A DNA stretch of 64,000 bases from Nitrospirota bacterium (GTDB taxonomy: Bacteria; Nitrospirota; UBA9217). The position numbers and the translations under genes are program-made. Within the stretch, counting starts at the first letter, position 1. Each line of letters starts with the position of its first letter. The stretch spans positions 288,001 through 352,000 of the forward strand of contig CAVWHO010000020.1 in NCBI GenBank assembly GCA_963754875.1, written 5' to 3'. Under the pieces are notes generated by a model. That model was given only the letters and a program-made list of their open reading frames with translations, did no database searches and was not told the DNA's origin. Positions 1 through 64,000 of this stretch are shown in pieces.

Positions 1-797
1 TCATCCGCGATCATTAAGACATTGTATTTCGTACACAGTTCCCGGATTTTCTTCAGATAGCCCGGCGGCTGCATGAGCATGCCGGCAGCACCCTGTACGA
101 GGGGTTCGATGATCAGCGCAGCGGTCACCGAGGCATATTTCTGGATCGTTCTTTCGGCGTGCACAAAACAGGTGTTCTGGCATTCCGGGTAGTTTAGTCC
201 ATACTTGCAGCGATAACAGTGCGGCGACTCGATCTTGTAGGTCTGGAAGAGGAGCGGTTTATACATCCGGTGGAAGAGATTCATCCCCCCCACGCTTACT
301 GACCCGATAGTGTCACCGTGATATGCTTCAGTGAATGAAATGAATCCCGTCTTTTTTTGATATGGGGCGCCCTTCTGCTGCCAATATTGAAACGATATCT
401 TCAGGGCGATCTCCACGGAAGTGGAACCGCTGTCGGAATAGAAAACCTTCGTAAGGCCTTTCGGCGCGATCTTAATCAGTTTTTGTGCCAGGCGTACAGC
501 AGGGATATTCGACAGCCCGAGCATGGTGGAGTGGCTGATTTTTTTAAGCTGCATTGCAACGGCAGCATCAATCTCTTTTTTACGGTGGCCATGGACCGTG
601 ACCCAGAGCGAGGAGACGCCGTCAATATAGTGTTTGCCGTGAATGTCGGTGAGTGTGCACCCTTTGCCGCTCTCGATAATAATCTGTTTCTCTTTTCCCC
701 AGTCCTGCATCTGGGTGAAAGGGTGCCAGATATATTTTTTATCCAGCGTTTCCAACTCCTGTGCGGCTTGTTGTTTTTTGGAGCGTTGATGCGCCAC
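1..797 (-). CDS. bioA: Adenosylmethionine-8-amino-7-oxononanoate aminotransferase; 3' end runs off the window start
   Basis: Absent from the ORF track; translated by hand from GTG at 797: MAHQRSKKQQAAQELETLDKKYIWHPFTQM...KVFYSDSGSTSVEIALK...AYHGDTIG...IIEPLVQGAAGM...LMIAD. These are class III PLP aminotransferase/BioA motifs. Confidence 0.93.
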   Translation of the reverse strand, partial: MAHQRSKKQQAAQELETLDKKYIWHPFTQMQDWGKEKQIIIESGKGCTLTDIHGKHYIDGVSSLWVTVHGHRKKEIDAAVAMQLKKISHSTMLGLSNIPAVRLAQKLIKIAPKGLTKVFYSDSGSTSVEIALKISFQYWQQKGAPYQKKTGFISFTEAYHGDTIGSVSVGGMNLFHRMYKPLLFQTYKIESPHCYRCKYGLNYPECQNTCFVHAERTIQKYASVTAALIIEPLVQGAAGMLMQPPGYLKKIRELCTKYNVLMIAD

Positions 798-844
798 TGT
801 CGGATTGCCCCTTCTTTTTTAAATTCGTACAAAATCTGCACGAT

Positions 845-872
845 ATTATAGTTCGAACGCATTTTTTGTCAA
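845..872 (-). promoter_or_regulatory. sigma70-type promoter of bioA
   Basis: Minus strand reads TTGACA-N16-TATAAT, both hexamers perfect, about 50 nt upstream of the bioA start. Confidence 0.7.
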
Positions 873-997
873 TAATAAAAAGGCTTGAAAACTCTCACTT
901 CTTTCTGGTAAGATAACATGATCGGGAAGAAAACATGCAAATCCATGCCGCGGCGAAACCTTTTTCCCCAACCAACCCGGGAGGTTTATTCGTAATC

Positions 998-2506
998 ATG
1001 CTCAATAAAAAGAAATTTTATCTATCCGCAGCCTTTATACTTGTTCTGGGCGTGTTTGTAGGCCTTGTATTGTCATCGCATATCGGTATCATGTCGCCGC
1101 TGCCGGCAAAGAGCCAGTTATCGGCTAAATCGGTAGACCTCCTGACACAGCTCAGCGACGCACAGTCCGAGGTCGCAGCGGTTGCTACACCATCGGTTGT
1201 GAATATTTCCACAACGAGGGTGATCAAGTCGCGAGAAGAAGTGCCGTTCGATCTTTTCGACGATCCGTTCTTCAGGAGATTTTTCGGTGACCAGTTCCCC
1301 CACCCCAATGCACCGAAAGAACACAAGGAGCAGAGCCTGGGTTCCGGTGTAATCGTGTCTGAAGACGGCTATATCGTAACGAACAACCACGTGATAGAAA
1401 AGGCCCAGGAGATAAAAGTACTTCTCTTAAACAAGAAGGACTATGATGCCAAACTTGTGGGCGCTGACCCGAAAACCGATATCGCCGTCATTAAAATCGA
1501 TGCCAAAGGGTTGCCCGCGCTGCCATGGGGCGATTCCAATAAATTGAAAGTGGGCGAGATAGTGTTCGCGGTCGGAAACCCATTCGGACTTAACCAGACA
1601 GTAACGAGAGGGATCATCAGCGCTGTCGGACGGGCCAATGTGGGCATTGCTGATTACGAGGACTTCATCCAAACCGATGCGGCCATCAATCCCGGAAATT
1701 CCGGCGGCGCCCTCGTCAACGCCCGGGGTGAGCTGATCGGCATCAATACCGCGATCCTTTCTCGGACCGGCGGCTATCAGGGCATCGGATTCGCCGTGCC
1801 GAGCAGCATGGCGCGGCAGGTGATGGACAGTCTCGTAAAATATAAAAAAGTGGTGCGCGGCTGGCTCGGTGTCAGCATCCAGGAAGTCACGTCCGATCTT
1901 GCCGAGGAGTTCGGCGTCAAAGACTTGAAAGGCGCGCTTGTGAGCGGCGTGATGAAGGGAAGTCCGGCGGAAAAGGCGGGGATAAAGCAGGGAGACGTGA
2001 TACTTCAGTATAATGGCAAGGTCATTGAGGACACGGGACATCTGAGGAATATGGTCTCCCAAACACCGATCGGCACAACGGTAAAAGTAAAAGTTCTCCG
2101 ACAGAAGAAGGAAATCGAACTGGACGTCACCATTGTCGAACTGCCGAAAAAGCTGGCCGAGGCATCGACGTCGACGGGTCAGGAAGAACACGGCAAGGCG
2201 ACGAATGAGGGAGAAAGTACGGCCTTGGCCGGGCTGGTTGTTCATCAGCTGACGCCGGACCTCGCGCGGCGATTCGGTTATGATGAAAATGAAAATGGTG
2301 TCGTCGTCGTCAAAGTGGAAACCGACAGTAAGATCGCCGAAGCAGGGATCAAACCCGGAGATATCATCCTTCAGATTAACCAAAAAAATGTGGCTACGAT
2401 AGAAGAATTCAAGAAGATGTCATCAAAGATAAAAGCAAAAGAGAGACTCCTGTTTCTTATTCGCAGGAAGGGGCAAGACCTGTTTGTAACTGTCAAGCCT
2501 GAATAA
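998..2506 (+). CDS. Do/DegQ (HtrA) family periplasmic serine endoprotease with two PDZ domains
   Basis: N-terminal TM/signal segment; TNNHV, TDIAV and GNSGG catalytic triad motifs; two PDZ-like regions. ATG 998 chosen over 935 because GGAGG lies upstream. Confidence 0.95.
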   Translation: MLNKKKFYLSAAFILVLGVFVGLVLSSHIGIMSPLPAKSQLSAKSVDLLTQLSDAQSEVAAVATPSVVNISTTRVIKSREEVPFDLFDDPFFRRFFGDQFPHPNAPKEHKEQSLGSGVIVSEDGYIVTNNHVIEKAQEIKVLLLNKKDYDAKLVGADPKTDIAVIKIDAKGLPALPWGDSNKLKVGEIVFAVGNPFGLNQTVTRGIISAVGRANVGIADYEDFIQTDAAINPGNSGGALVNARGELIGINTAILSRTGGYQGIGFAVPSSMARQVMDSLVKYKKVVRGWLGVSIQEVTSDLAEEFGVKDLKGALVSGVMKGSPAEKAGIKQGDVILQYNGKVIEDTGHLRNMVSQTPIGTTVKVKVLRQKKEIELDVTIVELPKKLAEASTSTGQEEHGKATNEGESTALAGLVVHQLTPDLARRFGYDENENGVVVVKVETDSKIAEAGIKPGDIILQINQKNVATIEEFKKMSSKIKAKERLLFLIRRKGQDLFVTVKPE

Positions 2507-2610
2507 CTCGATTCCCTCTCATGGTTTGTTCCTTCAGTCCCGCGACTTGGAGTCCACCGGCTCCCGCCGGGGAGGATGCGCCGTAACCCGCGGGAGGTCG
2601 TGTAAGTATT

Positions 2611-2640
2611 TGGAGCCTCCGGCTCCTGCCGGAGGCTCCA
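2611..2640. terminator. Perfect 13-bp stem-loop between the protease and PIN/TRAM genes; terminator or RNA-stability hairpin
   Basis: TGGAGCCTCCGGC-TCCT-GCCGGAGGCTCCA. No clear U-tract follows. Confidence 0.45.
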
Positions 2641-2701
2641 CTCGGCTGTTGAGTAATCCATATCATCATATTTCATTTCAGGTGGAAAGGAGGTGAGAAT
2701 A

Positions 2702-3721
2702 ATGGGACGTATCCTTATTCGCATTTTGTTTGTTTTTTTAAGCACCCTGCTCGGGTACTATGTGTCTACGCAGCTTTATGACCAGGTCAGCAAGATCGAA
2801 GGCATGGTAGTCGGCTTCAGTGTGGCGGTATTGATCATCCTTACCGAATTTTTGTTTAGACGGGTCTCATTAAAGGTCATCATCGGTGGTATCCTCGGTT
2901 TCATTCTCGGGCTGACGTCCGCGAATATTATTGCGGCCCCCCTCAAGCTCGTACCACTCGAAAGGAGCATTGTAAATTTCATCCTGCTCCTCATGAACGG
3001 TTTTTTTGGGTACATCGGCATTATGATTGGTATTCGGGAAGGTGAACGGTTTAATCCCGCCAATATCAAAAAGCTGTTTAAAAGCGGCGGCGAAGAGAAT
3101 ATTAAAATCATGGACACAAGCGTGATCATCGACGGCCGGATCGCCGATGTGTGTGAAACGGAGTTTTTGGACGGCACGATCATCATTCCCCAGTTTATCC
3201 TGCACGAGCTTCAGCATATTGCCGATTCTTCGGACTCGTTGAAGCGGGCGCGCGGCAGAAGGGGACTTGATATTCTTCACCGAATCCAGAAGATGAGCCA
3301 TATGGAGGTCCGTATCGTCGAAGAGGACTTTCCCAAGATCCGTGAGGTCGACAGTAAACTGATTGCACTGGCCAAAAAGCTCGGCGCGAAAGTCATCACC
3401 AATGACTTCAACCTGAACAAAGTTGCGGAACTCCAGGGCGTGAAAGTGCTGAATATCAATGACCTCTCGAACGCCGTGAAGCCGGTCGCCCTTCCCGGCG
3501 AGAGCATGCGCGTCTTCGTTCTTAAGGAAGGCAAAGAACCAGGCCAAGGAGTTGCTTACCTCGATGATGGCACGATGATCGTGGTTGAAAACGGGCGAAA
3601 GCATATCAACAAAAATGTCGACGTAGCGGTTACCAGCGTGCTCCAGACCGCGGCAGGCAGGATGATTTTCACAAAACTGAAGGAAGACATGGACCACGAT
3701 CTACAGACTGCGGAACATTGA
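2702..3721 (+). CDS. Membrane PIN/TRAM domain protein (YacL-like)
   Basis: About four N-terminal TM segments; PIN motif [13 protein letters not shown] and [15 protein letters not shown] region [12 protein letters not shown]...[19 protein letters not shown]. Confidence 0.92.
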
Positions 3722-3784
3722 TGATGCCAGGAGACGATAAACAGGGAAGAATTAATGACGGTCCGGTTTTTCCCAACCTACAAA

Positions 3785-3812
3785 ATATAGTCTACATTAT
3801 ATAGTCTACATT
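3785..3812 (+). repeat. Exact 14-bp tandem duplication upstream of the yebC-family gene
   Basis: ATATAGTCTACATT occurs twice head to tail, just before the AGGAGG RBS. Confidence 0.85.
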
Positions 3813-3828
3813 TTTTTTAGGAGGTTCA

Positions 3829-4572
3829 ATGTCAGGTCATTCAAAATGGGCAACAACGAAACATAAGAAAGCCGCTACTGATGCAAAGCGGGGGAAGATC
3901 TTTACCAAACTTGCCAAAGAGATAACGGTTGCGGCCAAGCTGGGAGGCGGTGACCCGAACGGGAACCCTCGCCTCAGGACCGCGGTCGCCAAGGCAAAGG
4001 GAGTGAGTCTGCCTGCTGAAAATATCAAACGTGCGATCCAGAAAGGGACGGGCGAACTGCCGGGGGTTTCCTACGAAGAGGTCATGTATGAAGGATACGG
4101 TCCGGGCGGCGTGGCGGTCATTGTCGATGTCATGACCGACAACCGGAACCGGACGGTATCGGAGATCCGAAATATTTTCAGCAAGGCCGGAGGAAATATG
4201 GGCGAAGCAGGTTGCGTAGCCTGGATGTTCCACAAAAAGGGGTATCTGGTTGTCAATCGTACCACGGTTGATGAAGACAAGCTCATGACACTCGCCCTCG
4301 AGGCAGGTGCCGAGGACATGCAAACCGAGGATGAGAATTACGTTATCACGACACCCCCAAACGATTTCGAGAAAGTGAAAAAGGCTCTCGAAGATGGTAA
4401 CATTGCTTCCGACGTAGCAGAGGTCACAATGATTCCTCAGACCTACGTAAAGCTCGACGGCAAGGAAGCCCAGCAGATGCTACGTCTCGTTGAAACACTT
4501 GAAGACAACGATGATGTGCAGAACGTGTACGCCAACTTCGATATTCCCGAGGAAATCATGAACGCTGAGTAG
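3829..4572 (+). CDS. yebC: YebC/PmpR family protein
   Basis: [23 protein letters not shown] and DDVQNVY motifs; usual position before ruvCAB. Confidence 0.96.
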
Positions 4573-4722
4573 TGTGCAGCAGTCATTGTATACCGAAACG
4601 GATAGTGGGAAGTTAATTTGGGGAAAATGAAGGCGGTTTTCTCTCATTTTCTGTATTTTCCACTATTCAATCTTTAAGCTCCAATTTCTCAAGGCTTTTT
4701 TGTTCCATTAAGGGGGGGGCAT

Positions 4723-5295
4723 ATGAGAGTGCTGGGGATAGACCCGGGAACGCTCACGAGCGGTTATGGAATCGTGGCGGAAGAAGATCACAAACTCTTT
4801 CATGTTGTTTCGGGAGGCATCAGTCCCTCGGCAAAACAGCCTTTCCCGAAACGGCTCAAAAAAATCTACGAGGAGCTCGAAAAGATCATCGTCAAATATC
4901 GACCTCAGGCTGTCGTTGTCGAAGACCTGTTTGTTTCGAAAAATATCAAATCGGCGCTCAAGCTGGGCCACGCGCGGGGCGTTGCAATCCTCGCAGCCAT
5001 GAACGCCGGGTTGCCGGTTTTCGAATATGCTCCGTTGGAAGTGAAGCAGGCGGTCGTCGGCTACGGAAAAGCGGAGAAGAAACAGGTGCAACTCATGGTC
5101 AAGGCCCTGCTTGATCTTCCCAAAGTTCCTCACCCGGCCGATGCCGCCGATGCGCTCGCCGCGGCGATCTGTCATATTCATTCTTCGAGGCTGCGGGAAG
5201 TTCTCAAGAATTCGGCCGCATTGAAGCAAATGGGCAGGGTGGGCAGTGCACTGCGCGGTGCAGACAAACGCACCATCCCTTCGGGACTGCGGTAG
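4723..5295 (+). CDS. ruvC: Crossover junction endodeoxyribonuclease RuvC
   Basis: RVLGIDPG, VVVEDLF, LGHARG and DAADALAAAICH motifs. Confidence 0.96.
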   Translation: MRVLGIDPGTLTSGYGIVAEEDHKLFHVVSGGISPSAKQPFPKRLKKIYEELEKIIVKYRPQAVVVEDLFVSKNIKSALKLGHARGVAILAAMNAGLPVFEYAPLEVKQAVVGYGKAEKKQVQLMVKALLDLPKVPHPADAADALAAAICHIHSSRLREVLKNSAALKQMGRVGSALRGADKRTIPSGLR

Positions 5296-5305
5296 GCGGG
5301 ATGGG

Positions 5306-5905
5306 ATGATAGCTTCTCTCACGGGCAGACTGAGACGCAAAGCAAACGATTACCTGGTCGTTGATGTTGCCGGCGTCGGCTACCAGGTGCAGGTCCCGCT
5401 GTCAACCTACTGCAGCATTCCCGAAATCGGCGACGAAGTCAGCCTGCATATCCATACTTATGTCCGCGAAGATTCTCTGTTGCTGTTCGGTTTTTTAGAA
5501 GAATCCGAAAAAGAGATGTTTCTGCTCCTGATGGGCGTATCCGGTATCGGTCCCAAGCTTGCCCTTTCCGTTCTGTCCTGCCTGTCTGTTAACGATCTGT
5601 GCGCTGCTATTTGTTCTTCCGACGATTCAAAGTTGTGCACGATCTCCGGCATTGGCAAGAAAACGGCAGCACGCATGGTCCTCGAATTAAAGGACAAAAT
5701 GAAGCTTCTGTCCATAAACCGACCGGAGAAGGGCATGATGCCCGCAGTGTCAGATGATGTAGAAGATGCCATTTCCGCTCTCGTAAACCTGGGATATAAA
5801 AAGCCTCTTGCGGAAGACGTGCTAAAAAAAATCAAGCAACGAAAGCCCGGTGCCGCAATCGAAGATCTTATCCGGGAAGCATTGAGCGTTTTGATGAAAA
5901 GATAA
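5306..5905 (+). CDS. ruvA: Holliday junction branch migration protein RuvA
   Basis: MIASLTG, DVAGVGY, SGIGPKLAL, GIGKKTAARMVLELK and ALVNLGY motifs. Confidence 0.96.
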   Translation: MIASLTGRLRRKANDYLVVDVAGVGYQVQVPLSTYCSIPEIGDEVSLHIHTYVREDSLLLFGFLEESEKEMFLLLMGVSGIGPKLALSVLSCLSVNDLCAAICSSDDSKLCTISGIGKKTAARMVLELKDKMKLLSINRPEKGMMPAVSDDVEDAISALVNLGYKKPLAEDVLKKIKQRKPGAAIEDLIREALSVLMKR

Positions 5906-5969
5906 ATCCACAGCAGCTGTTTGCCGATCTATTTCCTGTCTCCGTTCCACTGCAAGGGAGAAGTAATCT

Positions 5970-6989
5970 GTGCCTGAGAGAATCATAGAGCCTGAACAAA
6001 ATGAAGACGATGTGCTGCTTGACCGAAGCCTGAGGCCCCTCCGATTCGAGGATTTCGTGGGCCAGGACCGCATCAAGGAGAATCTCCACATATTCATCGA
6101 AGCAGCGAAAGGGAGGCGTGAGGCTCTTGACCACGTTCTTTTTTGCGGGCCGCCGGGCCTTGGGAAAACGACGCTGGCGAACATCATCGCGCACGAGATG
6201 GGCGTGAGTATCAAGTCGACCTCCGGTCCTGTCCTGGAGCGTGCCGGCGACCTGGCAGCAATCCTGACCAACCTGGAACCTCACGACGTTCTTTTTATCG
6301 ACGAGATTCACCGCTTGAACCGTGTTGTGGAGGAGATACTCTATCCGGCCATGGAGGATTTTCAGCTGGATATTATTGTCGGCCAGGGGCCCGGCGCACG
6401 CTCCATTAAGCTTGAGTTGCCGCACTTCACGCTCGTGGGTGCCACCACGAGGACCGGCCTCCTCACCTCTCCGCTCCGCGATCGCTTCGGTGTCATCGAC
6501 CGACTCAGTTTTTATGATTCCGACGAACTCACGAGCATTATTAAGCGCTCAGCAGGCCTGCTCCAGACGGCAATTAATGATTCGGCGGCCGCAGAAATAG
6601 CCCGACGCTCGCGGGGGACCCCCCGTGTCGCCAACCGGCTCCTCCGCAGGGTACGGGATTTTGCCCAAGTCGAGGGAGACGGAACGATCACTCCGGATCT
6701 CGTCACGAGTTCCATGAAAAGGCTGGAGGTCGATGAGAAGGGGTTCGACCATATGGACCGCAAACTGCTCCTCACTATCATCGACAAATTCGAGGGCGGG
6801 CCGGTGGGGCTCGATACCTTGGCGGCAGCGCTCAATGAAGAAAGGGACACTCTTGAGGACGTTTATGAACCGTTCTTGATCCAGGAAGGCTTTCTTGACA
6901 GGACGCCGCGCGGCAGGCAGGCAACACGCCTTTCTTATGAATATTTCGGCAAAGTAAGACCCGCATCAACCCAGGAGAAGCTCCTGTAA
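5970..6989 (+). CDS. ruvB: Holliday junction branch migration helicase RuvB
   Basis: SLRP, Walker [24 protein letters not shown] and RTPRGR motifs. Confidence 0.97.
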
Positions 6990-7142
6990 ATTGTTGAGCA
7001 GGTTTCTGTTCCACTGCGTTCGTCCTCGTTCTTTATGAACCGCAGGCGGTGTTAATTGTTTGCCGTCCTGCTTCAGCCGTTGACCGGAGAAGCGGACTGA
7101 GAAACAGAACAAAGAACACCGGTCCGCTCGGGGAGTTATATC

Positions 7143-7685
7143 GTGGAGATCCTCTTTCATATATGCTGTGCACCGTGCGCACTCTATCCTTATTACCGAC
7201 TGAAGGAAGAAGGGCACGACCCTACCGGGTATTTTTACAATCCCAATATCCACCCCTATCAAGAGTACAAAAAAAGACTAGATACAGTCAAGGATTTCGC
7301 CGGCCGCGTTGGGCTCGAAGTCGTTTACCGGGACGGATATGATCTCGATCAGTTTCTCCTGTGTGTTGCAGGGAAGGGCGCCCTGAGGTGCGAACACTGT
7401 TATCGGATGAGACTTGATGCGGCGGGAGCAACGGCAAAAGAAAAGGGTTTTCGTTTTTTTACGACATCTCTCTTATACAGTAAGTACCAGAAACACGACC
7501 TGATCGTCGGCGTCGGAAGGGAAATGGCTTCAACCTACGGGGTCGAGTTCTATTATGAGGACTTTCGCCGGGGATGGCGTGAAGGGATTGTCGAATCCAA
7601 AGCCATGGGGCTCTATCGGCAGCAGTACTGCGGTTGCATATACAGCGAGCAGGACCGATATCGTAAAACACCGGACCTGACTTGA
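7143..7685 (+). CDS. queH: Epoxyqueuosine reductase QueH (DUF208)
   Basis: HICCAPC, YNPNIHP, CEHCY and YRQQYCGC motifs. Confidence 0.9.
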   Translation: MEILFHICCAPCALYPYYRLKEEGHDPTGYFYNPNIHPYQEYKKRLDTVKDFAGRVGLEVVYRDGYDLDQFLLCVAGKGALRCEHCYRMRLDAAGATAKEKGFRFFTTSLLYSKYQKHDLIVGVGREMASTYGVEFYYEDFRRGWREGIVESKAMGLYRQQYCGCIYSEQDRYRKTPDLT

Positions 7686-7713
7686 GGTCGTCAAGGGGAC
7701 ATTTCTCGCCAGT

Positions 7714-8791
7714 ATGCGTGTAAAAATTATTTTGTTCATCATCTGTCTGCTTCAGTATCCCTGCCCTAACGCTCGGGTCTGAAACCATCCGCGTCGCAAT
7801 AGCTGACAACCAGAAAACGGTGTCCCTCCAGTCATCATCGGGACTGATCGCCGCGGGACAATCAACAAGCCACGGTGGAAAAAAGTTGTTCTACAGCGCG
7901 GCTTCCGTCGGCGCGGGTCTAGTGCGCTTCAGGTCCGCCGGCGCGGTCATCCAGGTAAACGGCAAAGGATATCGTGGCTGGGTGGAAATCAGGAAAAAGA
8001 AAAACGGTCTACTGCTAGTCGTTAATGAACTGGATATCGAGGAGTACCTCAAGGGTGTAGTTGCCGCAGAGATACCTCCGGACTGGAATTTCGAAGCACT
8101 GAAAGCCCAGGCCGTAGCATCACGCACCTACGCCATCTACCAGAAACAATCGGCCGGCAAAAGACCGTATCACATCCTGGCCACCGTGGACAGCCAGGTT
8201 TATTCGGGGAACAGGGGAGAGCATCCGCAAGCGGTACGTGCTGTTCGGGAGACGAGGGGCGTCGTCATTACGTACCACGGCGAGATCATCCCCGCATTCT
8301 ATCATTCCAGTTGCGGCGGGCACACGGAAAACGCTGCCGAACTTTGGGGAATCGACAAACCGTACCTCAAGGGTGTTGATTGCGATTGCCAGGAAATATC
8401 GAAATACGGACTCTGGGAGAAACGGGTGCCCTTGTCCGAGGTGCTCAGTGCGCTTAGGAAACAGGGATACCGGCTGCATGACATTCTCGATATGGGCATA
8501 GGAGACATCACTCCTGCGGGTCGTGTTAAGGAAGTTGTCATCACGCACGGGGGCGGAAAACTTATGGTGCCTGCAGAAGATCTCAGGGCCGCCCTCGGGA
8601 ATACGCAGATTCCGAGTGTTTTTTTTGAGCTGGAGCTCGCCGGCCGGGAGGCTGTTTTTTCCGGAAGGGGGCGGGGACATGGGGTGGGGTTGTGTCAATG
8701 GGGCGCAGAAGAAATGGCACTCCGAGGGTATGATTATCAAGCCATATTGATCCACTATTATCCCGGTACGAAACTCACTAGACTTGAATAG
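7714..8791 (+). pseudogene. SpoIID/LytB domain protein with a +1 frameshift in the signal-peptide region (true lesion or sequencing error)
   Basis: ORF 7820-8791 has EEYLKGVV, EALKAQAVASRTY, SQVY and GHGVGLCQWGA motifs. ATG 7714 encodes MRVKIILFIICLLQYP in another frame; deleting one C at 7759-7761 joins it as ...QYPALTLGSETIRVAIAD. Confidence 0.85.
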
Positions 8792-8826
8792 ACCTGCATG
8801 CAGGAAAGTCCGGTACATCATTTTTC

Positions 8827-8856
8827 TTGACAGAGATTCAGTATCGACTATACAAT
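8827..8856 (+). promoter_or_regulatory. sigma70-type promoter of the TPR gene; possibly a leaderless transcript
   Basis: TTGACA-N18-TACAAT, with ATG 8864 only 7 nt after the -10 hexamer. Confidence 0.55.
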
Positions 8857-8863
8857 GAGGCGT

Positions 8864-9655
8864 ATGAAAAAATCAAACAAACAGAACAAGGCGAACAGAA
8901 CGATCAAAACGAGCGTGGCGAACGTCCCCCCGAACGGTCCATTCGTTCTCATTTCCATGGCGTTGTCTTTCGTTCTCATCTGCGTTTTTGCCGCTGCCAC
9001 ATACGAGAGAAACAGCATCTATCACAGCCATGTCACGCTTTGGGCAGAAGTGGTCAAAAAGGCGCCGAACAAGCGGAGGGCCCATGAAAATTACGGCCAG
9101 GCGCTTTCTTCCGAGGGTTATTATATCGAAGCGGAGAAAGAGTTCAAGACCGTCATGGCACTGCCGGACGACGGCAGTGTCCCCCTGCGCGATCTGTACC
9201 GCGAGATCGGCGTCGTTGATTTCAGGATCGGAAAGTTCGATGATGCCATTGTCGCCTGGCAAACAGGATTGCGCTATGCACCGAATGATCCCAGCCTTTT
9301 GAACAACCTTTCTATTGTCTATATGCAAACAGGGCGGTTTGACGAGGCAGCTGCTGCAGCACAAGCGGCACTTGCCGGCGATCCGACAATGCCCCAGGCA
9401 TTAAATACGATGGGGCAGGTTTATCTTGTGAGAAAGGACTACGATAAAGCTGTCGACTATTTCCTGAAGGCCGTCTACCGAGAGCCCGACGTTCCGGCGC
9501 GGTATTGGAACGCAGCACTGGCATTAGAACAGGCAAAGAAGATCGACCAAGCCTATGAATATGCCTCGAAGTATGCTGCCATGGAAACCGATCCTGTAGG
9601 ACGGCAGAGGGCATATGGATATATCGAGCACCTTAAACAGCTGTTACACAAGTAA
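8864..9655 (+). CDS. Membrane-anchored tetratricopeptide repeat protein resembling the C-terminal part of TMTC-like proteins
   Basis: One TM helix, then TYERNSIY...TLWAEVVKKAPNKRRAHENYG and several TPR-like repeats (NNLS, ALNTMG, YWNAA). Confidence 0.85.
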   Translation: MKKSNKQNKANRTIKTSVANVPPNGPFVLISMALSFVLICVFAAATYERNSIYHSHVTLWAEVVKKAPNKRRAHENYGQALSSEGYYIEAEKEFKTVMALPDDGSVPLRDLYREIGVVDFRIGKFDDAIVAWQTGLRYAPNDPSLLNNLSIVYMQTGRFDEAAAAAQAALAGDPTMPQALNTMGQVYLVRKDYDKAVDYFLKAVYREPDVPARYWNAALALEQAKKIDQAYEYASKYAAMETDPVGRQRAYGYIEHLKQLLHK

Positions 9656-9842
9656 AGTCATTCGCACTGATGTTAGTGCCCTTCTCTTGTCCTTCATCGG
9701 GTAAACGCCGGCTGTTCATTTCTGCAGTATTGCAGTATCCTTCCTTTCGACAAGCGCAGAACAGAGTTTGTCCCTTTGCAACCACGGAAACAGGATTTTT
9801 TTAAAGTCCACCGCTTCCTGCTCGTCTTTTCATCTCATTCCC

Positions 9843-9871
9843 TTGCAATTTCTGCTGTGATAACATAGAAT
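9843..9871 (+). promoter_or_regulatory. sigma70-type promoter of xerD
   Basis: TTGCAA-N17-TAGAAT. Confidence 0.5.
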
Positions 9872-9906
9872 TAAAATGGGCAGCAGAAATGCTTAGCAAT
9901 ACTTCC

Positions 9907-10788
9907 ATGGAAAACGAACTCCTCGAAAAATTCATCAATTTTCTGGCCGTGGAGAAAGGACTGGCACGAAACACGCTCGACTCCTATGAGCGGGACTTGC
10001 GGAAGTATTTTGATTTCATGAAAACGAAAGGGTCGGATGACATTGCCCCGTCGGATGTTTCCTCTTTTTTAGAATCGCTATCGTCGGCCGGCATCGCCGC
10101 ACCTTCAATCGCACGGTGTCTGGCCGCGCTACGGGGCTTTCATAAATACCTTATGACAGACGGGCTCAGCAGCAGAGACCCGACGATAAACCTGGAAACA
10201 CCGCGTGGATGGAAACGTCTCCCCAAAACGCTTTCCGGCGCTGATGTCGAAACACTGCTCAAACAGCCCGATCCAGCGACCCCGATCGGGCTTCGGGATA
10301 AAGCGATGCTGGAGTTGCTCTATGCTACGGGGCTTCGGGTAAGCGAATTGGTCGGCCTCAAACTGAACGATATCAATTTTGAGCGCGGCTTCCTCGTCGT
10401 GATGGGGAAAGGTTCAAAGGAACGAGCGGTCCCCTTGGGCGAAGCGGCAATTTTTTTTGTACAAACCTATCTGGACCAGGGGCGGTCTTTTCTGCTCAAG
10501 GGGAAAGATTCGGACCATCTGTTTATCAGTTCGAAACATCAGGGGATTACCCGACAGATGTTCTGGGAGCGGATCAAGCATTATACACGCAAGGCCGGCA
10601 TTGAGCGGGTCGTCTCACCGCACACGCTGCGCCATTCCTTCGCAACGCACCTGCTCGACAATGGCGCGGACCTGCGTGCGGTCCAGGCGATGCTGGGTCA
10701 TTCGGATATTTCCACAACACAGATTTACACGCACGTATCCCGGGAAAGGCTTAAGAAGATACACGAGAAGTACCACCCGAGAGGATAA
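9907..10788 (+). CDS. xerD: Site-specific tyrosine recombinase XerD
   Basis: EKGLARNT, RDKAMLELLYATGLRVSEL, SPHTLRHSFATHLL, LGHSDISTTQIY and C-terminal HPRG. Alternative start at 9889. Confidence 0.93.
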   Translation: MENELLEKFINFLAVEKGLARNTLDSYERDLRKYFDFMKTKGSDDIAPSDVSSFLESLSSAGIAAPSIARCLAALRGFHKYLMTDGLSSRDPTINLETPRGWKRLPKTLSGADVETLLKQPDPATPIGLRDKAMLELLYATGLRVSELVGLKLNDINFERGFLVVMGKGSKERAVPLGEAAIFFVQTYLDQGRSFLLKGKDSDHLFISSKHQGITRQMFWERIKHYTRKAGIERVVSPHTLRHSFATHLLDNGADLRAVQAMLGHSDISTTQIYTHVSRERLKKIHEKYHPRG

Positions 10789-10835
10789 CGAGAAGGTTCA
10801 GAGTATACAGAGAGTACAGAGTACAAAGTGAGCAT

Positions 10836-13469
10836 ATGGAAGTCATCACCAGTCATACAAACGCGGATTTTGACGCTCTGGCCTCCATGGTCGCAGCGAA
10901 GAAACTCTATCCTGATGCGAAGCTGGTGTTTCCCGGTTCCCAGGAAAAGAGCATGCGGGATTTTTTTCTCGAATCGGCGTTTTATGCGCTTGAGGTCGAG
11001 CGTTTAAAAAACATCGACGTGGACAGCATCACACGGCTCATCATTGTCGATAACCGCAATCCTGCGCGGCTCGGCAAGCTTGCCCTCGCGCTGCCGCATC
11101 CCGGCGTTTCCGTGCATATTTACGATCATCACCCACAAGCGGAAGGCGACATCAGAGGCGAGAAGGAAGTCGTTGAGCAGGTCGGCGCCACAACCACGAT
11201 CATGGTTGAGCTCCTCAGGCAGAAGGGGGTCCCGATCAGTCCGCTCGATGCAACGATCTTCGCGCTCGGCATCTATGAGGAGACAGGCTCACTCACCTTC
11301 GTATCGACTACGGAGCGAGATGCACAGGCCGTGGCATATCTCATCTCGCAGGGCGCCCAGCTGAATATCATCGCCGACTTCCTCTCCCGGGAGCTTACCA
11401 CCGAGCAGATTGCGGTCCTGAATAATCTCATAGAATCGGCGAAAAGCTATGATATCAACGGTGTCCGCGTGGTCATTTCCGCGACGTCGATTCCACGCTT
11501 CCTCCCGGATCTTGCCAACTTGGCGCACAAGATCAGGGAGATGGAAAGCCTGGACGTGCTCTTCCTCGTCGTCCAGATGGGCGACAAGACGCACGTCATT
11601 GGTCGCTGCAGGATCCCTCAGGTGAACGCTGGAGTCGTGCTCGAAGAGCTGGGCGGCGGCGGGCACGCCACTGCTGCATCGGCCGTGGTCAAGGACATGA
11701 CCTACCTTCAGACCCGGGAGCGCCTCATCGACCTATTGAAGCAACATATCAAGCCGGGCCCCACGACAAGCGAGATCATGACTTCGCCGGTCAAGACCAT
11801 CCCTTCCGGCAGCACCATCGCCGAAGCCGGAGAGGCCATGACACGGTTCAGTATTAACGCGATGCCGGTTTTGCGCGACGAAGCGTACCAGGGGATCATT
11901 ACGCGCGAAATCGTGCAGAAGGCCCTTTTTCACGGCTTGGGCAAACAAAAGGTCGAGGAGTTCATGACGACCGGCGGCCCGGTCGCAAGCCCGGACATGC
12001 CCATGAGCCAGGTGGAACGGATCATGATTGAGGAACACCAGCGCTTCATCCCGGTCCTTGACGAGGGAGGTGCGCTCGTAGGTGCGATCACCCGCACGGA
12101 CCTTCTTCGCTCCCTGCACGAGGAGCGGCTCGCGGACATCCGCGAGTCCGAAGAAGCGGCGCCCCGTTCCATCAGGCACGTGAAAGGGCTGATCGAAGAG
12201 CGCGTGCCCCCCGAGGTGCGCGAGGCCCTCCAACTCGTTGGTGACGTGGCTGATTCGAGCGGCTTCCCGGTTTATCTCGTCGGAGGCATCGTACGCGATC
12301 TGTTTCTTCGGGTCCCGAACCTCGACGTCGACATTGTGGTTGAAGGCGACGGCATCACCTTTGCCGGCATGCTCGTGAAGCAGGCAGGTGGACGCATGAA
12401 GACCCATCAAAAATTCGGTACTGCAGTCGTGGTCCTCCCCAACGGACTGAAGATCGATATAGCCACAGCGCGGCTCGAATATTATGAATCACCGGCAGCG
12501 TTGCCCACGGTGGAGCTGTCATCCATCAAAAAAGACCTTTACCGCCGGGACTTTACGGTCAACACGCTTGCTGTGCGCCTCAACAGCATGAGGTACGGCG
12601 AACTGATCGACTTTTTCGGCGGCCTGCGGGATATCAAGGACAAGACCATCCGGGTGCTGCACAGCCTCTCCTTCGTCGAGGATCCCACCCGCGTGCTGCG
12701 GGCCATCCGTTTCGAGCAGCGGTTTGATTTTCATCTGAACAAACACACCCAGAACCTGATCAAGACCGCCGTGAACATGAAACTGTTCAACCGGCTGACA
12801 GGCGAGCGGATCTATACGGAACTCGTACTGATGTTCTCCGAGGCCGAGCCGCTGAAAGTCCTGAAGCGCATGAAGGACTTTGACCTTTTGAAGTTCATTC
12901 ACCCGGGTTTGAAAGGGACGGCGGAGCTCGAACGGCTCTTCACGAACATCGGCGAGACACTCACGTGGTTCAGATTGCTCTATCTCCAGCTGAAGGCGGA
13001 AAAATGGTTTGTTTATTTTCTCGGATTTTTCGATCGGATGAAGGACTCCGCGGCAGAGGAGGCGCTGGAGCGGCTTGCGGTCCCCACCCGGATCAGGGCG
13101 CGCATGCTCCATGCACGCGTGCGCTCCCGCGAGGTGCTCTATGTGTTCTACAAGGAACAGGAGCTTTCGTCGAGCCGCATTTACGACCTGCTGTCACCGT
13201 TGGACGTTGAGTCCATTCTCCTTATGATGGCAAAGGCGAAGAAGGAGACAGCAAGGAAGTATATCTCGCTCTACCTCACCCACCTTCGTAATGTCAAGGT
13301 GACGGTGACCGGAGATGACCTCAAAAAAATGGGCATCCCGCCGGGGCCGAGGTATAAAAAGATCCTTGTTGAACTTCTCGATGCAAAACTGGACGGAGCA
13401 GTCAAAAACCGTGAGGATGAGCTGGAGTTCGTAAGGCGTAAGGCGAATAACGACAGCCGAAAAAATTAA
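10836..13469 (+). CDS. tRNA nucleotidyltransferase with N-terminal DHH/DHHA1 and tandem CBS domains; probably the A-adding type
   Basis: HTNADFDA, YDHH and GGGGHATAAS (DHH/DHHA1); CBS pair; LVGGIVRDL, DVDIVV, RRDFTVN and EDPTRVLRAIRF (class II nucleotidyltransferase). Confidence 0.9.
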   Translation: MEVITSHTNADFDALASMVAAKKLYPDAKLVFPGSQEKSMRDFFLESAFYALEVERLKNIDVDSITRLIIVDNRNPARLGKLALALPHPGVSVHIYDHHPQAEGDIRGEKEVVEQVGATTTIMVELLRQKGVPISPLDATIFALGIYEETGSLTFVSTTERDAQAVAYLISQGAQLNIIADFLSRELTTEQIAVLNNLIESAKSYDINGVRVVISATSIPRFLPDLANLAHKIREMESLDVLFLVVQMGDKTHVIGRCRIPQVNAGVVLEELGGGGHATAASAVVKDMTYLQTRERLIDLLKQHIKPGPTTSEIMTSPVKTIPSGSTIAEAGEAMTRFSINAMPVLRDEAYQGIITREIVQKALFHGLGKQKVEEFMTTGGPVASPDMPMSQVERIMIEEHQRFIPVLDEGGALVGAITRTDLLRSLHEERLADIRESEEAAPRSIRHVKGLIEERVPPEVREALQLVGDVADSSGFPVYLVGGIVRDLFLRVPNLDVDIVVEGDGITFAGMLVKQAGGRMKTHQKFGTAVVVLPNGLKIDIATARLEYYESPAALPTVELSSIKKDLYRRDFTVNTLAVRLNSMRYGELIDFFGGLRDIKDKTIRVLHSLSFVEDPTRVLRAIRFEQRFDFHLNKHTQNLIKTAVNMKLFNRLTGERIYTELVLMFSEAEPLKVLKRMKDFDLLKFIHPGLKGTAELERLFTNIGETLTWFRLLYLQLKAEKWFVYFLGFFDRMKDSAAEEALERLAVPTRIRARMLHARVRSREVLYVFYKEQELSSSRIYDLLSPLDVESILLMMAKAKKETARKYISLYLTHLRNVKVTVTGDDLKKMGIPPGPRYKKILVELLDAKLDGAVKNREDELEFVRRKANNDSRKN

Positions 13470-13799
13470 TGCAGTAATTGCACGGCTAAAATCATTCCCA
13501 CCAAACCTTGTTGATTTAAGGAGGAGGGGTGCTTATAGCCCGCGAACACATCGTACGCAAGCCCATGTCTGCAAGCGGGGACTCACAGGATAGGAGCTGG
13601 ACGAATAACTGTGCTTTCCCCCGGACTATCCTTATGAAGGGTGAACTGAAAGACTCTTCAGGTGTCGCAAACTACAGATTCCTGTCTGGGACCCTTGATA
13701 CAAGGCGCGATACATAGAGAAAGATCGTAAATGTTCCCGTCACGACGATACCCGGAATACATTTTCACGGTTCTCCGAAACTCCTTGAAGGAAAACCCC

Positions 13800-13827
13800 T
13801 TGCAACTGTCCGCAAAAACGGTATAAT
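13800..13827 (+). promoter_or_regulatory. sigma70-type promoter upstream of the RRM-bS21 cluster
   Basis: TTGCAA-N16-TATAAT; implies a leader of about 260 nt. Confidence 0.6.
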
Positions 13828-14096
13828 GTTAATATAAATTACTATCGGGGCAAGGCTCTCCTGTGTTTCGGAACGGGATGTCGTTTGCGCCTGATCATCG
13901 ATCACTGACTCTTCCTGCTCTCACCTTTTCTGCCTAAAAAAGCGACAGCATAGCTGGTTGGCGAACGATGTGGCTTTGCGGACACCCACTCGAGTCCGTG
14001 CCTTCTATTCGGGGAGGCGGCGCGATTGCGGAGAAGACGTAACGTGCTGTGCGGCATTGACCGTCGGCGCGAACTTTAAATCACGGAGGAGGCAAC

Positions 14097-14432
14097 ATGG
14101 CGAAGAAGCTTTATGTCGGGAATTTGTCGTATAACACCCACGAAGAGGATTTGCGGGAGGCATTCTCGAAGATCGGCGAGGTACTGTCCGCTACACTGAT
14201 CGTCGATCAAACGAACGGCAGGTCCAAGGGGTTCGGTTTTGTGGAGATGGCGTCGGATGAGGACGCGGAAAAGGCGATCTCTACCATGAATGGTACATCA
14301 TTTATGGATCGGACGATCACGGTAAATGAGGCCCGGCCGAAGACGGAGGGTGGGCGCTCGGGTTCCGGCGGTGGCGGTAGAGGTGGTCGCGGCGGATACG
14401 GCGGTGGCGGAGGAGGAAGATCGTGGAGGTAA
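14097..14432 (+). CDS. RNP-1 (RRM) RNA-binding protein with glycine-rich tail
   Basis: RNP2 LYVGNL, RNP1 KGFGFVEM, GGRGG tail, GGAGG RBS. Confidence 0.95.
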   Translation: MAKKLYVGNLSYNTHEEDLREAFSKIGEVLSATLIVDQTNGRSKGFGFVEMASDEDAEKAISTMNGTSFMDRTITVNEARPKTEGGRSGSGGGGRGGRGGYGGGGGGRSWR

Positions 14433-14698
14433 GAGTCCAGTCCCAGAACATTGAAAAGGCCCTGCGGGATTTGAAGAAAAAACTTCAGCTTGACGGGGTA
14501 TTCGGGGACCTGAAGAATCGGCGCTTTTATGAAAAGCCCTCAGTGAAAAAGAAGAGGAAGCAGGCGGAGGCGCAGAAGCGAAAACGGAAGCTCCTTAAAC
14601 GCTCGCGTCCATCCGGATCGGGTCCTGGGGGTTCTGGGCCAAGGCCGGGAAGGCCGTCACAGTCACCCTCTGCATCGAATAACCAGGCCCGGACCTGA
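14423..14698 (+). CDS. rpsU: Ribosomal protein bS21 with a low-complexity C-terminal extension
   Basis: NIEKALRDLKKK...RRFYEKPSVKKKRK; overlaps the RRM gene by 10 nt. Confidence 0.88.
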   Translation: MEVRVQSQNIEKALRDLKKKLQLDGVFGDLKNRRFYEKPSVKKKRKQAEAQKRKRKLLKRSRPSGSGPGGSGPRPGRPSQSPSASNNQART

Positions 14699-14740
14699 AA
14701 AAATCAATTACTGAAGAGGGGCCATAGCAGTGGGATTGAA

Positions 14741-14773
14741 GCGGGCCGGCCCCCAGTTATCCGGCCCGCCTTT
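14741..14773 (+). terminator. GC-rich hairpin after rpsU; possible weak intrinsic terminator
   Basis: GCGGGCCGG-N11-CCGGCCCGC followed by CTTT. Confidence 0.45.
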
Positions 14774-14816
14774 ATCAAGGTGCAGCTTTCGAAAATTCTT
14801 TCTGAGGAGGCATCCA

Positions 14817-14981
14817 GTGGGGAAACCAAATTTTAATTTCCAAAAGCGTCAGAAAGAACTCGCGAAACAAAAAAAGAACGAGGAAAAAAAGCAGCGCAAA
14901 CTTGATAAAAATGCTGTAAAGTCCGCTGAGGATCAGGGCAGACTGGTTGAAGGCGGAGAGGACAATACAAACCGCATTTGA
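14817..14981 (+). CDS. Small Lys-rich hypothetical protein, 54 aa
   Basis: GAGGAGG RBS then GTG; MGKPNFNFQKRQKELAKQKKNEEKKQRK... Confidence 0.75.
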   Translation: MGKPNFNFQKRQKELAKQKKNEEKKQRKLDKNAVKSAEDQGRLVEGGEDNTNRI

Positions 14982-15025
14982 CGTGGGAATAAGCAGAAAC
15001 TCTCGCAAGAGGGAGGTGATGAGGC

Positions 15026-15088
15026 ATGGCAGCTTCACGGCAAGGCGCAAAGAAGGAAGTAAAAAAACCGAAGAGCAAGAAGAAATAA
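15026..15088 (+). CDS. Putative 20-aa basic microprotein MAASRQGAKKEVKKPKSKKK
   Basis: GGAGGTGA at 15012-15019, 6 nt before ATG; TAA at 15086. Below the ORF-track cutoff. Confidence 0.6.
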   Translation: MAASRQGAKKEVKKPKSKKK

Positions 15089-15265
15089 TATTTTCATGAT
15101 TGATGAACGTATCATTGTCACGCCGGGAGGTCGTGTGCTCCAGCGTGTGGATCTCTCTCTCGTGAATATGCACGAACGGAACCTCGGGGTTGTCGCCTCG
15201 GATATCTAACCGGCATCCAGGTTAACCTCCTCGGGGTTTTCACCATGTTCATGGTGCAGATTAGC

Positions 15266-15406
15266 CTACGATGGTTTCTTGGGACTGCATTCCGTCTCCT
15301 TGCAGCCACACAGAGGATACCACTTCTTGAACCCGTAGTAGAAGGTAATAGCAGCATAGATGTAAATTGCTGCAGCGACGGCAACGATGATTAGAATAAT
15401 CGTCAT
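15266..15406 (-). CDS. 46-aa single-pass membrane protein with a Cys-rich tail
   Basis: MTIILIIVAVAAAIYIYAAITFYYGFKKWYPLCGCKETECSPKKPS*; AAGGTG upstream. Absent from the ORF track. Confidence 0.65.
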   Translation of the reverse strand: MTIILIIVAVAAAIYIYAAITFYYGFKKWYPLCGCKETECSPKKPS

Positions 15407-15701
15407 ACCTGCACCTTTTAGCAACCCCCCCCAGATCAGATATAGTTCAAGAGATCTGCTTCTCCTTTTTTTAAAAAGTATACAGCAACTCTCTTAGACT
15501 AGCTCCTGAATCCGCGAAGAGCGCGGGGGGGAAATGCTAAAAAGAAATACTTTCCCGCTCACATTGTTGATGGTCGCGATTACCTGCTTGTCCTCCTGAC
15601 AATTCGTCAGTGGTTATTTCATCACGCATTCTTGCCGGCGCAAAGTACTGCGGATAGCTTCATAATTGAAAGCGGCCAGTCCGGACAAGGGAACTCTGTC
15701 C

Positions 15702-16049
15702 TTACCCTGGAGACTGTCCTGCTTCCAGTAGACTGATGATTGGTTCCTCAGGATGCGGAAGTCCGGCAATCTTCCAGGCAATGAGCGGGTTGAAGAACTT
15801 TTTAGCTACGCAGTCTTTCGGTTCATGGAGCTTTGTGCATATCGAATTCACGATAGGGAAGAAGTTGTATGCCTTGTAATGATCGCGGATGAATTTCAAT
15901 ATGGCAATGCTCTCAGCAGTAAGTTCCCCGACCTCTGCTTTTGCGGCCAGCTCACGCGCAACTCCCTCATCCCAGTCGTCAAAATTAACCAGATACCCCT
16001 CATCATCCATGGCTATCTTTTTTTTACTAGGTTGTTCCAGTACAGGCAT
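15702..16049 (-). CDS. TusE/DsrC family protein lacking the C-terminal cysteines
   Basis: MDDEGYLVNFDDWDEGVA, ELT..IAILKFIRDHY and KIAGLPHP family motifs; ends EEPIISLLEAGQSPG with no Cys. Confidence 0.85.
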   Translation of the reverse strand: MPVLEQPSKKKIAMDDEGYLVNFDDWDEGVARELAAKAEVGELTAESIAILKFIRDHYKAYNFFPIVNSICTKLHEPKDCVAKKFFNPLIAWKIAGLPHPEEPIISLLEAGQSPG

Positions 16050-16271
16050 AAAAAAATCCTTTCTTACAACATAACACTCAACATCCACCTACAATCATTT
16101 TATATCCCGTTCCAGCAGTGGTCAAGTCGTGCTAAAGTCGTACAAAGGCCACATGCTCGCGGTTAGGATGTTAAAGATCAACAGCAACAAAGGTTGGCAG
16201 CAGTACTTCCGTTGCCAAAGAGGTTGCTGGTACTGCCGTTAGAACCCCTTAGCTTTGGCCATGGAGAGTGG

Positions 16272-17306
16272 TTAGGATTGCTTGTCGACTTCTTCGTACA
16301 CGAGGCGAGTGATATCGCGAATCACTTTCGACAAACGGTCGACATCATTGCCCTGCGCCATGACACCGAGGAGAAAAGGTCGGTTCGGGTGATAAATGAT
16401 ACCGACCTCGTGTAGTTGCTGGACTTCCTGCTGTTGTCCTTCCATCGATACAGATATTTTCCGTTCACCCTGTTTGCATGCTATCTCGATGTTTGGCGGA
16501 ACCCCCGCGGCCATTCCGTCCCGGAACGAGAGTTTGGAAAGATATCTGAGGGCTTTTTCGGACATCTCTTCGGAGAGATAGGATGCGTTATACAGGACAC
16601 GATAGAATGCCGCGAACGCGTTTAATGATAGGGAGTCTTCCTGTTTCTGAGGGTCGTATTCAACGTACAGGTCCTTGAAAATTTTATCAAGGCGTCCCGG
16701 TGGCAGATTTGCATATAACAAGGAGTACGCAGCGGCATCGTCGTGAACGATCATTCTAAAAATAAGGTCGTTGACCGTATAAGCTTTGCCGGGATCCAGG
16801 TCCTGCGAGTGGATGCCATTGTCCTGAGCTACTCCTTTCTCTTTGCCGTTATACAGCAGGGTTTTACGCAGAACCAGCGGGCTCGACTCTGCCCACTTGA
16901 AATAGGCGATCATGAGCGGCACTTTTAAAAGACTTTTCGGTGACAATTTGTCATGCGCCCTGATGCCGAAGGAGTTCCCGTTATTCAAGTCCCGAAAATA
17001 AACAGAGATGGTAGACGCCTCGCCGCTTTTCAACGTATTTTCGATCATCGCATTCACTTTGTACTGAAAAGGCTTCAGCTCTTTGGCTGATTGATGTTTT
17101 TCAGAACCATTCGATCTCACGGAGGCACGGATGAACCTGAATGTTCCTTCCTCACTCTCCGGGACAGCTTCGCCTTTGCTCGTTGAAGGAGGGGTAAATA
17201 CGCCAATCCCGGAACCTACGAATACACCGAACGCAAAGGTGGCGGCAAACAGAGTCAACAAAAGAGGCCACTGAAGCGATAGTTTTCTTCTTTCCAATTC
17301 ATTCAT
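16272..17306 (-). CDS. Membrane-anchored serine hydrolase, class A beta-lactamase-related, with degenerate motifs
   Basis: N-terminal TM; SVYFRDL; SxxK as SLLK; HEVGIIY. ATGA overlap with the MarR stop. Confidence 0.8.
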   Translation of the reverse strand: MNELERRKLSLQWPLLLTLFAATFAFGVFVGSGIGVFTPPSTSKGEAVPESEEGTFRFIRASVRSNGSEKHQSAKELKPFQYKVNAMIENTLKSGEASTISVYFRDLNNGNSFGIRAHDKLSPKSLLKVPLMIAYFKWAESSPLVLRKTLLYNGKEKGVAQDNGIHSQDLDPGKAYTVNDLIFRMIVHDDAAAYSLLYANLPPGRLDKIFKDLYVEYDPQKQEDSLSLNAFAAFYRVLYNASYLSEEMSEKALRYLSKLSFRDGMAAGVPPNIEIACKQGERKISVSMEGQQQEVQQLHEVGIIYHPNRPFLLGVMAQGNDVDRLSKVIRDITRLVYEEVDKQS

Positions 17307-17851
17307 AATGTTTTTCCCGAAGCTGGCCGCTTCCGCGGGGAAGTTTCCTTTCGAACCAGGTTTCTTTTTTCCGGCTGGTTCACTTCCGGGGAAAGAATAA
17401 GCCGGGGAGGGATGTTTTGCGCCCCGAGTATCTCAGCCATCTGGTCCAGAGCCTGCGCGATGCTTTTCAGTCTGTTGGTGTCCAGTTTTTCAAGCCCGGA
17501 GACCAGGAGACCCTGGGCCACTTCCGGAGCTTTCTTTACTAATGCACGACCCTGCCCGGTCAATTCTACCCTAACCACACGGCGGTCCTTTGTCGAACGC
17601 AGCCTTATGACCAATCCCTGTTTTTCGAGGCGGTTAAGAATCCCCACCACAGTCGCAGGGTGAAGATACATGCGTCTGGCGATCTCAGAGACCATGATGG
17701 GAGCTTCCTGTGCTATAGTTTTGATTGCCCAGAGCTGGGGACCGGTGAGGCCTGTCTCACGCTCGGACTTCTTCGATTGCCCATTGACTACCTGAAAAAC
17801 CCGGCGCAGATTATCGATGATTTCCGCGACTGCGTCTGACCTCTTAGTCAA
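17303..17851 (-). CDS. MarR family transcriptional regulator
   Basis: GLTGPQLWAI, LHPATVVGILNRLEKQGLV and DRRVVRVELT motifs; TTG start 8 nt after GGGAGG. Confidence 0.92.
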   Translation of the reverse strand: MTKRSDAVAEIIDNLRRVFQVVNGQSKKSERETGLTGPQLWAIKTIAQEAPIMVSEIARRMYLHPATVVGILNRLEKQGLVIRLRSTKDRRVVRVELTGQGRALVKKAPEVAQGLLVSGLEKLDTNRLKSIAQALDQMAEILGAQNIPPRLILSPEVNQPEKRNLVRKETSPRKRPASGKTL

Positions 17852-17874
17852 GAATAGAGCCTCCCATAATTGGC

Positions 17875-17931
17875 TTGACAAAGCAGCAACAAAGTGCTAT
17901 TAGTTTGAATACAAATCATTGTACCATACAA
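17875..17931 (+). promoter_or_regulatory. Divergent promoter region with a candidate MarR operator
   Basis: TTGACA-N17-TATTAG at 17875-17903; palindrome TTGTA-CCA-TACAA at 17919-17931. Confidence 0.45.
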
Positions 17932-18234
17932 GATGTGAAATGTAAAATAAAATGAAATTAAAGTGTTCGTTCGATTAAACAAAATGCAAGCCATGGTGTC
18001 AAAAGAAAGAGTACCGCGTGTTTAAAATAAAGCGAAGAAACAAAAGGAGCAAAACATGATAATGACAGGCTGACTATCTATTCTGTGGCGGATGACCCGG
18101 CTTCATTCTGTACTCGTATCGTCAGTAAAAGAAGGATTAGATTTATCTTGTGACTCATAACCGCATTAGTAAAACAGCAGTAAACGATATTAACGCTACT
18201 ACATCGAATGGTACATTCTAGGAGGAATAACTGT

Positions 18235-18789
18235 ATGAATCGCAAAAGCTTGCTGTATCTATCATTTATCTTACTTGTTGGCATTGTTACCTTGTGGGGT
18301 TGTCCGAAAAAAGCAGAAGTAACAACAACGCCCGAAGCGCAAACGGAAAAAGCGACACCGTCGGCGACCCCTGCTCCGTCGACAGAAGCTACAACAGCCG
18401 AAACAAAGGCTGAGATGAAAGCCGAAGGTTCGAATGAAAAGTCCGGCATAACGGCGGAAGGTCTCAAACCCGTTTATTTCGATTTTGACAAGTCCTTTAT
18501 CCGCGATGATGCAAAGGCCGTCATGAAGGCGAATGTCGAATGGCTCAAAGCGAACCCCAAAGCAAAGATCAGGATCGAGGGCAATTGTGACGAACGGGGC
18601 GCTGTCGAGTACAATCAGGCGCTCGGTCAGCGACGTGCATTGAGCGCAAAGAAGTATCTGGCCAATATGGGCATCTCGGAACACCGGATTTCGCTCCTCA
18701 GCTTCGGCAAGGAGAAGCCGATTTGCAGCGAACATGAGGAAACCTGCTGGCAGAAGAACCGGCGCGATGATTTCGTCGTGGGAGAATAA
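18235..18789 (+). CDS. pal: Peptidoglycan-associated lipoprotein (Pal/OmpA C-terminal family)
   Basis: Lipobox LWGC; VYFDFDKS, IEGNCDERG, YNQALGQRRA and NRR motifs; AGGAGG RBS. Confidence 0.9.
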   Translation: MNRKSLLYLSFILLVGIVTLWGCPKKAEVTTTPEAQTEKATPSATPAPSTEATTAETKAEMKAEGSNEKSGITAEGLKPVYFDFDKSFIRDDAKAVMKANVEWLKANPKAKIRIEGNCDERGAVEYNQALGQRRALSAKKYLANMGISEHRISLLSFGKEKPICSEHEETCWQKNRRDDFVVGE

Positions 18790-19085
18790 GCACGCCCGCT
18801 GCCGGACGGTCTAAGTGAGGTTTCTGTAGTTTCTCTAATCGGAAACAGTCGTCGGGAGAGTTGCTGCCCTACTATACCGATCTTGCCGTCGCTCCGCTCG
18901 TTGTCGGTGTCATGCGATGAAAGCGGTAAAAGGAGACAGTCGCTTTTCCGAAAAAAACGCAAAAGACCACGAGACGATTCGACTTCGATCCGCCGAGACG
19001 CAAAGGCTATCGACGACAGGAAAAACGCCCTGCTTTATAAAATAGTTGCGCCGTAAAATAATGCCGTCAAACGGGAGGTGACGTA

Positions 19086-19418
19086 ATGAGCTATCTGGAT
19101 CTTGACGGTATGAAATGGGTCAAATTAAAAGCTGATTTGGAAACAGGACTCAAGGAGGGCATCGTGGCTCTCAAAAAGGGCGTCGTAGTAGTCAAAAAGA
19201 GAACGGGCGAATTGACGGAAGAAGGGAAGCGTCAATACAAACTGATGGCACTAAAGTCAAAATTGCATAATGGCTTTTCCGACCTTGGCGCGAGAGTGTA
19301 CTCACTGGCCGCTACAAAAGGCAGGAAAAATCTCGAAGCGGACGCCAAAGTGAAAGACATCATGGCACAGCTCAAGAGATATGACGCAGAGATAGTTTTC
19401 CTCGAAAGACGCAGCTAA
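19086..19418 (+). CDS. Hypothetical helical/coiled-coil protein
   Basis: 110-aa ORF with a GGAGGTG RBS. Confidence 0.7.
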   Translation: MSYLDLDGMKWVKLKADLETGLKEGIVALKKGVVVVKKRTGELTEEGKRQYKLMALKSKLHNGFSDLGARVYSLAATKGRKNLEADAKVKDIMAQLKRYDAEIVFLERRS

Positions 19419-19602
19419 AATCATCCAAACGGGGGATCGGAAGCGCCGCTTGAATCCTCCCGGCTTGTTACAGATACATCACTGCTCACTTTGAGGGTGC
19501 CGGAGAATTGTATACTTTCGGCGCCCTTTCTTATTTAAGGTAAAGCGTCACACTCTGATGTGAGCCGGAAGAGAGGTATTAAATGAGCATAGGCAGTATA
19601 TT

Positions 19603-20952
19603 ATGAGAAAAAAAGTCGTAGAAGGGTCGGTTCTTTTTATCAGCATACTGAAGTGGTTGTTTCTAGCGACCTGCATCGGGGTCATTGTCGGCTTGTCGAC
19701 AGCGGCGTTCCTGAAACTGCTCGGCCTGAGCATCTCCGCAACGGCGCCGCATCATTATTATTTTCTTTTTCTTCCGGTGGCCCTGTTCCTGAGCGCCCTT
19801 GTAGTGAAGGTCTTTGCACCGGACGCCGAAGGGCACGGCACGGAGAAGGTCATCGAAGCGGTGCATCGGCACGCCGGTAAGATGAACGCCCTGGTCGTGC
19901 CGGTCAAGCTGGTGGCGACCGTCATAACGATCGCCTTCGGCGGGTCGGCCGGGAAAGAAGGTCCGGCCGCCCAGATCGGGGCCGCGATCGCGTCAACCTT
20001 CGCCCGGTTCCTGCGGTTTGGAGACCAGGACCGCAAGAAGCTGGTCATCTGCGGCATCAGCGCTGGGTTCGCCGCGGTTTTTGGAACGCCGATCGCGGGC
20101 GCCCTCTTTGGGGTCGAGGTCCTCTTTGTCGGGGCTATGCTGTACGATGTGCTTCTCCCATCCTTTGTCGCGGGTATCGTTGGATATCAGGTTTCATCTG
20201 CGCTGGGGGTCACGTACTTTCATGAAGCCGTCTGCATCGTTCCGGCTTTCAGCAGTTATTTCTTTTTTAAAATCTGTCTGGCCGGCCTGTTTTTCGGCTT
20301 CTGCTCGCTTATCCTCATAGAAACGATCTACTTTGTCGATAAACTGAGCCATCGACTGAAGATCGGGAAGCCAACCAAGGGTTTGATCGGCGGTCTGGCA
20401 CTCATTCTTCTTACCTTTCTTTTCTCTACGCGTTATCTTGGCCTCGGCCTTGAAACGATAGTGGGTGTGCTGCAGGGAGGTTCGGTCCCTGATGGAGCAT
20501 TCCTGATTAAGATGCTGTTTACAGCGATCACGCTTGGTTTCGGCGGAAGCGGCGGTATTGTCACTCCCGTCTTTTTCGTCGGCGCGACTGCGGGCAGCGT
20601 TTTCGGCAGTTTCCTCGGTTTCGATATGGCGCTGTTTTCCGCCATTGGCATGGTCAGCCTGCTCGCTGGCGCAGCGAACACTCCAATTTCCGCGAGCATA
20701 ATGGCGATCGAGCTTTTCGGGCCGCAGATCGCTCCCTATGCCGCAGTGGCCTGCGTTATCAGCTTTCTCATGACCGGCCACAGGAGCGTCTACCCGAGCC
20801 AGGTCCTGTCGCTGGCAAAGTCGTCGTCGCTCACCGTGGCCAAAGGCAGCGAGATGCGGGACCTGGGAGACGTCGTGTTCCATCCCAGAAAGAAAAGCGT
20901 CAGCGCCGGCATCATGAAAGGCATTGAAATGCTGACAAGGAAAAAGAAGTAA
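19603..20952 (+). CDS. ClC family chloride channel/transporter
   Basis: GKEGP, FGTPIAGALF and GGSGGIVTP motifs; many TM segments. Confidence 0.92.
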   Translation: MRKKVVEGSVLFISILKWLFLATCIGVIVGLSTAAFLKLLGLSISATAPHHYYFLFLPVALFLSALVVKVFAPDAEGHGTEKVIEAVHRHAGKMNALVVPVKLVATVITIAFGGSAGKEGPAAQIGAAIASTFARFLRFGDQDRKKLVICGISAGFAAVFGTPIAGALFGVEVLFVGAMLYDVLLPSFVAGIVGYQVSSALGVTYFHEAVCIVPAFSSYFFFKICLAGLFFGFCSLILIETIYFVDKLSHRLKIGKPTKGLIGGLALILLTFLFSTRYLGLGLETIVGVLQGGSVPDGAFLIKMLFTAITLGFGGSGGIVTPVFFVGATAGSVFGSFLGFDMALFSAIGMVSLLAGAANTPISASIMAIELFGPQIAPYAAVACVISFLMTGHRSVYPSQVLSLAKSSSLTVAKGSEMRDLGDVVFHPRKKSVSAGIMKGIEMLTRKKK

Positions 20953-21170
20953 CAACCTATTCTCAAATAATACCGTAATGTTGCCTTGCGAGAAGATGCC
21001 TTGACTCAGGCTGACGGGGCATCCTTCAGCCACGCGCACGCCCGTTGACTGAAAATTCAACTCGTACCCTGTGTTTACTTACGGTACGAAATCTGCTACC
21101 TTAAATAAAGGACCGTTGACGCGGAATTAATTTCTTCCGCGCTGGACGAACTTTCTTTCACGGGGGGGAC

Positions 21171-21428
21171 ATGATCACGCTGATCTTCGTTATCATTATA
21201 ATCGTGGCTGTTGCAGCTTTTTCAGCGCAAAACGCTACACCGGTCGCGGTCACCTTTTTGCTTTGGCATTTTGAGGCTTCGCTTGCTCTCATTATCGTGT
21301 TGTCTCTTCTCGGCGGCATGATCATCGGCATGGCTTTGCTGTCGTTGCTCCGCCTGCGCCGGTCCGTTCGGGCAAAGAGGAAAGCGACTACCGACGCGGA
21401 TAGTGCCGGCGCTAATAAACCACGGTAA
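21171..21428 (+). CDS. LapA/DUF1049 family small membrane protein
   Basis: FSAQNATPVAVTFLLW between two TM helices. Confidence 0.82.
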   Translation: MITLIFVIIIIVAVAAFSAQNATPVAVTFLLWHFEASLALIIVLSLLGGMIIGMALLSLLRLRRSVRAKRKATTDADSAGANKPR

Positions 21429-21458
21429 CATGCAAAAACGACAAGGAGGAACACGCTT

Positions 21459-22502
21459 ATGGACACCGCCTCTATGAAGTTCCTTGTCCCCGCGGCGACA
21501 GCCCTGGGGTGTATGCTTATCCTGCTTATCTTCAGGTCCGTTATTTTCCGGTTCCTTCATGCCTGGGCGAAAAAAACCACGACACAGATCGACAATATCA
21601 TCATCGACTCGACCAAAAACCCCTCAATACTCCTCGCAGTGGCGATTGGCCTTCATATCGGCCTGGCCTTCTCTGACCTTCCCGAGAAGCACATGGAGTA
21701 CCTGGGGAAAATCCTTCATGTCATCATCATCCTGTCTGTGACTGCTGCCGCCGCTACCCTGGCCGGCAGACTGTTCAGGAATTACGTCCAGAAGAGCAAC
21801 ATCCCCATTCCCACGACGGGCCTCGCTTACGGCATTCTGAAGGGGACGATCTTCGTCATCGGCTTCCTGATAATCCTGACCGACCTCGGGATATCGATCG
21901 CCCCGCTGATCACGGCCTTGGGAGTCGGCGGACTCGCCGTGGCCCTGGCGCTCCAGGACACGCTGGCAAACCTCTTCGCAGGCATCCACATCCTCATGGA
22001 AAAGTCCCTCAGGATCGGCGATTTCGTCAAACTCGAGACGGGGCAGGAAGGATACATCGACGACATCACCTGGCGGACGACACGGATCCGCATGCTCCCG
22101 AACAACATGGTCGTGATCCCCAACAGCAAACTTGCTCAGAGCGTGGTGACGAATTACTACATGCCGGAAAAAAGAATGTCGCTTCCCATCTCTATCAGTG
22201 TAAGCTACTCGACCGACCCGGAGCAGGTGGAAAGCATTTTAGTTGAAGAGGCAAAGAAGTGCTCAATCGATGTTCCGGGGCTCCTTGCAGATCCCGAACC
22301 CTTCGTGCGGTTCATTCCCGGGTTTGGAGCGAGCTCTCTCGACTTTACTCTTAACTGCCAGGTGGCCGAGTTCACGGACCAGTACCTGGCCCAGCACGAG
22401 CTCCGGAAGCGGATCTTCAAACGCTTCAAGGAAGCGGGCATCGAAATTCCCTTCCCGCACCGGACCGTGTATGTCCGCGAGGAGAAGGAGTGGCGCAAAT
22501 GA
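21459..22502 (+). CDS. MscS family mechanosensitive channel
   Basis: ALGVGGLAVALALQDTLANLFAG, RIGDFV, IPNSKL and GIEIPFP motifs. Confidence 0.95.
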   Translation: MDTASMKFLVPAATALGCMLILLIFRSVIFRFLHAWAKKTTTQIDNIIIDSTKNPSILLAVAIGLHIGLAFSDLPEKHMEYLGKILHVIIILSVTAAAATLAGRLFRNYVQKSNIPIPTTGLAYGILKGTIFVIGFLIILTDLGISIAPLITALGVGGLAVALALQDTLANLFAGIHILMEKSLRIGDFVKLETGQEGYIDDITWRTTRIRMLPNNMVVIPNSKLAQSVVTNYYMPEKRMSLPISISVSYSTDPEQVESILVEEAKKCSIDVPGLLADPEPFVRFIPGFGASSLDFTLNCQVAEFTDQYLAQHELRKRIFKRFKEAGIEIPFPHRTVYVREEKEWRK

Positions 22503-22637
22503 GCAGGATGCCGGCTAATGCGGAGGGCTGCGGTAAACAGAATGAAATGATGGTCCGCGGAATTCAACGAACCGCTCACGATGGACCGGAATAAAAAAAT
22601 CTTGTGCCGAAAAAGATACTATGCTAACATAGGGGCC

Positions 22638-23096
22638 ATGCAGTGGAACGCAAAACGGATAGTCCGTATTTTTTTCCTTTTTCTCTACGCCCTCTACGCC
22701 TTCACGCCCGTCCATATGTACGCTATGGCGGGGGGCGGCGGGACCCGCAGCCTCCTTCATACGAGAAAACACGCTTCCACGGACATCGTCTGGGCAAACG
22801 TCCTCTATTCCTTTCTGGTCGATGACGACGATACGCCGCCCGCAGGCGTCGGAATCTCCGCCGATGCATCGCCGGACGGCGACGTGGTTCTTGTCAAGAA
22901 AAGACGCGCTTTGTTGCGGGAACAGTTCGACATCAAACCGCTGTTCGACATCGAGATGCTGCCCCCCGGCGGCCTGGAACGCACACCGTTCACTTCCGCG
23001 GAGTATGAAACCGCGAAAACCCCGCTCCTGCGGGAAACTGACGTTTGTCTTGTCCTCAACGCCGGCCTCTCTCCCCCGTCTCTCATTCTCTCATAA
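22638..23096 (+). CDS. Hypothetical exported or membrane-anchored protein
   Basis: N-terminal hydrophobic segment; ends NAGLSPPSLILS; TTGTGC-N17-TAACAT promoter-like sequence ends 7 nt before the ATG. Confidence 0.65.
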   Translation: MQWNAKRIVRIFFLFLYALYAFTPVHMYAMAGGGGTRSLLHTRKHASTDIVWANVLYSFLVDDDDTPPAGVGISADASPDGDVVLVKKRRALLREQFDIKPLFDIEMLPPGGLERTPFTSAEYETAKTPLLRETDVCLVLNAGLSPPSLILS

Positions 23097-23594
23097 GCCT
23101 CTTATCCATCATACATGCCGCCGCACGGTATGTCGACATCGCGCCGGGACCGCATCGTTTCCCGGCGGAGTGACCGTCGTCGCGCGCGGCGTGGCACTTT
23201 TCCGATAAGGAACATTGATTGCCGATATGTCCCTTTTACTCACAGACCAGGTGGAGGCATATTGCACTGAGTCTTTCCTCTGCCGGCAGTTTCAGGCAAA
23301 GGTCCCTGGGTCGATGTTTCGAAGATGCTGAAGGGGGTGAGGATTTTGAACGTCTTTTTCCTCGAGTACATCGTTCTTTTCGTCATAGTGTTGGCAGCGG
23401 GATGTAAGGTGCTGAAAGTATTGCGCGCCGACGGCCGTAAAGGGGACCCTCCGGAGAAAATGGTTTCCAGGAAAAATCGCACAGGATAGACGGTGACTCG
23501 GAATAGCAGGGACCGGCAAGATTTGTTACGGAATATGTGACAAGAGAAACCGTGTCCCGTAAGAGGGTGGGGGATTGACTTCACGCTGAGCGAG

Positions 23595-25094
23595 GTGTGC
23601 ACGTTGAGAAAGGTACGCGCTTTCATGAGTTCGTTGAGTTCGTTGTTTTTTACATACGGAGCGGTCATGATGTTTGTTGCGGCAGTCCTGGGAGGGCTTC
23701 CGGTAAAGGCCCTGGCTGCCGGCAGAGACGGGAATGTTCCTGCTTCGCTCACCCTGGGAACGAAGCCTGGAGCAACCGCAAAAAAAGAGCCGCGGGCCGC
23801 AATTTCCGCAGAGCCGGAAACGCGCAAGAGCGCAGACGAGGAAACAGCGGCGCCAGCGCAGGGAGACCGAAACGAAAAAGCTGCTCCTGCGGGAAGGGTG
23901 GAGGACGGTGAGCGCAATCTGGACGATGCATTGAACCGTATCGAAGCGGCCTGGGAAGCCTGGACGGGCGGCGATGAGGAAAAGTCCATCGAGGCGCTGG
24001 ACCAGGCCTACGCGCTCATCCTGAGGGTTGGCGCAGATAACCAGAGCCTCGCCCGCCAAAAAGAAGATATCCGCCTGACCATCTCCAAGCGCCTCATGGA
24101 GATTGATGCTTCCCGGCATACTGCTGCCAAGGGCAACCACAAGGCAATACCCTTGACCATCAACAAGTACGTGGAGCGCGAGATCGGCCTGTTTCAGGGA
24201 AGAGAACGCCGATTTTTTCTTGAATCCTACAGGCGTTCCGGAAAATATCGCGGCGAGATCGTGAAGGCTCTGAAGGAGGCCGGCCTGCCCGAAGAGCTCT
24301 CGTGGCTGCCGCTCATCGAGAGCGGTTTCAAGATAAGGGCGCAGTCGCCCGCCCGGGCACTGGGACTCTGGCAGTTTGTCCCCTCGACGGGTTACAAGTA
24401 CGGCCTCAGGAGGAACAAGTGGATCGACGAGCGACTCGACCCGGTGAAGTCCACGAACGCCGCCATCGCCTACCTGACTGATCTGCACGAAATCTTTGGG
24501 GATTGGGCCACGGTACTGGCAGCCTACAACTGCGGCGAGGGAACGGTCCTGAGGGCGATTAACCGCCAAAAAAAGGGCTACCTCGACGACTTCTGGGACC
24601 TGTATGAACGGCTGCCCTACGAAACAGCCCGTTACTTCCCCCGTTTCCTTGCCGTGCTGGCGATCCTGAAGGACCCGTCCCGATACGGCTTTACGCTGGA
24701 GGAGCCGAATGACCCCGAGCCTCACGAGACGCTCGCTATCAAGAGCTCCCTTCCCCTGAGAACTATAGCGGAAAAGCTCGGCGTGCCCTTTAAGGACCTT
24801 GAGGACTTGAACCCGGAGCTCCGCAGGTACAGAACCCCTGCAGGGTCTTATTCCCTCAAGGTACCGCCCGTAAAGACAGCTCTTCTTCTGGTTGCAGCGG
24901 ATGCCCAGCCGGAGAAGTTCGGTCTGAAGAAGGCCTACGTGTATCACCGCGTCACATCCGGAGAAACCCTGTCTCTCATCGCAGTGCGGTACCACACGAG
25001 CATAAAGGCCATAATCGAGATGAACGGCATCGAGCAGGCGCGTTACATCCGCGCCGGGCAGAAATTAAAGATACCGCTGGACGATGTCTCTTGA
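23595..25094 (+). CDS. MltD-type lytic transglycosylase with LysM domain(s); start uncertain
   Basis: LPLIESGF, ALGLWQF and AAYNCGEG (SLT domain); YHRVTSGETLSLIA...GQKLKIP (LysM). Confidence 0.9.
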   Translation: MCTLRKVRAFMSSLSSLFFTYGAVMMFVAAVLGGLPVKALAAGRDGNVPASLTLGTKPGATAKKEPRAAISAEPETRKSADEETAAPAQGDRNEKAAPAGRVEDGERNLDDALNRIEAAWEAWTGGDEEKSIEALDQAYALILRVGADNQSLARQKEDIRLTISKRLMEIDASRHTAAKGNHKAIPLTINKYVEREIGLFQGRERRFFLESYRRSGKYRGEIVKALKEAGLPEELSWLPLIESGFKIRAQSPARALGLWQFVPSTGYKYGLRRNKWIDERLDPVKSTNAAIAYLTDLHEIFGDWATVLAAYNCGEGTVLRAINRQKKGYLDDFWDLYERLPYETARYFPRFLAVLAILKDPSRYGFTLEEPNDPEPHETLAIKSSLPLRTIAEKLGVPFKDLEDLNPELRRYRTPAGSYSLKVPPVKTALLLVAADAQPEKFGLKKAYVYHRVTSGETLSLIAVRYHTSIKAIIEMNGIEQARYIRAGQKLKIPLDDVS

Positions 25095-25257
25095 CGCAGG
25101 AATAAATTTATAGGTCTACAAAGATGTTTCGTCCACAAGGACACTCTGGTGGCATAAGCGACCGTGTTTCAGAAATTGGACGCAATCGGCCGCAAAAAAT
25201 ATTCTGTTTTTGTTTCTCTCTTACGCCTTGACGCCGGTTTCCATGTAATTCCAATCC

Positions 25258-25374
25258 GTGGACGATCCGGCCAAGTTCTTCCAGCTCTACCAAGTGCTCA
25301 GGAACGAGAGGAGCATCAGCATCGACCTGATCCGGATAGGACAGCGCCAGACACTGAACTACGAGATTCTTTGA
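25258..25374 (+). pseudogene. C-terminal remnant of type II secretion protein GspC (end of PDZ domain)
   Basis: VDDPAKFFQLYQVLRNERSISIDLIRIGQRQTLNYEIL*; in-frame TAA at 25246 and no N-terminal part. Confidence 0.6.
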
Positions 25375-25546
25375 CTCTGCCACAGATGCCAGCAATACTA
25401 AAGAAGGCTATAACGGCAACGGACAGATCGTACCCCGGCCGACAATGGAGGAAAAGATACCCGCAACGTTTCGTATCCGGGCGAGGTCTGCTAAACTTAA
25501 ATAGAAGCGAGGCGGATGAGTGGTACTTTTTGCGGAGGAAGAAGCT

Positions 25547-26212
25547 ATGAGCGGGTCCTTTGAATTCAAACAGTGCATAACGATGCTCAAGGCCACGGGG
25601 AAAAAGGCGCGAAATCTGCGCGAGTTCCGCGACGCCCTCGCTGCGGTAAGCAAAAGGTCAATCTTTCACCATACCTATCAGTACTTTTTGAAGGGACATA
25701 TCCTGGAGTACACAAACGACTTTGCCCACTGGGCCGGAGAAAGCCTGGAGGCACGTGCTTTGTCCGAGCATCTCTCGAACATCGATCCCTACGACTTCAG
25801 TGATATCGAGGATATGAGGAGTGCCCTGGTGAAGGCCGTCGACGAGTACCTTGAAATGCTTCCTGAGCCCCGCGACGCCATGCCGGGAGATGAATTTTAT
25901 TTTAACGAGACAATAAGCTTCGTATTCCCCGCAGGCGTGCGGGCACGGAACCTGGCCGAGTTTTTGATGGCCGTCAAATACGTGGACGGCAGCTCGCTGT
26001 ACTACCACTTTTTCGACGCGAGGCAGCGCCTCGGTGGCTCTGATGAATTTTCGATATGGTTCGAGGAAGCGCTCGGGAAAAGCGGCCTGGCGAAACGCGT
26101 CCGGGAAATCGATCTGTTCATGCACAGCCTTGAGGGAATCCGCGAACGCATTGCCGCGGCGGTCGAGGATGAAGTGCGGCGAGACATGGAAAGTATGGGG
26201 GTAGCGCCGTGA
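25547..26212 (+). CDS. DUF5752 family protein
   Basis: Internal duplication (SIFHH...NDFAHW and SLYYHF...DEFSIW); GTGA overlap with the treT-like gene. Confidence 0.8.
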   Translation: MSGSFEFKQCITMLKATGKKARNLREFRDALAAVSKRSIFHHTYQYFLKGHILEYTNDFAHWAGESLEARALSEHLSNIDPYDFSDIEDMRSALVKAVDEYLEMLPEPRDAMPGDEFYFNETISFVFPAGVRARNLAEFLMAVKYVDGSSLYYHFFDARQRLGGSDEFSIWFEEALGKSGLAKRVREIDLFMHSLEGIRERIAAAVEDEVRRDMESMGVAP

Positions 26213-27420
26213 TCGGTCAGTATAAAGGCATATCACCGAAAGGCGACCTGGCGCTTCTCCAAAAGCTTGGTGATGCATTCAAGGGGAGATCGTTCCTCCA
26301 TGTCAACTCTACCCGCGAAGGCGGCGGGGTTGCCGAGATCCTGCACCGCATGATCCCGATCCTGGGGGACCTCGGCATTAACGCGCGCTGGGAGGTCATC
26401 AAGGGCGACGCGAAATTCTACGACACGACGAAGAAGATCCACAACGCGCTCCAGGGCAACGAAGAGCATTTCACCGCTGCGATGTGGGACCATCACTTTG
26501 AGGTGAACAGGAACAACGCTGGAAAGCTCGACCTCGATGCGGACGCGGTCCTGATCCATGATCCCCAGCCCGCGCCGCTGGTGGACTTCAGAAAAAAAGG
26601 CGTCTGGATGTGGCGTTGTCATATCGACGTATCGAATCCCCGTGCCGATGTGTGGAACGCCATCAAACGTTACACCGAACACTACGACGCCGCAATCTTT
26701 TCTGTGGCGAAATTCGCCCGCTCCATGCCTGTTGACGAGTTCATCATCCCGCCGTCCATCGACCCGGTGAGCGAAAAGAACAGGGACCTTTCCCCTGATG
26801 AGATCAGCGAGACGGCGAATAAATTCAGCATCCCCCGGGACCGGCCGGTGCTCCTTCAGGTTTCACGATTCGATGTCTTCAAGGATCCCCTCGGCGTGAT
26901 CAAGGCCTACCGCATGGTTAAAAAGTACAACGACTGCGTGCTGGTCCTGGCCGGGAGCCCCGCCTCGGACGACCCGGAAGGCGAAGCGGTGCTGGCTGAG
27001 GTGCGCGAGTATGCGGCCGGGGACCCGGACATCATCATCCTGCTTCTGCCGCCCTTCAGCGACAAGGACATCAACGCACTCCAGCGCCTATCCACAGTGG
27101 TGCTCCAGAAGTCTCTCAAGGAAGGCTTCGGGCTCACCGTGTCCGAGGCCATGTGGAAAGAGAAGCCCGTGATCGGCGGGGCCGTGGGCGGTATCCCGAC
27201 GCAAATCGTCCATGGGGTCACGGGTTTCCTCGTCCACTCTCCCGAAGGCACGGCGTTCCGCATTCGACAACTTCTGAACAACCCCGACATGGCGAAGCGG
27301 ATGGGCGAAAAGGGAAAAGAGTACGTGCGCAACAATTTCCTCATCACGCGGCAGGTACGGGACTATCTCTCCGTCTGGTACGCAGCGGAACATAAGGGCA
27401 GGAGCGTGCTGGAGCTGTAA
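26209..27420 (+). CDS. treT: TreT-like trehalose synthase (GT4 glycosyltransferase)
   Basis: HVNSTREGGGVAEIL, IHDPQP, WRCHID, SRFD..KDP and EGFGLTVSEAMWK motifs. Confidence 0.88.
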   Translation: MIGQYKGISPKGDLALLQKLGDAFKGRSFLHVNSTREGGGVAEILHRMIPILGDLGINARWEVIKGDAKFYDTTKKIHNALQGNEEHFTAAMWDHHFEVNRNNAGKLDLDADAVLIHDPQPAPLVDFRKKGVWMWRCHIDVSNPRADVWNAIKRYTEHYDAAIFSVAKFARSMPVDEFIIPPSIDPVSEKNRDLSPDEISETANKFSIPRDRPVLLQVSRFDVFKDPLGVIKAYRMVKKYNDCVLVLAGSPASDDPEGEAVLAEVREYAAGDPDIIILLLPPFSDKDINALQRLSTVVLQKSLKEGFGLTVSEAMWKEKPVIGGAVGGIPTQIVHGVTGFLVHSPEGTAFRIRQLLNNPDMAKRMGEKGKEYVRNNFLITRQVRDYLSVWYAAEHKGRSVLEL

Positions 27421-27462
27421 TCGGCAACAAATCGACCGACCGGAAAAGGAGAAAAACGTACT

Positions 27463-29307
27463 ATGCGGGCAGGCGCTCTTTATCACGGGGAGGGTCGCTG
27501 CGAGTTCATCGTCTGGGCGCCGCTCCGGAAAAGCGTTGAGCTGAAGATCATCGCGCCTGCAGAACGGATGGTCCCGTTGGAACGGTCGGAAAAAGGTTAC
27601 TGGCGCGTCGAAGTCGGCGATGTTTTTCCGGAAGCGTACTATCTCTACCGCCTCGATGGAGAAAAAGAACTGCCTGATCCGGCCTCACGATACCAGCCCC
27701 AAGGCGTTCACGGACCTTCGCAGGTCGTCGATCATTCCTCCTTTCCCTGGGAGGACGACGGAGGGAAAGGACTTGCCCTTCCGGATTACATCATCTATGA
27801 GCTTCATGTCGGGACCTTTACACAGGAAGGGACGTTTGATGCACTCATTCCTCGTCTTGGTTACCTCAAAGAACTCGGAATCACGGCGATCGAACTCATG
27901 CCGGTGGCCCAGTTTCCCGGGATGCGTAACTGGGGATACGACGGAGTCTATCCCTATTCGGTCCAGAACTCCTACGGCGGCCCTGAGGGCCTCAAAGGGC
28001 TCGTGAACGCGTGCCACCGGAAAGGCATCGCCGTGGTCCTCGACGTGGTCTACAACCACCTTGGTCCCGAGGGGAATTACCTCTGGGACTATGGCCCCTA
28101 TTTTACCGACAAGTACAAAACACCCTGGGGAGACGCGATCAACTTTGACGGGCCCTCCAGCGACGAGGTGCGGAACTATTTCATCGGGAGCGCCCTCGCC
28201 TGGGTGACGGACTATCATATCGACGCGTTGCGTATCGACGCAATCCATGGCATCTTCGATTTCAGCGCCAAACACTTCCTGCAGGAGTTGGGAGAAGCGG
28301 TTCGTGCCCGTGCCGAAGAGCTTGGCCGGAAGGTGTACGTCATCCCCGAGAGCGACCTGAATGACGTCCGGGTCATCAATCCCGTTGAGATGGGCGGCTA
28401 CGGTCTCGATGCGCAGTGGAACGATGATTTTCACCATGCGCTTCATGTCCTGCTTACCGGTGAGCGCCGGGGCTATTACGGGGATTTCGGAAAGATCGAT
28501 CATCTCGAAAAAGCGATCAGGGAGGGGTTCGTGTATTCCGGCCGATATTCCCCGTTCCGCAAACGCAGGCACGGGAGTTCATCAAAAAGCCGGCCTGCTC
28601 ATCAGTTTGTCGTCTTCTCCCAGAACCATGACCAGGTGGGAAATCGTCTGATGGGAGAGCGGCTGACCTCACTCGCGACATTCGAACAGCTCAAGCTCGC
28701 AGCAGGTGCCGTTCTCCTGTCGCCATTCATTCCGCTCCTGTTCATGGGCGAGGAGTACGGCGAGACGGCGCCCTTTCAGTATTTCGTGGGCCACGGCGAC
28801 AGGGATCTTATCGAAGCGGTGCGCAGGGGCAGAAAAGAAGAGTTCAGGACCTTCGGATGGGAGGGCGAGGTCCCGGACCCACAGGCGGAAGATACGTTCC
28901 TGAAATCAAAAATCGACTTCGAACTTCGTCAGCATGATCAGCATCGGACCATGCTTGGTTTCTATAAGGAGCTACTCCGAATGCGGAAGGAAACGGTATC
29001 TTTGAATAATCTCAGTAAAACAGACACGGAGATCAGGACCTTCCCGGCGGAGAAGATGCTGTTCGTACGGCGATGGCAGGGTAGCGAAGCAACCTTTAGT
29101 GTTTTCAATTTTAGCGAAGATCAACACGCTGTTCCCCTGATCCTGCCGGAGGGACTTTGGGAAAAGATGCTGGACTCCTCAGAAATTCGATGGGCCGGGA
29201 CAGGCAGCTGTGCGGAAGCGAGTATTGATGCGCGAGGCCGGGAGGTAATTGGCTGCCTTAAGCCGCACAGCTTCGTTCTCTACCGGTCTGTCAGGGGGGC
29301 TCAATGA
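27463..29307 (+). CDS. treZ: Malto-oligosyltrehalose trehalohydrolase
   Basis: YELHVGTFT, RNWGYDGV, DVVYNHLGPEGNY, LRIDAIH and QNHDQVGNR motifs. Confidence 0.96.
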   Translation: MRAGALYHGEGRCEFIVWAPLRKSVELKIIAPAERMVPLERSEKGYWRVEVGDVFPEAYYLYRLDGEKELPDPASRYQPQGVHGPSQVVDHSSFPWEDDGGKGLALPDYIIYELHVGTFTQEGTFDALIPRLGYLKELGITAIELMPVAQFPGMRNWGYDGVYPYSVQNSYGGPEGLKGLVNACHRKGIAVVLDVVYNHLGPEGNYLWDYGPYFTDKYKTPWGDAINFDGPSSDEVRNYFIGSALAWVTDYHIDALRIDAIHGIFDFSAKHFLQELGEAVRARAEELGRKVYVIPESDLNDVRVINPVEMGGYGLDAQWNDDFHHALHVLLTGERRGYYGDFGKIDHLEKAIREGFVYSGRYSPFRKRRHGSSSKSRPAHQFVVFSQNHDQVGNRLMGERLTSLATFEQLKLAAGAVLLSPFIPLLFMGEEYGETAPFQYFVGHGDRDLIEAVRRGRKEEFRTFGWEGEVPDPQAEDTFLKSKIDFELRQHDQHRTMLGFYKELLRMRKETVSLNNLSKTDTEIRTFPAEKMLFVRRWQGSEATFSVFNFSEDQHAVPLILPEGLWEKMLDSSEIRWAGTGSCAEASIDARGREVIGCLKPHSFVLYRSVRGAQ

Positions 29308-32273
29308 GGGAAACGCCAAAAGCGAAAATTCCCGTCTCCACCTACCGGCTCCAGTTCAACCGTACATTCACGTTCCGCGGCGCAACCCGCATCATCGGCT
29401 ACCTGTACGATCTCGGCATCACGGACATCTACGCATCGCCTTATTTTGCGGCAAAACCCGGGAGCCTGCACGGCTATGATATTGTGGACCACACGAGGCT
29501 GAACCCCGAGATCGGAACCGAAGAAGAGTATTACGCTATGATCACCGAGCTTAAAAATCACGACATGGGCCAGCTCCTCGACATCGTGCCGAACCACATG
29601 TGCGTCGAGAGTCCGGAGAACCGGTGGTGGATGGATGTGCTCGAAAACGGGCAGAGTTCTCCCTATGCCCGGTATTTTGACATCGACTGGGCCCCGGTCA
29701 AGAAGGAGCTCAAGGACAAGATCCTGATCCCGGTCCTGGGCAGCCAGTACGGCAACGTCCTCGAAGGTCAGGAGCTGGCGCTCGTGTTCGAGGACGGCGC
29801 CTTCTTCGTGCGCTACGACGATCACCTCTTTCCCCTGCGGCCTCATTCCTACGCCCTCGTCATGGAGCACCGCCTGGATGAGCTGCAGGAACGGCTCTCC
29901 CCCGGCCACCCGGACCTTGCCGAATACCTGAGCATCATCACGGCCCTGGGGCATTTGCCCCGCTACACCGAGTCCGATCCCGATCGCATCGGTGAACGGC
30001 TCCGGGAAAAGGAAGTAATCAAGCGGCGGCTCCTGGCGCTCATGGACCGGTCCGTCGAGGTACGAAAGCACCTCGACGGGAACATGCACCTCTTCAACGG
30101 GACCAAAGGGGACCCCCGGAGCTTCGATCTCCTCGATGAACTATTGAATCAGCAGATCTATCGACTCTCGCACTGGCGGGTCGCCACCGAGGAGATCAAC
30201 TACCGGAGGTTCTTCGACATTAACGGCCTGGGGGCCATCCGCATGGAACATTATGAGGTCTTTCAGGCAGCCCACCGGCTCATCTTCAGGCTGATCGGCG
30301 ACGACAGCGTGACCGGACTCAGGATCGACCATCCCGACGGGCTCTTCAATCCCGTGGAATATTTCCACCGGCTCCAGCGGGCCTGTTTCATCCGGCAGAT
30401 GATTGGCCCCGCCGGCATAACGCCGGAATCGGAGCACGAACTCGCTGAACGATACGACGATGCGGTCCTTGCCGATCCTGCCTACCGGCCCTTCTACATC
30501 GTCGGCGAGAAGATCCTCACCAAGAGCGAACGCATGCCCGACGACTGGCCCATTTTCAGCACCACGGGCTACGTATTCCTCAATTCGGTGAATGGTATCT
30601 TCATCGACAGCGGGAGCGCAAAGGTATTTGACCGGATCTTTGAGAAATTCATTGGAAAGAAAATGAATGTTCCCGAAGTGATCTACGAGAAAAAGAAACT
30701 CGTCATGCAGGTGGCCATGGCGAGCGAAGTAAACACCCTGGGGCATTACTTGAATGACCTCGCGGAGAAGAACCGCCATACGAGGGACTTCACGCTGAAC
30801 AGTCTGCGGAGCGCCATTACGGAGGTGATCGCCTGCTTTCCGGTCTACCGCACGTACACCAACACGTGGATTGTCGCGGACCGGGACCGCCAGGTGGTCG
30901 AACTGGCAATCTCGCGGGCCAAGCGGAAAAATCCGGCCCTCAGCGAATCGATCTTCGATTTTCTGAAGGACGTCCTGCTGCTCCGCTTTCCGGGCGAGGA
31001 GAAAGACGAAGACAAGGCCGCGTGGCTCGATTTCGTGATGCGGTTCCAGCAGATAACCGGGCCGGTCATGGCCAAGGGCGTCGAGGACACGGCCTTCTAT
31101 GTTTACAATCGGTTCGTGTCTCTCAACGAGGTGGGCGGCATGCCGGAGCGGTTCGGCACGCCGCTCGAAACCTTTCACGGACAGAACATCGAGCGCGAAA
31201 AAAACTGGCCTCATGCCCTCATTACGACTGCCACCCACGATTCGAAACGGGGCGAGGATACGCGGCAGAGGATCAACGTGCTTTCCGAGATGCCGCGAGA
31301 GTGGGCGGAACGCGTCAGGGCCTGGGCGCGGCTCAACAAAAAGAAAAAAAACGTTATCGACGGCGTTGAAGCGCCGGACCGGAACGAAGAGTATCTCCTC
31401 TACCAGACGCTCATCGGCGCCTGGCCGGCGGAACCGATGGACGAGCAGGGCCGCGACGCATTCATCGGGCGGATCAGGGACTATATGCTCAAGGCTTCCC
31501 GCGAGGCAAAGGTGAACACGAGTTGGATCAGTCCGAACGGGAAATACGAGGAGGTCCTCGCTGCGTTCGTCAGCTCCATTCTGAGGCCGGCTCGCGGGAA
31601 CCGTTTCCTGGGCGACTTTCTGCCGTTCCAGCAGATGGTCTCCCACTACGGCATGTACAACTCCCTGTCCCAGACGCTGCTCAAGATCTGCGCTCCCGGC
31701 GTCCCTGATTTTTACCAGGGCACGGAGCTGTGGGACTTCAGTCTCGTGGACCCCGACAACCGCAGACCCGTGGATTTTGAACGACGAATCAACCACCTGA
31801 AGGACCTGAAACGGAAAGAAACGGAGATGACGGAAGCCGCACTTGCGTGGGAGTTGACGCAAAATATGGTTGATGGACGGATCAAGTTGTTCGTTCTTCA
31901 AAAAGCGCTTTCGCATCGGCGGGCCAACTTCGAGCTCTACGGCCAGGGAGAATACCTGCCTTTGGCAAGCAGGGGACCTAAATCCGGAAATGTCTGCGCA
32001 TTCATGCGGCGAAAGAACGGTGCATCGATAATCGTCGCCGTGCCCCGGTTCCTGACCAGCCTTATTTCGGGGACCGGAGCAATGCCCTTCGGCAAGGGAG
32101 CCTGGGAGAATACGATGCTTGTACTGCCCGAGGCTGTTCAGGGTGGAACCTATCGGAACGTGTTCACCGGAGAAGTCGTTACGGCGCATGCGGAGAGCAG
32201 TGAACAGGGGATATTCTTCTCCGATATTTTCGGGAGCTTTCCTGTTGCACTTCTGGAAAGCTCTCCGGCTTGA
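29304..32273 (+). CDS. treY: Malto-oligosyltrehalose synthase
   Basis: STYRLQF, GSLHGYD, INYRRFFDI, LRIDHPDGL, MAKGVEDTAFY and SLVDPDNRRPVD motifs. Confidence 0.96.
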   Translation: MRETPKAKIPVSTYRLQFNRTFTFRGATRIIGYLYDLGITDIYASPYFAAKPGSLHGYDIVDHTRLNPEIGTEEEYYAMITELKNHDMGQLLDIVPNHMCVESPENRWWMDVLENGQSSPYARYFDIDWAPVKKELKDKILIPVLGSQYGNVLEGQELALVFEDGAFFVRYDDHLFPLRPHSYALVMEHRLDELQERLSPGHPDLAEYLSIITALGHLPRYTESDPDRIGERLREKEVIKRRLLALMDRSVEVRKHLDGNMHLFNGTKGDPRSFDLLDELLNQQIYRLSHWRVATEEINYRRFFDINGLGAIRMEHYEVFQAAHRLIFRLIGDDSVTGLRIDHPDGLFNPVEYFHRLQRACFIRQMIGPAGITPESEHELAERYDDAVLADPAYRPFYIVGEKILTKSERMPDDWPIFSTTGYVFLNSVNGIFIDSGSAKVFDRIFEKFIGKKMNVPEVIYEKKKLVMQVAMASEVNTLGHYLNDLAEKNRHTRDFTLNSLRSAITEVIACFPVYRTYTNTWIVADRDRQVVELAISRAKRKNPALSESIFDFLKDVLLLRFPGEEKDEDKAAWLDFVMRFQQITGPVMAKGVEDTAFYVYNRFVSLNEVGGMPERFGTPLETFHGQNIEREKNWPHALITTATHDSKRGEDTRQRINVLSEMPREWAERVRAWARLNKKKKNVIDGVEAPDRNEEYLLYQTLIGAWPAEPMDEQGRDAFIGRIRDYMLKASREAKVNTSWISPNGKYEEVLAAFVSSILRPARGNRFLGDFLPFQQMVSHYGMYNSLSQTLLKICAPGVPDFYQGTELWDFSLVDPDNRRPVDFERRINHLKDLKRKETEMTEAALAWELTQNMVDGRIKLFVLQKALSHRRANFELYGQGEYLPLASRGPKSGNVCAFMRRKNGASIIVAVPRFLTSLISGTGAMPFGKGAWENTMLVLPEAVQGGTYRNVFTGEVVTAHAESSEQGIFFSDIFGSFPVALLESSPA

Positions 32274-32403
32274 AATGATCGGGCCGCCTCATGAGAGGGC
32301 CGGACCAGGTGCACCGCAAACCCGATGACGTCCATCTGCAAAAAACTTTTACAGACGTGCACGCGGAATATTTTCTGCGAGCGGTCGGCCAAAGTATGCA
32401 CGA

Positions 32404-32433
32404 TTGACAAACAATGGAACCATGACCTATAAT
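32404..32433 (+). promoter_or_regulatory. sigma70-type promoter of the glycosylglycerate cluster
   Basis: TTGACA-N18-TATAAT, both hexamers perfect. Confidence 0.7.
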
Positions 32434-32582
32434 CGGCTCTCACACGAGCAATTCATAACGACTCAGGGACTGACACGCCCGGAAGTACATCTGCCGGTTT
32501 GACAGGTGCGCCGGGAAAGAGGGCTGGCAAAGAGCATTCATGCACAGAGATGCTTGTGGCGGCCCTTTGTATTTTATTTCCG

Positions 32583-33380
32583 ATGACGAAAACGATTATC
32601 TTCACCGACCTCGACGGCACGCTGCTGCATCCGAAAAATTACTCCTTTATGGATGCGCTGCCTGCGCTCGAATTGATCCGAGAAAGAGACATCCCGCTCG
32701 TCCTATGCTCCAGCAAGACGAGAGCGGAGATGGAAGTCTACCGGAAGCGGCTGAAGAACAAGCACCCCTTCATCGTGGAAAACGGGGCGGCCCTGTACCT
32801 GCCAATGGGATATTTTATGTTTTTTACGGGGAGCGTGAGAGGCGGGGACTATATTGTAAGCGAATTCGGGAAACCCTATGATGAGATCAGGAAAGAGTTT
32901 GCGGTCCTGCGTGAAAAACTGCACGTCCCGGTAAAGGGCTTCGGCGATATGACCCTCGAGGAAATTTCCGAAGTGACGGGCCTCTCGAAGGACGAGGCCG
33001 CCCTTGCCCGGCAACGGGAGTTCGGCGAACCGTTCATTTTTGAGCAAAGACCTGACGATCGTTTTTTTCAAGCCATTGAAGCACGCGGACTACGGTGGAC
33101 CCAAGGCAGGCTCTATTACCTCATGGGCGACCATGACAAGGGAAAAGCAGTAGGGCTTCTGAAATCATGGTACCAGGCAGAGTATGGTAAACTTATAACT
33201 ATTGGACTCGGCGACGGTTTGAATGATCTGCCGCTGCTCCGGGAAGTGGACCACCCGGTTCTTATCCAGAAGGAGGACGGCAGCTATGACCCGCGCATCG
33301 ATCTTCCCGGCCTCATTAAAGCGGAAGGCATCGGACCCATAGGATGGAACCGTGCGGTACTGGAGTTGCTGAAACAGTGA
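32583..33380 (+). CDS. Glucosyl/mannosyl-3-phosphoglycerate phosphatase (HAD IIB, MpgP/GpgP)
   Basis: FTDLDGTLL, CSSKTRAE, FIVENG, DKGKAV and GLGDGLND motifs. Confidence 0.9.
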   Translation: MTKTIIFTDLDGTLLHPKNYSFMDALPALELIRERDIPLVLCSSKTRAEMEVYRKRLKNKHPFIVENGAALYLPMGYFMFFTGSVRGGDYIVSEFGKPYDEIRKEFAVLREKLHVPVKGFGDMTLEEISEVTGLSKDEAALARQREFGEPFIFEQRPDDRFFQAIEARGLRWTQGRLYYLMGDHDKGKAVGLLKSWYQAEYGKLITIGLGDGLNDLPLLREVDHPVLIQKEDGSYDPRIDLPGLIKAEGIGPIGWNRAVLELLKQ

Positions 33381-34733
33381 CGAGAGAACCTCTGATGGAC
33401 ATCTTCAACGCGGGCCTGGCCGCCGTTGATCCCTATCATGCCGTAATCAGGGAGCTGCGGACTGTAAACGGACAACTATATGCAGGCGGGCGCGTGTACG
33501 AGCCCGCCGCTTTTGACCGCATCATTGTCGTTGGCGCGGGTAAGGCGACAGCGCGCATGGCTGAGGCTGTTGAGGAAACTCTCGGGAGCAGCGTCGACGA
33601 TGGCCTCATCATCGTAAAATATGGTCATACCGGCAGGCTCAGGATTACCGAGCAGATCGAGGCTGGCCATCCGATTCCTGATGAGGCGGGAGTGCGGGGA
33701 ACGGAGAGGATCCTCGAGCTGGTTCGTCGCGCGGACGAGAAAACTCTCGTCATCTGCCTTCTCTCGGGAGGCGGCTCTGCGCTGCTCGTTGCGCCGCTGC
33801 CCGGCATCACGCTGGAAGACAAACAACTGACCACGGACCTGCTTTTGAAAGCCGGCGCGAATATCCGACGAATTGAACACGGTTCGCAAACATCTGTCCG
33901 CGATAAAAGGCGGCAGACTTGCACGGGCGGCTTATCCTGCCATTCTGGTGACGCTGGTCCTTTCCGACGTGATCGGAGACAGACTTGACGTGATCGCGTC
34001 CGGTCCCACTGCGCCGGACAGCACGACCTATGTTGATGCCGACTTCGTGATCTCAAAGTACGGGCTCAAGGCGGCGCTTCCTCCCCGGGTCGCTGCATTT
34101 ATTGAAAGGGGCGTTTCCGGGAAGGAGCCGGAAACAGCCAAGAGCGGAGAGTCCTGTTTCTTGAAATGCAGGAACGTGATCGTCGGCTCGATTGCGCAGG
34201 CCCTTGCTGCGGCAAGCGAAAAGGCCATGGCGCTTGGCTATACTGCCGAAATTTATACCGCTGAGCTCCAGGGCGAGGCCCGTGATGCGGCCCGTAGGTT
34301 GGCACAAACAGCGTTTCGGATCCGGGACAGCCTGAAACCCGGGGAGAGACGCTGCCTTCTCTCCGGCGGGGAGACGACGGTGACGGTCCGAGGAAAAGGA
34401 AAGGGCGGCAGAAACCAGGAACTGGCGCTTGCCTTCGCGGTGGAGCTCGCAGGCAGGGAAGGGATCACTCTGCTTTCCGCCGGCACCGATGGAACGGACG
34501 GTCCAACCGATGCAGCGGGCGCTGTGGTTGACGCATCCACCGTGCAACTGGCGAGAGCATGGGGCATTCATCCGGAGACCTATCTGGGAAACAACGATTC
34601 CTACACGTTTTTTCACGAGGTAGACTCTTTCTGCAATACGAAACATCACGTCATCACGGGACCGACGGGAACGAACGTCATGGACATGCAGATCATTCTC
34701 ACCGAGGCTAAACCGGGCGGAGCGGCAGGGTGA
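33377..34733 (+). pseudogene. MOFRL-family glycerate kinase split by a +1 frameshift (true lesion or sequencing error)
   Basis: N-half has GAGKA, AGHPIPD and LSGGGSAL; C-half has RKHLSAIKGG, SDVIGD, GGETTV, GGRNQE, GTDGTDG and TGTNVMD. Removing one C at 33865-33866 restores GANIDELNTVRKH. Confidence 0.88.
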
Positions 34734-34755
34734 CATACGTGAACCTGAGAGCGGC

Positions 34756-36015
34756 ATGAACAGCATCATTTCCAGAAAAGAGATAGCGGACCAGATCGAG
34801 AGCGTAAAGGCCGCCGATATACTTGTCGGCATCCCGAGCTACAACAATGCCCGGACCATCGGTCACGTCGTGCGGGCAGTCCAGGCGGGCCTCGCCAAAT
34901 ATTTCCCCGATCTGAAATCCGTGATCGTGGATTCCGACGGCGGGTCAACCGACGGGACCACGGAAATCGTACGGAACACGGTTGTCGAGGATTTTCAATC
35001 CATTCTGCTTCATCACCGGGTGTCGCCCGTGTTCAAGATGGCCGTACCCTATCATGGGCTGCCGGGCAAGGGAAGCGCCTTTCGCACGATCTTCGAGATT
35101 GCAGACGCCCTGAACGTCAAGGCCTGCGCCGTGGTGGATTCGGACCTCCGGAGCATAACTCCCGAGTGGATCGAACTTCTTTTGAAACCGGTGCTCGAAG
35201 AAGGGTTCGATTACGTCGCCCCCCTTTACCACCGGCACAAGTACGACGGGACGATTACGAATAGCATCATCTATCCTCTCACCCGGGCGCTCTACGGCAA
35301 GCGCGTACGTCAGCCCATCGGCGGGGACTTTGGTTTTTCCGGTTCCCTCGCGAAACATTATCTCACCCAGGACGTGTGGCAGACGGACGTTGCCCGATAC
35401 GGCATCGATATCTGGATGACCACGGAAGCAATCGCCAATAACTGCAAAATCGCCCAGGCTTTTCTCGGCGCGAAGATACACGATCCGAAAGACCCCGGAT
35501 CGGACCTCTCCTCCATGCTCTACCAGGTAGCTGGCTCGACCTTCGGGCTGATGGAAGCCTACTCCGCGGTCTGGAAAACGGTCAAGGACTCCGGGCCGGT
35601 GCCGACCTTCGGGTTTCAGTACGAGGTGGGGCTCGAGCAGGTGAATGTGGACGTCGGGAGGATGCTCAGGTTCTTTAGGGAAGGGATCCGGAATCTGAAA
35701 GATATCTGGGTCGAGGTCCTCGGGAACGGGGACTGCGGTGAACTGGCAGCATTAAGCTCGCGTCCCGACGAGGAGTTCCGGTTCCCCCTCGGGCTGTGGA
35801 CCCGGATCGTGTACGATTACGCCCTTGCTTATCATAAAAACAAATTTCCCGCCGAACACCTGCTGAAATCGCTGACGCCGCTCTACCTGGGGAAGACCGC
35901 CTCCTTTATCATGGAAGTGCGCGACCTGAGCCAGCGTGATGCGGAGGAAGAAATCGAGAAGCTCTGCATGGAGTTCGAGGAGAACAAGGCGCATTTGATC
36001 AACAATTGGACGTAA
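34756..36015 (+). CDS. GT-A glycosyltransferase; probable single-step glucosylglycerate synthase (Ggs/Mgs-like)
   Basis: VGIPSYNN, DGGSTDGT, GKGSA, DSD, QPIGGDF and YGIDIWMT motifs; context with the phosphatase, glycerate kinase and GpgS-like genes. Confidence 0.7.
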   Translation: MNSIISRKEIADQIESVKAADILVGIPSYNNARTIGHVVRAVQAGLAKYFPDLKSVIVDSDGGSTDGTTEIVRNTVVEDFQSILLHHRVSPVFKMAVPYHGLPGKGSAFRTIFEIADALNVKACAVVDSDLRSITPEWIELLLKPVLEEGFDYVAPLYHRHKYDGTITNSIIYPLTRALYGKRVRQPIGGDFGFSGSLAKHYLTQDVWQTDVARYGIDIWMTTEAIANNCKIAQAFLGAKIHDPKDPGSDLSSMLYQVAGSTFGLMEAYSAVWKTVKDSGPVPTFGFQYEVGLEQVNVDVGRMLRFFREGIRNLKDIWVEVLGNGDCGELAALSSRPDEEFRFPLGLWTRIVYDYALAYHKNKFPAEHLLKSLTPLYLGKTASFIMEVRDLSQRDAEEEIEKLCMEFEENKAHLINNWT

Positions 36016-36031
36016 TCTAAGGGGGTGCACA

Positions 36032-36730
36032 ATGACGGATTTCCTCAATTTGATCCTGGAGCCGCTCAAGGAGGTATTCCAGAAGTTCTTCAAATTTCTT
36101 CCCAACCTGCTCGCGATGCTGATCATCATCCTGATCGGGATCATCGCGGCACGGATCGCCCGGGCCGTGCTGCTCATGTTGCTTAAGGCGATCAACTTTG
36201 ACTCATGGAGCGACCGGATGGGCCTCACGTCGGTGATGAGGAAGGGGGACCTGTGGGCCAAGCCGTCAGCCGCTGTCGGCGCCTTTGTGTTCTGGCTCCT
36301 TATTATCGTCGCGTTCATGGCGGGGTTGAACGCCCTGCAGGTAAGCGCCATCGACAGCCTGACGTCGCAGTTCGTGCTCTACCTTCCGCGGGTCCTTGCG
36401 GCCGTCCTGATTCTCGTCTTTGGATACATCGGGACAGGATTCATCGGCAGGGCGGTCCTCATCTCGGCCGTGAACAGTGGCTATCATTTCGCCAAGCTTT
36501 TTGCCGAGGCGGTCCGGATCCTGCTCGTGGTGCTTTTCGTCGCCATGGCGCTGGAGCAGCTGCAGGTGGCCCCCAATATTGTCGTGGCGGCTTTCTCTAT
36601 CATCTTTGGCGGTATTGTGCTGGCCCTGGCCATCGCCTTCGGCGTAGGCGGCATCGACGCCGCCAAAAAAGTTATAGAGGAAGAGACTGAGAAGAAAGAG
36701 GAAGGGAAACGGGATATAGAACACATTTAA
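36032..36730 (+). CDS. Membrane protein with duplicated conserved TM-helix units (MscS N-terminal/CmpX-like)
   Basis: FLPNLLAM and YLPRVLAA repeated units; ALAIAFGVGG. Confidence 0.75.
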   Translation: MTDFLNLILEPLKEVFQKFFKFLPNLLAMLIIILIGIIAARIARAVLLMLLKAINFDSWSDRMGLTSVMRKGDLWAKPSAAVGAFVFWLLIIVAFMAGLNALQVSAIDSLTSQFVLYLPRVLAAVLILVFGYIGTGFIGRAVLISAVNSGYHFAKLFAEAVRILLVVLFVAMALEQLQVAPNIVVAAFSIIFGGIVLALAIAFGVGGIDAAKKVIEEETEKKEEGKRDIEHI

Positions 36731-36739
36731 GGAGGCGCT

Positions 36740-37948
36740 ATGTCGGATTTTTACCAGACAGGGATCATCACCACGCTCCATGATCTCGGTAAACAGTCCC
36801 TGGAACGACTAGAGCAGGAACTGGGCCGTTATTCCCAAGCCCGGCCAATGGCTCTGGTGTTGCCCGCGCTCTACTCCGAGTTCGAGGGGCCTGCCATGCC
36901 GGGGATCGTGCAGGAGCTTTCGAAGGTGAAATATCTTTGTGAGATCGTGCTCGTCCTGGACAAAGCGTCTGACAAGGAGTTCGAGCACGTCAGGCGTTTC
37001 ATGGCGCCGATCTCCGGAAATGTAAAGGTCATACACAATGACGGCAAACGAGTCACGGAAATCTACGACACCTTCAAACGGAATGGGTTGGATGTCGGCG
37101 AGCGGGGAAAAGGGCGGTCCGCCTGGCTGGCCTACGGGTTTGTGATTGCGGGAGGCACATGCGATGTGATTGCGCTCCACGATTGCGACATCGTGAATTA
37201 CAGCAGGAAGCTTCTCGCCCGGTTGTGCTACCCCGTGGTGAACCCGAACATGGATTATGTCTTCTGCAAGGGATACTACAGCAGGGTCACGAACAAGATG
37301 CATGGCCGCGTCACCCGTCTTCTTGTGACCCCGCTCGTCCGGTCTCTTCAAAAGCTGGGAGGGGAACACCAGTTTCTTCAATTCATCGATAGCTTCCGTT
37401 ACCCTCTCGCTGGCGAGTTCGCGATGACCACAGACGTGGCGAGGGTCAACCGTATACCCTGGGACTGGGGGCTGGAGGTAGGGTCTCTCGCCGAGGTTTA
37501 CCGGAACTATTCTCCGCGCCGCGTGTGCCAGGTGGACATCGCCGAAACCTACGAACATAAGCATCAGATCCTTTCTCCGGAAGATCCGGAAAAGGGATTA
37601 ATGAAGATGACTGTAGATATCTGCAAATCTCTCTTCAGGAACCTGGCATCGGAAGGAGTTGTCTTTTCAGACGGTTTTTTCAAGTCTCTGTCCGTCGCCT
37701 ATCTGCGAAGCGCCGAGGACGCCATCATTAAATACGAGGCCGATGCCGCAATCAACGGTTTGGAGTTCGACCGGCATGAAGAAGCGAAAGCCGTTGAAGC
37801 CTTTACCCGTGCCATTGCTCAAGCAGCAAAGGTTTTTATGGAGGACCCCATGAGCACGCCCCTCATCCCGAACTGGAACAGGGTGACATCGGCAATCCCG
37901 GGTATTCTGGATATGCTGAAAAAGGCGGTGGAAGAAGACAATAAGTAA
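36740..37948 (+). CDS. gpgS: Glucosyl-3-phosphoglycerate synthase-like glycosyltransferase
   Basis: MSDFYQTGIITTLH, GKGRSAW, HDCD, GRVTRL, YPLAGEF, WGLEVG and YEHKHQ motifs. Confidence 0.8.
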   Translation: MSDFYQTGIITTLHDLGKQSLERLEQELGRYSQARPMALVLPALYSEFEGPAMPGIVQELSKVKYLCEIVLVLDKASDKEFEHVRRFMAPISGNVKVIHNDGKRVTEIYDTFKRNGLDVGERGKGRSAWLAYGFVIAGGTCDVIALHDCDIVNYSRKLLARLCYPVVNPNMDYVFCKGYYSRVTNKMHGRVTRLLVTPLVRSLQKLGGEHQFLQFIDSFRYPLAGEFAMTTDVARVNRIPWDWGLEVGSLAEVYRNYSPRRVCQVDIAETYEHKHQILSPEDPEKGLMKMTVDICKSLFRNLASEGVVFSDGFFKSLSVAYLRSAEDAIIKYEADAAINGLEFDRHEEAKAVEAFTRAIAQAAKVFMEDPMSTPLIPNWNRVTSAIPGILDMLKKAVEEDNK

Positions 37949-38180
37949 AGACGAACCGGTCCGTCCTGCAATCCACGATTTTGTGTTTTCTCAATGTATC
38001 GGAAAACAGCTTTCCTTTTTGATGACGATTATTTTTCTGATACTTAACTCCTAAAAAATCCTCTCTGCATTTTTTAAATCCTTACCATATTCGTTGTAGC
38101 ATATCCTGCAGAGAATCGAGCCACAAGCTTCAGTCGAAAAAAAAAGAAAAAAAATCGTTCGAAAAAACAACGAATAAAGC

Positions 38181-38196
38181 TGGCATAGGAGATGCA
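38181..38196 (+). promoter_or_regulatory. Candidate sigma54 (-24/-12) promoter of the copper locus
   Basis: TGGCAT-AGGAG-ATGCA gives exact GG-N10-GC spacing, 90 nt upstream of the first gene, after an A-tract-rich region. Confidence 0.6.
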
Positions 38197-38285
38197 ATAA
38201 TTCAAATGCAAAGGATTTGCAGTAAAATAATTCAGGTGGTGTTCCGCGTTCATGCAGTACTCGTATTTGGGACGGGAGGCTCAAC

Positions 38286-38525
38286 ATGATGCACTGGGGA
38301 AACTGGGGAGGCTACGGATGGGGAATGGGGTTCGGGTGGATATTCATGGTTATCTTCTGGGCACTGGTTATTTTCGGAATTGTCTATATCGTCCAGTCCC
38401 TGACGCGGAGGGCCGGACAGTCAGGGAAGGAAGAGTCTGCCCTCGACATGCTGAAGAAGCGATACGCCAAGGGAGAGATCACCAAAGAAGAATTTGACCG
38501 AATGAAAGACGACCTGCAAAAATGA
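38286..38525 (+). CDS. SHOCT domain membrane protein
   Basis: Gly/Trp/Met-rich N-terminus, one TM, ALDMLKKRYAKGEITKEEF. Confidence 0.9.
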   Translation: MMHWGNWGGYGWGMGFGWIFMVIFWALVIFGIVYIVQSLTRRAGQSGKEESALDMLKKRYAKGEITKEEFDRMKDDLQK

Positions 38526-38536
38526 GGGGAAAAGCC

Positions 38537-38839
38537 ATGAAGATGATAACGGCGATTGTGAGGACAACCAGCCTTCAGCGCGTCATCCAACAGCTCGAAA
38601 AAATCGGCATACGGGGGTTGACGCTTTCCGAGGTCAAGGGTCTTGGCGAGGAAGTGCGGCTGAACAACCCCTATTCCATTCACGACAAGATCGAACTTCT
38701 TATCGCCGACGACAAAGCGGACGAAGCGGCGAACATTATTCTTGAACATGCTGCGACCGGTCTTGCCGGCGACGGTGTTGTAGCCGTCTGGCCCGTGGAT
38801 TACGCGGTCAGGATCAGGTCGAAGGAGCAGTTGATATGA
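38537..38839 (+). CDS. PII-like (GlnB superfamily) protein with a shortened T-loop
   Basis: MKMITAIVR, GLTLSEVKGLG, KIELLI, TGLAGDGVV and AVRIRS motifs. Alternative start at 38522. Confidence 0.88.
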   Translation: MKMITAIVRTTSLQRVIQQLEKIGIRGLTLSEVKGLGEEVRLNNPYSIHDKIELLIADDKADEAANIILEHAATGLAGDGVVAVWPVDYAVRIRSKEQLI

Positions 38840-39240
38840 ACCGGAAAGAACGTCTGCGTCAGGCGCGCGAAAGCAGGGAAGAGGCACTGCTTCTCATGCA
38901 CGAACATATGGGAAATAAGGCTGTGCTCACGAAAATTTATCATGCCATGATGAGTTGTCTTTTCGCGCTTTTTAATATACGGGACATCGGAAAATTGACC
39001 CATGCAGATATCATCGGCCGGTTCGAAGAGGAGTTCGTACACGCGGGGAAAATGGACGAGACGATTCTGGCCGCCCTTCACCGGACGTACGACCTGACCC
39101 ACGAGTGCGACTGCGGGCATATGCCGGTGCCGACGGAAGAAGAAATTACGTCCGCGATGAAGGCCGCGCAGGGACTCATCGCCGCAACTGAAGGATTTTT
39201 GGGGACGGAGGTGACGGTACATGAAAACAGCGCTGTTTAA
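38836..39240 (+). CDS. Orphan HEPN-like (UPF0332-type) protein with HECDCGH motif
   Basis: IYHAMM.CLFAL, THADIIGRFEEEFVHAG and LHRTYDL match the HEPN/UPF0332 pattern; ATGA overlap with the PII-like gene. Confidence 0.7.
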   Translation: MNRKERLRQARESREEALLLMHEHMGNKAVLTKIYHAMMSCLFALFNIRDIGKLTHADIIGRFEEEFVHAGKMDETILAALHRTYDLTHECDCGHMPVPTEEEITSAMKAAQGLIAATEGFLGTEVTVHENSAV

Positions 39241-39436
39241 AGTGGAAAAAACGCTCTGCGCGGAGTGTTCGCTCGCGCTCAGGCGGTTCATAGGCGGCAT
39301 GGACGGCGTCGAGGAGATCGACGTGGAGAGCGGCAAGCTGGCCGTCCGGTACGACGAGGGGACCATCCCCGAGGAAAAGCTGACGAAGCTTGCGAAGGAC
39401 AGCATCGAGCGGCTGGGATACCGGCTGGAGGAATGA
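39221..39436 (+). CDS. Heavy-metal-associated (HMA/CopZ-like) domain protein
   Basis: 71 aa; CAEC motif, DGVEEIDV and IERLGY; overlaps the HEPN-like gene by 20 nt. Confidence 0.82.
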   Translation: MKTALFKVEKTLCAECSLALRRFIGGMDGVEEIDVESGKLAVRYDEGTIPEEKLTKLAKDSIERLGYRLEE

Positions 39437-39458
39437 CCGGGTAAGGAGATGATACGGC

Positions 39459-40541
39459 ATGATACGAGATCCTATCTGTAACATGGAATGTTCCGAAGAC
39501 ACGGCTGTGAAAACCGACTTTCAGGGCGAAACGTACTATTTCTGCTCCGAAGGGTGCCGGGACAGGTTTCTGAAGCGAAGATCTTGCAAGCGTCCCCGCG
39601 ATTCTTATGATCTGATCATCGTCGGCGGCGGCCCCGCAGGCCTCACGGCGGCGGTCTACGCGGCGACGATGAAGATGGACGCCTTTCTCATCGCAAAAGA
39701 CCTGGGCGGCCAGGCCGTGGACAGCACGAAGATCGAGAACTACATGGGTTATGACTTCATCACCGGACCGCAGCTCGTCGAGAAGTTCCAGGAGCAACTC
39801 GTGCGCTCCCACTACATCGACCATGTGATAACCGAGGTCGAGAAGATCGAGGCTGCAGGGGGCGTGTTCCACGTCACGACCTCGGCGCTCACGACCTATA
39901 CCGCTAAGGCGGTGATCGTCACCACCGGCATGGCAAGGCGGACCCTGGGCGTGGAGGGCGAAGAACGGTTCCAGCGGACAGGAGTGTTCTACGGGAATAT
40001 CCAGGACCTGACCTTCGTCCACGACCAGGACGTGGTCGTGGTGGGCGGAGGCAATTCCGCGCTACAGATGGTCGAGAACCTGCACGGCATCGCCGCGAAG
40101 ATCCACATAGTCTCGGCCACGGAGCTGACCGCTGACCCGGCAATCATCGAGCGGGTCCGGTGCCTGGACAACCTGGACATCTACGAAGAGTATAAGGTCG
40201 TGGAGTTCGACGGAAACGCCTCTCTCGAAGGTGTGACGATCAGGAAGATGGCAGGGGAGGAAACGCTATGCCTCCCCGCACATGGCGTGTTCATCTCGAT
40301 CGGGTTCAAGCCGAATTCCGGCCTCGTAACGCATCTGGTGGACGTGAACGACCGGGGCGAGATCATGATCCAGCCGGACTGCTCGACCTCGATGCCTGGC
40401 GTCTTCGCGGCCGGTGACATTACGAACGCCTTCGGCAAAAGGATCATCATCGCTTCGGGAGAAGGTGCCAAGGCGGCCATGGCGGCAAGACAATACCTCC
40501 TTGATCTCAGAAAGAAAATGGCTGCGACCGCCTGCTCGTGA
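39459..40541 (+). CDS. YHS(TRASH)-domain-fused FAD oxidoreductase of the thioredoxin reductase/AhpF fold, lacking the redox CxxC
   Basis: DPICNM...YYFCSEGC (YHS); GGGPAG, IENYMG, GGGNSA and GVFAAGD (TrxR fold); GVFYGNIQD at the position of GVSYCAxCD. Confidence 0.88.
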   Translation: MIRDPICNMECSEDTAVKTDFQGETYYFCSEGCRDRFLKRRSCKRPRDSYDLIIVGGGPAGLTAAVYAATMKMDAFLIAKDLGGQAVDSTKIENYMGYDFITGPQLVEKFQEQLVRSHYIDHVITEVEKIEAAGGVFHVTTSALTTYTAKAVIVTTGMARRTLGVEGEERFQRTGVFYGNIQDLTFVHDQDVVVVGGGNSALQMVENLHGIAAKIHIVSATELTADPAIIERVRCLDNLDIYEEYKVVEFDGNASLEGVTIRKMAGEETLCLPAHGVFISIGFKPNSGLVTHLVDVNDRGEIMIQPDCSTSMPGVFAAGDITNAFGKRIIIASGEGAKAAMAARQYLLDLRKKMAATACS

Positions 40542-40596
40542 TTGTCCCATCGACCAAGATGCCCGCCAATCAATCAGCGAAGGGAGAAATATTGCA

Positions 40597-41133
40597 ATGT
40601 TCATAACGACGGAAACGAACATTATAATAAACAACACTCCCGAAGCAATATGGGATTACGCTTCTGATCCTTCCAACTGGACCTCATCGAATCCCGAAGA
40701 GCATTTCGGGCTCGTTTACTACAACAGCAAGGACAACCGGCCTGCGACCGGCGTGGAATTTCATCAGCGAGAATCCGTGGCCGGCATCTATGCGGATCTG
40801 CGCGGGAGGTTTCTGAATGTCGAGCGGCCCCGCATCGCGGTGTGGTCAGGCACTGCGGTCTATCGCATGCTCGGCGGCCTGATTCGAGTACGGATCCCGG
40901 AAGGCGGCGTCGTCCGCGCGGAACCCGCGGCAAAGGGCACACACCTTTCCCATGACGTGTACATGGATTTTCCCAATTCAGCATGGGGCAGGATGCTTGC
41001 CTGGATATTCAAGGATATTCTGCAAGGCCCCAAGGCCGTGTACAACCATACCTATAAGGAACTGCTGTTCTTCAAGGAACACTTGGAAAAGGAACAACCG
41101 GCGCGAATAAAGGAGAACGCATCGTTCAACTGA
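40597..41133 (+). CDS. SRPBCC/START-like family protein
   Basis: IIINNTPEAIWDYASDPSNW N-terminal signature; GGGAG RBS. Confidence 0.65.
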   Translation: MFITTETNIIINNTPEAIWDYASDPSNWTSSNPEEHFGLVYYNSKDNRPATGVEFHQRESVAGIYADLRGRFLNVERPRIAVWSGTAVYRMLGGLIRVRIPEGGVVRAEPAAKGTHLSHDVYMDFPNSAWGRMLAWIFKDILQGPKAVYNHTYKELLFFKEHLEKEQPARIKENASFN

Positions 41134-41274
41134 GAAGAATATGAGAAAGCGGCAGGATGGGAAGCGGGAAACGGGTATAATAGATATTAATGAAAAGACT
41201 GCAGCGTTCATTCCAAGGAGAGGGAAGAAGACACATGCGCCGACTTTTATTTGACGCAGGAATTGGAGGAAAAC

Positions 41275-41388
41275 ATGACAAGCGAAGAAGACACAATCTA
41301 TACTTGCCCCATGCACCCCGAAGTACGGCAGAAGGGGCCCGGCAAATGCCCGAAATGCGGCATGTCGCTTGAGCCGACAAAAAAATAA
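41275..41388 (+). CDS. 37-aa stand-alone heavy-metal-binding (HMBD) microprotein
   Basis: [45 protein letters not shown]. Absent from the ORF track. Confidence 0.85.
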
Positions 41389-41453
41389 TTACCGCTGCCC
41401 TGTCCCGGTTTCCCGGCTTTTTCCCGGCCCATCTTCGCCGTCAGGAGGAACAC

Positions 41454-43910
41454 ATGAAAGTAAAAGACCCGGTGTGCGGAATGACCATTGAAGACAAGGA
41501 TGCTGCGGGAATGGCATCCTATAAGGACATGACGTACTATTTCTGTTCCTCTTCCTGCCGGGAGAAGTTCGAGAAAGACCCTGCATTGTATGCGGTGAAG
41601 GAAAGTCCGAAAGAACAAGCGCCAGGCTCCTGTCCTGCCTGTGGAAGACCGTTGCTGCCTAATGAGCCCCATAGACACGTTGATTCAAAGGAATATACTT
41701 GCCCCATGCATCCTGAGGTCCGGCAACCCGGCCCGGGCGTGTGTCCGAAGTGCGGCATGGCGCTTGAGCCGGTCGAGCTGGCCGTTGCTTCATCCAAAAC
41801 AGAGTGGACCTGTCCCATGCATCCGGAGGTCGTGCGGGATGAGCCGGGAAGCTGCCCCATCTGCGGCATGGCCCTCGAACCGAAAACGATCACTGCCGAG
41901 GAACAGGAGAACCCGGAACTCATCGACATGACACGACGGCTCAAGATCAGCGTTGTTCTGTCCATCCCCCTGATCTACATCGCCATGGGCGGCCTCATCC
42001 CCGCGATCTCGCCGGAGAAATTCATTCCCCTGAGGATGCTGAAGTGGCTGGAACTGGTCCTAGCGACGCCTGTCGTGCTCTGGGGCGGGTGGCCGTTCTT
42101 CGTGCGCGGGTGGAAATCGATCATTACCTGGAACCCCAACATGTTTACGCTCATCGGCCTCGGTACGGGTGTGGCCTACGGGTACAGCATCGTAGCCGCG
42201 CTCTTCCCGGGGATGTTTCCTCCATCATTCCGCGGAAAAAACGGGGAGGCGGCAACGTATTTTGAAGCTGCCGCCGTTATTACGACCCTCGTGCTTCTGG
42301 GCCAGGTCTTGGAACTGCGGGCCCGGAGCAAGACCGGGGCAGCTATCAAAGCATTGCTCGGTCTAGCTCCGAAGACCGCTCGGCGTGTGCAGGGTGAGAC
42401 GGAAGAGGACGTCCCGCTCGAAAACGTCCACGCTGGCGATCTCCTGCGGGTACGGCCCGGTGAGAAGGTCCCTGTCGATGGGACGGTGACGGAAGGGTCG
42501 AGCAGCGTGGATGAATCCATGATCACCGGGGAACCGATGCCCATGGAAAAACATGCCGGCGACCGCGTTGTCGGCGCTACCGTGAACGGGACCGGCTCAT
42601 TCATCATGCGGGCGGAGAAAGTCGGCTCTGAGACCCTTCTTGCGCAGATTGTGCACATGGTGGCGGATGCCCAGCGGAGCCGTGCGCCGATCCAGAAGCT
42701 TGCGGACATCATCGCCGGATATTTTGTCCAGATAGTCGTCTCAATCGCAATTATAACCTTCATCGTGTGGGCCTGGATCGGACCGGAGCCCCGCTTTGTC
42801 TACGCATTGGTGAATGCCGTGGCAGTCCTGATTATTGCCTGCCCCTGCGCCCTCGGGCTCGCCACGCCTGTATCCATCATGGTCTCCATGGGCAAGGGCG
42901 CTACAGCGGGCGTGCTGTTCAAGAACGCCGAAGCCATCGAACTCATGCGAAAAGTGGATACTCTCGTCGTGGACAAGACCGGTACGCTTACCGTCGGGAA
43001 ACCGAAGCTGAATTCTGTTGCAACGAATGACGGGTTCGACGTGAAAACGCTTCTTCTTTATGCCGCGAGCATCGAGCGAGGGAGCGAACACCCTCTGGCC
43101 GCGGCCATCGTTGCAGGCGCACTCGAAAAGGGCGTGAGCCCGAAGAATGCCGAGTCCTTTCAGTCCAGTACCGGCAAAGGGGTCACCGGTAAGGTTGAAA
43201 GTCACGCTGTCGGACTCGGCAATCGCGCGCTGCTCGACGAGCTGCGCATCGATCCCGGCCACTTATCCGCAAAGGCGGAGGAGATGCGAAAGGACGGCCA
43301 GACGGTGATGTTCCTTGCCGTGGACGGAAAAGCAGCCGGCCTTCTGGGAGTGGCTGATCCGATAAAAGAAACAACGCTTGAGGCCGTGAAACTCCTTCAT
43401 GACGACGGCATCCGTATCGTGATGCTTACTGGCGATAACAAAACCACTGCCGAGACAATAGCGAAAAAGCTCCATATCGATGACGTGGTCGCGGAAGTGC
43501 TGCCGGACCAGAAAGCAGCTGTCGTGAAGCGGTTCCAGAGCGAAGGCCGGTTCGTGGCAATGGCAGGAGACGGGATCAACGACGCTCCCGCTCTCGCGCA
43601 GGCCCAGGTGGGCATCGCCATGGGCACCGGGACGGACGTGGCCATGGAGAGCGCTGGGGTGACGCTCGTGAAAGGCGACCTCCGCGGGATTCTCCGGGCG
43701 CGGCTTCTCTCCCGGGCCACGATGAAGAACATCAAGCAGAACCTGTTCTTCGCCTTTGTGTACAATTCCTTGGGAATCCCCGTTGCAGCGGGAGTACTCT
43801 ACCCATTCTTCGGGATCCTGCTCAGCCCTGTCTTCGCAGCGGCGGCGATGAGTTTCAGCTCCGTGTCAGTCATCGGGAACGCCCTGCGGTTGCGCAGGAC
43901 AAGCATATGA
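41454..43910 (+). CDS. copA: Cu(I)-translocating P1B-type ATPase with N-terminal YHS and two HMBD domains
   Basis: DPVCGM/YYFCS; two TCPMHP...CP.CGM units; CPC, DKTGT, SEHP, GDGIND, YN and MSFSS motifs. Confidence 0.95.
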
Positions 43911-44379
43911 AGGCATGTATGACCCCACCTGGACAAAGCATTATGCTACGAAGAAAGTATTAGTTTGCTATAATACTCTCCGATTGAAGCCCAGATCAAA
44001 AAAATGACGCCTGACCCTCCTTCGATAATACATTCTGGTATACTCAACCATATGGGATCAGATCTGCAATACGCATGAGATAGGTATCTGAATTTAACAG
44101 CTTTACCTTAACCGGTGCTTTCCATGTGACGACTTCCTTTTGAGCTATAGTCATGGACATTTGTCGCGGGAGTTCACGAAATAAAAACCCCTTTTTATGT
44201 TCCCGGTGATAACCAGCAGACTGTTCATTGCCATCATGCTGTCTATGCAAATATCTCATTTTCTCAACGCGATGTGGCAGAGACGGGCATGAACCGTTCC
44301 TTTACTGTCCAGACGGGAGTTGGGGAAAGCGGCGGTCAATCACCAGGCACGGGAAACAAGTCCCTCCTATGAGGCAGAA

Positions 44380-45114
44380 ATGATGATCAAAAAGAGCCAT
44401 GTAATGGCACTCTGTTTGGCAGCGGTATTCGTCCTGTACGGAGCGGGCGTACGCGCGGAGCAGACGTCCGGGGCGTGCATAACCTGCCACACCTTTCTCG
44501 GCGGCAAGCTTGCGCAGCCCGTTGCGGAATGGAAAGGTTCGATCCATCAGCAGAACGGCATAACCTGCGATTTCTGTCATGGTGGCGATGCAGGCGTTGA
44601 TGTGGGGACTGTACGGGATCTCGCGGGGCAGGAGTTTGCGGACAGGATGTCGCGCGCAATGTCTAAATCCCAGGGTTTCATCGGCAAGCCTTCCGGAAAA
44701 GCGATGTTCGCCATGTGCTCCAAGTGCCACAGAGATTCCGTCGAACGGTATGCAAAGAGCATCATGGGCAGGTCCTATCTTGAGAACAAGGGCGGGCCCT
44801 CCTGTGTTACCTGCCACCATGCACACCGCAATGCCATGCCCGACGTGCCCAAGGTTTGCGAAAGCTGCCACAAGGATATAGAAGGGTTCGACCAGATCGA
44901 CCCGATGGATGTGACCGAATCAACGGTGAATGCGTTATCAGGCATACGGATAAAGCTCGCCCAGGCGAAAATGATCGGCAAGCAGCCGCCCTTCATACCC
45001 GAGTTTCCCGTGGACCTCGATGCTTTCCAAATAGGGTTCGTCGCATTCGGCGCCGTGCTTGTCCTGTTCTGCATCGGCTATATCGTGTACGTCGTACTGG
45101 AACGGAGGAGATGA
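44380..45114 (+). CDS. Pentaheme cytochrome c with signal peptide and C-terminal membrane anchor
   Basis: Five CxxCH motifs (CITCH, CDFCH, CSKCH, CVTCH, CESCH); hydrophobic C-terminus. Confidence 0.9.
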   Translation: MMIKKSHVMALCLAAVFVLYGAGVRAEQTSGACITCHTFLGGKLAQPVAEWKGSIHQQNGITCDFCHGGDAGVDVGTVRDLAGQEFADRMSRAMSKSQGFIGKPSGKAMFAMCSKCHRDSVERYAKSIMGRSYLENKGGPSCVTCHHAHRNAMPDVPKVCESCHKDIEGFDQIDPMDVTESTVNALSGIRIKLAQAKMIGKQPPFIPEFPVDLDAFQIGFVAFGAVLVLFCIGYIVYVVLERRR

Positions 45115-45115
45115 T

Positions 45116-45379
45116 ATGAGCTTTGAGACCATTCAGACGAAGAGGCCTGCCTATCCAAAAGCCGCCGTGATCGCGGTCCTGGTCCTGTCAATCCTCCTTC
45201 TCGGTGCAGGCGCCGAGTTCGCCTATTTCCTGGTATCGGGCAAGGGAAACGATTACCTCTGGGGCACGCTGCTGGCCGTGGAGTTCCTGATCGCAGGTAT
45301 TGAGATCGTCCTCTTTGCACGCTATTTTGTTCCGTTCAGGGAGGTATCGGAGGACCGTGAGGAGGAGCTGCTATGGTAG
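45116..45379 (+). CDS. Small two-TM protein; probable accessory subunit of the Rieske/cytochrome b complex
   Basis: 87 aa, two hydrophobic segments; 1 nt after the cytochrome c stop and overlapping the Rieske start. Confidence 0.75.
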   Translation: MSFETIQTKRPAYPKAAVIAVLVLSILLLGAGAEFAYFLVSGKGNDYLWGTLLAVEFLIAGIEIVLFARYFVPFREVSEDREEELLW

Positions 45380-45987
45380 ACGGGAACACCGGCAGCAATG
45401 ACAACAAGGAAGGCATCAGCCGGAGAAGGTTCACCCTCGGGATGCTCCTTGCGTCCGTGGCAGGAGCCTTCGGGTCTCTTTTTGCCCTGCTCAAAGTGCT
45501 GGCTCCCGCAAAAAAGGGCGGAGGCTATGCAACGACCATAAAGCCCGGTGATGGGCTTGTCTATGCTCAGGGAGGCAATGCGGGTGCTCCCGTCACGGCT
45601 TCATCGATGAAGCCGGGCGACGCCGTGCTCGCCTATCCCACGGGCAAGTCATCGAATCCGGCAAACCTGGTCCAGTTGATCAAACTGGAGGAGAAGGCAT
45701 TCATACCGCCAACCGACATCGCACTGACGGACCAGGGGTTCGTGGCCTACAGCGCCATCTGCACTCATCTCGGCTGCACCGTCTCCTGGATGGCGAACCG
45801 GGAATCACCCACAGCATCGTTTACGGAATGTTTCTGCCACAACAGCATTTTCAATCCTGCCCAGGGCGCGAAGGTCATGGGCGGGCCTGCACCGATCCCT
45901 CTCGCACAGATTGGAGTGAAGGTGAAACAGGACGGGACGCTTATCTTTACGAGCGATTTCAACGGCCCGATCGGGCCGCAGGTATAA
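45373..45987 (+). CDS. Rieske 2Fe-2S subunit of a quinol:cytochrome c oxidoreductase
   Basis: Tat motif SRRRF plus TM; CTHLGC, CFCHNSIF and GPAPIPL motifs. Confidence 0.93.
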   Translation: MVDGNTGSNDNKEGISRRRFTLGMLLASVAGAFGSLFALLKVLAPAKKGGGYATTIKPGDGLVYAQGGNAGAPVTASSMKPGDAVLAYPTGKSSNPANLVQLIKLEEKAFIPPTDIALTDQGFVAYSAICTHLGCTVSWMANRESPTASFTECFCHNSIFNPAQGAKVMGGPAPIPLAQIGVKVKQDGTLIFTSDFNGPIGPQV

Positions 45988-46004
45988 GAGGCGAGGATTC
46001 TGCC

Positions 46005-47252
46005 ATGGTCTTTAAATGGTTCGATGAACGGCTGGAGCTCAGAAAGTTCAAAGAAAAGTTCCTGAGCAAGACATTCCCGACCCACCCCACGTTCCTGCTC
46101 GGAGAAACGGCGTTGTTCGCCTTCATTACTCTTATCATAACGGGCGTCTTCCTCGGGTTTCTCTATGAGCCTTCGACCACGATGGTTTCTCTCTTCGGTG
46201 CGATGGTTCCGGCAGCCTATGCGAGCGTGGTGAGAATAGACCTGCTCCCCATGGGCCTGATCATCAGACGCATCCACCACTGGTCGGCAATGATAATGAT
46301 CGCCGCCATAATCGCACATCTCCTGCGGGTCTATTTTACGGCGTCCTACCGGAAGCCGCGGGAAATCAACTGGCTCGTGGGGCTCAGCTTGTGGGGTACG
46401 GCCATGGTCGCGGCATTCACCGGCTATTTGCTGCCCTACAGCCAGTTCTCGGTGACTGCCACGTCTATTGCCTACTATATGGCAAAGTCGGTGCCCTGGG
46501 TCGGGGAATGGATGTCCCGACTCCTCTTTGCAGGCGACTTTCCTTCGGACGGGACCGTCCCCCGCTTCTTCTTCATGCATGTCATGCTGATCCCGACGGC
46601 ACTGATCGGTCTCATCGGCGTGCACATGCTCATCCTGATCAAACAAAAACATACGGAGCCCCGGTCCAACAAGGACCGAAAGGAGGCACAGGGCGGGAAG
46701 AGGCTCATCGGCATCCCGATCTGGCCCGAACAGACCGTCATCAGCCTGTCTTTTTTCCTGTTCCTGCTGTTCGTGGTCGTGACTATGGCGACGTATATCC
46801 CCTTGAACCCGATAGAAACGTATGGCCCACCGTCGCCGGGAACACCCGTGATGAGGCCTGACTGGTATTTCCTCGTTGTGTACGGTTTCCTGAAGCTGGT
46901 GCCCGGCGATTTGTCATTTTCCATCCTGGGAGGGAAGATCACGCCCGAAACCATCGGCGGCGTCATCTTTCCCGCAGCCACATTCGTTGCGTATGCATTG
47001 GTCCCTTTCCTCGACCGGTCAAAGGGCCCGCAGTACTATATGGAAAATCCGCTCCACCGGCCCTTCATGACCTCGTTAGGCATTGGGGCCATAGTTTTCC
47101 TCTGCATGATGGTCGTGGCCGGGTACATCGACGTGCTCCATATCACGCCGAGGACCATGACCGTCTCCGCGGTCCTCGCAACGGCGGCGGCGTGGAGCAT
47201 CAGCTACGGCTTACTGCACTGGTACAACAGAAAGAGAGGCGACAATGTCTAA
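46005..47252 (+). CDS. Cytochrome b subunit (unsplit) of a Rieske/cytochrome b complex
   Basis: RRIHHWSA...AHLLR, KPREINW, FTGYLLP, RFFFMHV...GVH and Qo motif PDWY. Confidence 0.94.
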   Translation: MVFKWFDERLELRKFKEKFLSKTFPTHPTFLLGETALFAFITLIITGVFLGFLYEPSTTMVSLFGAMVPAAYASVVRIDLLPMGLIIRRIHHWSAMIMIAAIIAHLLRVYFTASYRKPREINWLVGLSLWGTAMVAAFTGYLLPYSQFSVTATSIAYYMAKSVPWVGEWMSRLLFAGDFPSDGTVPRFFFMHVMLIPTALIGLIGVHMLILIKQKHTEPRSNKDRKEAQGGKRLIGIPIWPEQTVISLSFFLFLLFVVVTMATYIPLNPIETYGPPSPGTPVMRPDWYFLVVYGFLKLVPGDLSFSILGGKITPETIGGVIFPAATFVAYALVPFLDRSKGPQYYMENPLHRPFMTSLGIGAIVFLCMMVVAGYIDVLHITPRTMTVSAVLATAAAWSISYGLLHWYNRKRGDNV

Positions 47253-48000
47253 GCGTGGTCACGCTCTCCTCTGCGCCCTTCTCGCGTGCGGCGCATTCCT
47301 GTTCACCGCAGCCGCAAACGGCGCTGACGGAAATAAAACCTCGAATTCCTGCGTTGCCTGCCATTCCCGGCTTCCGGGAAGCAGTTTCGTGGGCGCAAAG
47401 TCCCACAGCTGGAAGGGATCGATACACCAGAAGCACGGAGTGACCTGCGACAAATGCCATAAAGGCGACCCCCGCGCTTCCGGGCAGAAGGAGGCCCATG
47501 CAGGGGTCCTCGCCTCCAGCGATCCCCAAAGCTCAGTTTACTACAAGAACATCCCGTCAACCTGCGGCCAGTGCCACGGGGCCGAATTCTATAAATTCAC
47601 CCAGAGCTTGCATTACAAGAGGCTCGAATCGGAAGGAAAGGGGCCCGAATGCGTAACGTGCCACGGATCGATGGTCACCGGTATCTTAACGCCTGACACC
47701 ATCGCGGCCGTGTGTGAGCGGTGCCACAATGCGCGGATAGGCGTCTTTCCCTATGTGCCGCAAAAAGCGAAGGCTGTTTTGCTTTTATTGAAGGAAAGCA
47801 ATGCACTTCTCGATGCAAACGTGAAGCTTAATCGTTCTGCCAGCGGCACCGAAAGGGCAGGAGACCTGCGTGATGCCCGGACCTCGCTGCACTCTGCCAT
47901 GCTCGACTGGCACAAATTCGATCTCGACACGATCATTGCCGACTTGCAGGATTTTTACAATTCTATGAATAAACGGTCTCCGGGGAACATGCACCAGTAG
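47245..48000 (+). CDS. Periplasmic pentaheme cytochrome c
   Basis: Signal peptide; CVACH, CDKCH, CGQCH, CVTCH and CERCH motifs. Confidence 0.9.
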   Translation: MSKRGHALLCALLACGAFLFTAAANGADGNKTSNSCVACHSRLPGSSFVGAKSHSWKGSIHQKHGVTCDKCHKGDPRASGQKEAHAGVLASSDPQSSVYYKNIPSTCGQCHGAEFYKFTQSLHYKRLESEGKGPECVTCHGSMVTGILTPDTIAAVCERCHNARIGVFPYVPQKAKAVLLLLKESNALLDANVKLNRSASGTERAGDLRDARTSLHSAMLDWHKFDLDTIIADLQDFYNSMNKRSPGNMHQ

Positions 48001-48077
48001 GCGGAAGTTCCTCACTGTATTTTGATTCTCAGGTATTGGAGCCAGCCTTATTGTTTTCCTGCTCGGCAGTTCTTTCG

Positions 48078-48203
48078 ATCACACCCATCGGCTGAAAGTA
48101 CACACTCGGGATGTTGACCTACGCCCTCCTGTGGTTCTTGTTTAAAAACGTCGCCAAGATAGGGGCATACCGGCCGATGCGGAGGCGGGAAATCCTTTTG
48201 TAA
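48078..48203 (+). pseudogene. Decayed C-terminal remnant of a Pma1-type (P3A) proton-efflux P-type ATPase
   Basis: ITPIG*KYTLGMLTYALLWFLFKNVAKIGAYRPMRRREILL* resembles the TPIGW...YALAWF...K..AYR last helix of prokaryotic P3A ATPases; TGA sits at the Trp position. Confidence 0.55.
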
Positions 48204-48237
48204 TGGCAGTATGCTTGTAGAAGTATGGAGAAATGCT

Positions 48238-48924
48238 GTGAAACCATCGACCGATATGGTGTTTCTATTCGACGTTGACAACACGTTGCTTGATAACGAC
48301 CGGGTGGAAATGGACCTTCGGCGCCACCTCGAAAGCGAGTTCGGGGTTGAAAGCAAAAACCGGTATTTTGCCATTCTGGAAGAGCTGCGGGCTGAGCTCG
48401 GATATACGGATTACCTGGGCGCCTTGCAGCGTTACCGGCTCGAAAAGCAGTGCGATCACCGGCTCCTCATGATGTCATCATTCCTCGTAGATTATCCGTT
48501 TGCAGACAGATTGTACCCGCAATCGCTGGATGTCCTTAAACACGTGCAGGCATGGGGGCCGGCGGTGATCCTGTCCGACGGCGATGTCGTCTTTCAGCCG
48601 CGTAAAGTCCAGAGATCGGGGTTGTGGGACGTCGTTGAGGGCCGCGTTCTCATCTATGTTCACAAAGAACGTATGCTGGCCGACATAGAGAAGCGCTATC
48701 CGGCGCGACATTATATAATGGTGGATGACAAGCTGCGTATTCTCGCAGCCATGAAAAGCAGCTGGGGCGACCGGTTGACGACGGTCTTTCCTTGCCAGGG
48801 CCACTATGCGCTCGATCAAAGAAATGTCGATGCCTACCCGCGGGCTCAAATAACCGTTGAGCGGATCGGCGATCTCCTGCAGTACGACCTGGCCGCGTTT
48901 CTCGGCGCCGACGGGAAACGCTAG
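48238..48924 (+). CDS. HAD family hydrolase
   Basis: FLFDVDNTLLDND, ILSDGD and MVDDK motifs; GTG start after GGAG. Alternative start at 48211. Confidence 0.88.
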   Translation: MKPSTDMVFLFDVDNTLLDNDRVEMDLRRHLESEFGVESKNRYFAILEELRAELGYTDYLGALQRYRLEKQCDHRLLMMSSFLVDYPFADRLYPQSLDVLKHVQAWGPAVILSDGDVVFQPRKVQRSGLWDVVEGRVLIYVHKERMLADIEKRYPARHYIMVDDKLRILAAMKSSWGDRLTTVFPCQGHYALDQRNVDAYPRAQITVERIGDLLQYDLAAFLGADGKR

Positions 48925-49099
48925 AACGGCAGCGTCGAATATCGCTTCTCATCAATTGTCCGAACGTGATCAATCTGTTGCGGAGCAGACGACGCCGGCG
49001 TCAAGAGGACTCCTTACGAACTGATAGCACGGAACAATGTTCGGGTGGATCTCAGTTTGCTGCTTGCACCTGACACGCGCATTACAGCGGGTCTCTGCC

Positions 49100-49127
49100 T
49101 TGAAACTTACGGACAGTGCTCTATAAT
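49100..49127 (+). promoter_or_regulatory. sigma70-type promoter upstream of usp-pgm-glgP
   Basis: TTGAAA-N16-TATAAT; a 12-bp palindrome TGCGAATTCGCA lies at 49163-49174. Confidence 0.55.
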
Positions 49128-49253
49128 AGAGGTAAGGCAATGAACAGGTAATGTGTGATTTATGCGAATTCGCAATGTCACGCTTTATCATCCATTGACG
49201 TAAAAGAGCGTGAGGTTGAATTTCACTTGAATTTTAAGAAAAGAGGAGGACTT

Positions 49254-49703
49254 ATGATTTCAAAGATTCTTGTGCCAATAGACGGTTCGAAAATGTCACA
49301 CAAGGCGGCAAAATACGCGCTCGAGCTCGCGAAGCAAACGGGCGCATCTTTGACGCTGCTGAGCGTCATCGATAATCGCTTCGTCGTCGAGCAGGCGGTT
49401 TCAGCTTCTGCATCGCCCACCCATTTAAAAGAGGCTGTCGAAGATTATCTGAAGCAGTCAGTGCAATCCTCCACGGACGAGATAGCAAAGGAATGCAGAC
49501 GGAATCGCATTCAATGCAAAGCGACAATAAGGACAGGGCATCCTGTGGAAGAAATTGTGAACGAAGCGACAAAATCAAGAGTCCACCTGATTGTTATGGG
49601 CTCCCATGGTAAAAGCGCCCTTAAAGCGGCCGTGCTCGGCAGCGTTACGTACGGCGTGATACATAAAGACTCTAAAATTCCTGTACTCATCGTGAGACGA
49701 TGA
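49254..49703 (+). CDS. Universal stress protein
   Basis: KILVPIDGS, LIVMGSHG, LGSVT and PVLIV motifs. Confidence 0.94.
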   Translation: MISKILVPIDGSKMSHKAAKYALELAKQTGASLTLLSVIDNRFVVEQAVSASASPTHLKEAVEDYLKQSVQSSTDEIAKECRRNRIQCKATIRTGHPVEEIVNEATKSRVHLIVMGSHGKSALKAAVLGSVTYGVIHKDSKIPVLIVRR

Positions 49704-49756
49704 TCACAAGGTCTGGAAAATAGTTCTCATGTTAGGGATAAAGCAAGGCAGCCGCT

Positions 49757-51472
49757 ATGGCATTTGAAGGAAACGCTATGAACGTGAGCCCTTGGGCAGG
49801 AAAGCCCGCGGAACCATCCATACTCGTAAACGTGCCCAAACTTATTACAGCCTATTATACCGAGATGCCTGACCCTTCGGTGCCGGAGCAACGGGTTTCC
49901 TTCGGCACCTCAGGACATCGTGGTTCTGCGCTAGAAAAGGCTTTCAATGAGTGGCACATCCTCGCCATCACCCAGGCTATTTGCTTTTATCGCCAAGGGA
50001 AGAAAATAGATGGCCCCTTGTTTCTCGGCATGGACACGCATGCCCTTTCAGTGCCGGCTCTTGCCAGCGCGCTGGAAGTTCTGGCGGCCAACGGCGTAGA
50101 AGTCATGATTGCCGAGAAAGATGAATACACTCCTACTCCTACTATTTCCCACGCAATTCTCACGTACAACCGCGGACGCACGAAAGGACTTGCGGACGGC
50201 ATCGTGATCACTCCTTCCCATAACCCGCCTGACGATGGAGGCTTCAAGTACAATCCCCCAAACGGCGGTCCAGCAGAGCAGGACGTAACCGGCTGGATCG
50301 GGAAGACGGCGAACGAGTTTCTTGCGAATGAGCTGAAGGGTGTGAAAAGAACGACGTATATGAAGGCGATTCGTGCCGATACGACGCATCGCCACGATTA
50401 CCTTAATGCCTATGTAAACGATCTAGGCAGCGTGATTGACATGGATGCTATTCGGGCTGCGAATATCCATCTAGGTGTGGACCCGCTTGGCGGCGCCGGA
50501 GTCCACTATTGGCCTGTCATTGCCGAACGATACGGGCTAGATCTCACCGTCGTAAACGACGTCATCGATCCCACGTTCCGTTTCATGACCGTTGATTGGG
50601 ACGGCAGGATCAGGATGGACCCTTCGTCGCCTTATGCGATGCAGCGGTTGATCGGGCTGAAGGACCGCTTCGACGTGGCCTTTGCCTGCGACACCGACCA
50701 TGACCGGCACGGAATTGTCACCCGGAGCGAGGGGCTGCTGCCCCCCAATCACTATCTTTCCGCAGCCGTCTTCTATCTTTTTCAACACCGGCCGAACTGG
50801 CGCAAGGAAGCGGCAATCGGCAAGACGGTCGTGAGCAGCCGGATGCTCGACCTCGTCGCTGCGAAGCTCGGACGGACACTCTACGAAGTTCCCGTGGGGT
50901 TCAAGTGGTTTGTCGACGGCCTGCTCAACGGTTCTCTCGGGTTCGGCGGCGAGGAGAGCGCGGGCGCGTCATTCCTTCGTCGCGACGGTACCGTCTGGAC
51001 GACTGACAAGGATGGCATCGTGCCGGCCCTGCTCGCGGCGGAGATCACGGCGCGGATGGGGCGCGACCCCGGCGAGATCTACCGTGAGCTTACCGTCGAG
51101 TTAGGAGAACCGCTGTACGACAGGATCGAAGCGCCGGCGACTCCCGAGCAAAAAGAGATCTTGAAAAAACTCTCTCCGCGCCAGGTTACGTCGACCGTAT
51201 TGGCCGGTGAGAAGATAGAGAGCATCATCACCCTGGCTCCCGGCAACAACGCTTCGATCGGCGGCCTGAAGGTCAGCGCGAAGAGCGGCTGGTTTGCAGC
51301 ACGGCCGTCGGGGACCGAGGACATCTACAAGATATACGTGGAAAGCTTCCTCGGCAAGGACCATTTGCACCGCATCCAGGAGGAAGCACAGACGATCGTC
51401 AGCGATACTCTGGCGGCGTCTCCGCAACAGCCGGAGATTCCGTCCAGGACGCATTTGATGGAGAGGCAATGA
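49757..51472 (+). CDS. pgm: Phosphoglucomutase (alpha-D-glucose-1,6-bisphosphate-dependent)
   Basis: FGTSGHRG, TPSHNP, DTDHDR, GGEESAG and RPSGTE motifs. Start 49757 or 49778. Confidence 0.95.
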   Translation: MAFEGNAMNVSPWAGKPAEPSILVNVPKLITAYYTEMPDPSVPEQRVSFGTSGHRGSALEKAFNEWHILAITQAICFYRQGKKIDGPLFLGMDTHALSVPALASALEVLAANGVEVMIAEKDEYTPTPTISHAILTYNRGRTKGLADGIVITPSHNPPDDGGFKYNPPNGGPAEQDVTGWIGKTANEFLANELKGVKRTTYMKAIRADTTHRHDYLNAYVNDLGSVIDMDAIRAANIHLGVDPLGGAGVHYWPVIAERYGLDLTVVNDVIDPTFRFMTVDWDGRIRMDPSSPYAMQRLIGLKDRFDVAFACDTDHDRHGIVTRSEGLLPPNHYLSAAVFYLFQHRPNWRKEAAIGKTVVSSRMLDLVAAKLGRTLYEVPVGFKWFVDGLLNGSLGFGGEESAGASFLRRDGTVWTTDKDGIVPALLAAEITARMGRDPGEIYRELTVELGEPLYDRIEAPATPEQKEILKKLSPRQVTSTVLAGEKIESIITLAPGNNASIGGLKVSAKSGWFAARPSGTEDIYKIYVESFLGKDHLHRIQEEAQTIVSDTLAASPQQPEIPSRTHLMERQ

Positions 51473-54015
51473 ACAAGCAAACACCTGTCATCAAGCCGAT
51501 CTACAGTATTCTCCCTGCGGACGTCGAGGGGTTCGACTCGCTGGCTGAGCTTGCCCTGGATCTGCGCTGGTCATGGAATCACATAGCCGATGAAGTGTGG
51601 CAACAGCTCGATCCCGACCTGTGGGATCTCACGCACAATCCCTGGGCTGTCCTGCAGACGGTTTCCCGGGACAAGCTTCAGCTCGTTTCAACCGATCCCG
51701 TTTTCCGCAAAAGCGTCGATGACCTCGTGCGAGCCCGGCGTCAGGCGGCGAAAGCCCCTGCGTGGTTTCAGCAAGAGCATGCGAAGTCTCCACTTACCCG
51801 AGTCGCGTATTTCAGCATGGAATTCATGCTGAGTGAAGCTCTGCCCATCTATTCCGGCGGACTGGGCAATGTGGCCGGCGATCAGCTCAAATCGGCCAGT
51901 GATCTGGGCGTGCCGGTGGTCGGTGTTGGTCTGCTCTACCAGCAAGGCTATTTCCGGCAGGTGCTCGACAAGGACGGAGCGCAACAGGCCCTTTTCCCCT
52001 ACAACGATCCCGGCCAATTGCCTATCACGCCGTTGCGTGAGGCGAATGGGGAGTGGTTGCGGCTGAAGCTCGACTTGCCCGGTTACCCGGTCTGGCTGCG
52101 CGCCTGGCAGGTCCAGGTCGGCCGTGTGTACCTTTACCTGCTCGACAGCAATGACCCCGCGAACATCCCTGCTCACCGGGGCATTACCAGCGAGCTCTAC
52201 GGGGGCGGGCCGGAGCTGCGGCTGAAACAAGAGATTATGCTTGGGATCGGCGGGTGGCGTTTGCTTAGTGCCCTTGGCATCCAGCCGGAAGTCTGTCACT
52301 TGAATGAAGGGCATGCCGCCTTCGCCATTTTGGAGCGGGCCCTGAGTTTCATGCAAGAGACAGGGCAGCCCTTCGAAGTGGCACTGGCCGTCACGCGAGC
52401 GGGCAATCTCTTCACCACCCATACAGCAGTGGCTGCCGGTTTTGACCGCTTTGCTCCGGCCCTCATCGAGCAATACCTCGGTGGTTATGCCGAGCAGAAA
52501 CTCGGTATCCCCCTCAGCGATCTGCTGGGACTCGGCCGCCGGAGCCCCGAAGACCAGTCGGAAAGCTTCAACATGGCCTATCTGGCGATCCGCGGAAGCG
52601 GGGCGGTCAATGGCGTGAGCCGTTTGCACGGAAAGGTGAGCCGGCAACTCTTTGAGCCTCTTTTTCCGCAGTGGCCGCAGGACGAAGTGCCGATCGGATC
52701 CGTGACCAACGGAGTTCACATGCCGAGCTGGGATTCGGCGCCAGCCGATGATCTTTGGACGGAAACCTGTGGAAAAGACCGTTGGCTGGGGACGACGGAA
52801 ACACTGGAGAAAGACATTCGCCGCATCTCTGACGCCAGGCTCTGGAAATTTCGTAGTGCTGCCGGAAAGTCTCTCGTCGAATACGCTCGCGAACAATTGT
52901 CCCGGCAACTGGCCGCTTCCGGCGCGTCACCCGAGGCGGTTAACGAGGCGAAGCACCTATTTGATCCCAACGCGTTGACGCTGGGCTTTGCACGCCGCTT
53001 CGCAACCTACAAGAGACCGAACCTGCTGCTGCACGATCCGGAGCGGCTGCTTCGCCTATTATCTGATCCAGAGCGCCCTGTACAGCTCATCATTGCCGGC
53101 AAGGCCCATCCGGCGGACCAGTCAGGGCAGTCTTTGATTCAGCAGTGGACCCATTTCATCCGACGCACAGAGGCGCGTCCCCATGTGATCTTCCTCAGTG
53201 ACTATGACATGCTTTTGACCGAACACCTGGTGCAGGGCGTAGATGTCTGGATCAACACGCCTCGCCGGCCCTGGGAGGCCTGCGGCACCAGCGGCATGAA
53301 GGTGCTCGTCAATGGAGGCATCAACCTGTCGGAGCTTGATGGCTGGTGGGCGGAAGCCTACACGCCTGAAGTGGGGTGGGCGTTGGGAGACGGCCTGGAA
53401 CATGGCGACGATCCCGCCTGGGATGCAGCCGAGGCCGGGGCACTCTACGACCTGCTCGAACGCCAAGTGATCCCCGAGTTCTATAATCGCGACAGGACCG
53501 GCATCCCCACTGCCTGGGTGGCGCGGATGCGAGAAAGCATGGCGTGTCTAACCCCGCGCTTCTCCGCCAACCGCGCGGTGCGCGAATACACTGAGCAACA
53601 CTACGTCCCGGCTGCTATAATTTATCGCAAACGAGCCGCAAGTCAAGGGGCCGTGGGCAGACAGGTGGTTGATTGGCGGCATAGGGTGGAGCAAAAATGG
53701 CCGACGCTCCACTTCGGCGAAGTGAAGATAGAGACCAACGGGAAACAGCATGTATTCGAGGTTCAGGTCTATCTCAATGACCTCGACCCCAAAGCGGTGC
53801 GTGTGGAACTTTATGCCGACGGCGTTAACGGCGGCGGTCCGGTGCGGCAGGAGATGAAGCGCGTTCGGCAGCTGGTGGGCATGTCGGGCGGCTTCGTGTA
53901 CACTGCGGCGGTGTCTGCGGTGCGCCCGGCGCCGGACTATACAGCGCGGGTGATACCGTACTTCTCCGGCGTTGCGGTTCCCTTGGAAGCCGATCCGATT
54001 CTCTGGCAGCGCTGA
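51469..54015 (+). CDS. glgP: Alpha-glucan (glycogen/maltodextrin) phosphorylase
   Basis: YSGGLGNVAGD, HLNEGH, FARRFATYKR and PLP-site EACGTSGMK motifs. Confidence 0.95.
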   Translation: MNKQTPVIKPIYSILPADVEGFDSLAELALDLRWSWNHIADEVWQQLDPDLWDLTHNPWAVLQTVSRDKLQLVSTDPVFRKSVDDLVRARRQAAKAPAWFQQEHAKSPLTRVAYFSMEFMLSEALPIYSGGLGNVAGDQLKSASDLGVPVVGVGLLYQQGYFRQVLDKDGAQQALFPYNDPGQLPITPLREANGEWLRLKLDLPGYPVWLRAWQVQVGRVYLYLLDSNDPANIPAHRGITSELYGGGPELRLKQEIMLGIGGWRLLSALGIQPEVCHLNEGHAAFAILERALSFMQETGQPFEVALAVTRAGNLFTTHTAVAAGFDRFAPALIEQYLGGYAEQKLGIPLSDLLGLGRRSPEDQSESFNMAYLAIRGSGAVNGVSRLHGKVSRQLFEPLFPQWPQDEVPIGSVTNGVHMPSWDSAPADDLWTETCGKDRWLGTTETLEKDIRRISDARLWKFRSAAGKSLVEYAREQLSRQLAASGASPEAVNEAKHLFDPNALTLGFARRFATYKRPNLLLHDPERLLRLLSDPERPVQLIIAGKAHPADQSGQSLIQQWTHFIRRTEARPHVIFLSDYDMLLTEHLVQGVDVWINTPRRPWEACGTSGMKVLVNGGINLSELDGWWAEAYTPEVGWALGDGLEHGDDPAWDAAEAGALYDLLERQVIPEFYNRDRTGIPTAWVARMRESMACLTPRFSANRAVREYTEQHYVPAAIIYRKRAASQGAVGRQVVDWRHRVEQKWPTLHFGEVKIETNGKQHVFEVQVYLNDLDPKAVRVELYADGVNGGGPVRQEMKRVRQLVGMSGGFVYTAAVSAVRPAPDYTARVIPYFSGVAVPLEADPILWQR

Positions 54016-54277
54016 GTTCTCGAAGGTATGATTGCTGATAAGAATTGTCTTGAATATAGTGTGCAATGATATATTGTTATTCTGAAACTAGGCGTATGGG
54101 CAAAACAGGCTATTATTAAAGAGCAGTAAACCATCTTAGGTTCTTTAGCTTCTTATGCGAGAGTGTCCAGTCATGAGCAGAAGAAAGATTTGGATGGGCG
54201 GCTTGAGCGGCTTTCTGCACTTGCTGCGTCTCCACCAATTTTCACCAATTTCCGCAAACAGCTCAGGAGACAAAAGC

Positions 54278-55705
54278 GTGACCAATACGCAACCACAACA
54301 ACTGCATGAAATCGGCATGGTCGGCCTGGGCGTCATGGGGCGTAATCTCGTGCTAAACATGGCTGACCACGGCTTTTCAGTGGTTGGCTACGACAGGGAA
54401 TCAAGCCAAGTCGAAGCTCTGCGGAAGGAAGCAGTCGAACGCAACATCCGCGGCGCGGTAAACATCCATGATTTCATTGCACTGCTTCGTAAACCGCGCG
54501 CAATAATGATGCTGGTGCCCGCAGGCGCTCCGGTGGATTCAGTTATCAGGGATCTGTTACCGCACTTGGACAGGGGCGATCTCATCATCGATGCCGGCAA
54601 CTCATACTTCAAAGATACCGACTTGCGCGCTAGCAGTTTGACCGCAAAAGGCATCCAATTCCTCGGTGTGGGCGTGTCGGGTGGTGAAGAAGGCGCGCGT
54701 CACGGACCGAGCATCATGCCAGGCGGGCCGAAAGAGGCTTACGAGAGGGTCCGTTCCGTCTTTGAAGCTGCTGCGGCGAAGGTCAACGGAGAGCCGTGCG
54801 TGACGTATCTCGGTCCCGGATCGGCAGGTCACTTTGTGAAGATGGTCCACAACGGCATTGAATACGGTGTCATGCAATTGATTGCTGAGGCTTACGACCT
54901 GATGAAACGCAGCTCTGGCTTGAACGACGATGAATTGCATGACGTGTTCAGCTCATGGAACAAGGGTGAACTGAATGGCTACCTGATGGAAATCACCAGT
55001 CATATTTTTTCCAAAAAGGACGAGAAAACCGGCAAACGAATGGTCGACGAAATACTCGACGTGGCTAAACAGAAAGGCACCGGGATGTGGACCTCGCAGA
55101 GTGCAATGGAGCTGCAAGTGCCGATCCCGACCATCGATCTAGCAGTTGCGATGCGGGACTTGTCTGTGTTCGCGAAGGAACGGCAACAAGCCGGCGCGAT
55201 CTATCAGCGGTCCCGGCGGCGCTCCACCAGCGACCGCGAGGCGTTTCTTACGCAACTGGGCAGCGCGCTATTTGCCGGGATGATTATCATCTACGCACAA
55301 GGCCTGGCGCTTTTGGCGGTTGCTTCAGAAAAATACGAGTATCACCTGGACCTTGAAGCCGTGACGCGGATCTGGCGGGGCGGCTGTATCATCCGGGCCG
55401 CGTTGCTGGAAGATATCTGCGCGGCTTTCCACGTAAGGCGTGATCTGCCGAATCTGTTGCTCGACCCAAACCTGTCGAAGAAGGTCATGACACATCAGGA
55501 ATATCTGCGTCAAGTGGTATGCCACGCAGCCGAATTAGGGGTGCCGGTCCCGGGTTTGATGGTTTCATTGGGTTATCTCGACGCCTATCGCAGCGCCTGG
55601 CTACCGGCAAATCTGATTCAGGCCCAGCGCGACTATTTCGGGGCCCACACCTATGAGCGGATAGATGCCAAAGGAACGTTTCACACGGAATGGGAGAAGG
55701 AGTGA
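54278..55705 (+). CDS. gndA: NADP-dependent 6-phosphogluconate dehydrogenase
   Basis: GLGVMG, VSGGEEGA, KMVHNGIEY, QKGTG and QAQRDYFGAHT motifs; GTG after AGGAG. Confidence 0.96.
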   Translation: MTNTQPQQLHEIGMVGLGVMGRNLVLNMADHGFSVVGYDRESSQVEALRKEAVERNIRGAVNIHDFIALLRKPRAIMMLVPAGAPVDSVIRDLLPHLDRGDLIIDAGNSYFKDTDLRASSLTAKGIQFLGVGVSGGEEGARHGPSIMPGGPKEAYERVRSVFEAAAAKVNGEPCVTYLGPGSAGHFVKMVHNGIEYGVMQLIAEAYDLMKRSSGLNDDELHDVFSSWNKGELNGYLMEITSHIFSKKDEKTGKRMVDEILDVAKQKGTGMWTSQSAMELQVPIPTIDLAVAMRDLSVFAKERQQAGAIYQRSRRRSTSDREAFLTQLGSALFAGMIIIYAQGLALLAVASEKYEYHLDLEAVTRIWRGGCIIRAALLEDICAAFHVRRDLPNLLLDPNLSKKVMTHQEYLRQVVCHAAELGVPVPGLMVSLGYLDAYRSAWLPANLIQAQRDYFGAHTYERIDAKGTFHTEWEKE

Positions 55706-55710
55706 GAAGC

Positions 55711-57246
55711 ATGCCGACGAATGATCGACTCGAACCGACTGTGTTCATCATTTTTGGTGGAGCCGGCGACCTTACCTGGCGGAAGCTCGTGCCGGCCCTG
55801 TTTGATCTCTCCCAGGACAGAAGTATTCCGGCTGATTTTTCGATCATCGCAGTTGATCGCGTTGAATTGAGCGACGAAAAGATGCGTCGGCGTTTCCACG
55901 ACGGCATCAAGAAGTTCTCGCGCCAGAGAATGGTAAAAACCGGTGATTGGGCGGAGTTTGCAAAGCATATCCGCTACCAGCAGGGCGATTTCAAGAAACT
56001 GCAAACGTATAAGACCCTGGGCGAACAATGCGCGAAACTGGAAAAGGAATGGGGCGCCAAAGCCCACCGCATCTTTTACATGGCCACACCACCTGGCATG
56101 CTCGGCGAAATCCCTAAATACCTCGGCAAGGCCGGACTGGCGAGTGACCGGAAATGGACGCGGATAGTGGTTGAGAAACCGATCGGCCATGACCTGGAAT
56201 CGGCCCGGGCCCTGAATGCCATCCTCGCTGCAAATTTTGAGGAGTGCCAGATCTTCCGCATCGACCATTATTTGGGCAAGGAAACAGTGCAGAACATTCT
56301 GGCGTTCCGCTTCGCCAATCCTCTCTTCGAGCCGATCTGGAACCGCCGTTATGTGGATTGTGTAACCATCACCGCTGCCGAAGCAGTGGGTGTCGAACAT
56401 CGGGGCGGATATTATGACCACGCCGGAGCCTTGCGCGACATGGTGCAGAATCACCTGATGCAACTGCTCTGTCTGGTTGCGATGGAACCGATGGTCTCCT
56501 TCGAAGCCGACGAGATTCGCAATAAAAAAGTGGACGTCCTCCACGCCGTTCGTCCGATTCATCCTGACGAAGTCCATCAATGCGTCGTGCGTGGGCAATA
56601 CGGCCAGGGTCGGGCCGGCAGTAAAAAAATTCCTGGTTACCGTGAAGAGGACGGCGTGTCGCCTGATTCCCAAACAGAGACGTTTGTCGCACTCAGGCTG
56701 TTCGTCGACAACTGGCGCTGGCAGGGCGTGCCTTTCTACCTCCGGACGGGAAAGCGGCTCACCAGGCAGGCCTCGGAAATTACGATCCAGTTTCGCGGAG
56801 TGCCGCATCAATCGTTTCCGGCCGAGTCCACTCTCGATTGGCAGGCATCCCGACTGGTGATGTCTATCCAGCCCGACGAAGGCATCGTGCTGAGCTTTCA
56901 GGCCAAAAATCCCGGGCCAAAGATGCACCTGCGCTCCGTGGAGATGCAGTTCAATTACCAGGACGCCTTCGCCGCCCGGTCGCCTGACGCTTATGAAACG
57001 TTGCTCTGGGACGTAATGAAGAATGACGCGACATTGTTCATGCGCGCCGATCAGGTGGAGGCCGCCTGGCGGTTGTTGATGCCGGTGATCGAGGTCTGGG
57101 CCGCGGCTCCGCCCGGTGATTTCCCCAATTACGCCGCTGGCGCCTGGGGACCAGAGGACGCTCAGGGACTGCTTGCTCAAGGCCACAGCTGGCCGGTTCC
57201 TACTGAATTGGCTGGACATTGCGAGAAGAAGGGTAAGGATTCGTGA
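55711..57246 (+). CDS. zwf: Glucose-6-phosphate dehydrogenase
   Basis: GGAGDL, EKPIG, RIDHYLGKE, DMVQNH and RTGKR motifs. Confidence 0.96.
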   Translation: MPTNDRLEPTVFIIFGGAGDLTWRKLVPALFDLSQDRSIPADFSIIAVDRVELSDEKMRRRFHDGIKKFSRQRMVKTGDWAEFAKHIRYQQGDFKKLQTYKTLGEQCAKLEKEWGAKAHRIFYMATPPGMLGEIPKYLGKAGLASDRKWTRIVVEKPIGHDLESARALNAILAANFEECQIFRIDHYLGKETVQNILAFRFANPLFEPIWNRRYVDCVTITAAEAVGVEHRGGYYDHAGALRDMVQNHLMQLLCLVAMEPMVSFEADEIRNKKVDVLHAVRPIHPDEVHQCVVRGQYGQGRAGSKKIPGYREEDGVSPDSQTETFVALRLFVDNWRWQGVPFYLRTGKRLTRQASEITIQFRGVPHQSFPAESTLDWQASRLVMSIQPDEGIVLSFQAKNPGPKMHLRSVEMQFNYQDAFAARSPDAYETLLWDVMKNDATLFMRADQVEAAWRLLMPVIEVWAAAPPGDFPNYAAGAWGPEDAQGLLAQGHSWPVPTELAGHCEKKGKDS

Positions 57247-57262
57247 TTCGGTATAGAACGCA

Positions 57263-57340
57263 ATGCCCGATCAACCTAGAATTCTAGTCATCAACATCGG
57301 CGGCACACATGTGATGAGCTGGCCATGGCCCCACGCGTAA
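57263..57340 (+). pseudogene. N-terminal remnant of a ROK-family/polyphosphate glucokinase
   Basis: MPDQPRILVINIGGTHV then divergence and a stop after 25 aa; matches the ILVIDIGGTHVK phosphate-1 motif with D changed to N. Confidence 0.6.
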
Positions 57341-57415
57341 AACGCCACAGCGGTTTGATGCGGGCGTTTCGGGCATGCTGGGATCAAAGGCCTTAACAGG
57401 GGACAGGATAGCACT

Positions 57416-58594
57416 ATGCGCATTTTAACCATCAACAGCGGTTCGTCGAGCATCAAATTCTCCCTCTATGGCATGGAGCCTGAGGAAACATTGATGCTCT
57501 CGGGAAGCATCGCAGGAATCGGGACAGCAACAGGCCGATTCCATGTTGCCTCGCCGAATGGGACCGCCAGGATAGAAGCGGAACGAAAGTTCCAGAACCA
57601 CGTTGAAGCGTTAGACGTAATCATGGCTTGGCTTAGTGGAAGCGCGGAAGGCCGCACACTTGATGCGATCGGCCACCGCCTGGTGCACGGCGGAAGCGCT
57701 TATATCAGACCGAACCTGATCGATGCGCAGCTGCTGGTGGCACTCGATGCGCTGATTCCCTTTGCCCCCGACCATCTGCCCCACGAAATCGATGCGATCA
57801 AGGCGTGCGCACGGTTCTATCCCGGCGCCAGGCAGGTTGGCTGTTTCGACACGGCGTTCCATCGCACCATGCCCGGCGTGGCACAGCGCTATGCGCTCCC
57901 CGAAGAGGTGCAGCGTCACGGCGTGCTGCGGTACGGCTTTCATGGTCTGTCCTACGAATACATCCTGAGTGAATTGCGGAACATCGCAGGTGCACAAGCG
58001 GCCGACAACAGGGTGATCATCGCCCACCTGGGAAACGGGGCGAGCATGGGCGCTTTCAAAAACGGAAAGAGCATGGACACGACCATGGGGTTCACGCCCG
58101 CGGGGGGGCTTATGATGAGTACGCGCTCCGGCGATCTGGACCCCGGCGTGATCGTGTACCTGCTCAAGGACAAAGGTATGGACGCAGCCGCGATCAACCG
58201 GATGGTGAACAAGGAGGCCGGCCTTCTCGGCGTATCGGGAACGAGCCCCGACATGAAGGACCTGCTCGCGCAGGAAGCAGCGGATCCGCGCGCTGCCGCG
58301 GCAGTGGAGCTGTTCTGCTACCAGGCGAAAAAATTCCTCGGCGCTCTGGCCGCGGTGCTGAGCGGGTTCGACACGCTGATTTTCACCGGCGGCATCGGCG
58401 AGAACGCCGCTCCGGTCCGGGAGCGCATCTGCGGGGGCTTGGAATTTCTTGGAATTCACATCGACAAGGAGCGTAATCTCGGGAACGAACCGATCATATC
58501 GCGCGACGACGGCCCTGCCGTCGTCCGGGTGATGAAAACGAACGAGGAACTGATGATCGCCCGGCATACGTATCGTCTCATTAATAATATCTGA
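57416..58594 (+). CDS. ackA: Acetate kinase
   Basis: INSGSSSIK, GHRLVHGG, FDTAFH, YGFHGLS, AHLGNGAS, FTGGIGEN and TNEE motifs. Confidence 0.95.
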   Translation: MRILTINSGSSSIKFSLYGMEPEETLMLSGSIAGIGTATGRFHVASPNGTARIEAERKFQNHVEALDVIMAWLSGSAEGRTLDAIGHRLVHGGSAYIRPNLIDAQLLVALDALIPFAPDHLPHEIDAIKACARFYPGARQVGCFDTAFHRTMPGVAQRYALPEEVQRHGVLRYGFHGLSYEYILSELRNIAGAQAADNRVIIAHLGNGASMGAFKNGKSMDTTMGFTPAGGLMMSTRSGDLDPGVIVYLLKDKGMDAAAINRMVNKEAGLLGVSGTSPDMKDLLAQEAADPRAAAAVELFCYQAKKFLGALAAVLSGFDTLIFTGGIGENAAPVRERICGGLEFLGIHIDKERNLGNEPIISRDDGPAVVRVMKTNEELMIARHTYRLINNI

Positions 58595-58615
58595 AATGCC
58601 TGACAGGAGGCCGTC

Positions 58616-61009
58616 ATGACCAAAGCACTCTCCGATGAACAACGCGAAGCCATACATGCGTACTGGCGCGCGGCGAATTATCTTTCCGTGGGCCAGATCT
58701 ATCTCTACGATAATCCGTTGCTCAAAGAGCCGCTGAGGCTGGAGCACATCAAGCCGCGGCTCCTGGGCCACTGGGGCACCACCCCGGGCCTCAACTTCAT
58801 CTATGTCCACCTGAACCGAGTGATCAAGGAACGCGACCTCAACGTCATCTTTATCTGCGGCCCGGGCCATGGGGGCCCGGGCATGGTGGCGAACACGTAC
58901 CTGGAAGGAACGTACAGCGAATTCTACTCCCACATCACCCAGAACGCGGAGGGGATGCGGAAGCTCTTCAAACAGTTTTCCTTTCCCGGCGGGATCCCGA
59001 GCCATGCGGCCCCGGAAACGCCCGGCTCCATTCACGAGGGAGGGGAACTGGGGTATTCGCTCTCTCACGCCTATGGAGCCGCTTTCGACAATCCCGATCT
59101 CATTGTTGCCTGCGTGGTGGGCGACGGCGAGGCAGAGACCGGCCCCCTTGCCACGGCGTGGCATTCGAACAAATTCCTGAACCCGGCCACTGACGGCGCC
59201 GTGCTGCCGATCCTGCACCTGAACGGCTACAAGATCGCGAACCCCACAGTCCTGGCTAGGATCAGTCACGGGGAACTGGAGGACCTCTTTACCGGATACG
59301 GATATCATCCCTATTTTGTCGAGGGCTCGGACCCAGTGGTCATGCATGAGAAAATGGCCGAGACCCTCGACACCGTGATAGGTGAGATCCAGTCGATCCA
59401 GAGCAAGGCCCGCAGCGGCGGTGCGGTGGAACGTCCGCGTTGGCCCATGATCATCATGCGAACACCCAAGGGGTGGACAGGCCCGAAGGAAGTCGACGGA
59501 AAAAAGACAGAGGGATTCTGGCGTTCGCACCAGGTCCCCTTTGCCGATATGGACAAGCCGGAGCATGTGAAGCTGCTCGAAGAGTGGATGAAGAGCTATA
59601 AGCCGGAGGAGCTGTTTGACGAGAACGGCCGGTTCATCCCGAAACTGGCAGCGCTTGCCCCACGCGGAAACCGCCGCATGGGAGCCAATCCCCATGCCAA
59701 CGGCGGCCGGCTTCTCATAGATCTGAATATGCCCGATTTTCGGGACTATGCCGTTGCGGTGCCGAAGCCCGGCAAGGTCCAGGCCGAGGCCACGAGGATC
59801 ATGGGCGATTTTTTACGGGACATCGTGAAGCTCAACAAAGACAGCAGGAACTTCCGGGTCGTGGGCCCCGATGAAACAGCCTCGAACCGGCTCAGTGCGC
59901 TGTTCGAAGCAACGAACCGGGTGTGGATGGCGGACAGGATCCCCGAAGACGAGAGCCTTGCGCCCGAAGGCAGGGTGATGGAGATCCTGAGCGAACACAC
60001 CTGCCAGGGCTGGCTTGAAGGCTATCTTCTGACCGGCAGACACGGACTCTTCTCCTGCTACGAGGCCTTTATTCATATCGTCGACTCCATGTTCAACCAG
60101 CACGCCAAGTGGCTCAAAGTCACGAAGAACGAGATCCCCTGGCGCCGGCCCATCGCCTCCCTGAACTATCTGCTCACGTCCCACGTCTGGCGCCAGGACC
60201 ACAACGGCTTCAGTCACCAGGATCCCGGTTTCATCGACATGGTTGTGAACAAGAAAGCCGACGTCATTCGCGTGTACCTGCCGCCCGACGCGAACACCCT
60301 CCTGTCCATCACCGACCACTGCCTCCGGAGTCGCAACTACATCAACGTTATCGTGGCAGGCAAACAGCCCGAGGCGCAGTGGCTCGACATGGAGTCCGCG
60401 GTCAAGCACTGTTCCGCGGGGATCGGCATCTGGGAGTGGGCAAGCAATGACAAAGGCGCAGAGCCGGACGTGGTCATGGCCTGCGCAGGGGACGTGCCGA
60501 CGCTCGAGACACTTGCTGCAGTCGAGCTCCTGCGGCAATACGCGCCGGACCTCAAAATCCGGGTCATCAACGTGGTCGACCTGATGACGCTCCAGCCGAA
60601 GGAGGAGCATCCCCACGGCCTTTCGGACAGGGACTTCGACACGCTCTTCACAATGGACGCACCTATCATCTTCGCATTCCACGGCTATCCCTGGTTGATC
60701 CACCGGTTGACCTACCGGAGGACGAACCACAAAAACCTCCACGTGCGCGGGTACAAGGAGGAGGGGACCACGACCACACCGTTTGACATGGTGGTAAGGA
60801 ACGACCTGGACCGTTTTCATCTCATGTCCGACGTGATCGACCGCGTGCCGAAGCTCGTCTCCATCGCCGCGTACGCCAAACAGGCCGTGCGCGACAAACT
60901 GGTAGAACACCGGGAGTACATTACGAAGTACGGCGAAGATATGCCCGAGATCAGGGAATGGACCTGGAAGGGGCCGAGGTCGCAGGGGACCGCCATACAC
61001 GGCAACTAG
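58616..61009 (+). CDS. xfp: Xylulose-5-phosphate/fructose-6-phosphate phosphoketolase
   Basis: [38 protein letters not shown] and [11 protein letters not shown] motifs. Confidence 0.96.
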
Positions 61010-61122
61010 GCCTGGCCGCATGTGCCTGAAGCACGACGACGTATGACGGTGGCAGGGGAAAAGGACATCCTCAAACGGGCTGCGGGGAGGAAATCATAAA
61101 AAAGACTTTTGACTTTCGGTTC

Positions 61123-62901
61123 ATGCGACCCATGAGAAAAGCGGGCTTTCTGTTCCTTGCCGCTCTGACCGGCGTGATCGCCGGACTGGGCGCAGTGGTC
61201 TTTCGCGCGCTCATCGCCTTCGTTCACAACGGACTCTTTTACGGCAGGCTCTCGACCGTCTACGATGCAAACGTGCACACGGCTGCAAGTATGTGGGGGC
61301 CCTTCGTTATTCTCGTGCCGGTGATCGGATCGCTGGGAGTGACCTTTCTGGTCACGCATTTTGCTTCCGAAGCGAAGGGACACGGGGTACCCGAGGTGAT
61401 GGACGCCGTGTACTACGGCAAGGGCGTCGTCCGTCCTCTCGTCGCCGTAATCAAGTCCCTTGCCTCGGCGCTTTCCATCGGCAGCGGTGGGTCCGTGGGG
61501 AGAGAGGGGCCGATCGCTCAGATCGGCTCGGCCTTCGGGTCCACCCTAGGCCAGATCTTAACCATGACGACGAAGCAGCGCATCACCCTGATCGCCGCCG
61601 GCGCGGGAGGGGGCATCGCGGCGACTTTCAACACGCCCATTGGCGGTATCCTGTTCGCTGTCGAGCTCCTGCTGCACGAAGTGAGCGTAGCCACGCTGGT
61701 GCCCGTCGCGGTCACAACGGTCACGGCAACGTACGTGGGGCAGCTTTTCTTCGGTGTCCATCCGTCCTTCGTCATCCCGGCGCTGCAGCAACCCTATTTC
61801 CACCCGCTCAATCCCTTGCTCCTCGCCCCTTACGCGGCCCTCGGCGTGCTCATGGGCCTGGCTTCGGCGGTGTATATCCATTCGCTCTACCTGGCCGAGG
61901 ACTTTTTCGAGAAACATACCGTGGCGAATCCCTATCTGCAACATGGGGTGGGCATGCTGGCCGTAGGAGGGCTGATGTACGTCCTGCTGACCACGACGGG
62001 AAATTATTATGTCGACGGCGTCGGCTACTCGACGATCCAGGACATCCTGACCGGAAAGATGAACACCGTACACATCCTCGTGCTGCTGTTCTTCATGAAG
62101 CTTCTTGCGACATCTCTCACCCTGGGGTCAGGAGGCTCGGGCGGAATTTTTTCGCCGTCCCTGTTCCTGGGTGCAACCGCCGGAGGCGCTTTCGGGATCG
62201 TTCTCCAGCATCTGTTTCCGCATACGCCGGTCAGTCCGACAGCCTTCGCCGTGGCGGGCATGGCAGGCATGGTGGGCGGCGCCACCGGCGCGGCCATGAC
62301 GGCGATCGTCATGATCTTCGAGATGACCCTCGATTACAGCGTTATTCTGCCGATGACAATGACCGTGGTACTAAGCTATGGCACCCGTACGCTGCTCACA
62401 CGGGAAAGCATCTATACGATGAAGCTCGCACGCCGGGAACACTACATTCCCGCGGCGCTCCAGGCGAACCTGCTCCATGTCCGGCGTGCGCGGGACATAA
62501 TGGAGAAACCGCTCGGGACCGTATCAGTATCGGACAGTCTGGATGTTCTTGCCCGCCGCACCGCGGAGCACGCGGAGGTGGGATGGTTCCTCGTCGTCGA
62601 GGTCGGCCATGTTGCGGGCATTGTGCCGGGGGACTATGCGTTATCCGCCCCTGAGACCGAGCGCAGAGGCTGGCACTCCGTGGCCGACGTGATGCGGCGC
62701 GACTTCATTCATGCCCGCGTGGACGAGACCATGGACAGCATCGTCGCACGCATGCACCGGCCGCACGCCGCAGTGGCGCTCGTGCTCAGATATCCGGGAT
62801 CGCCGCCCTCCGTCGGTGACGTCGTGGGCATTATCTCCTGGGAGCGTGTCGCGGAACTGCTGGAGGAGACTGTTGAACTGTTTTCGGAAGCTCGGGAATA
62901 G
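61123..62901 (+). CDS. ClC family chloride channel/antiporter with C-terminal CBS domains
   Basis: GHGVPEV, GREGP, GGIFSP and SIYT motifs; degenerate CBS pair. Start 61123 or 61132. Confidence 0.92.
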   Translation: MRPMRKAGFLFLAALTGVIAGLGAVVFRALIAFVHNGLFYGRLSTVYDANVHTAASMWGPFVILVPVIGSLGVTFLVTHFASEAKGHGVPEVMDAVYYGKGVVRPLVAVIKSLASALSIGSGGSVGREGPIAQIGSAFGSTLGQILTMTTKQRITLIAAGAGGGIAATFNTPIGGILFAVELLLHEVSVATLVPVAVTTVTATYVGQLFFGVHPSFVIPALQQPYFHPLNPLLLAPYAALGVLMGLASAVYIHSLYLAEDFFEKHTVANPYLQHGVGMLAVGGLMYVLLTTTGNYYVDGVGYSTIQDILTGKMNTVHILVLLFFMKLLATSLTLGSGGSGGIFSPSLFLGATAGGAFGIVLQHLFPHTPVSPTAFAVAGMAGMVGGATGAAMTAIVMIFEMTLDYSVILPMTMTVVLSYGTRTLLTRESIYTMKLARREHYIPAALQANLLHVRRARDIMEKPLGTVSVSDSLDVLARRTAEHAEVGWFLVVEVGHVAGIVPGDYALSAPETERRGWHSVADVMRRDFIHARVDETMDSIVARMHRPHAAVALVLRYPGSPPSVGDVVGIISWERVAELLEETVELFSEARE

Positions 62902-63022
62902 CCTCTTCCCTTCTCCTGATCGAAGAAGGACTGTCCTGCACGTGAAAATCCCCGCCCTGAAAATGTGATCGAAGAAGACCTTCAAGCCTTGCGAAGTGCA
63001 GCATCCTCGCGCAACTTCGCTC

Positions 63023-63496
63023 TTACTCGGGCCAGGAATCGGAAACGGCCTTCGGCTCGCGCTTCACGAGAAGGATGGAACAGGGCATCCTCCGGATAAG
63101 GTCCTCATTGTCCCTTCCGAAAAGTAAGTGTTCGAGCCGCGATTCTTCATGGGCAGGAAGCACGAGGAGATCGATCTTCTCGTCCCGCACGATCTTCTCG
63201 ATTTCATCGACGGGTTTGCCTTCCCGGATCAGTTCCTTGACTGCCATGCCCTGCCGTTTTTCTTCGGCAACGAGGTTGTCCATGTCCTTCCTCGTCTTTT
63301 CGAGCAGACGACGAAGATCCTGCTCAAGTGACGGGAGGGGAAGGTTCCATCCCTCGATCCCGAAGGGGTTGTGAATGATGTGTGCGACGTATAATTCCGC
63401 GCCAAAGCTCCTGGCTTGGTCTACGGCAGCCCGGACTACAGGGCCGCAACGGCTTGTCAGCATGCAGACGACGAGGACTCGTTTGATGTTATTCAT
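63023..63496 (-). CDS. Universal stress protein
   Basis: IKRVLV, EGKPVDEI, IDLLVL and MPCSILLV motifs. Confidence 0.88.
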   Translation of the reverse strand: MNNIKRVLVVCMLTSRCGPVVRAAVDQARSFGAELYVAHIIHNPFGIEGWNLPLPSLEQDLRRLLEKTRKDMDNLVAEEKRQGMAVKELIREGKPVDEIEKIVRDEKIDLLVLPAHEESRLEHLLFGRDNEDLIRRMPCSILLVKREPKAVSDSWPE

Positions 63497-63555
63497 GAAA
63501 CATCTTCCTTTCTTGCTTTTTACAGCCGTTACACCTGCCTGCGGTGATGTTTTTC

Positions 63556-63858
63556 TCAGGCATTATGCCGCTTTTTAAATTTGTCCTTTGCTGATGAGAC
63601 AGCTTCTGTGAAATCAATCCAGGTCTTATCAAGGCCATCTCGCAGCGTCTCCCATGCCTCGCCGCTGGATTGCCTCAGTTCCTGGAGCTTTTGTTGAACG
63701 CTGTCACGCTTTTTCTTGAGGTCGCGCAGGTTGTTCTGGTACCCGCTTTTCAGGTCTTCTTTGGCGACTGCCATCTTTGTCTCCATTTCATCGATCCTGG
63801 AAGACCAATCCTTCAACTGCTTGGCCATTTTGTCGATATATTCTTGCCGTGTTTTCAT
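63556..63858 (-). CDS. Small coiled-coil hypothetical protein, probably stress-associated
   Basis: RQEYIDKMAKQLKDW...KLQELR..SGEAWETLRDG..KTW amphipathic pattern; GGAGG RBS. Confidence 0.8.
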   Translation of the reverse strand: MKTRQEYIDKMAKQLKDWSSRIDEMETKMAVAKEDLKSGYQNNLRDLKKKRDSVQQKLQELRQSSGEAWETLRDGLDKTWIDFTEAVSSAKDKFKKRHNA

Positions 63859-64000
63859 AATACTTTCCTCCACAGAATATCGAACGTCTTTACTTTAATC
63901 TTAAAACTCACTGATACATCTGTCAATATAAGCCAAGAGCGAATATAACGAGCCGCGTGCAAAGGAAACAACGGAACTAAGACAAACTGCTGAGGAGAAA

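Follow-up and report, generated by a model that had tools for sequence, protein, structure and literature searches.

Eight genes around a Cu(I)-type CopA in a Nitrospirota bacterium as parts of a shuffled copper island

Two kinds of described copper operon come closest to the locus analysed here. Like copZ-copA operons, it encodes a CopA that carries the CopA motifs and belongs to TIGR01511, together with a CxxC-bearing HMA protein related to CopA domains and CopZ; unlike them, it holds five extra genes, its HMA protein scores far below the CopZ cut-offs and has no GMT/H at the usual place before the CxxC, and the genome has no CsoR or CopY. The curA operon of Myxococcus xanthus (PMC3707914) likewise encodes a CopA with a YHS domain behind putative sigma-54 promoters and, controlled by the kinase and sigma-54-dependent regulator CorSR, provides a precedent for a sigma-54 copper operon; in our locus, however, the accessory proteins are mostly cytoplasmic, and the regulator lies outside the operon and is a candidate only.

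The other products have relatives in further systems. HEPN-T proteins of the AF0298 type (PF05168; PMC3710099, in part) resemble one of them in fold and in an alternative histidine, whereas here the basic residue of the catalytic motif is a threonine, D-Y has become C-D-C-x-H-M, no MNT partner is present and the context is metal transport; the word 'cysteine' is absent from the main text of that paper. Low-Mr thioredoxin reductase (TrxR) and the C-terminal module of AhpF share with the flavoprotein the FAD and NAD(P)H domains, the GGGNSA motif and an Asp that follows the CxxC position, but have the CxxC and HRRxxxR that it lacks, and lack its N-terminal YHS domain. A sequence-only reading of this DNA knew of no characterised cop operon that also held a PII-like protein, a HEPN protein and a disulfide-less TrxR homologue. 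With respect to PII, however, a PII-like gene beside a metal exporter is already in print as PII-NG with czcABC (PMC7726332, citing Sant'Anna 2009), likewise a PII-fold gene inside a heavy-metal efflux cluster, although the neighbour in our locus is a P-type ATPase. For the cysteine-HEPN and the YHS-fused CxxC-less reductase, literature searches turned up no paper on either, and for the former the additional file of PMC3710099 might bear on the claim.

The window, the whole stretch of 64,000 nucleotides that was analysed, contains the following features.

38095..38110, no strand assigned: imperfect palindrome TGTAGCATATCCTGCA, predicted to be an upstream activator site; the sigma-54 site follows 86 nt downstream
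38181..38196, + strand: predicted sigma-54 -24/-12 promoter TGGCAT-N5-ATGCA; the SHOCT start follows 105 nt downstream
38286..38525, + strand: SHOCT-domain membrane protein, 79 aa (PF09851 above cut-off)
38537..38839, + strand: PII-like protein, 100 aa (PF00543, 62 bits)
38836..39240, + strand: HEPN-T (UPF0332) protein, 134 aa, predicted metal binder (fold search, conserved THECDCGHMP)
39221..39436, + strand: HMA protein, CopZ-like, 71 aa (profile search of solved structures)
39459..40541, + strand: YHS + TrxR/AhpF-type flavoprotein, 360 aa, GNIQ replacing CxxC (family and structure comparisons)
40597..41133, + strand: SRPBCC-like protein, 178 aa, optional (PF10604 below cut-off)
41275..41388, + strand: stand-alone HMBD ORF, 37 aa, with GGAGG ribosome site (PF19335, 54 bits)
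41454..43910, + strand: CopA, P1B-1 Cu(I) ATPase, 818 aa, with N-terminal YHS and two HMBD (TIGR01511, 605 bits)

All eight ORFs (38286-43910) are present on the + strand with their motifs, separated in order by 11, -4, -20, 22, 55, 141 and 65 nt; the genes are thus co-directional and the first five overlap or lie at most 22 nt apart, as the sequence-only reading had it, and the metal-ligand motifs that it listed (HECDCGH, CAEC, the YHS cysteines, CPMH..CPKC) are directly visible in the translations. Three Pfam scores fall just below the curated cut-off (HEPN 21.9 vs 22, HMA 22.1 vs 24.8, SRPBCC 23.9 vs 27.4). Together the eight genes belong to a copper island whose parts are shuffled among Nitrospirota-like bacteria, with a standard Cu(I) CopA at its centre.

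CopA proteins bearing CPC, YN and MxxS are Cu(I) exporters. The assignment of this CopA to that type is confirmed by both its motifs (CPC463, DKTGT507, YN770 and MSFSS799), which are those of a P1B-1 Cu(I) ATPase, and the family model (605 bits against a cut-off of 397), and by analogy the protein very probably exports Cu(I). The stand-alone HMBD shares 82% identity with the first of the two HMBDs in the CopA downstream, and no second stand-alone copy occurs among the fetched loci, so it is possibly a local duplicate. In the HMA protein, which has the HMA fold, the CxxC (C13 and C16, invariant in 16 of 16 sequences) is followed by a conserved ALRRF helix; its best solved relatives in a profile search are CopA domains and CopZ, and the NCBIfam CopZ models score 26.7 vs 91 and 17.4 vs 95.

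The PII-like protein has a T-loop about nine residues shorter, a hydrophobic residue at the K90 position and an invariant His49, and it does not qualify as canonical GlnB/GlnK (NCBIfam 54 bits, cut-off 181). A quick tree, with long branches and built without a PII-NG reference sequence, groups it apart from the CusA-adjacent PII of another locus (L034). By clustering, the SHOCT gene recurs at 11 of the 39 loci with HEPN and 7 of the 20 with the flavoprotein, and the SRPBCC gene directly follows the flavoprotein gene here and at 3 of 20 loci (L121, L122 and, as a fragment, L123).

Analysis of the cysteine-HEPN protein indicated a four-helix HEPN fold. Its predicted model (pLDDT 90) had HEPN proteins as its top four Foldseek matches (best E 1.1e-3), with AF0298 (2hsb) as the best structural match at a TM of 0.72, and the ESM Atlas returned solely HEPN or unnamed clusters. 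H56 is the alternative His of the helix 2-3 insert, a HEPN-T feature in the part of PMC3710099 consulted. The RxxxDY motif is replaced by THECDCxHMP, so that C91, C93 and M96 align onto the R..DY motif of distant relatives, while the R of the Rx4-6H/RxxxDY motif is absent from the cysteine-HEPN and T88 is invariant there. T88, E90, C91, C93, M96, P97, P99 and H56 are invariant in 95 of 95 homologues; CxCxH is kept in 112 of 120 close homologues and RxxxDY in 103 of 150 distant ones. This conserved, clade-wide replacement of the ancestral catalytic motif agrees with the proposal that the fold has been repurposed; the clade support of 84-85 in a quick tree is too low to establish a single origin. 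A plasmid collection yielded three distant matches (26-30% identity). An adjacent MNT gene was found at none of 39 cysteine-HEPN loci with three MNT queries and at 5 of 5 canonical RxxxDY control loci, and on this basis the reading of the protein as half of a toxin-antitoxin pair was rejected.

A metal-handling gene lies within 1.5 kb of the cysteine-HEPN gene at 26 of 39 loci (17 copper-type, 8 FeoB and 1 MgtE/Nramp) and at none of 25 control HEPN loci, although the metal-gene queries were drawn from these same neighbourhoods, which biases the first count in their favour. None lies within that distance at the other 13, nor within 5 kb at four of these that have long flanks (L084, L085, L090, L093). 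Methionine together with cysteine and histidine makes a Cu(I)-type ligand set. We propose that the protein may well have ceased to be an RNase, with C91, C93, H95 and M96 plus H36, H56 and H89 forming, where the active site used to lie, a binding site for soft metal that would buffer Cu(I). A predicted complex of the HEPN dimer with HMA scored 0.21 where the mark is 0.32, and we weigh it neither for nor against. The strongest alternative is that the cysteine-HEPN serves as a sensor or scaffold for metals in general or for Fe-S, the two CxC loops of its dimer holding Zn or Fe-S, and is recruited to copper, iron and magnesium/manganese loci alike. It would account for the eight loci at which HEPN directly precedes feoB(-fur) rather than copper genes and the one at which it precedes mgtE-Nramp, and for a separate housekeeping clade with R.P.CxC that sits class-wide between a DUF2147 and a radical SAM gene, outside any metal context, and so shows that CxC can arise without a copper setting. 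Copper-type neighbours are, however, twice as common and span several families, whereas the feoB loci represent one lineage, and Met96 is invariant; we therefore regard a general sensor or scaffold as rather improbable.

The flavoprotein has GNIQ at the position of the TrxR CATC, and 0 of 120 homologues carry a CxxC there, with G-N/S-I/V-Q/E/H instead; the lack of CxxC pointed out in the sequence-only reading thus holds family-wide, in agreement with the proposed repurposing of the fold. GGGNSA is kept, HRRxxxR is replaced by VSxTELTAD, and the TIGR01292 score is 252 against a cut-off of 343. All 35 solved-structure matches at E<=1e-30, and every fold match listed, are TrxR or AhpF. Membership of the TrxR-like FNR group (IruO, FNR1/2, Bdr/YpdA), which likewise lacks the CxxC, was considered and rejected because the closest sequences and structures are TrxR/AhpF; the CxxC was therefore likely lost independently. 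A P1B ATPase lies within 8 kb of the gene at 22 of 25 loci (20 recognised by the ATPase core and 2 by the N-terminus of a CopA that the stretch edge truncates; comparison, 1.7% of G000 bases) and at none of the other three, and the plasmid collection gave no flavoprotein match at 1e-60.

Without a CxxC, dithiol-disulfide exchange is impossible as a mechanism. A dedicated role of HMA as in-trans CxxC donor was also discarded, as HMA occurs in 82 genomes and is absent from 9 of 25 flavoprotein genomes. Little Cu(II) is expected in the cytoplasm of an anaerobe, which weakens a reductase step; by analogy, it is still conceivable that electrons pass from NAD(P)H via FAD to metal or oxidised cysteines at the YHS head or on a partner, with no disulfide step. 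Other CxxC-less TrxR-fold enzymes have non-disulfide acceptors, e.g. heme proteins and Fe-siderophores (PMC10294844 and PMC8564101, in the parts used here).

The absence of CsoR, CueR and CopY genes from the window, remarked on earlier, extends further: the 90%-complete genome yielded no CsoR or CopY/BlaI family gene, and its five MerR genes all lie on other contigs and show by eye no CueR-like cysteine pair. A predicted sigma-54 promoter with an upstream palindrome may explain this. The match at 38181-38196, with GG at -24 and GC at -12, is the only one in the window, and its first base is the coordinate at which the sequence-only reading began the cluster; RpoN and sigma-54 activators are encoded in the genome. 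A looser pattern matches 9 of the 39 upstream regions, compared with 2.4% of random 300-mers. The palindrome (consensus TGTAGGA-NN-TCCTACA) lies 86-109 nt upstream, with 1-4 mismatches, in 8 of 8 promoters examined, and the paired pattern gave 25 matches in 20 of 64 genomes (2 with a reversed control), recurring ahead of copper genes across the class. Of eight further full-palindrome matches outside the derivation set, five head YtkA or belong to a CopA island or lie about 8 kb away from one. Among the 20 flavoprotein loci no more than 3 carry the pair, at a loose setting; a few HEPN loci have it too, but none of L082-L093. We consider it probable from these sequence patterns that copper stress leads an NtrC-type activator to bind 38095-38110 and switch the promoter on. 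A tentative candidate, again from sequence, is a membrane kinase with an NtrC-type regulator (G000 C13:117514-120041), the kinase being frameshifted in this assembly; autoregulation through the same promoter was rejected, the pair preceding 0 of 25 such operons.

Among 401 genomes, of which related ones do not count as independent, HEPN occurs in 17, the flavoprotein in 25 and HMA in 82. The neighbourhood search proposed earlier supports linkage to metal genes for both HEPN and the flavoprotein, whereas gene order and content are shuffled among loci: three operons that are otherwise similar (L120-L122) show a clean absence of HEPN, and L033 lacks the flavoprotein. The idea of a fixed relay, in which the eight products sense copper, reduce it and deliver it to CopA, draws on the overlapping genes, on HEPN-HMA adjacency in the window and seven other loci, on HMA directly preceding the flavoprotein here and at four others, and on the conserved HMA surface helix; yet the full set occurs at no other locus examined, just 4 of the 401 genomes combine all three core families, and in 59 of the 82 genomes that encode HMA both partners are absent. 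Shuffled order and rare co-occurrence speak against a fixed relay, which we hold to be very unlikely. That copper is left to CopA and HMA alone, the odd genes being passengers of an island prone to insertions or serving against oxidative stress in general, is likewise most doubtful, for although the neighbours include MsrAB, rubrerythrin, desulfoferrodoxin, peroxiredoxin-like and CMD genes and the equivalent site in one genome (G013), after the glucosyl-phosphoglycerate synthase gene, holds HMA only, the metal-ligand gains (YHS fusion, CxCxHM) are strongly conserved in both families and the flavoprotein stays near ATPases despite many differing gene orders.

The explanation that we favour, and consider reasonably likely, is a copper-export cluster of interchangeable parts around the Cu(I) CopA, likely transcribed from the sigma-54 promoter, in which HMA, HMBD and the cysteine-HEPN would hold cytoplasmic Cu(I), the YHS flavoprotein would keep the metal or its cysteine ligands reduced, and the PII, SHOCT and SRPBCC products would have accessory roles. 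More speculative is the fuller proposal that an RNase-toxin fold has been domesticated to a Cys/His/Met Cu(I) site and joined by a disulfide-less YHS flavoenzyme acting as cytoplasmic copper reductase, within a so far undescribed copper regulon in which anaerobic Nitrospirota would use sigma-54 and the palindrome as operator.

Little is known of how anaerobes without CsoR, CueR and CopY handle copper, and the locus offers three objects open to direct test. The predicted sigma-54 promoter with its operator provides a candidate copper regulon across the class. The TrxR-derived flavoenzyme is linked to copper pumps and has no dithiol-disulfide option, and if the HEPN clade is indeed a metal binder and not a nuclease, a widespread toxin fold would have been put to a new use.

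The eight genes examined here are not one single system; the window is an unusually complete sample of a recurring gene pool. The sequence-only reading had seen eight co-directional ORFs, whose spacing and motifs were recovered in our ORF, domain and motif checks, and had proposed that folds from other pathways form a relay that captures, reduces or senses metal and passes it to CopA.

32499-37948, upstream: HAD phosphatase, split kinase-like gene, two glycosyltransferase-like genes, membrane protein
38095-38110, palindrome (consensus TGTAGGA-NN-TCCTACA)
38181-38196, predicted sigma-54 site, TGGCAT-N5-ATGCA
38286-43910 (+), SHOCT, PII-like, HEPN-like, HMA, YHS-TrxR flavoprotein, SRPBCC, HMBD, CopA
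38836-39240 (+), HEPN protein, THECDCGHMP for RxxxDY
39459-40541 (+), flavoprotein, GNIQ for CxxC
44380-48000 (+), directly after copA: multiheme cytochrome c, small membrane protein, Rieske, cytochrome b, multiheme cytochrome c

Such a relay is unlikely, as the full set was repeated in none of the fetched loci and the three core families came together in four of 401 phylum genomes. In this one set of genomes the HEPN profile matched 17, the flavoprotein 25 and the HMA profile 82; HEPN and flavoprotein were joined in nine, and 59 of the 82 HMA genomes held neither. One locus reads SHOCT-PII-HMA-flavoprotein-SRPBCC-CopA without HEPN (L122), another SHOCT-PII-HEPN-HMA-CopA without the flavoprotein (L033); L001 has the first five genes and no CopA nearby, L046 a changed order with HMA in first place, and in a further phylum genome (G013) HMA stands alone at the corresponding site, downstream of a glucosyl-phosphoglycerate synthase gene. 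Neighbours repeated across loci include YtkA, DUF5676, PEMT/ICMT, DUF302, multicopper oxidase, RND efflux, ArsR and CsoR.

CopA itself scores 605 against the TIGR01511 cut-off of 397, which places it fully within the Cu(I) ATPase family. The host genome (G000; 4.3 Mb), whose proteins have mostly Nitrospirota-labelled named relatives, gave no match to the CsoR or CopY families at 90% completeness, and its five MerR genes all lie on contigs other than the window's. The cytochrome/Rieske module also occurs after CopA in L216 and between flavoprotein and CopA in L120, and may therefore be part of the copper island. A second, frameshifted copA lies with cytochrome c and Met-rich genes at G000 C15:28609-35225; frameshifts also split window 33344-34733 and a kinase at C13:117514, and some may be assembly errors.

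The HEPN protein is predicted to adopt the HEPN-T fold (pLDDT 90), its best structural match being AF0298 (2hsb; TM 0.72), with an E of 1.1e-3 slightly over the tool's 0.001 line. Such HEPNs of the class are of three kinds: canonical proteins, with MNT upstream in 5/5, a housekeeping R.P.CxC kind, and the THECDC clade (support 84-85 in a quick tree). The R.P.CxC proteins, a second MNT-less HEPN-T clade common in the class, are mostly flanked by DUF2147 and a radical SAM gene.

Members of the R.P.CxC HEPN-T clade
G000 C10:107591-107989
L010, L013, L014, L016, L018-L020, L023-L025, L027, L029, L031

The THECDC stretch aligns to RxxxDY, which is present in 103 of 150 distant relatives; the window protein retains the family's alternative His (H56, in the helix 2-3 insert; PMC3710099) and has lost the motif Arg. 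No variation is seen at T88, E90, C91, C93, M96, P97, P99 or H56 among the 95 aligned of the 120 homologues listed. Patterns that include the motif were used to find the metagenome loci, but the HMMER-based genome matches are also all CxC. The former nuclease site would now serve to bind a soft metal, and the invariant Met makes Cu(I) the likeliest one, Met with Cys and His being a ligand set of the Cu(I) type. A metal-handling gene lies within 1.5 kb in 26 of 39 THECDC loci (17 copper-type, eight FeoB from a single lineage, one MgtE/Nramp), counted after dropping seven duplicates (L002, L036, L041, L043, L044, L050, L060) and with queries taken from these same neighbourhoods; metal-negative contigs are in many cases short, and on four that are long none lies even within 5 kb. 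Control HEPN loci had none (0/25), and an adjacent MNT was found at none of the 39. In the FeoB loci the HEPN gene sits immediately upstream of feoB, then fur, an ARMT1-like gene and further genes, with a CBM48 gene in front.

feoB-linked THECDC HEPN loci
L052, L053, L055, L057, L059, L062, L086, L088

Loss of the ancestral chemistry is conserved in the flavoprotein too. Among solved structures it stands closest to TrxR and AhpF rather than to FNRs. Its best 120 homologues (65-100% identity) carry G-N-I-Q or a near variant at the CATC position of TrxR and in no case CxxC, the following Asp being retained, and 110-119 of them keep the YHS residues C7, C29 and C33 and the linker residue C43. HRRxxxR is absent, so that either NADH or NADPH may be the nucleotide used. 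The substrates that CxxC-less enzymes of the TrxR fold reduce include flavodoxins, heme oxygenases, Fe-siderophores and bacillithiol disulfide (PMC10294844, PMC8564101), so the most economical, though tentative, guess is that the flavoprotein would carry out a non-dithiol reduction at its YHS head. A P1B ATPase core lies within 5.3 kb in 20 of 25 genome loci (window excluded), against a background of 1.7% of G000; two further loci show a CopA N-terminus at the cut stretch edge, and L131, L145 and L147 have no P1B ATPase within reach. A second FAD-dependent oxidoreductase (~373 aa) lies near the flavoprotein in 5/20 loci (L121, L127, L132, L135, L138). Other fusion partners of YHS in these islands are a histidine kinase, a trehalose-synthase-like glycosyltransferase and a protein of unknown kind.

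YHS fusion genes
L058:6076-6948
L091:12528-13925
L129:7502-8224

Among the accessory genes, HMA, with invariant CxxC and ALRRF, resembles CopZ and CopA domains, is frequently alone or behind YtkA, and is likely a local copper chaperone. The PII-like protein forms a separate clade with a short T-loop; PII-NG is known to adjoin czcABC (PMC7726332), and the window protein is a candidate member of that clade. SRPBCC directly follows the flavoprotein in 3/20 loci, and a stand-alone HMBD ORF was seen, among fetched loci, in the window only.

The sigma-54 site is the sole match to its pattern within the window, and a looser pattern precedes 9 of 39 island-heading genes, compared with 2.4% of random 300-mers. 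In all eight such promoters with enough flank, an imperfect palindrome (1-4 mismatches) lies 86-109 nt upstream; 4% of random windows match with up to four mismatches, and the motif was derived from these eight sites. A search of 64 genomes of the class for the paired pattern gave 25 matches, spread over 20 of them, compared with two for a reversed control; 16 have the full palindrome, and of the eight outside the derivation set five are copper-linked, one is unclear and two are not. Many loci of the island lack the pair, most of all those from beyond the class. G000 encodes RpoN and many activators. Two further palindromes with a sigma-54-like site occur in this genome. The one at G000 C17:105649 precedes a ~600-aa Met/Gly/Thr-rich lipoprotein without Pfam match, which L001, L033 and the C15 island also encode; the one at C8 near 222900 precedes a broken YtkA-HMA pair. 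Behind YtkA and the same promoter pair, L178:93-458 (-) encodes a 122-aa Cys-rich helical ORF (no Pfam match at 1e-3), which by eye we take to resemble a Csp-type copper storage protein.

A precedent for sigma-54 copper regulation is Myxococcus CorSR (PMC3707914). The copper island of another phylum genome (G033, L203) contains a membrane kinase and an NtrC-type regulator; the kinase's sensor domain has matches in 55 of 64 genomes, with YtkA upstream in 8 of 25 loci. Kinase and regulator are only candidates for control of the island promoters: palindrome and sigma-54 site are absent before their own operon, and the kinase copy of G000 (C13:117514) is frameshifted in this assembly.

No publication on the cysteine-HEPN or YHS-fused CxxC-less reductase family was found in the literature searched, which was largely open-access. 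The type of locus, a copper-efflux island, is already known; it is set apart here by two families that are still uncharacterised and in which the ancestral chemistry has consistently been lost, together with a readable predicted sigma-54 promoter.
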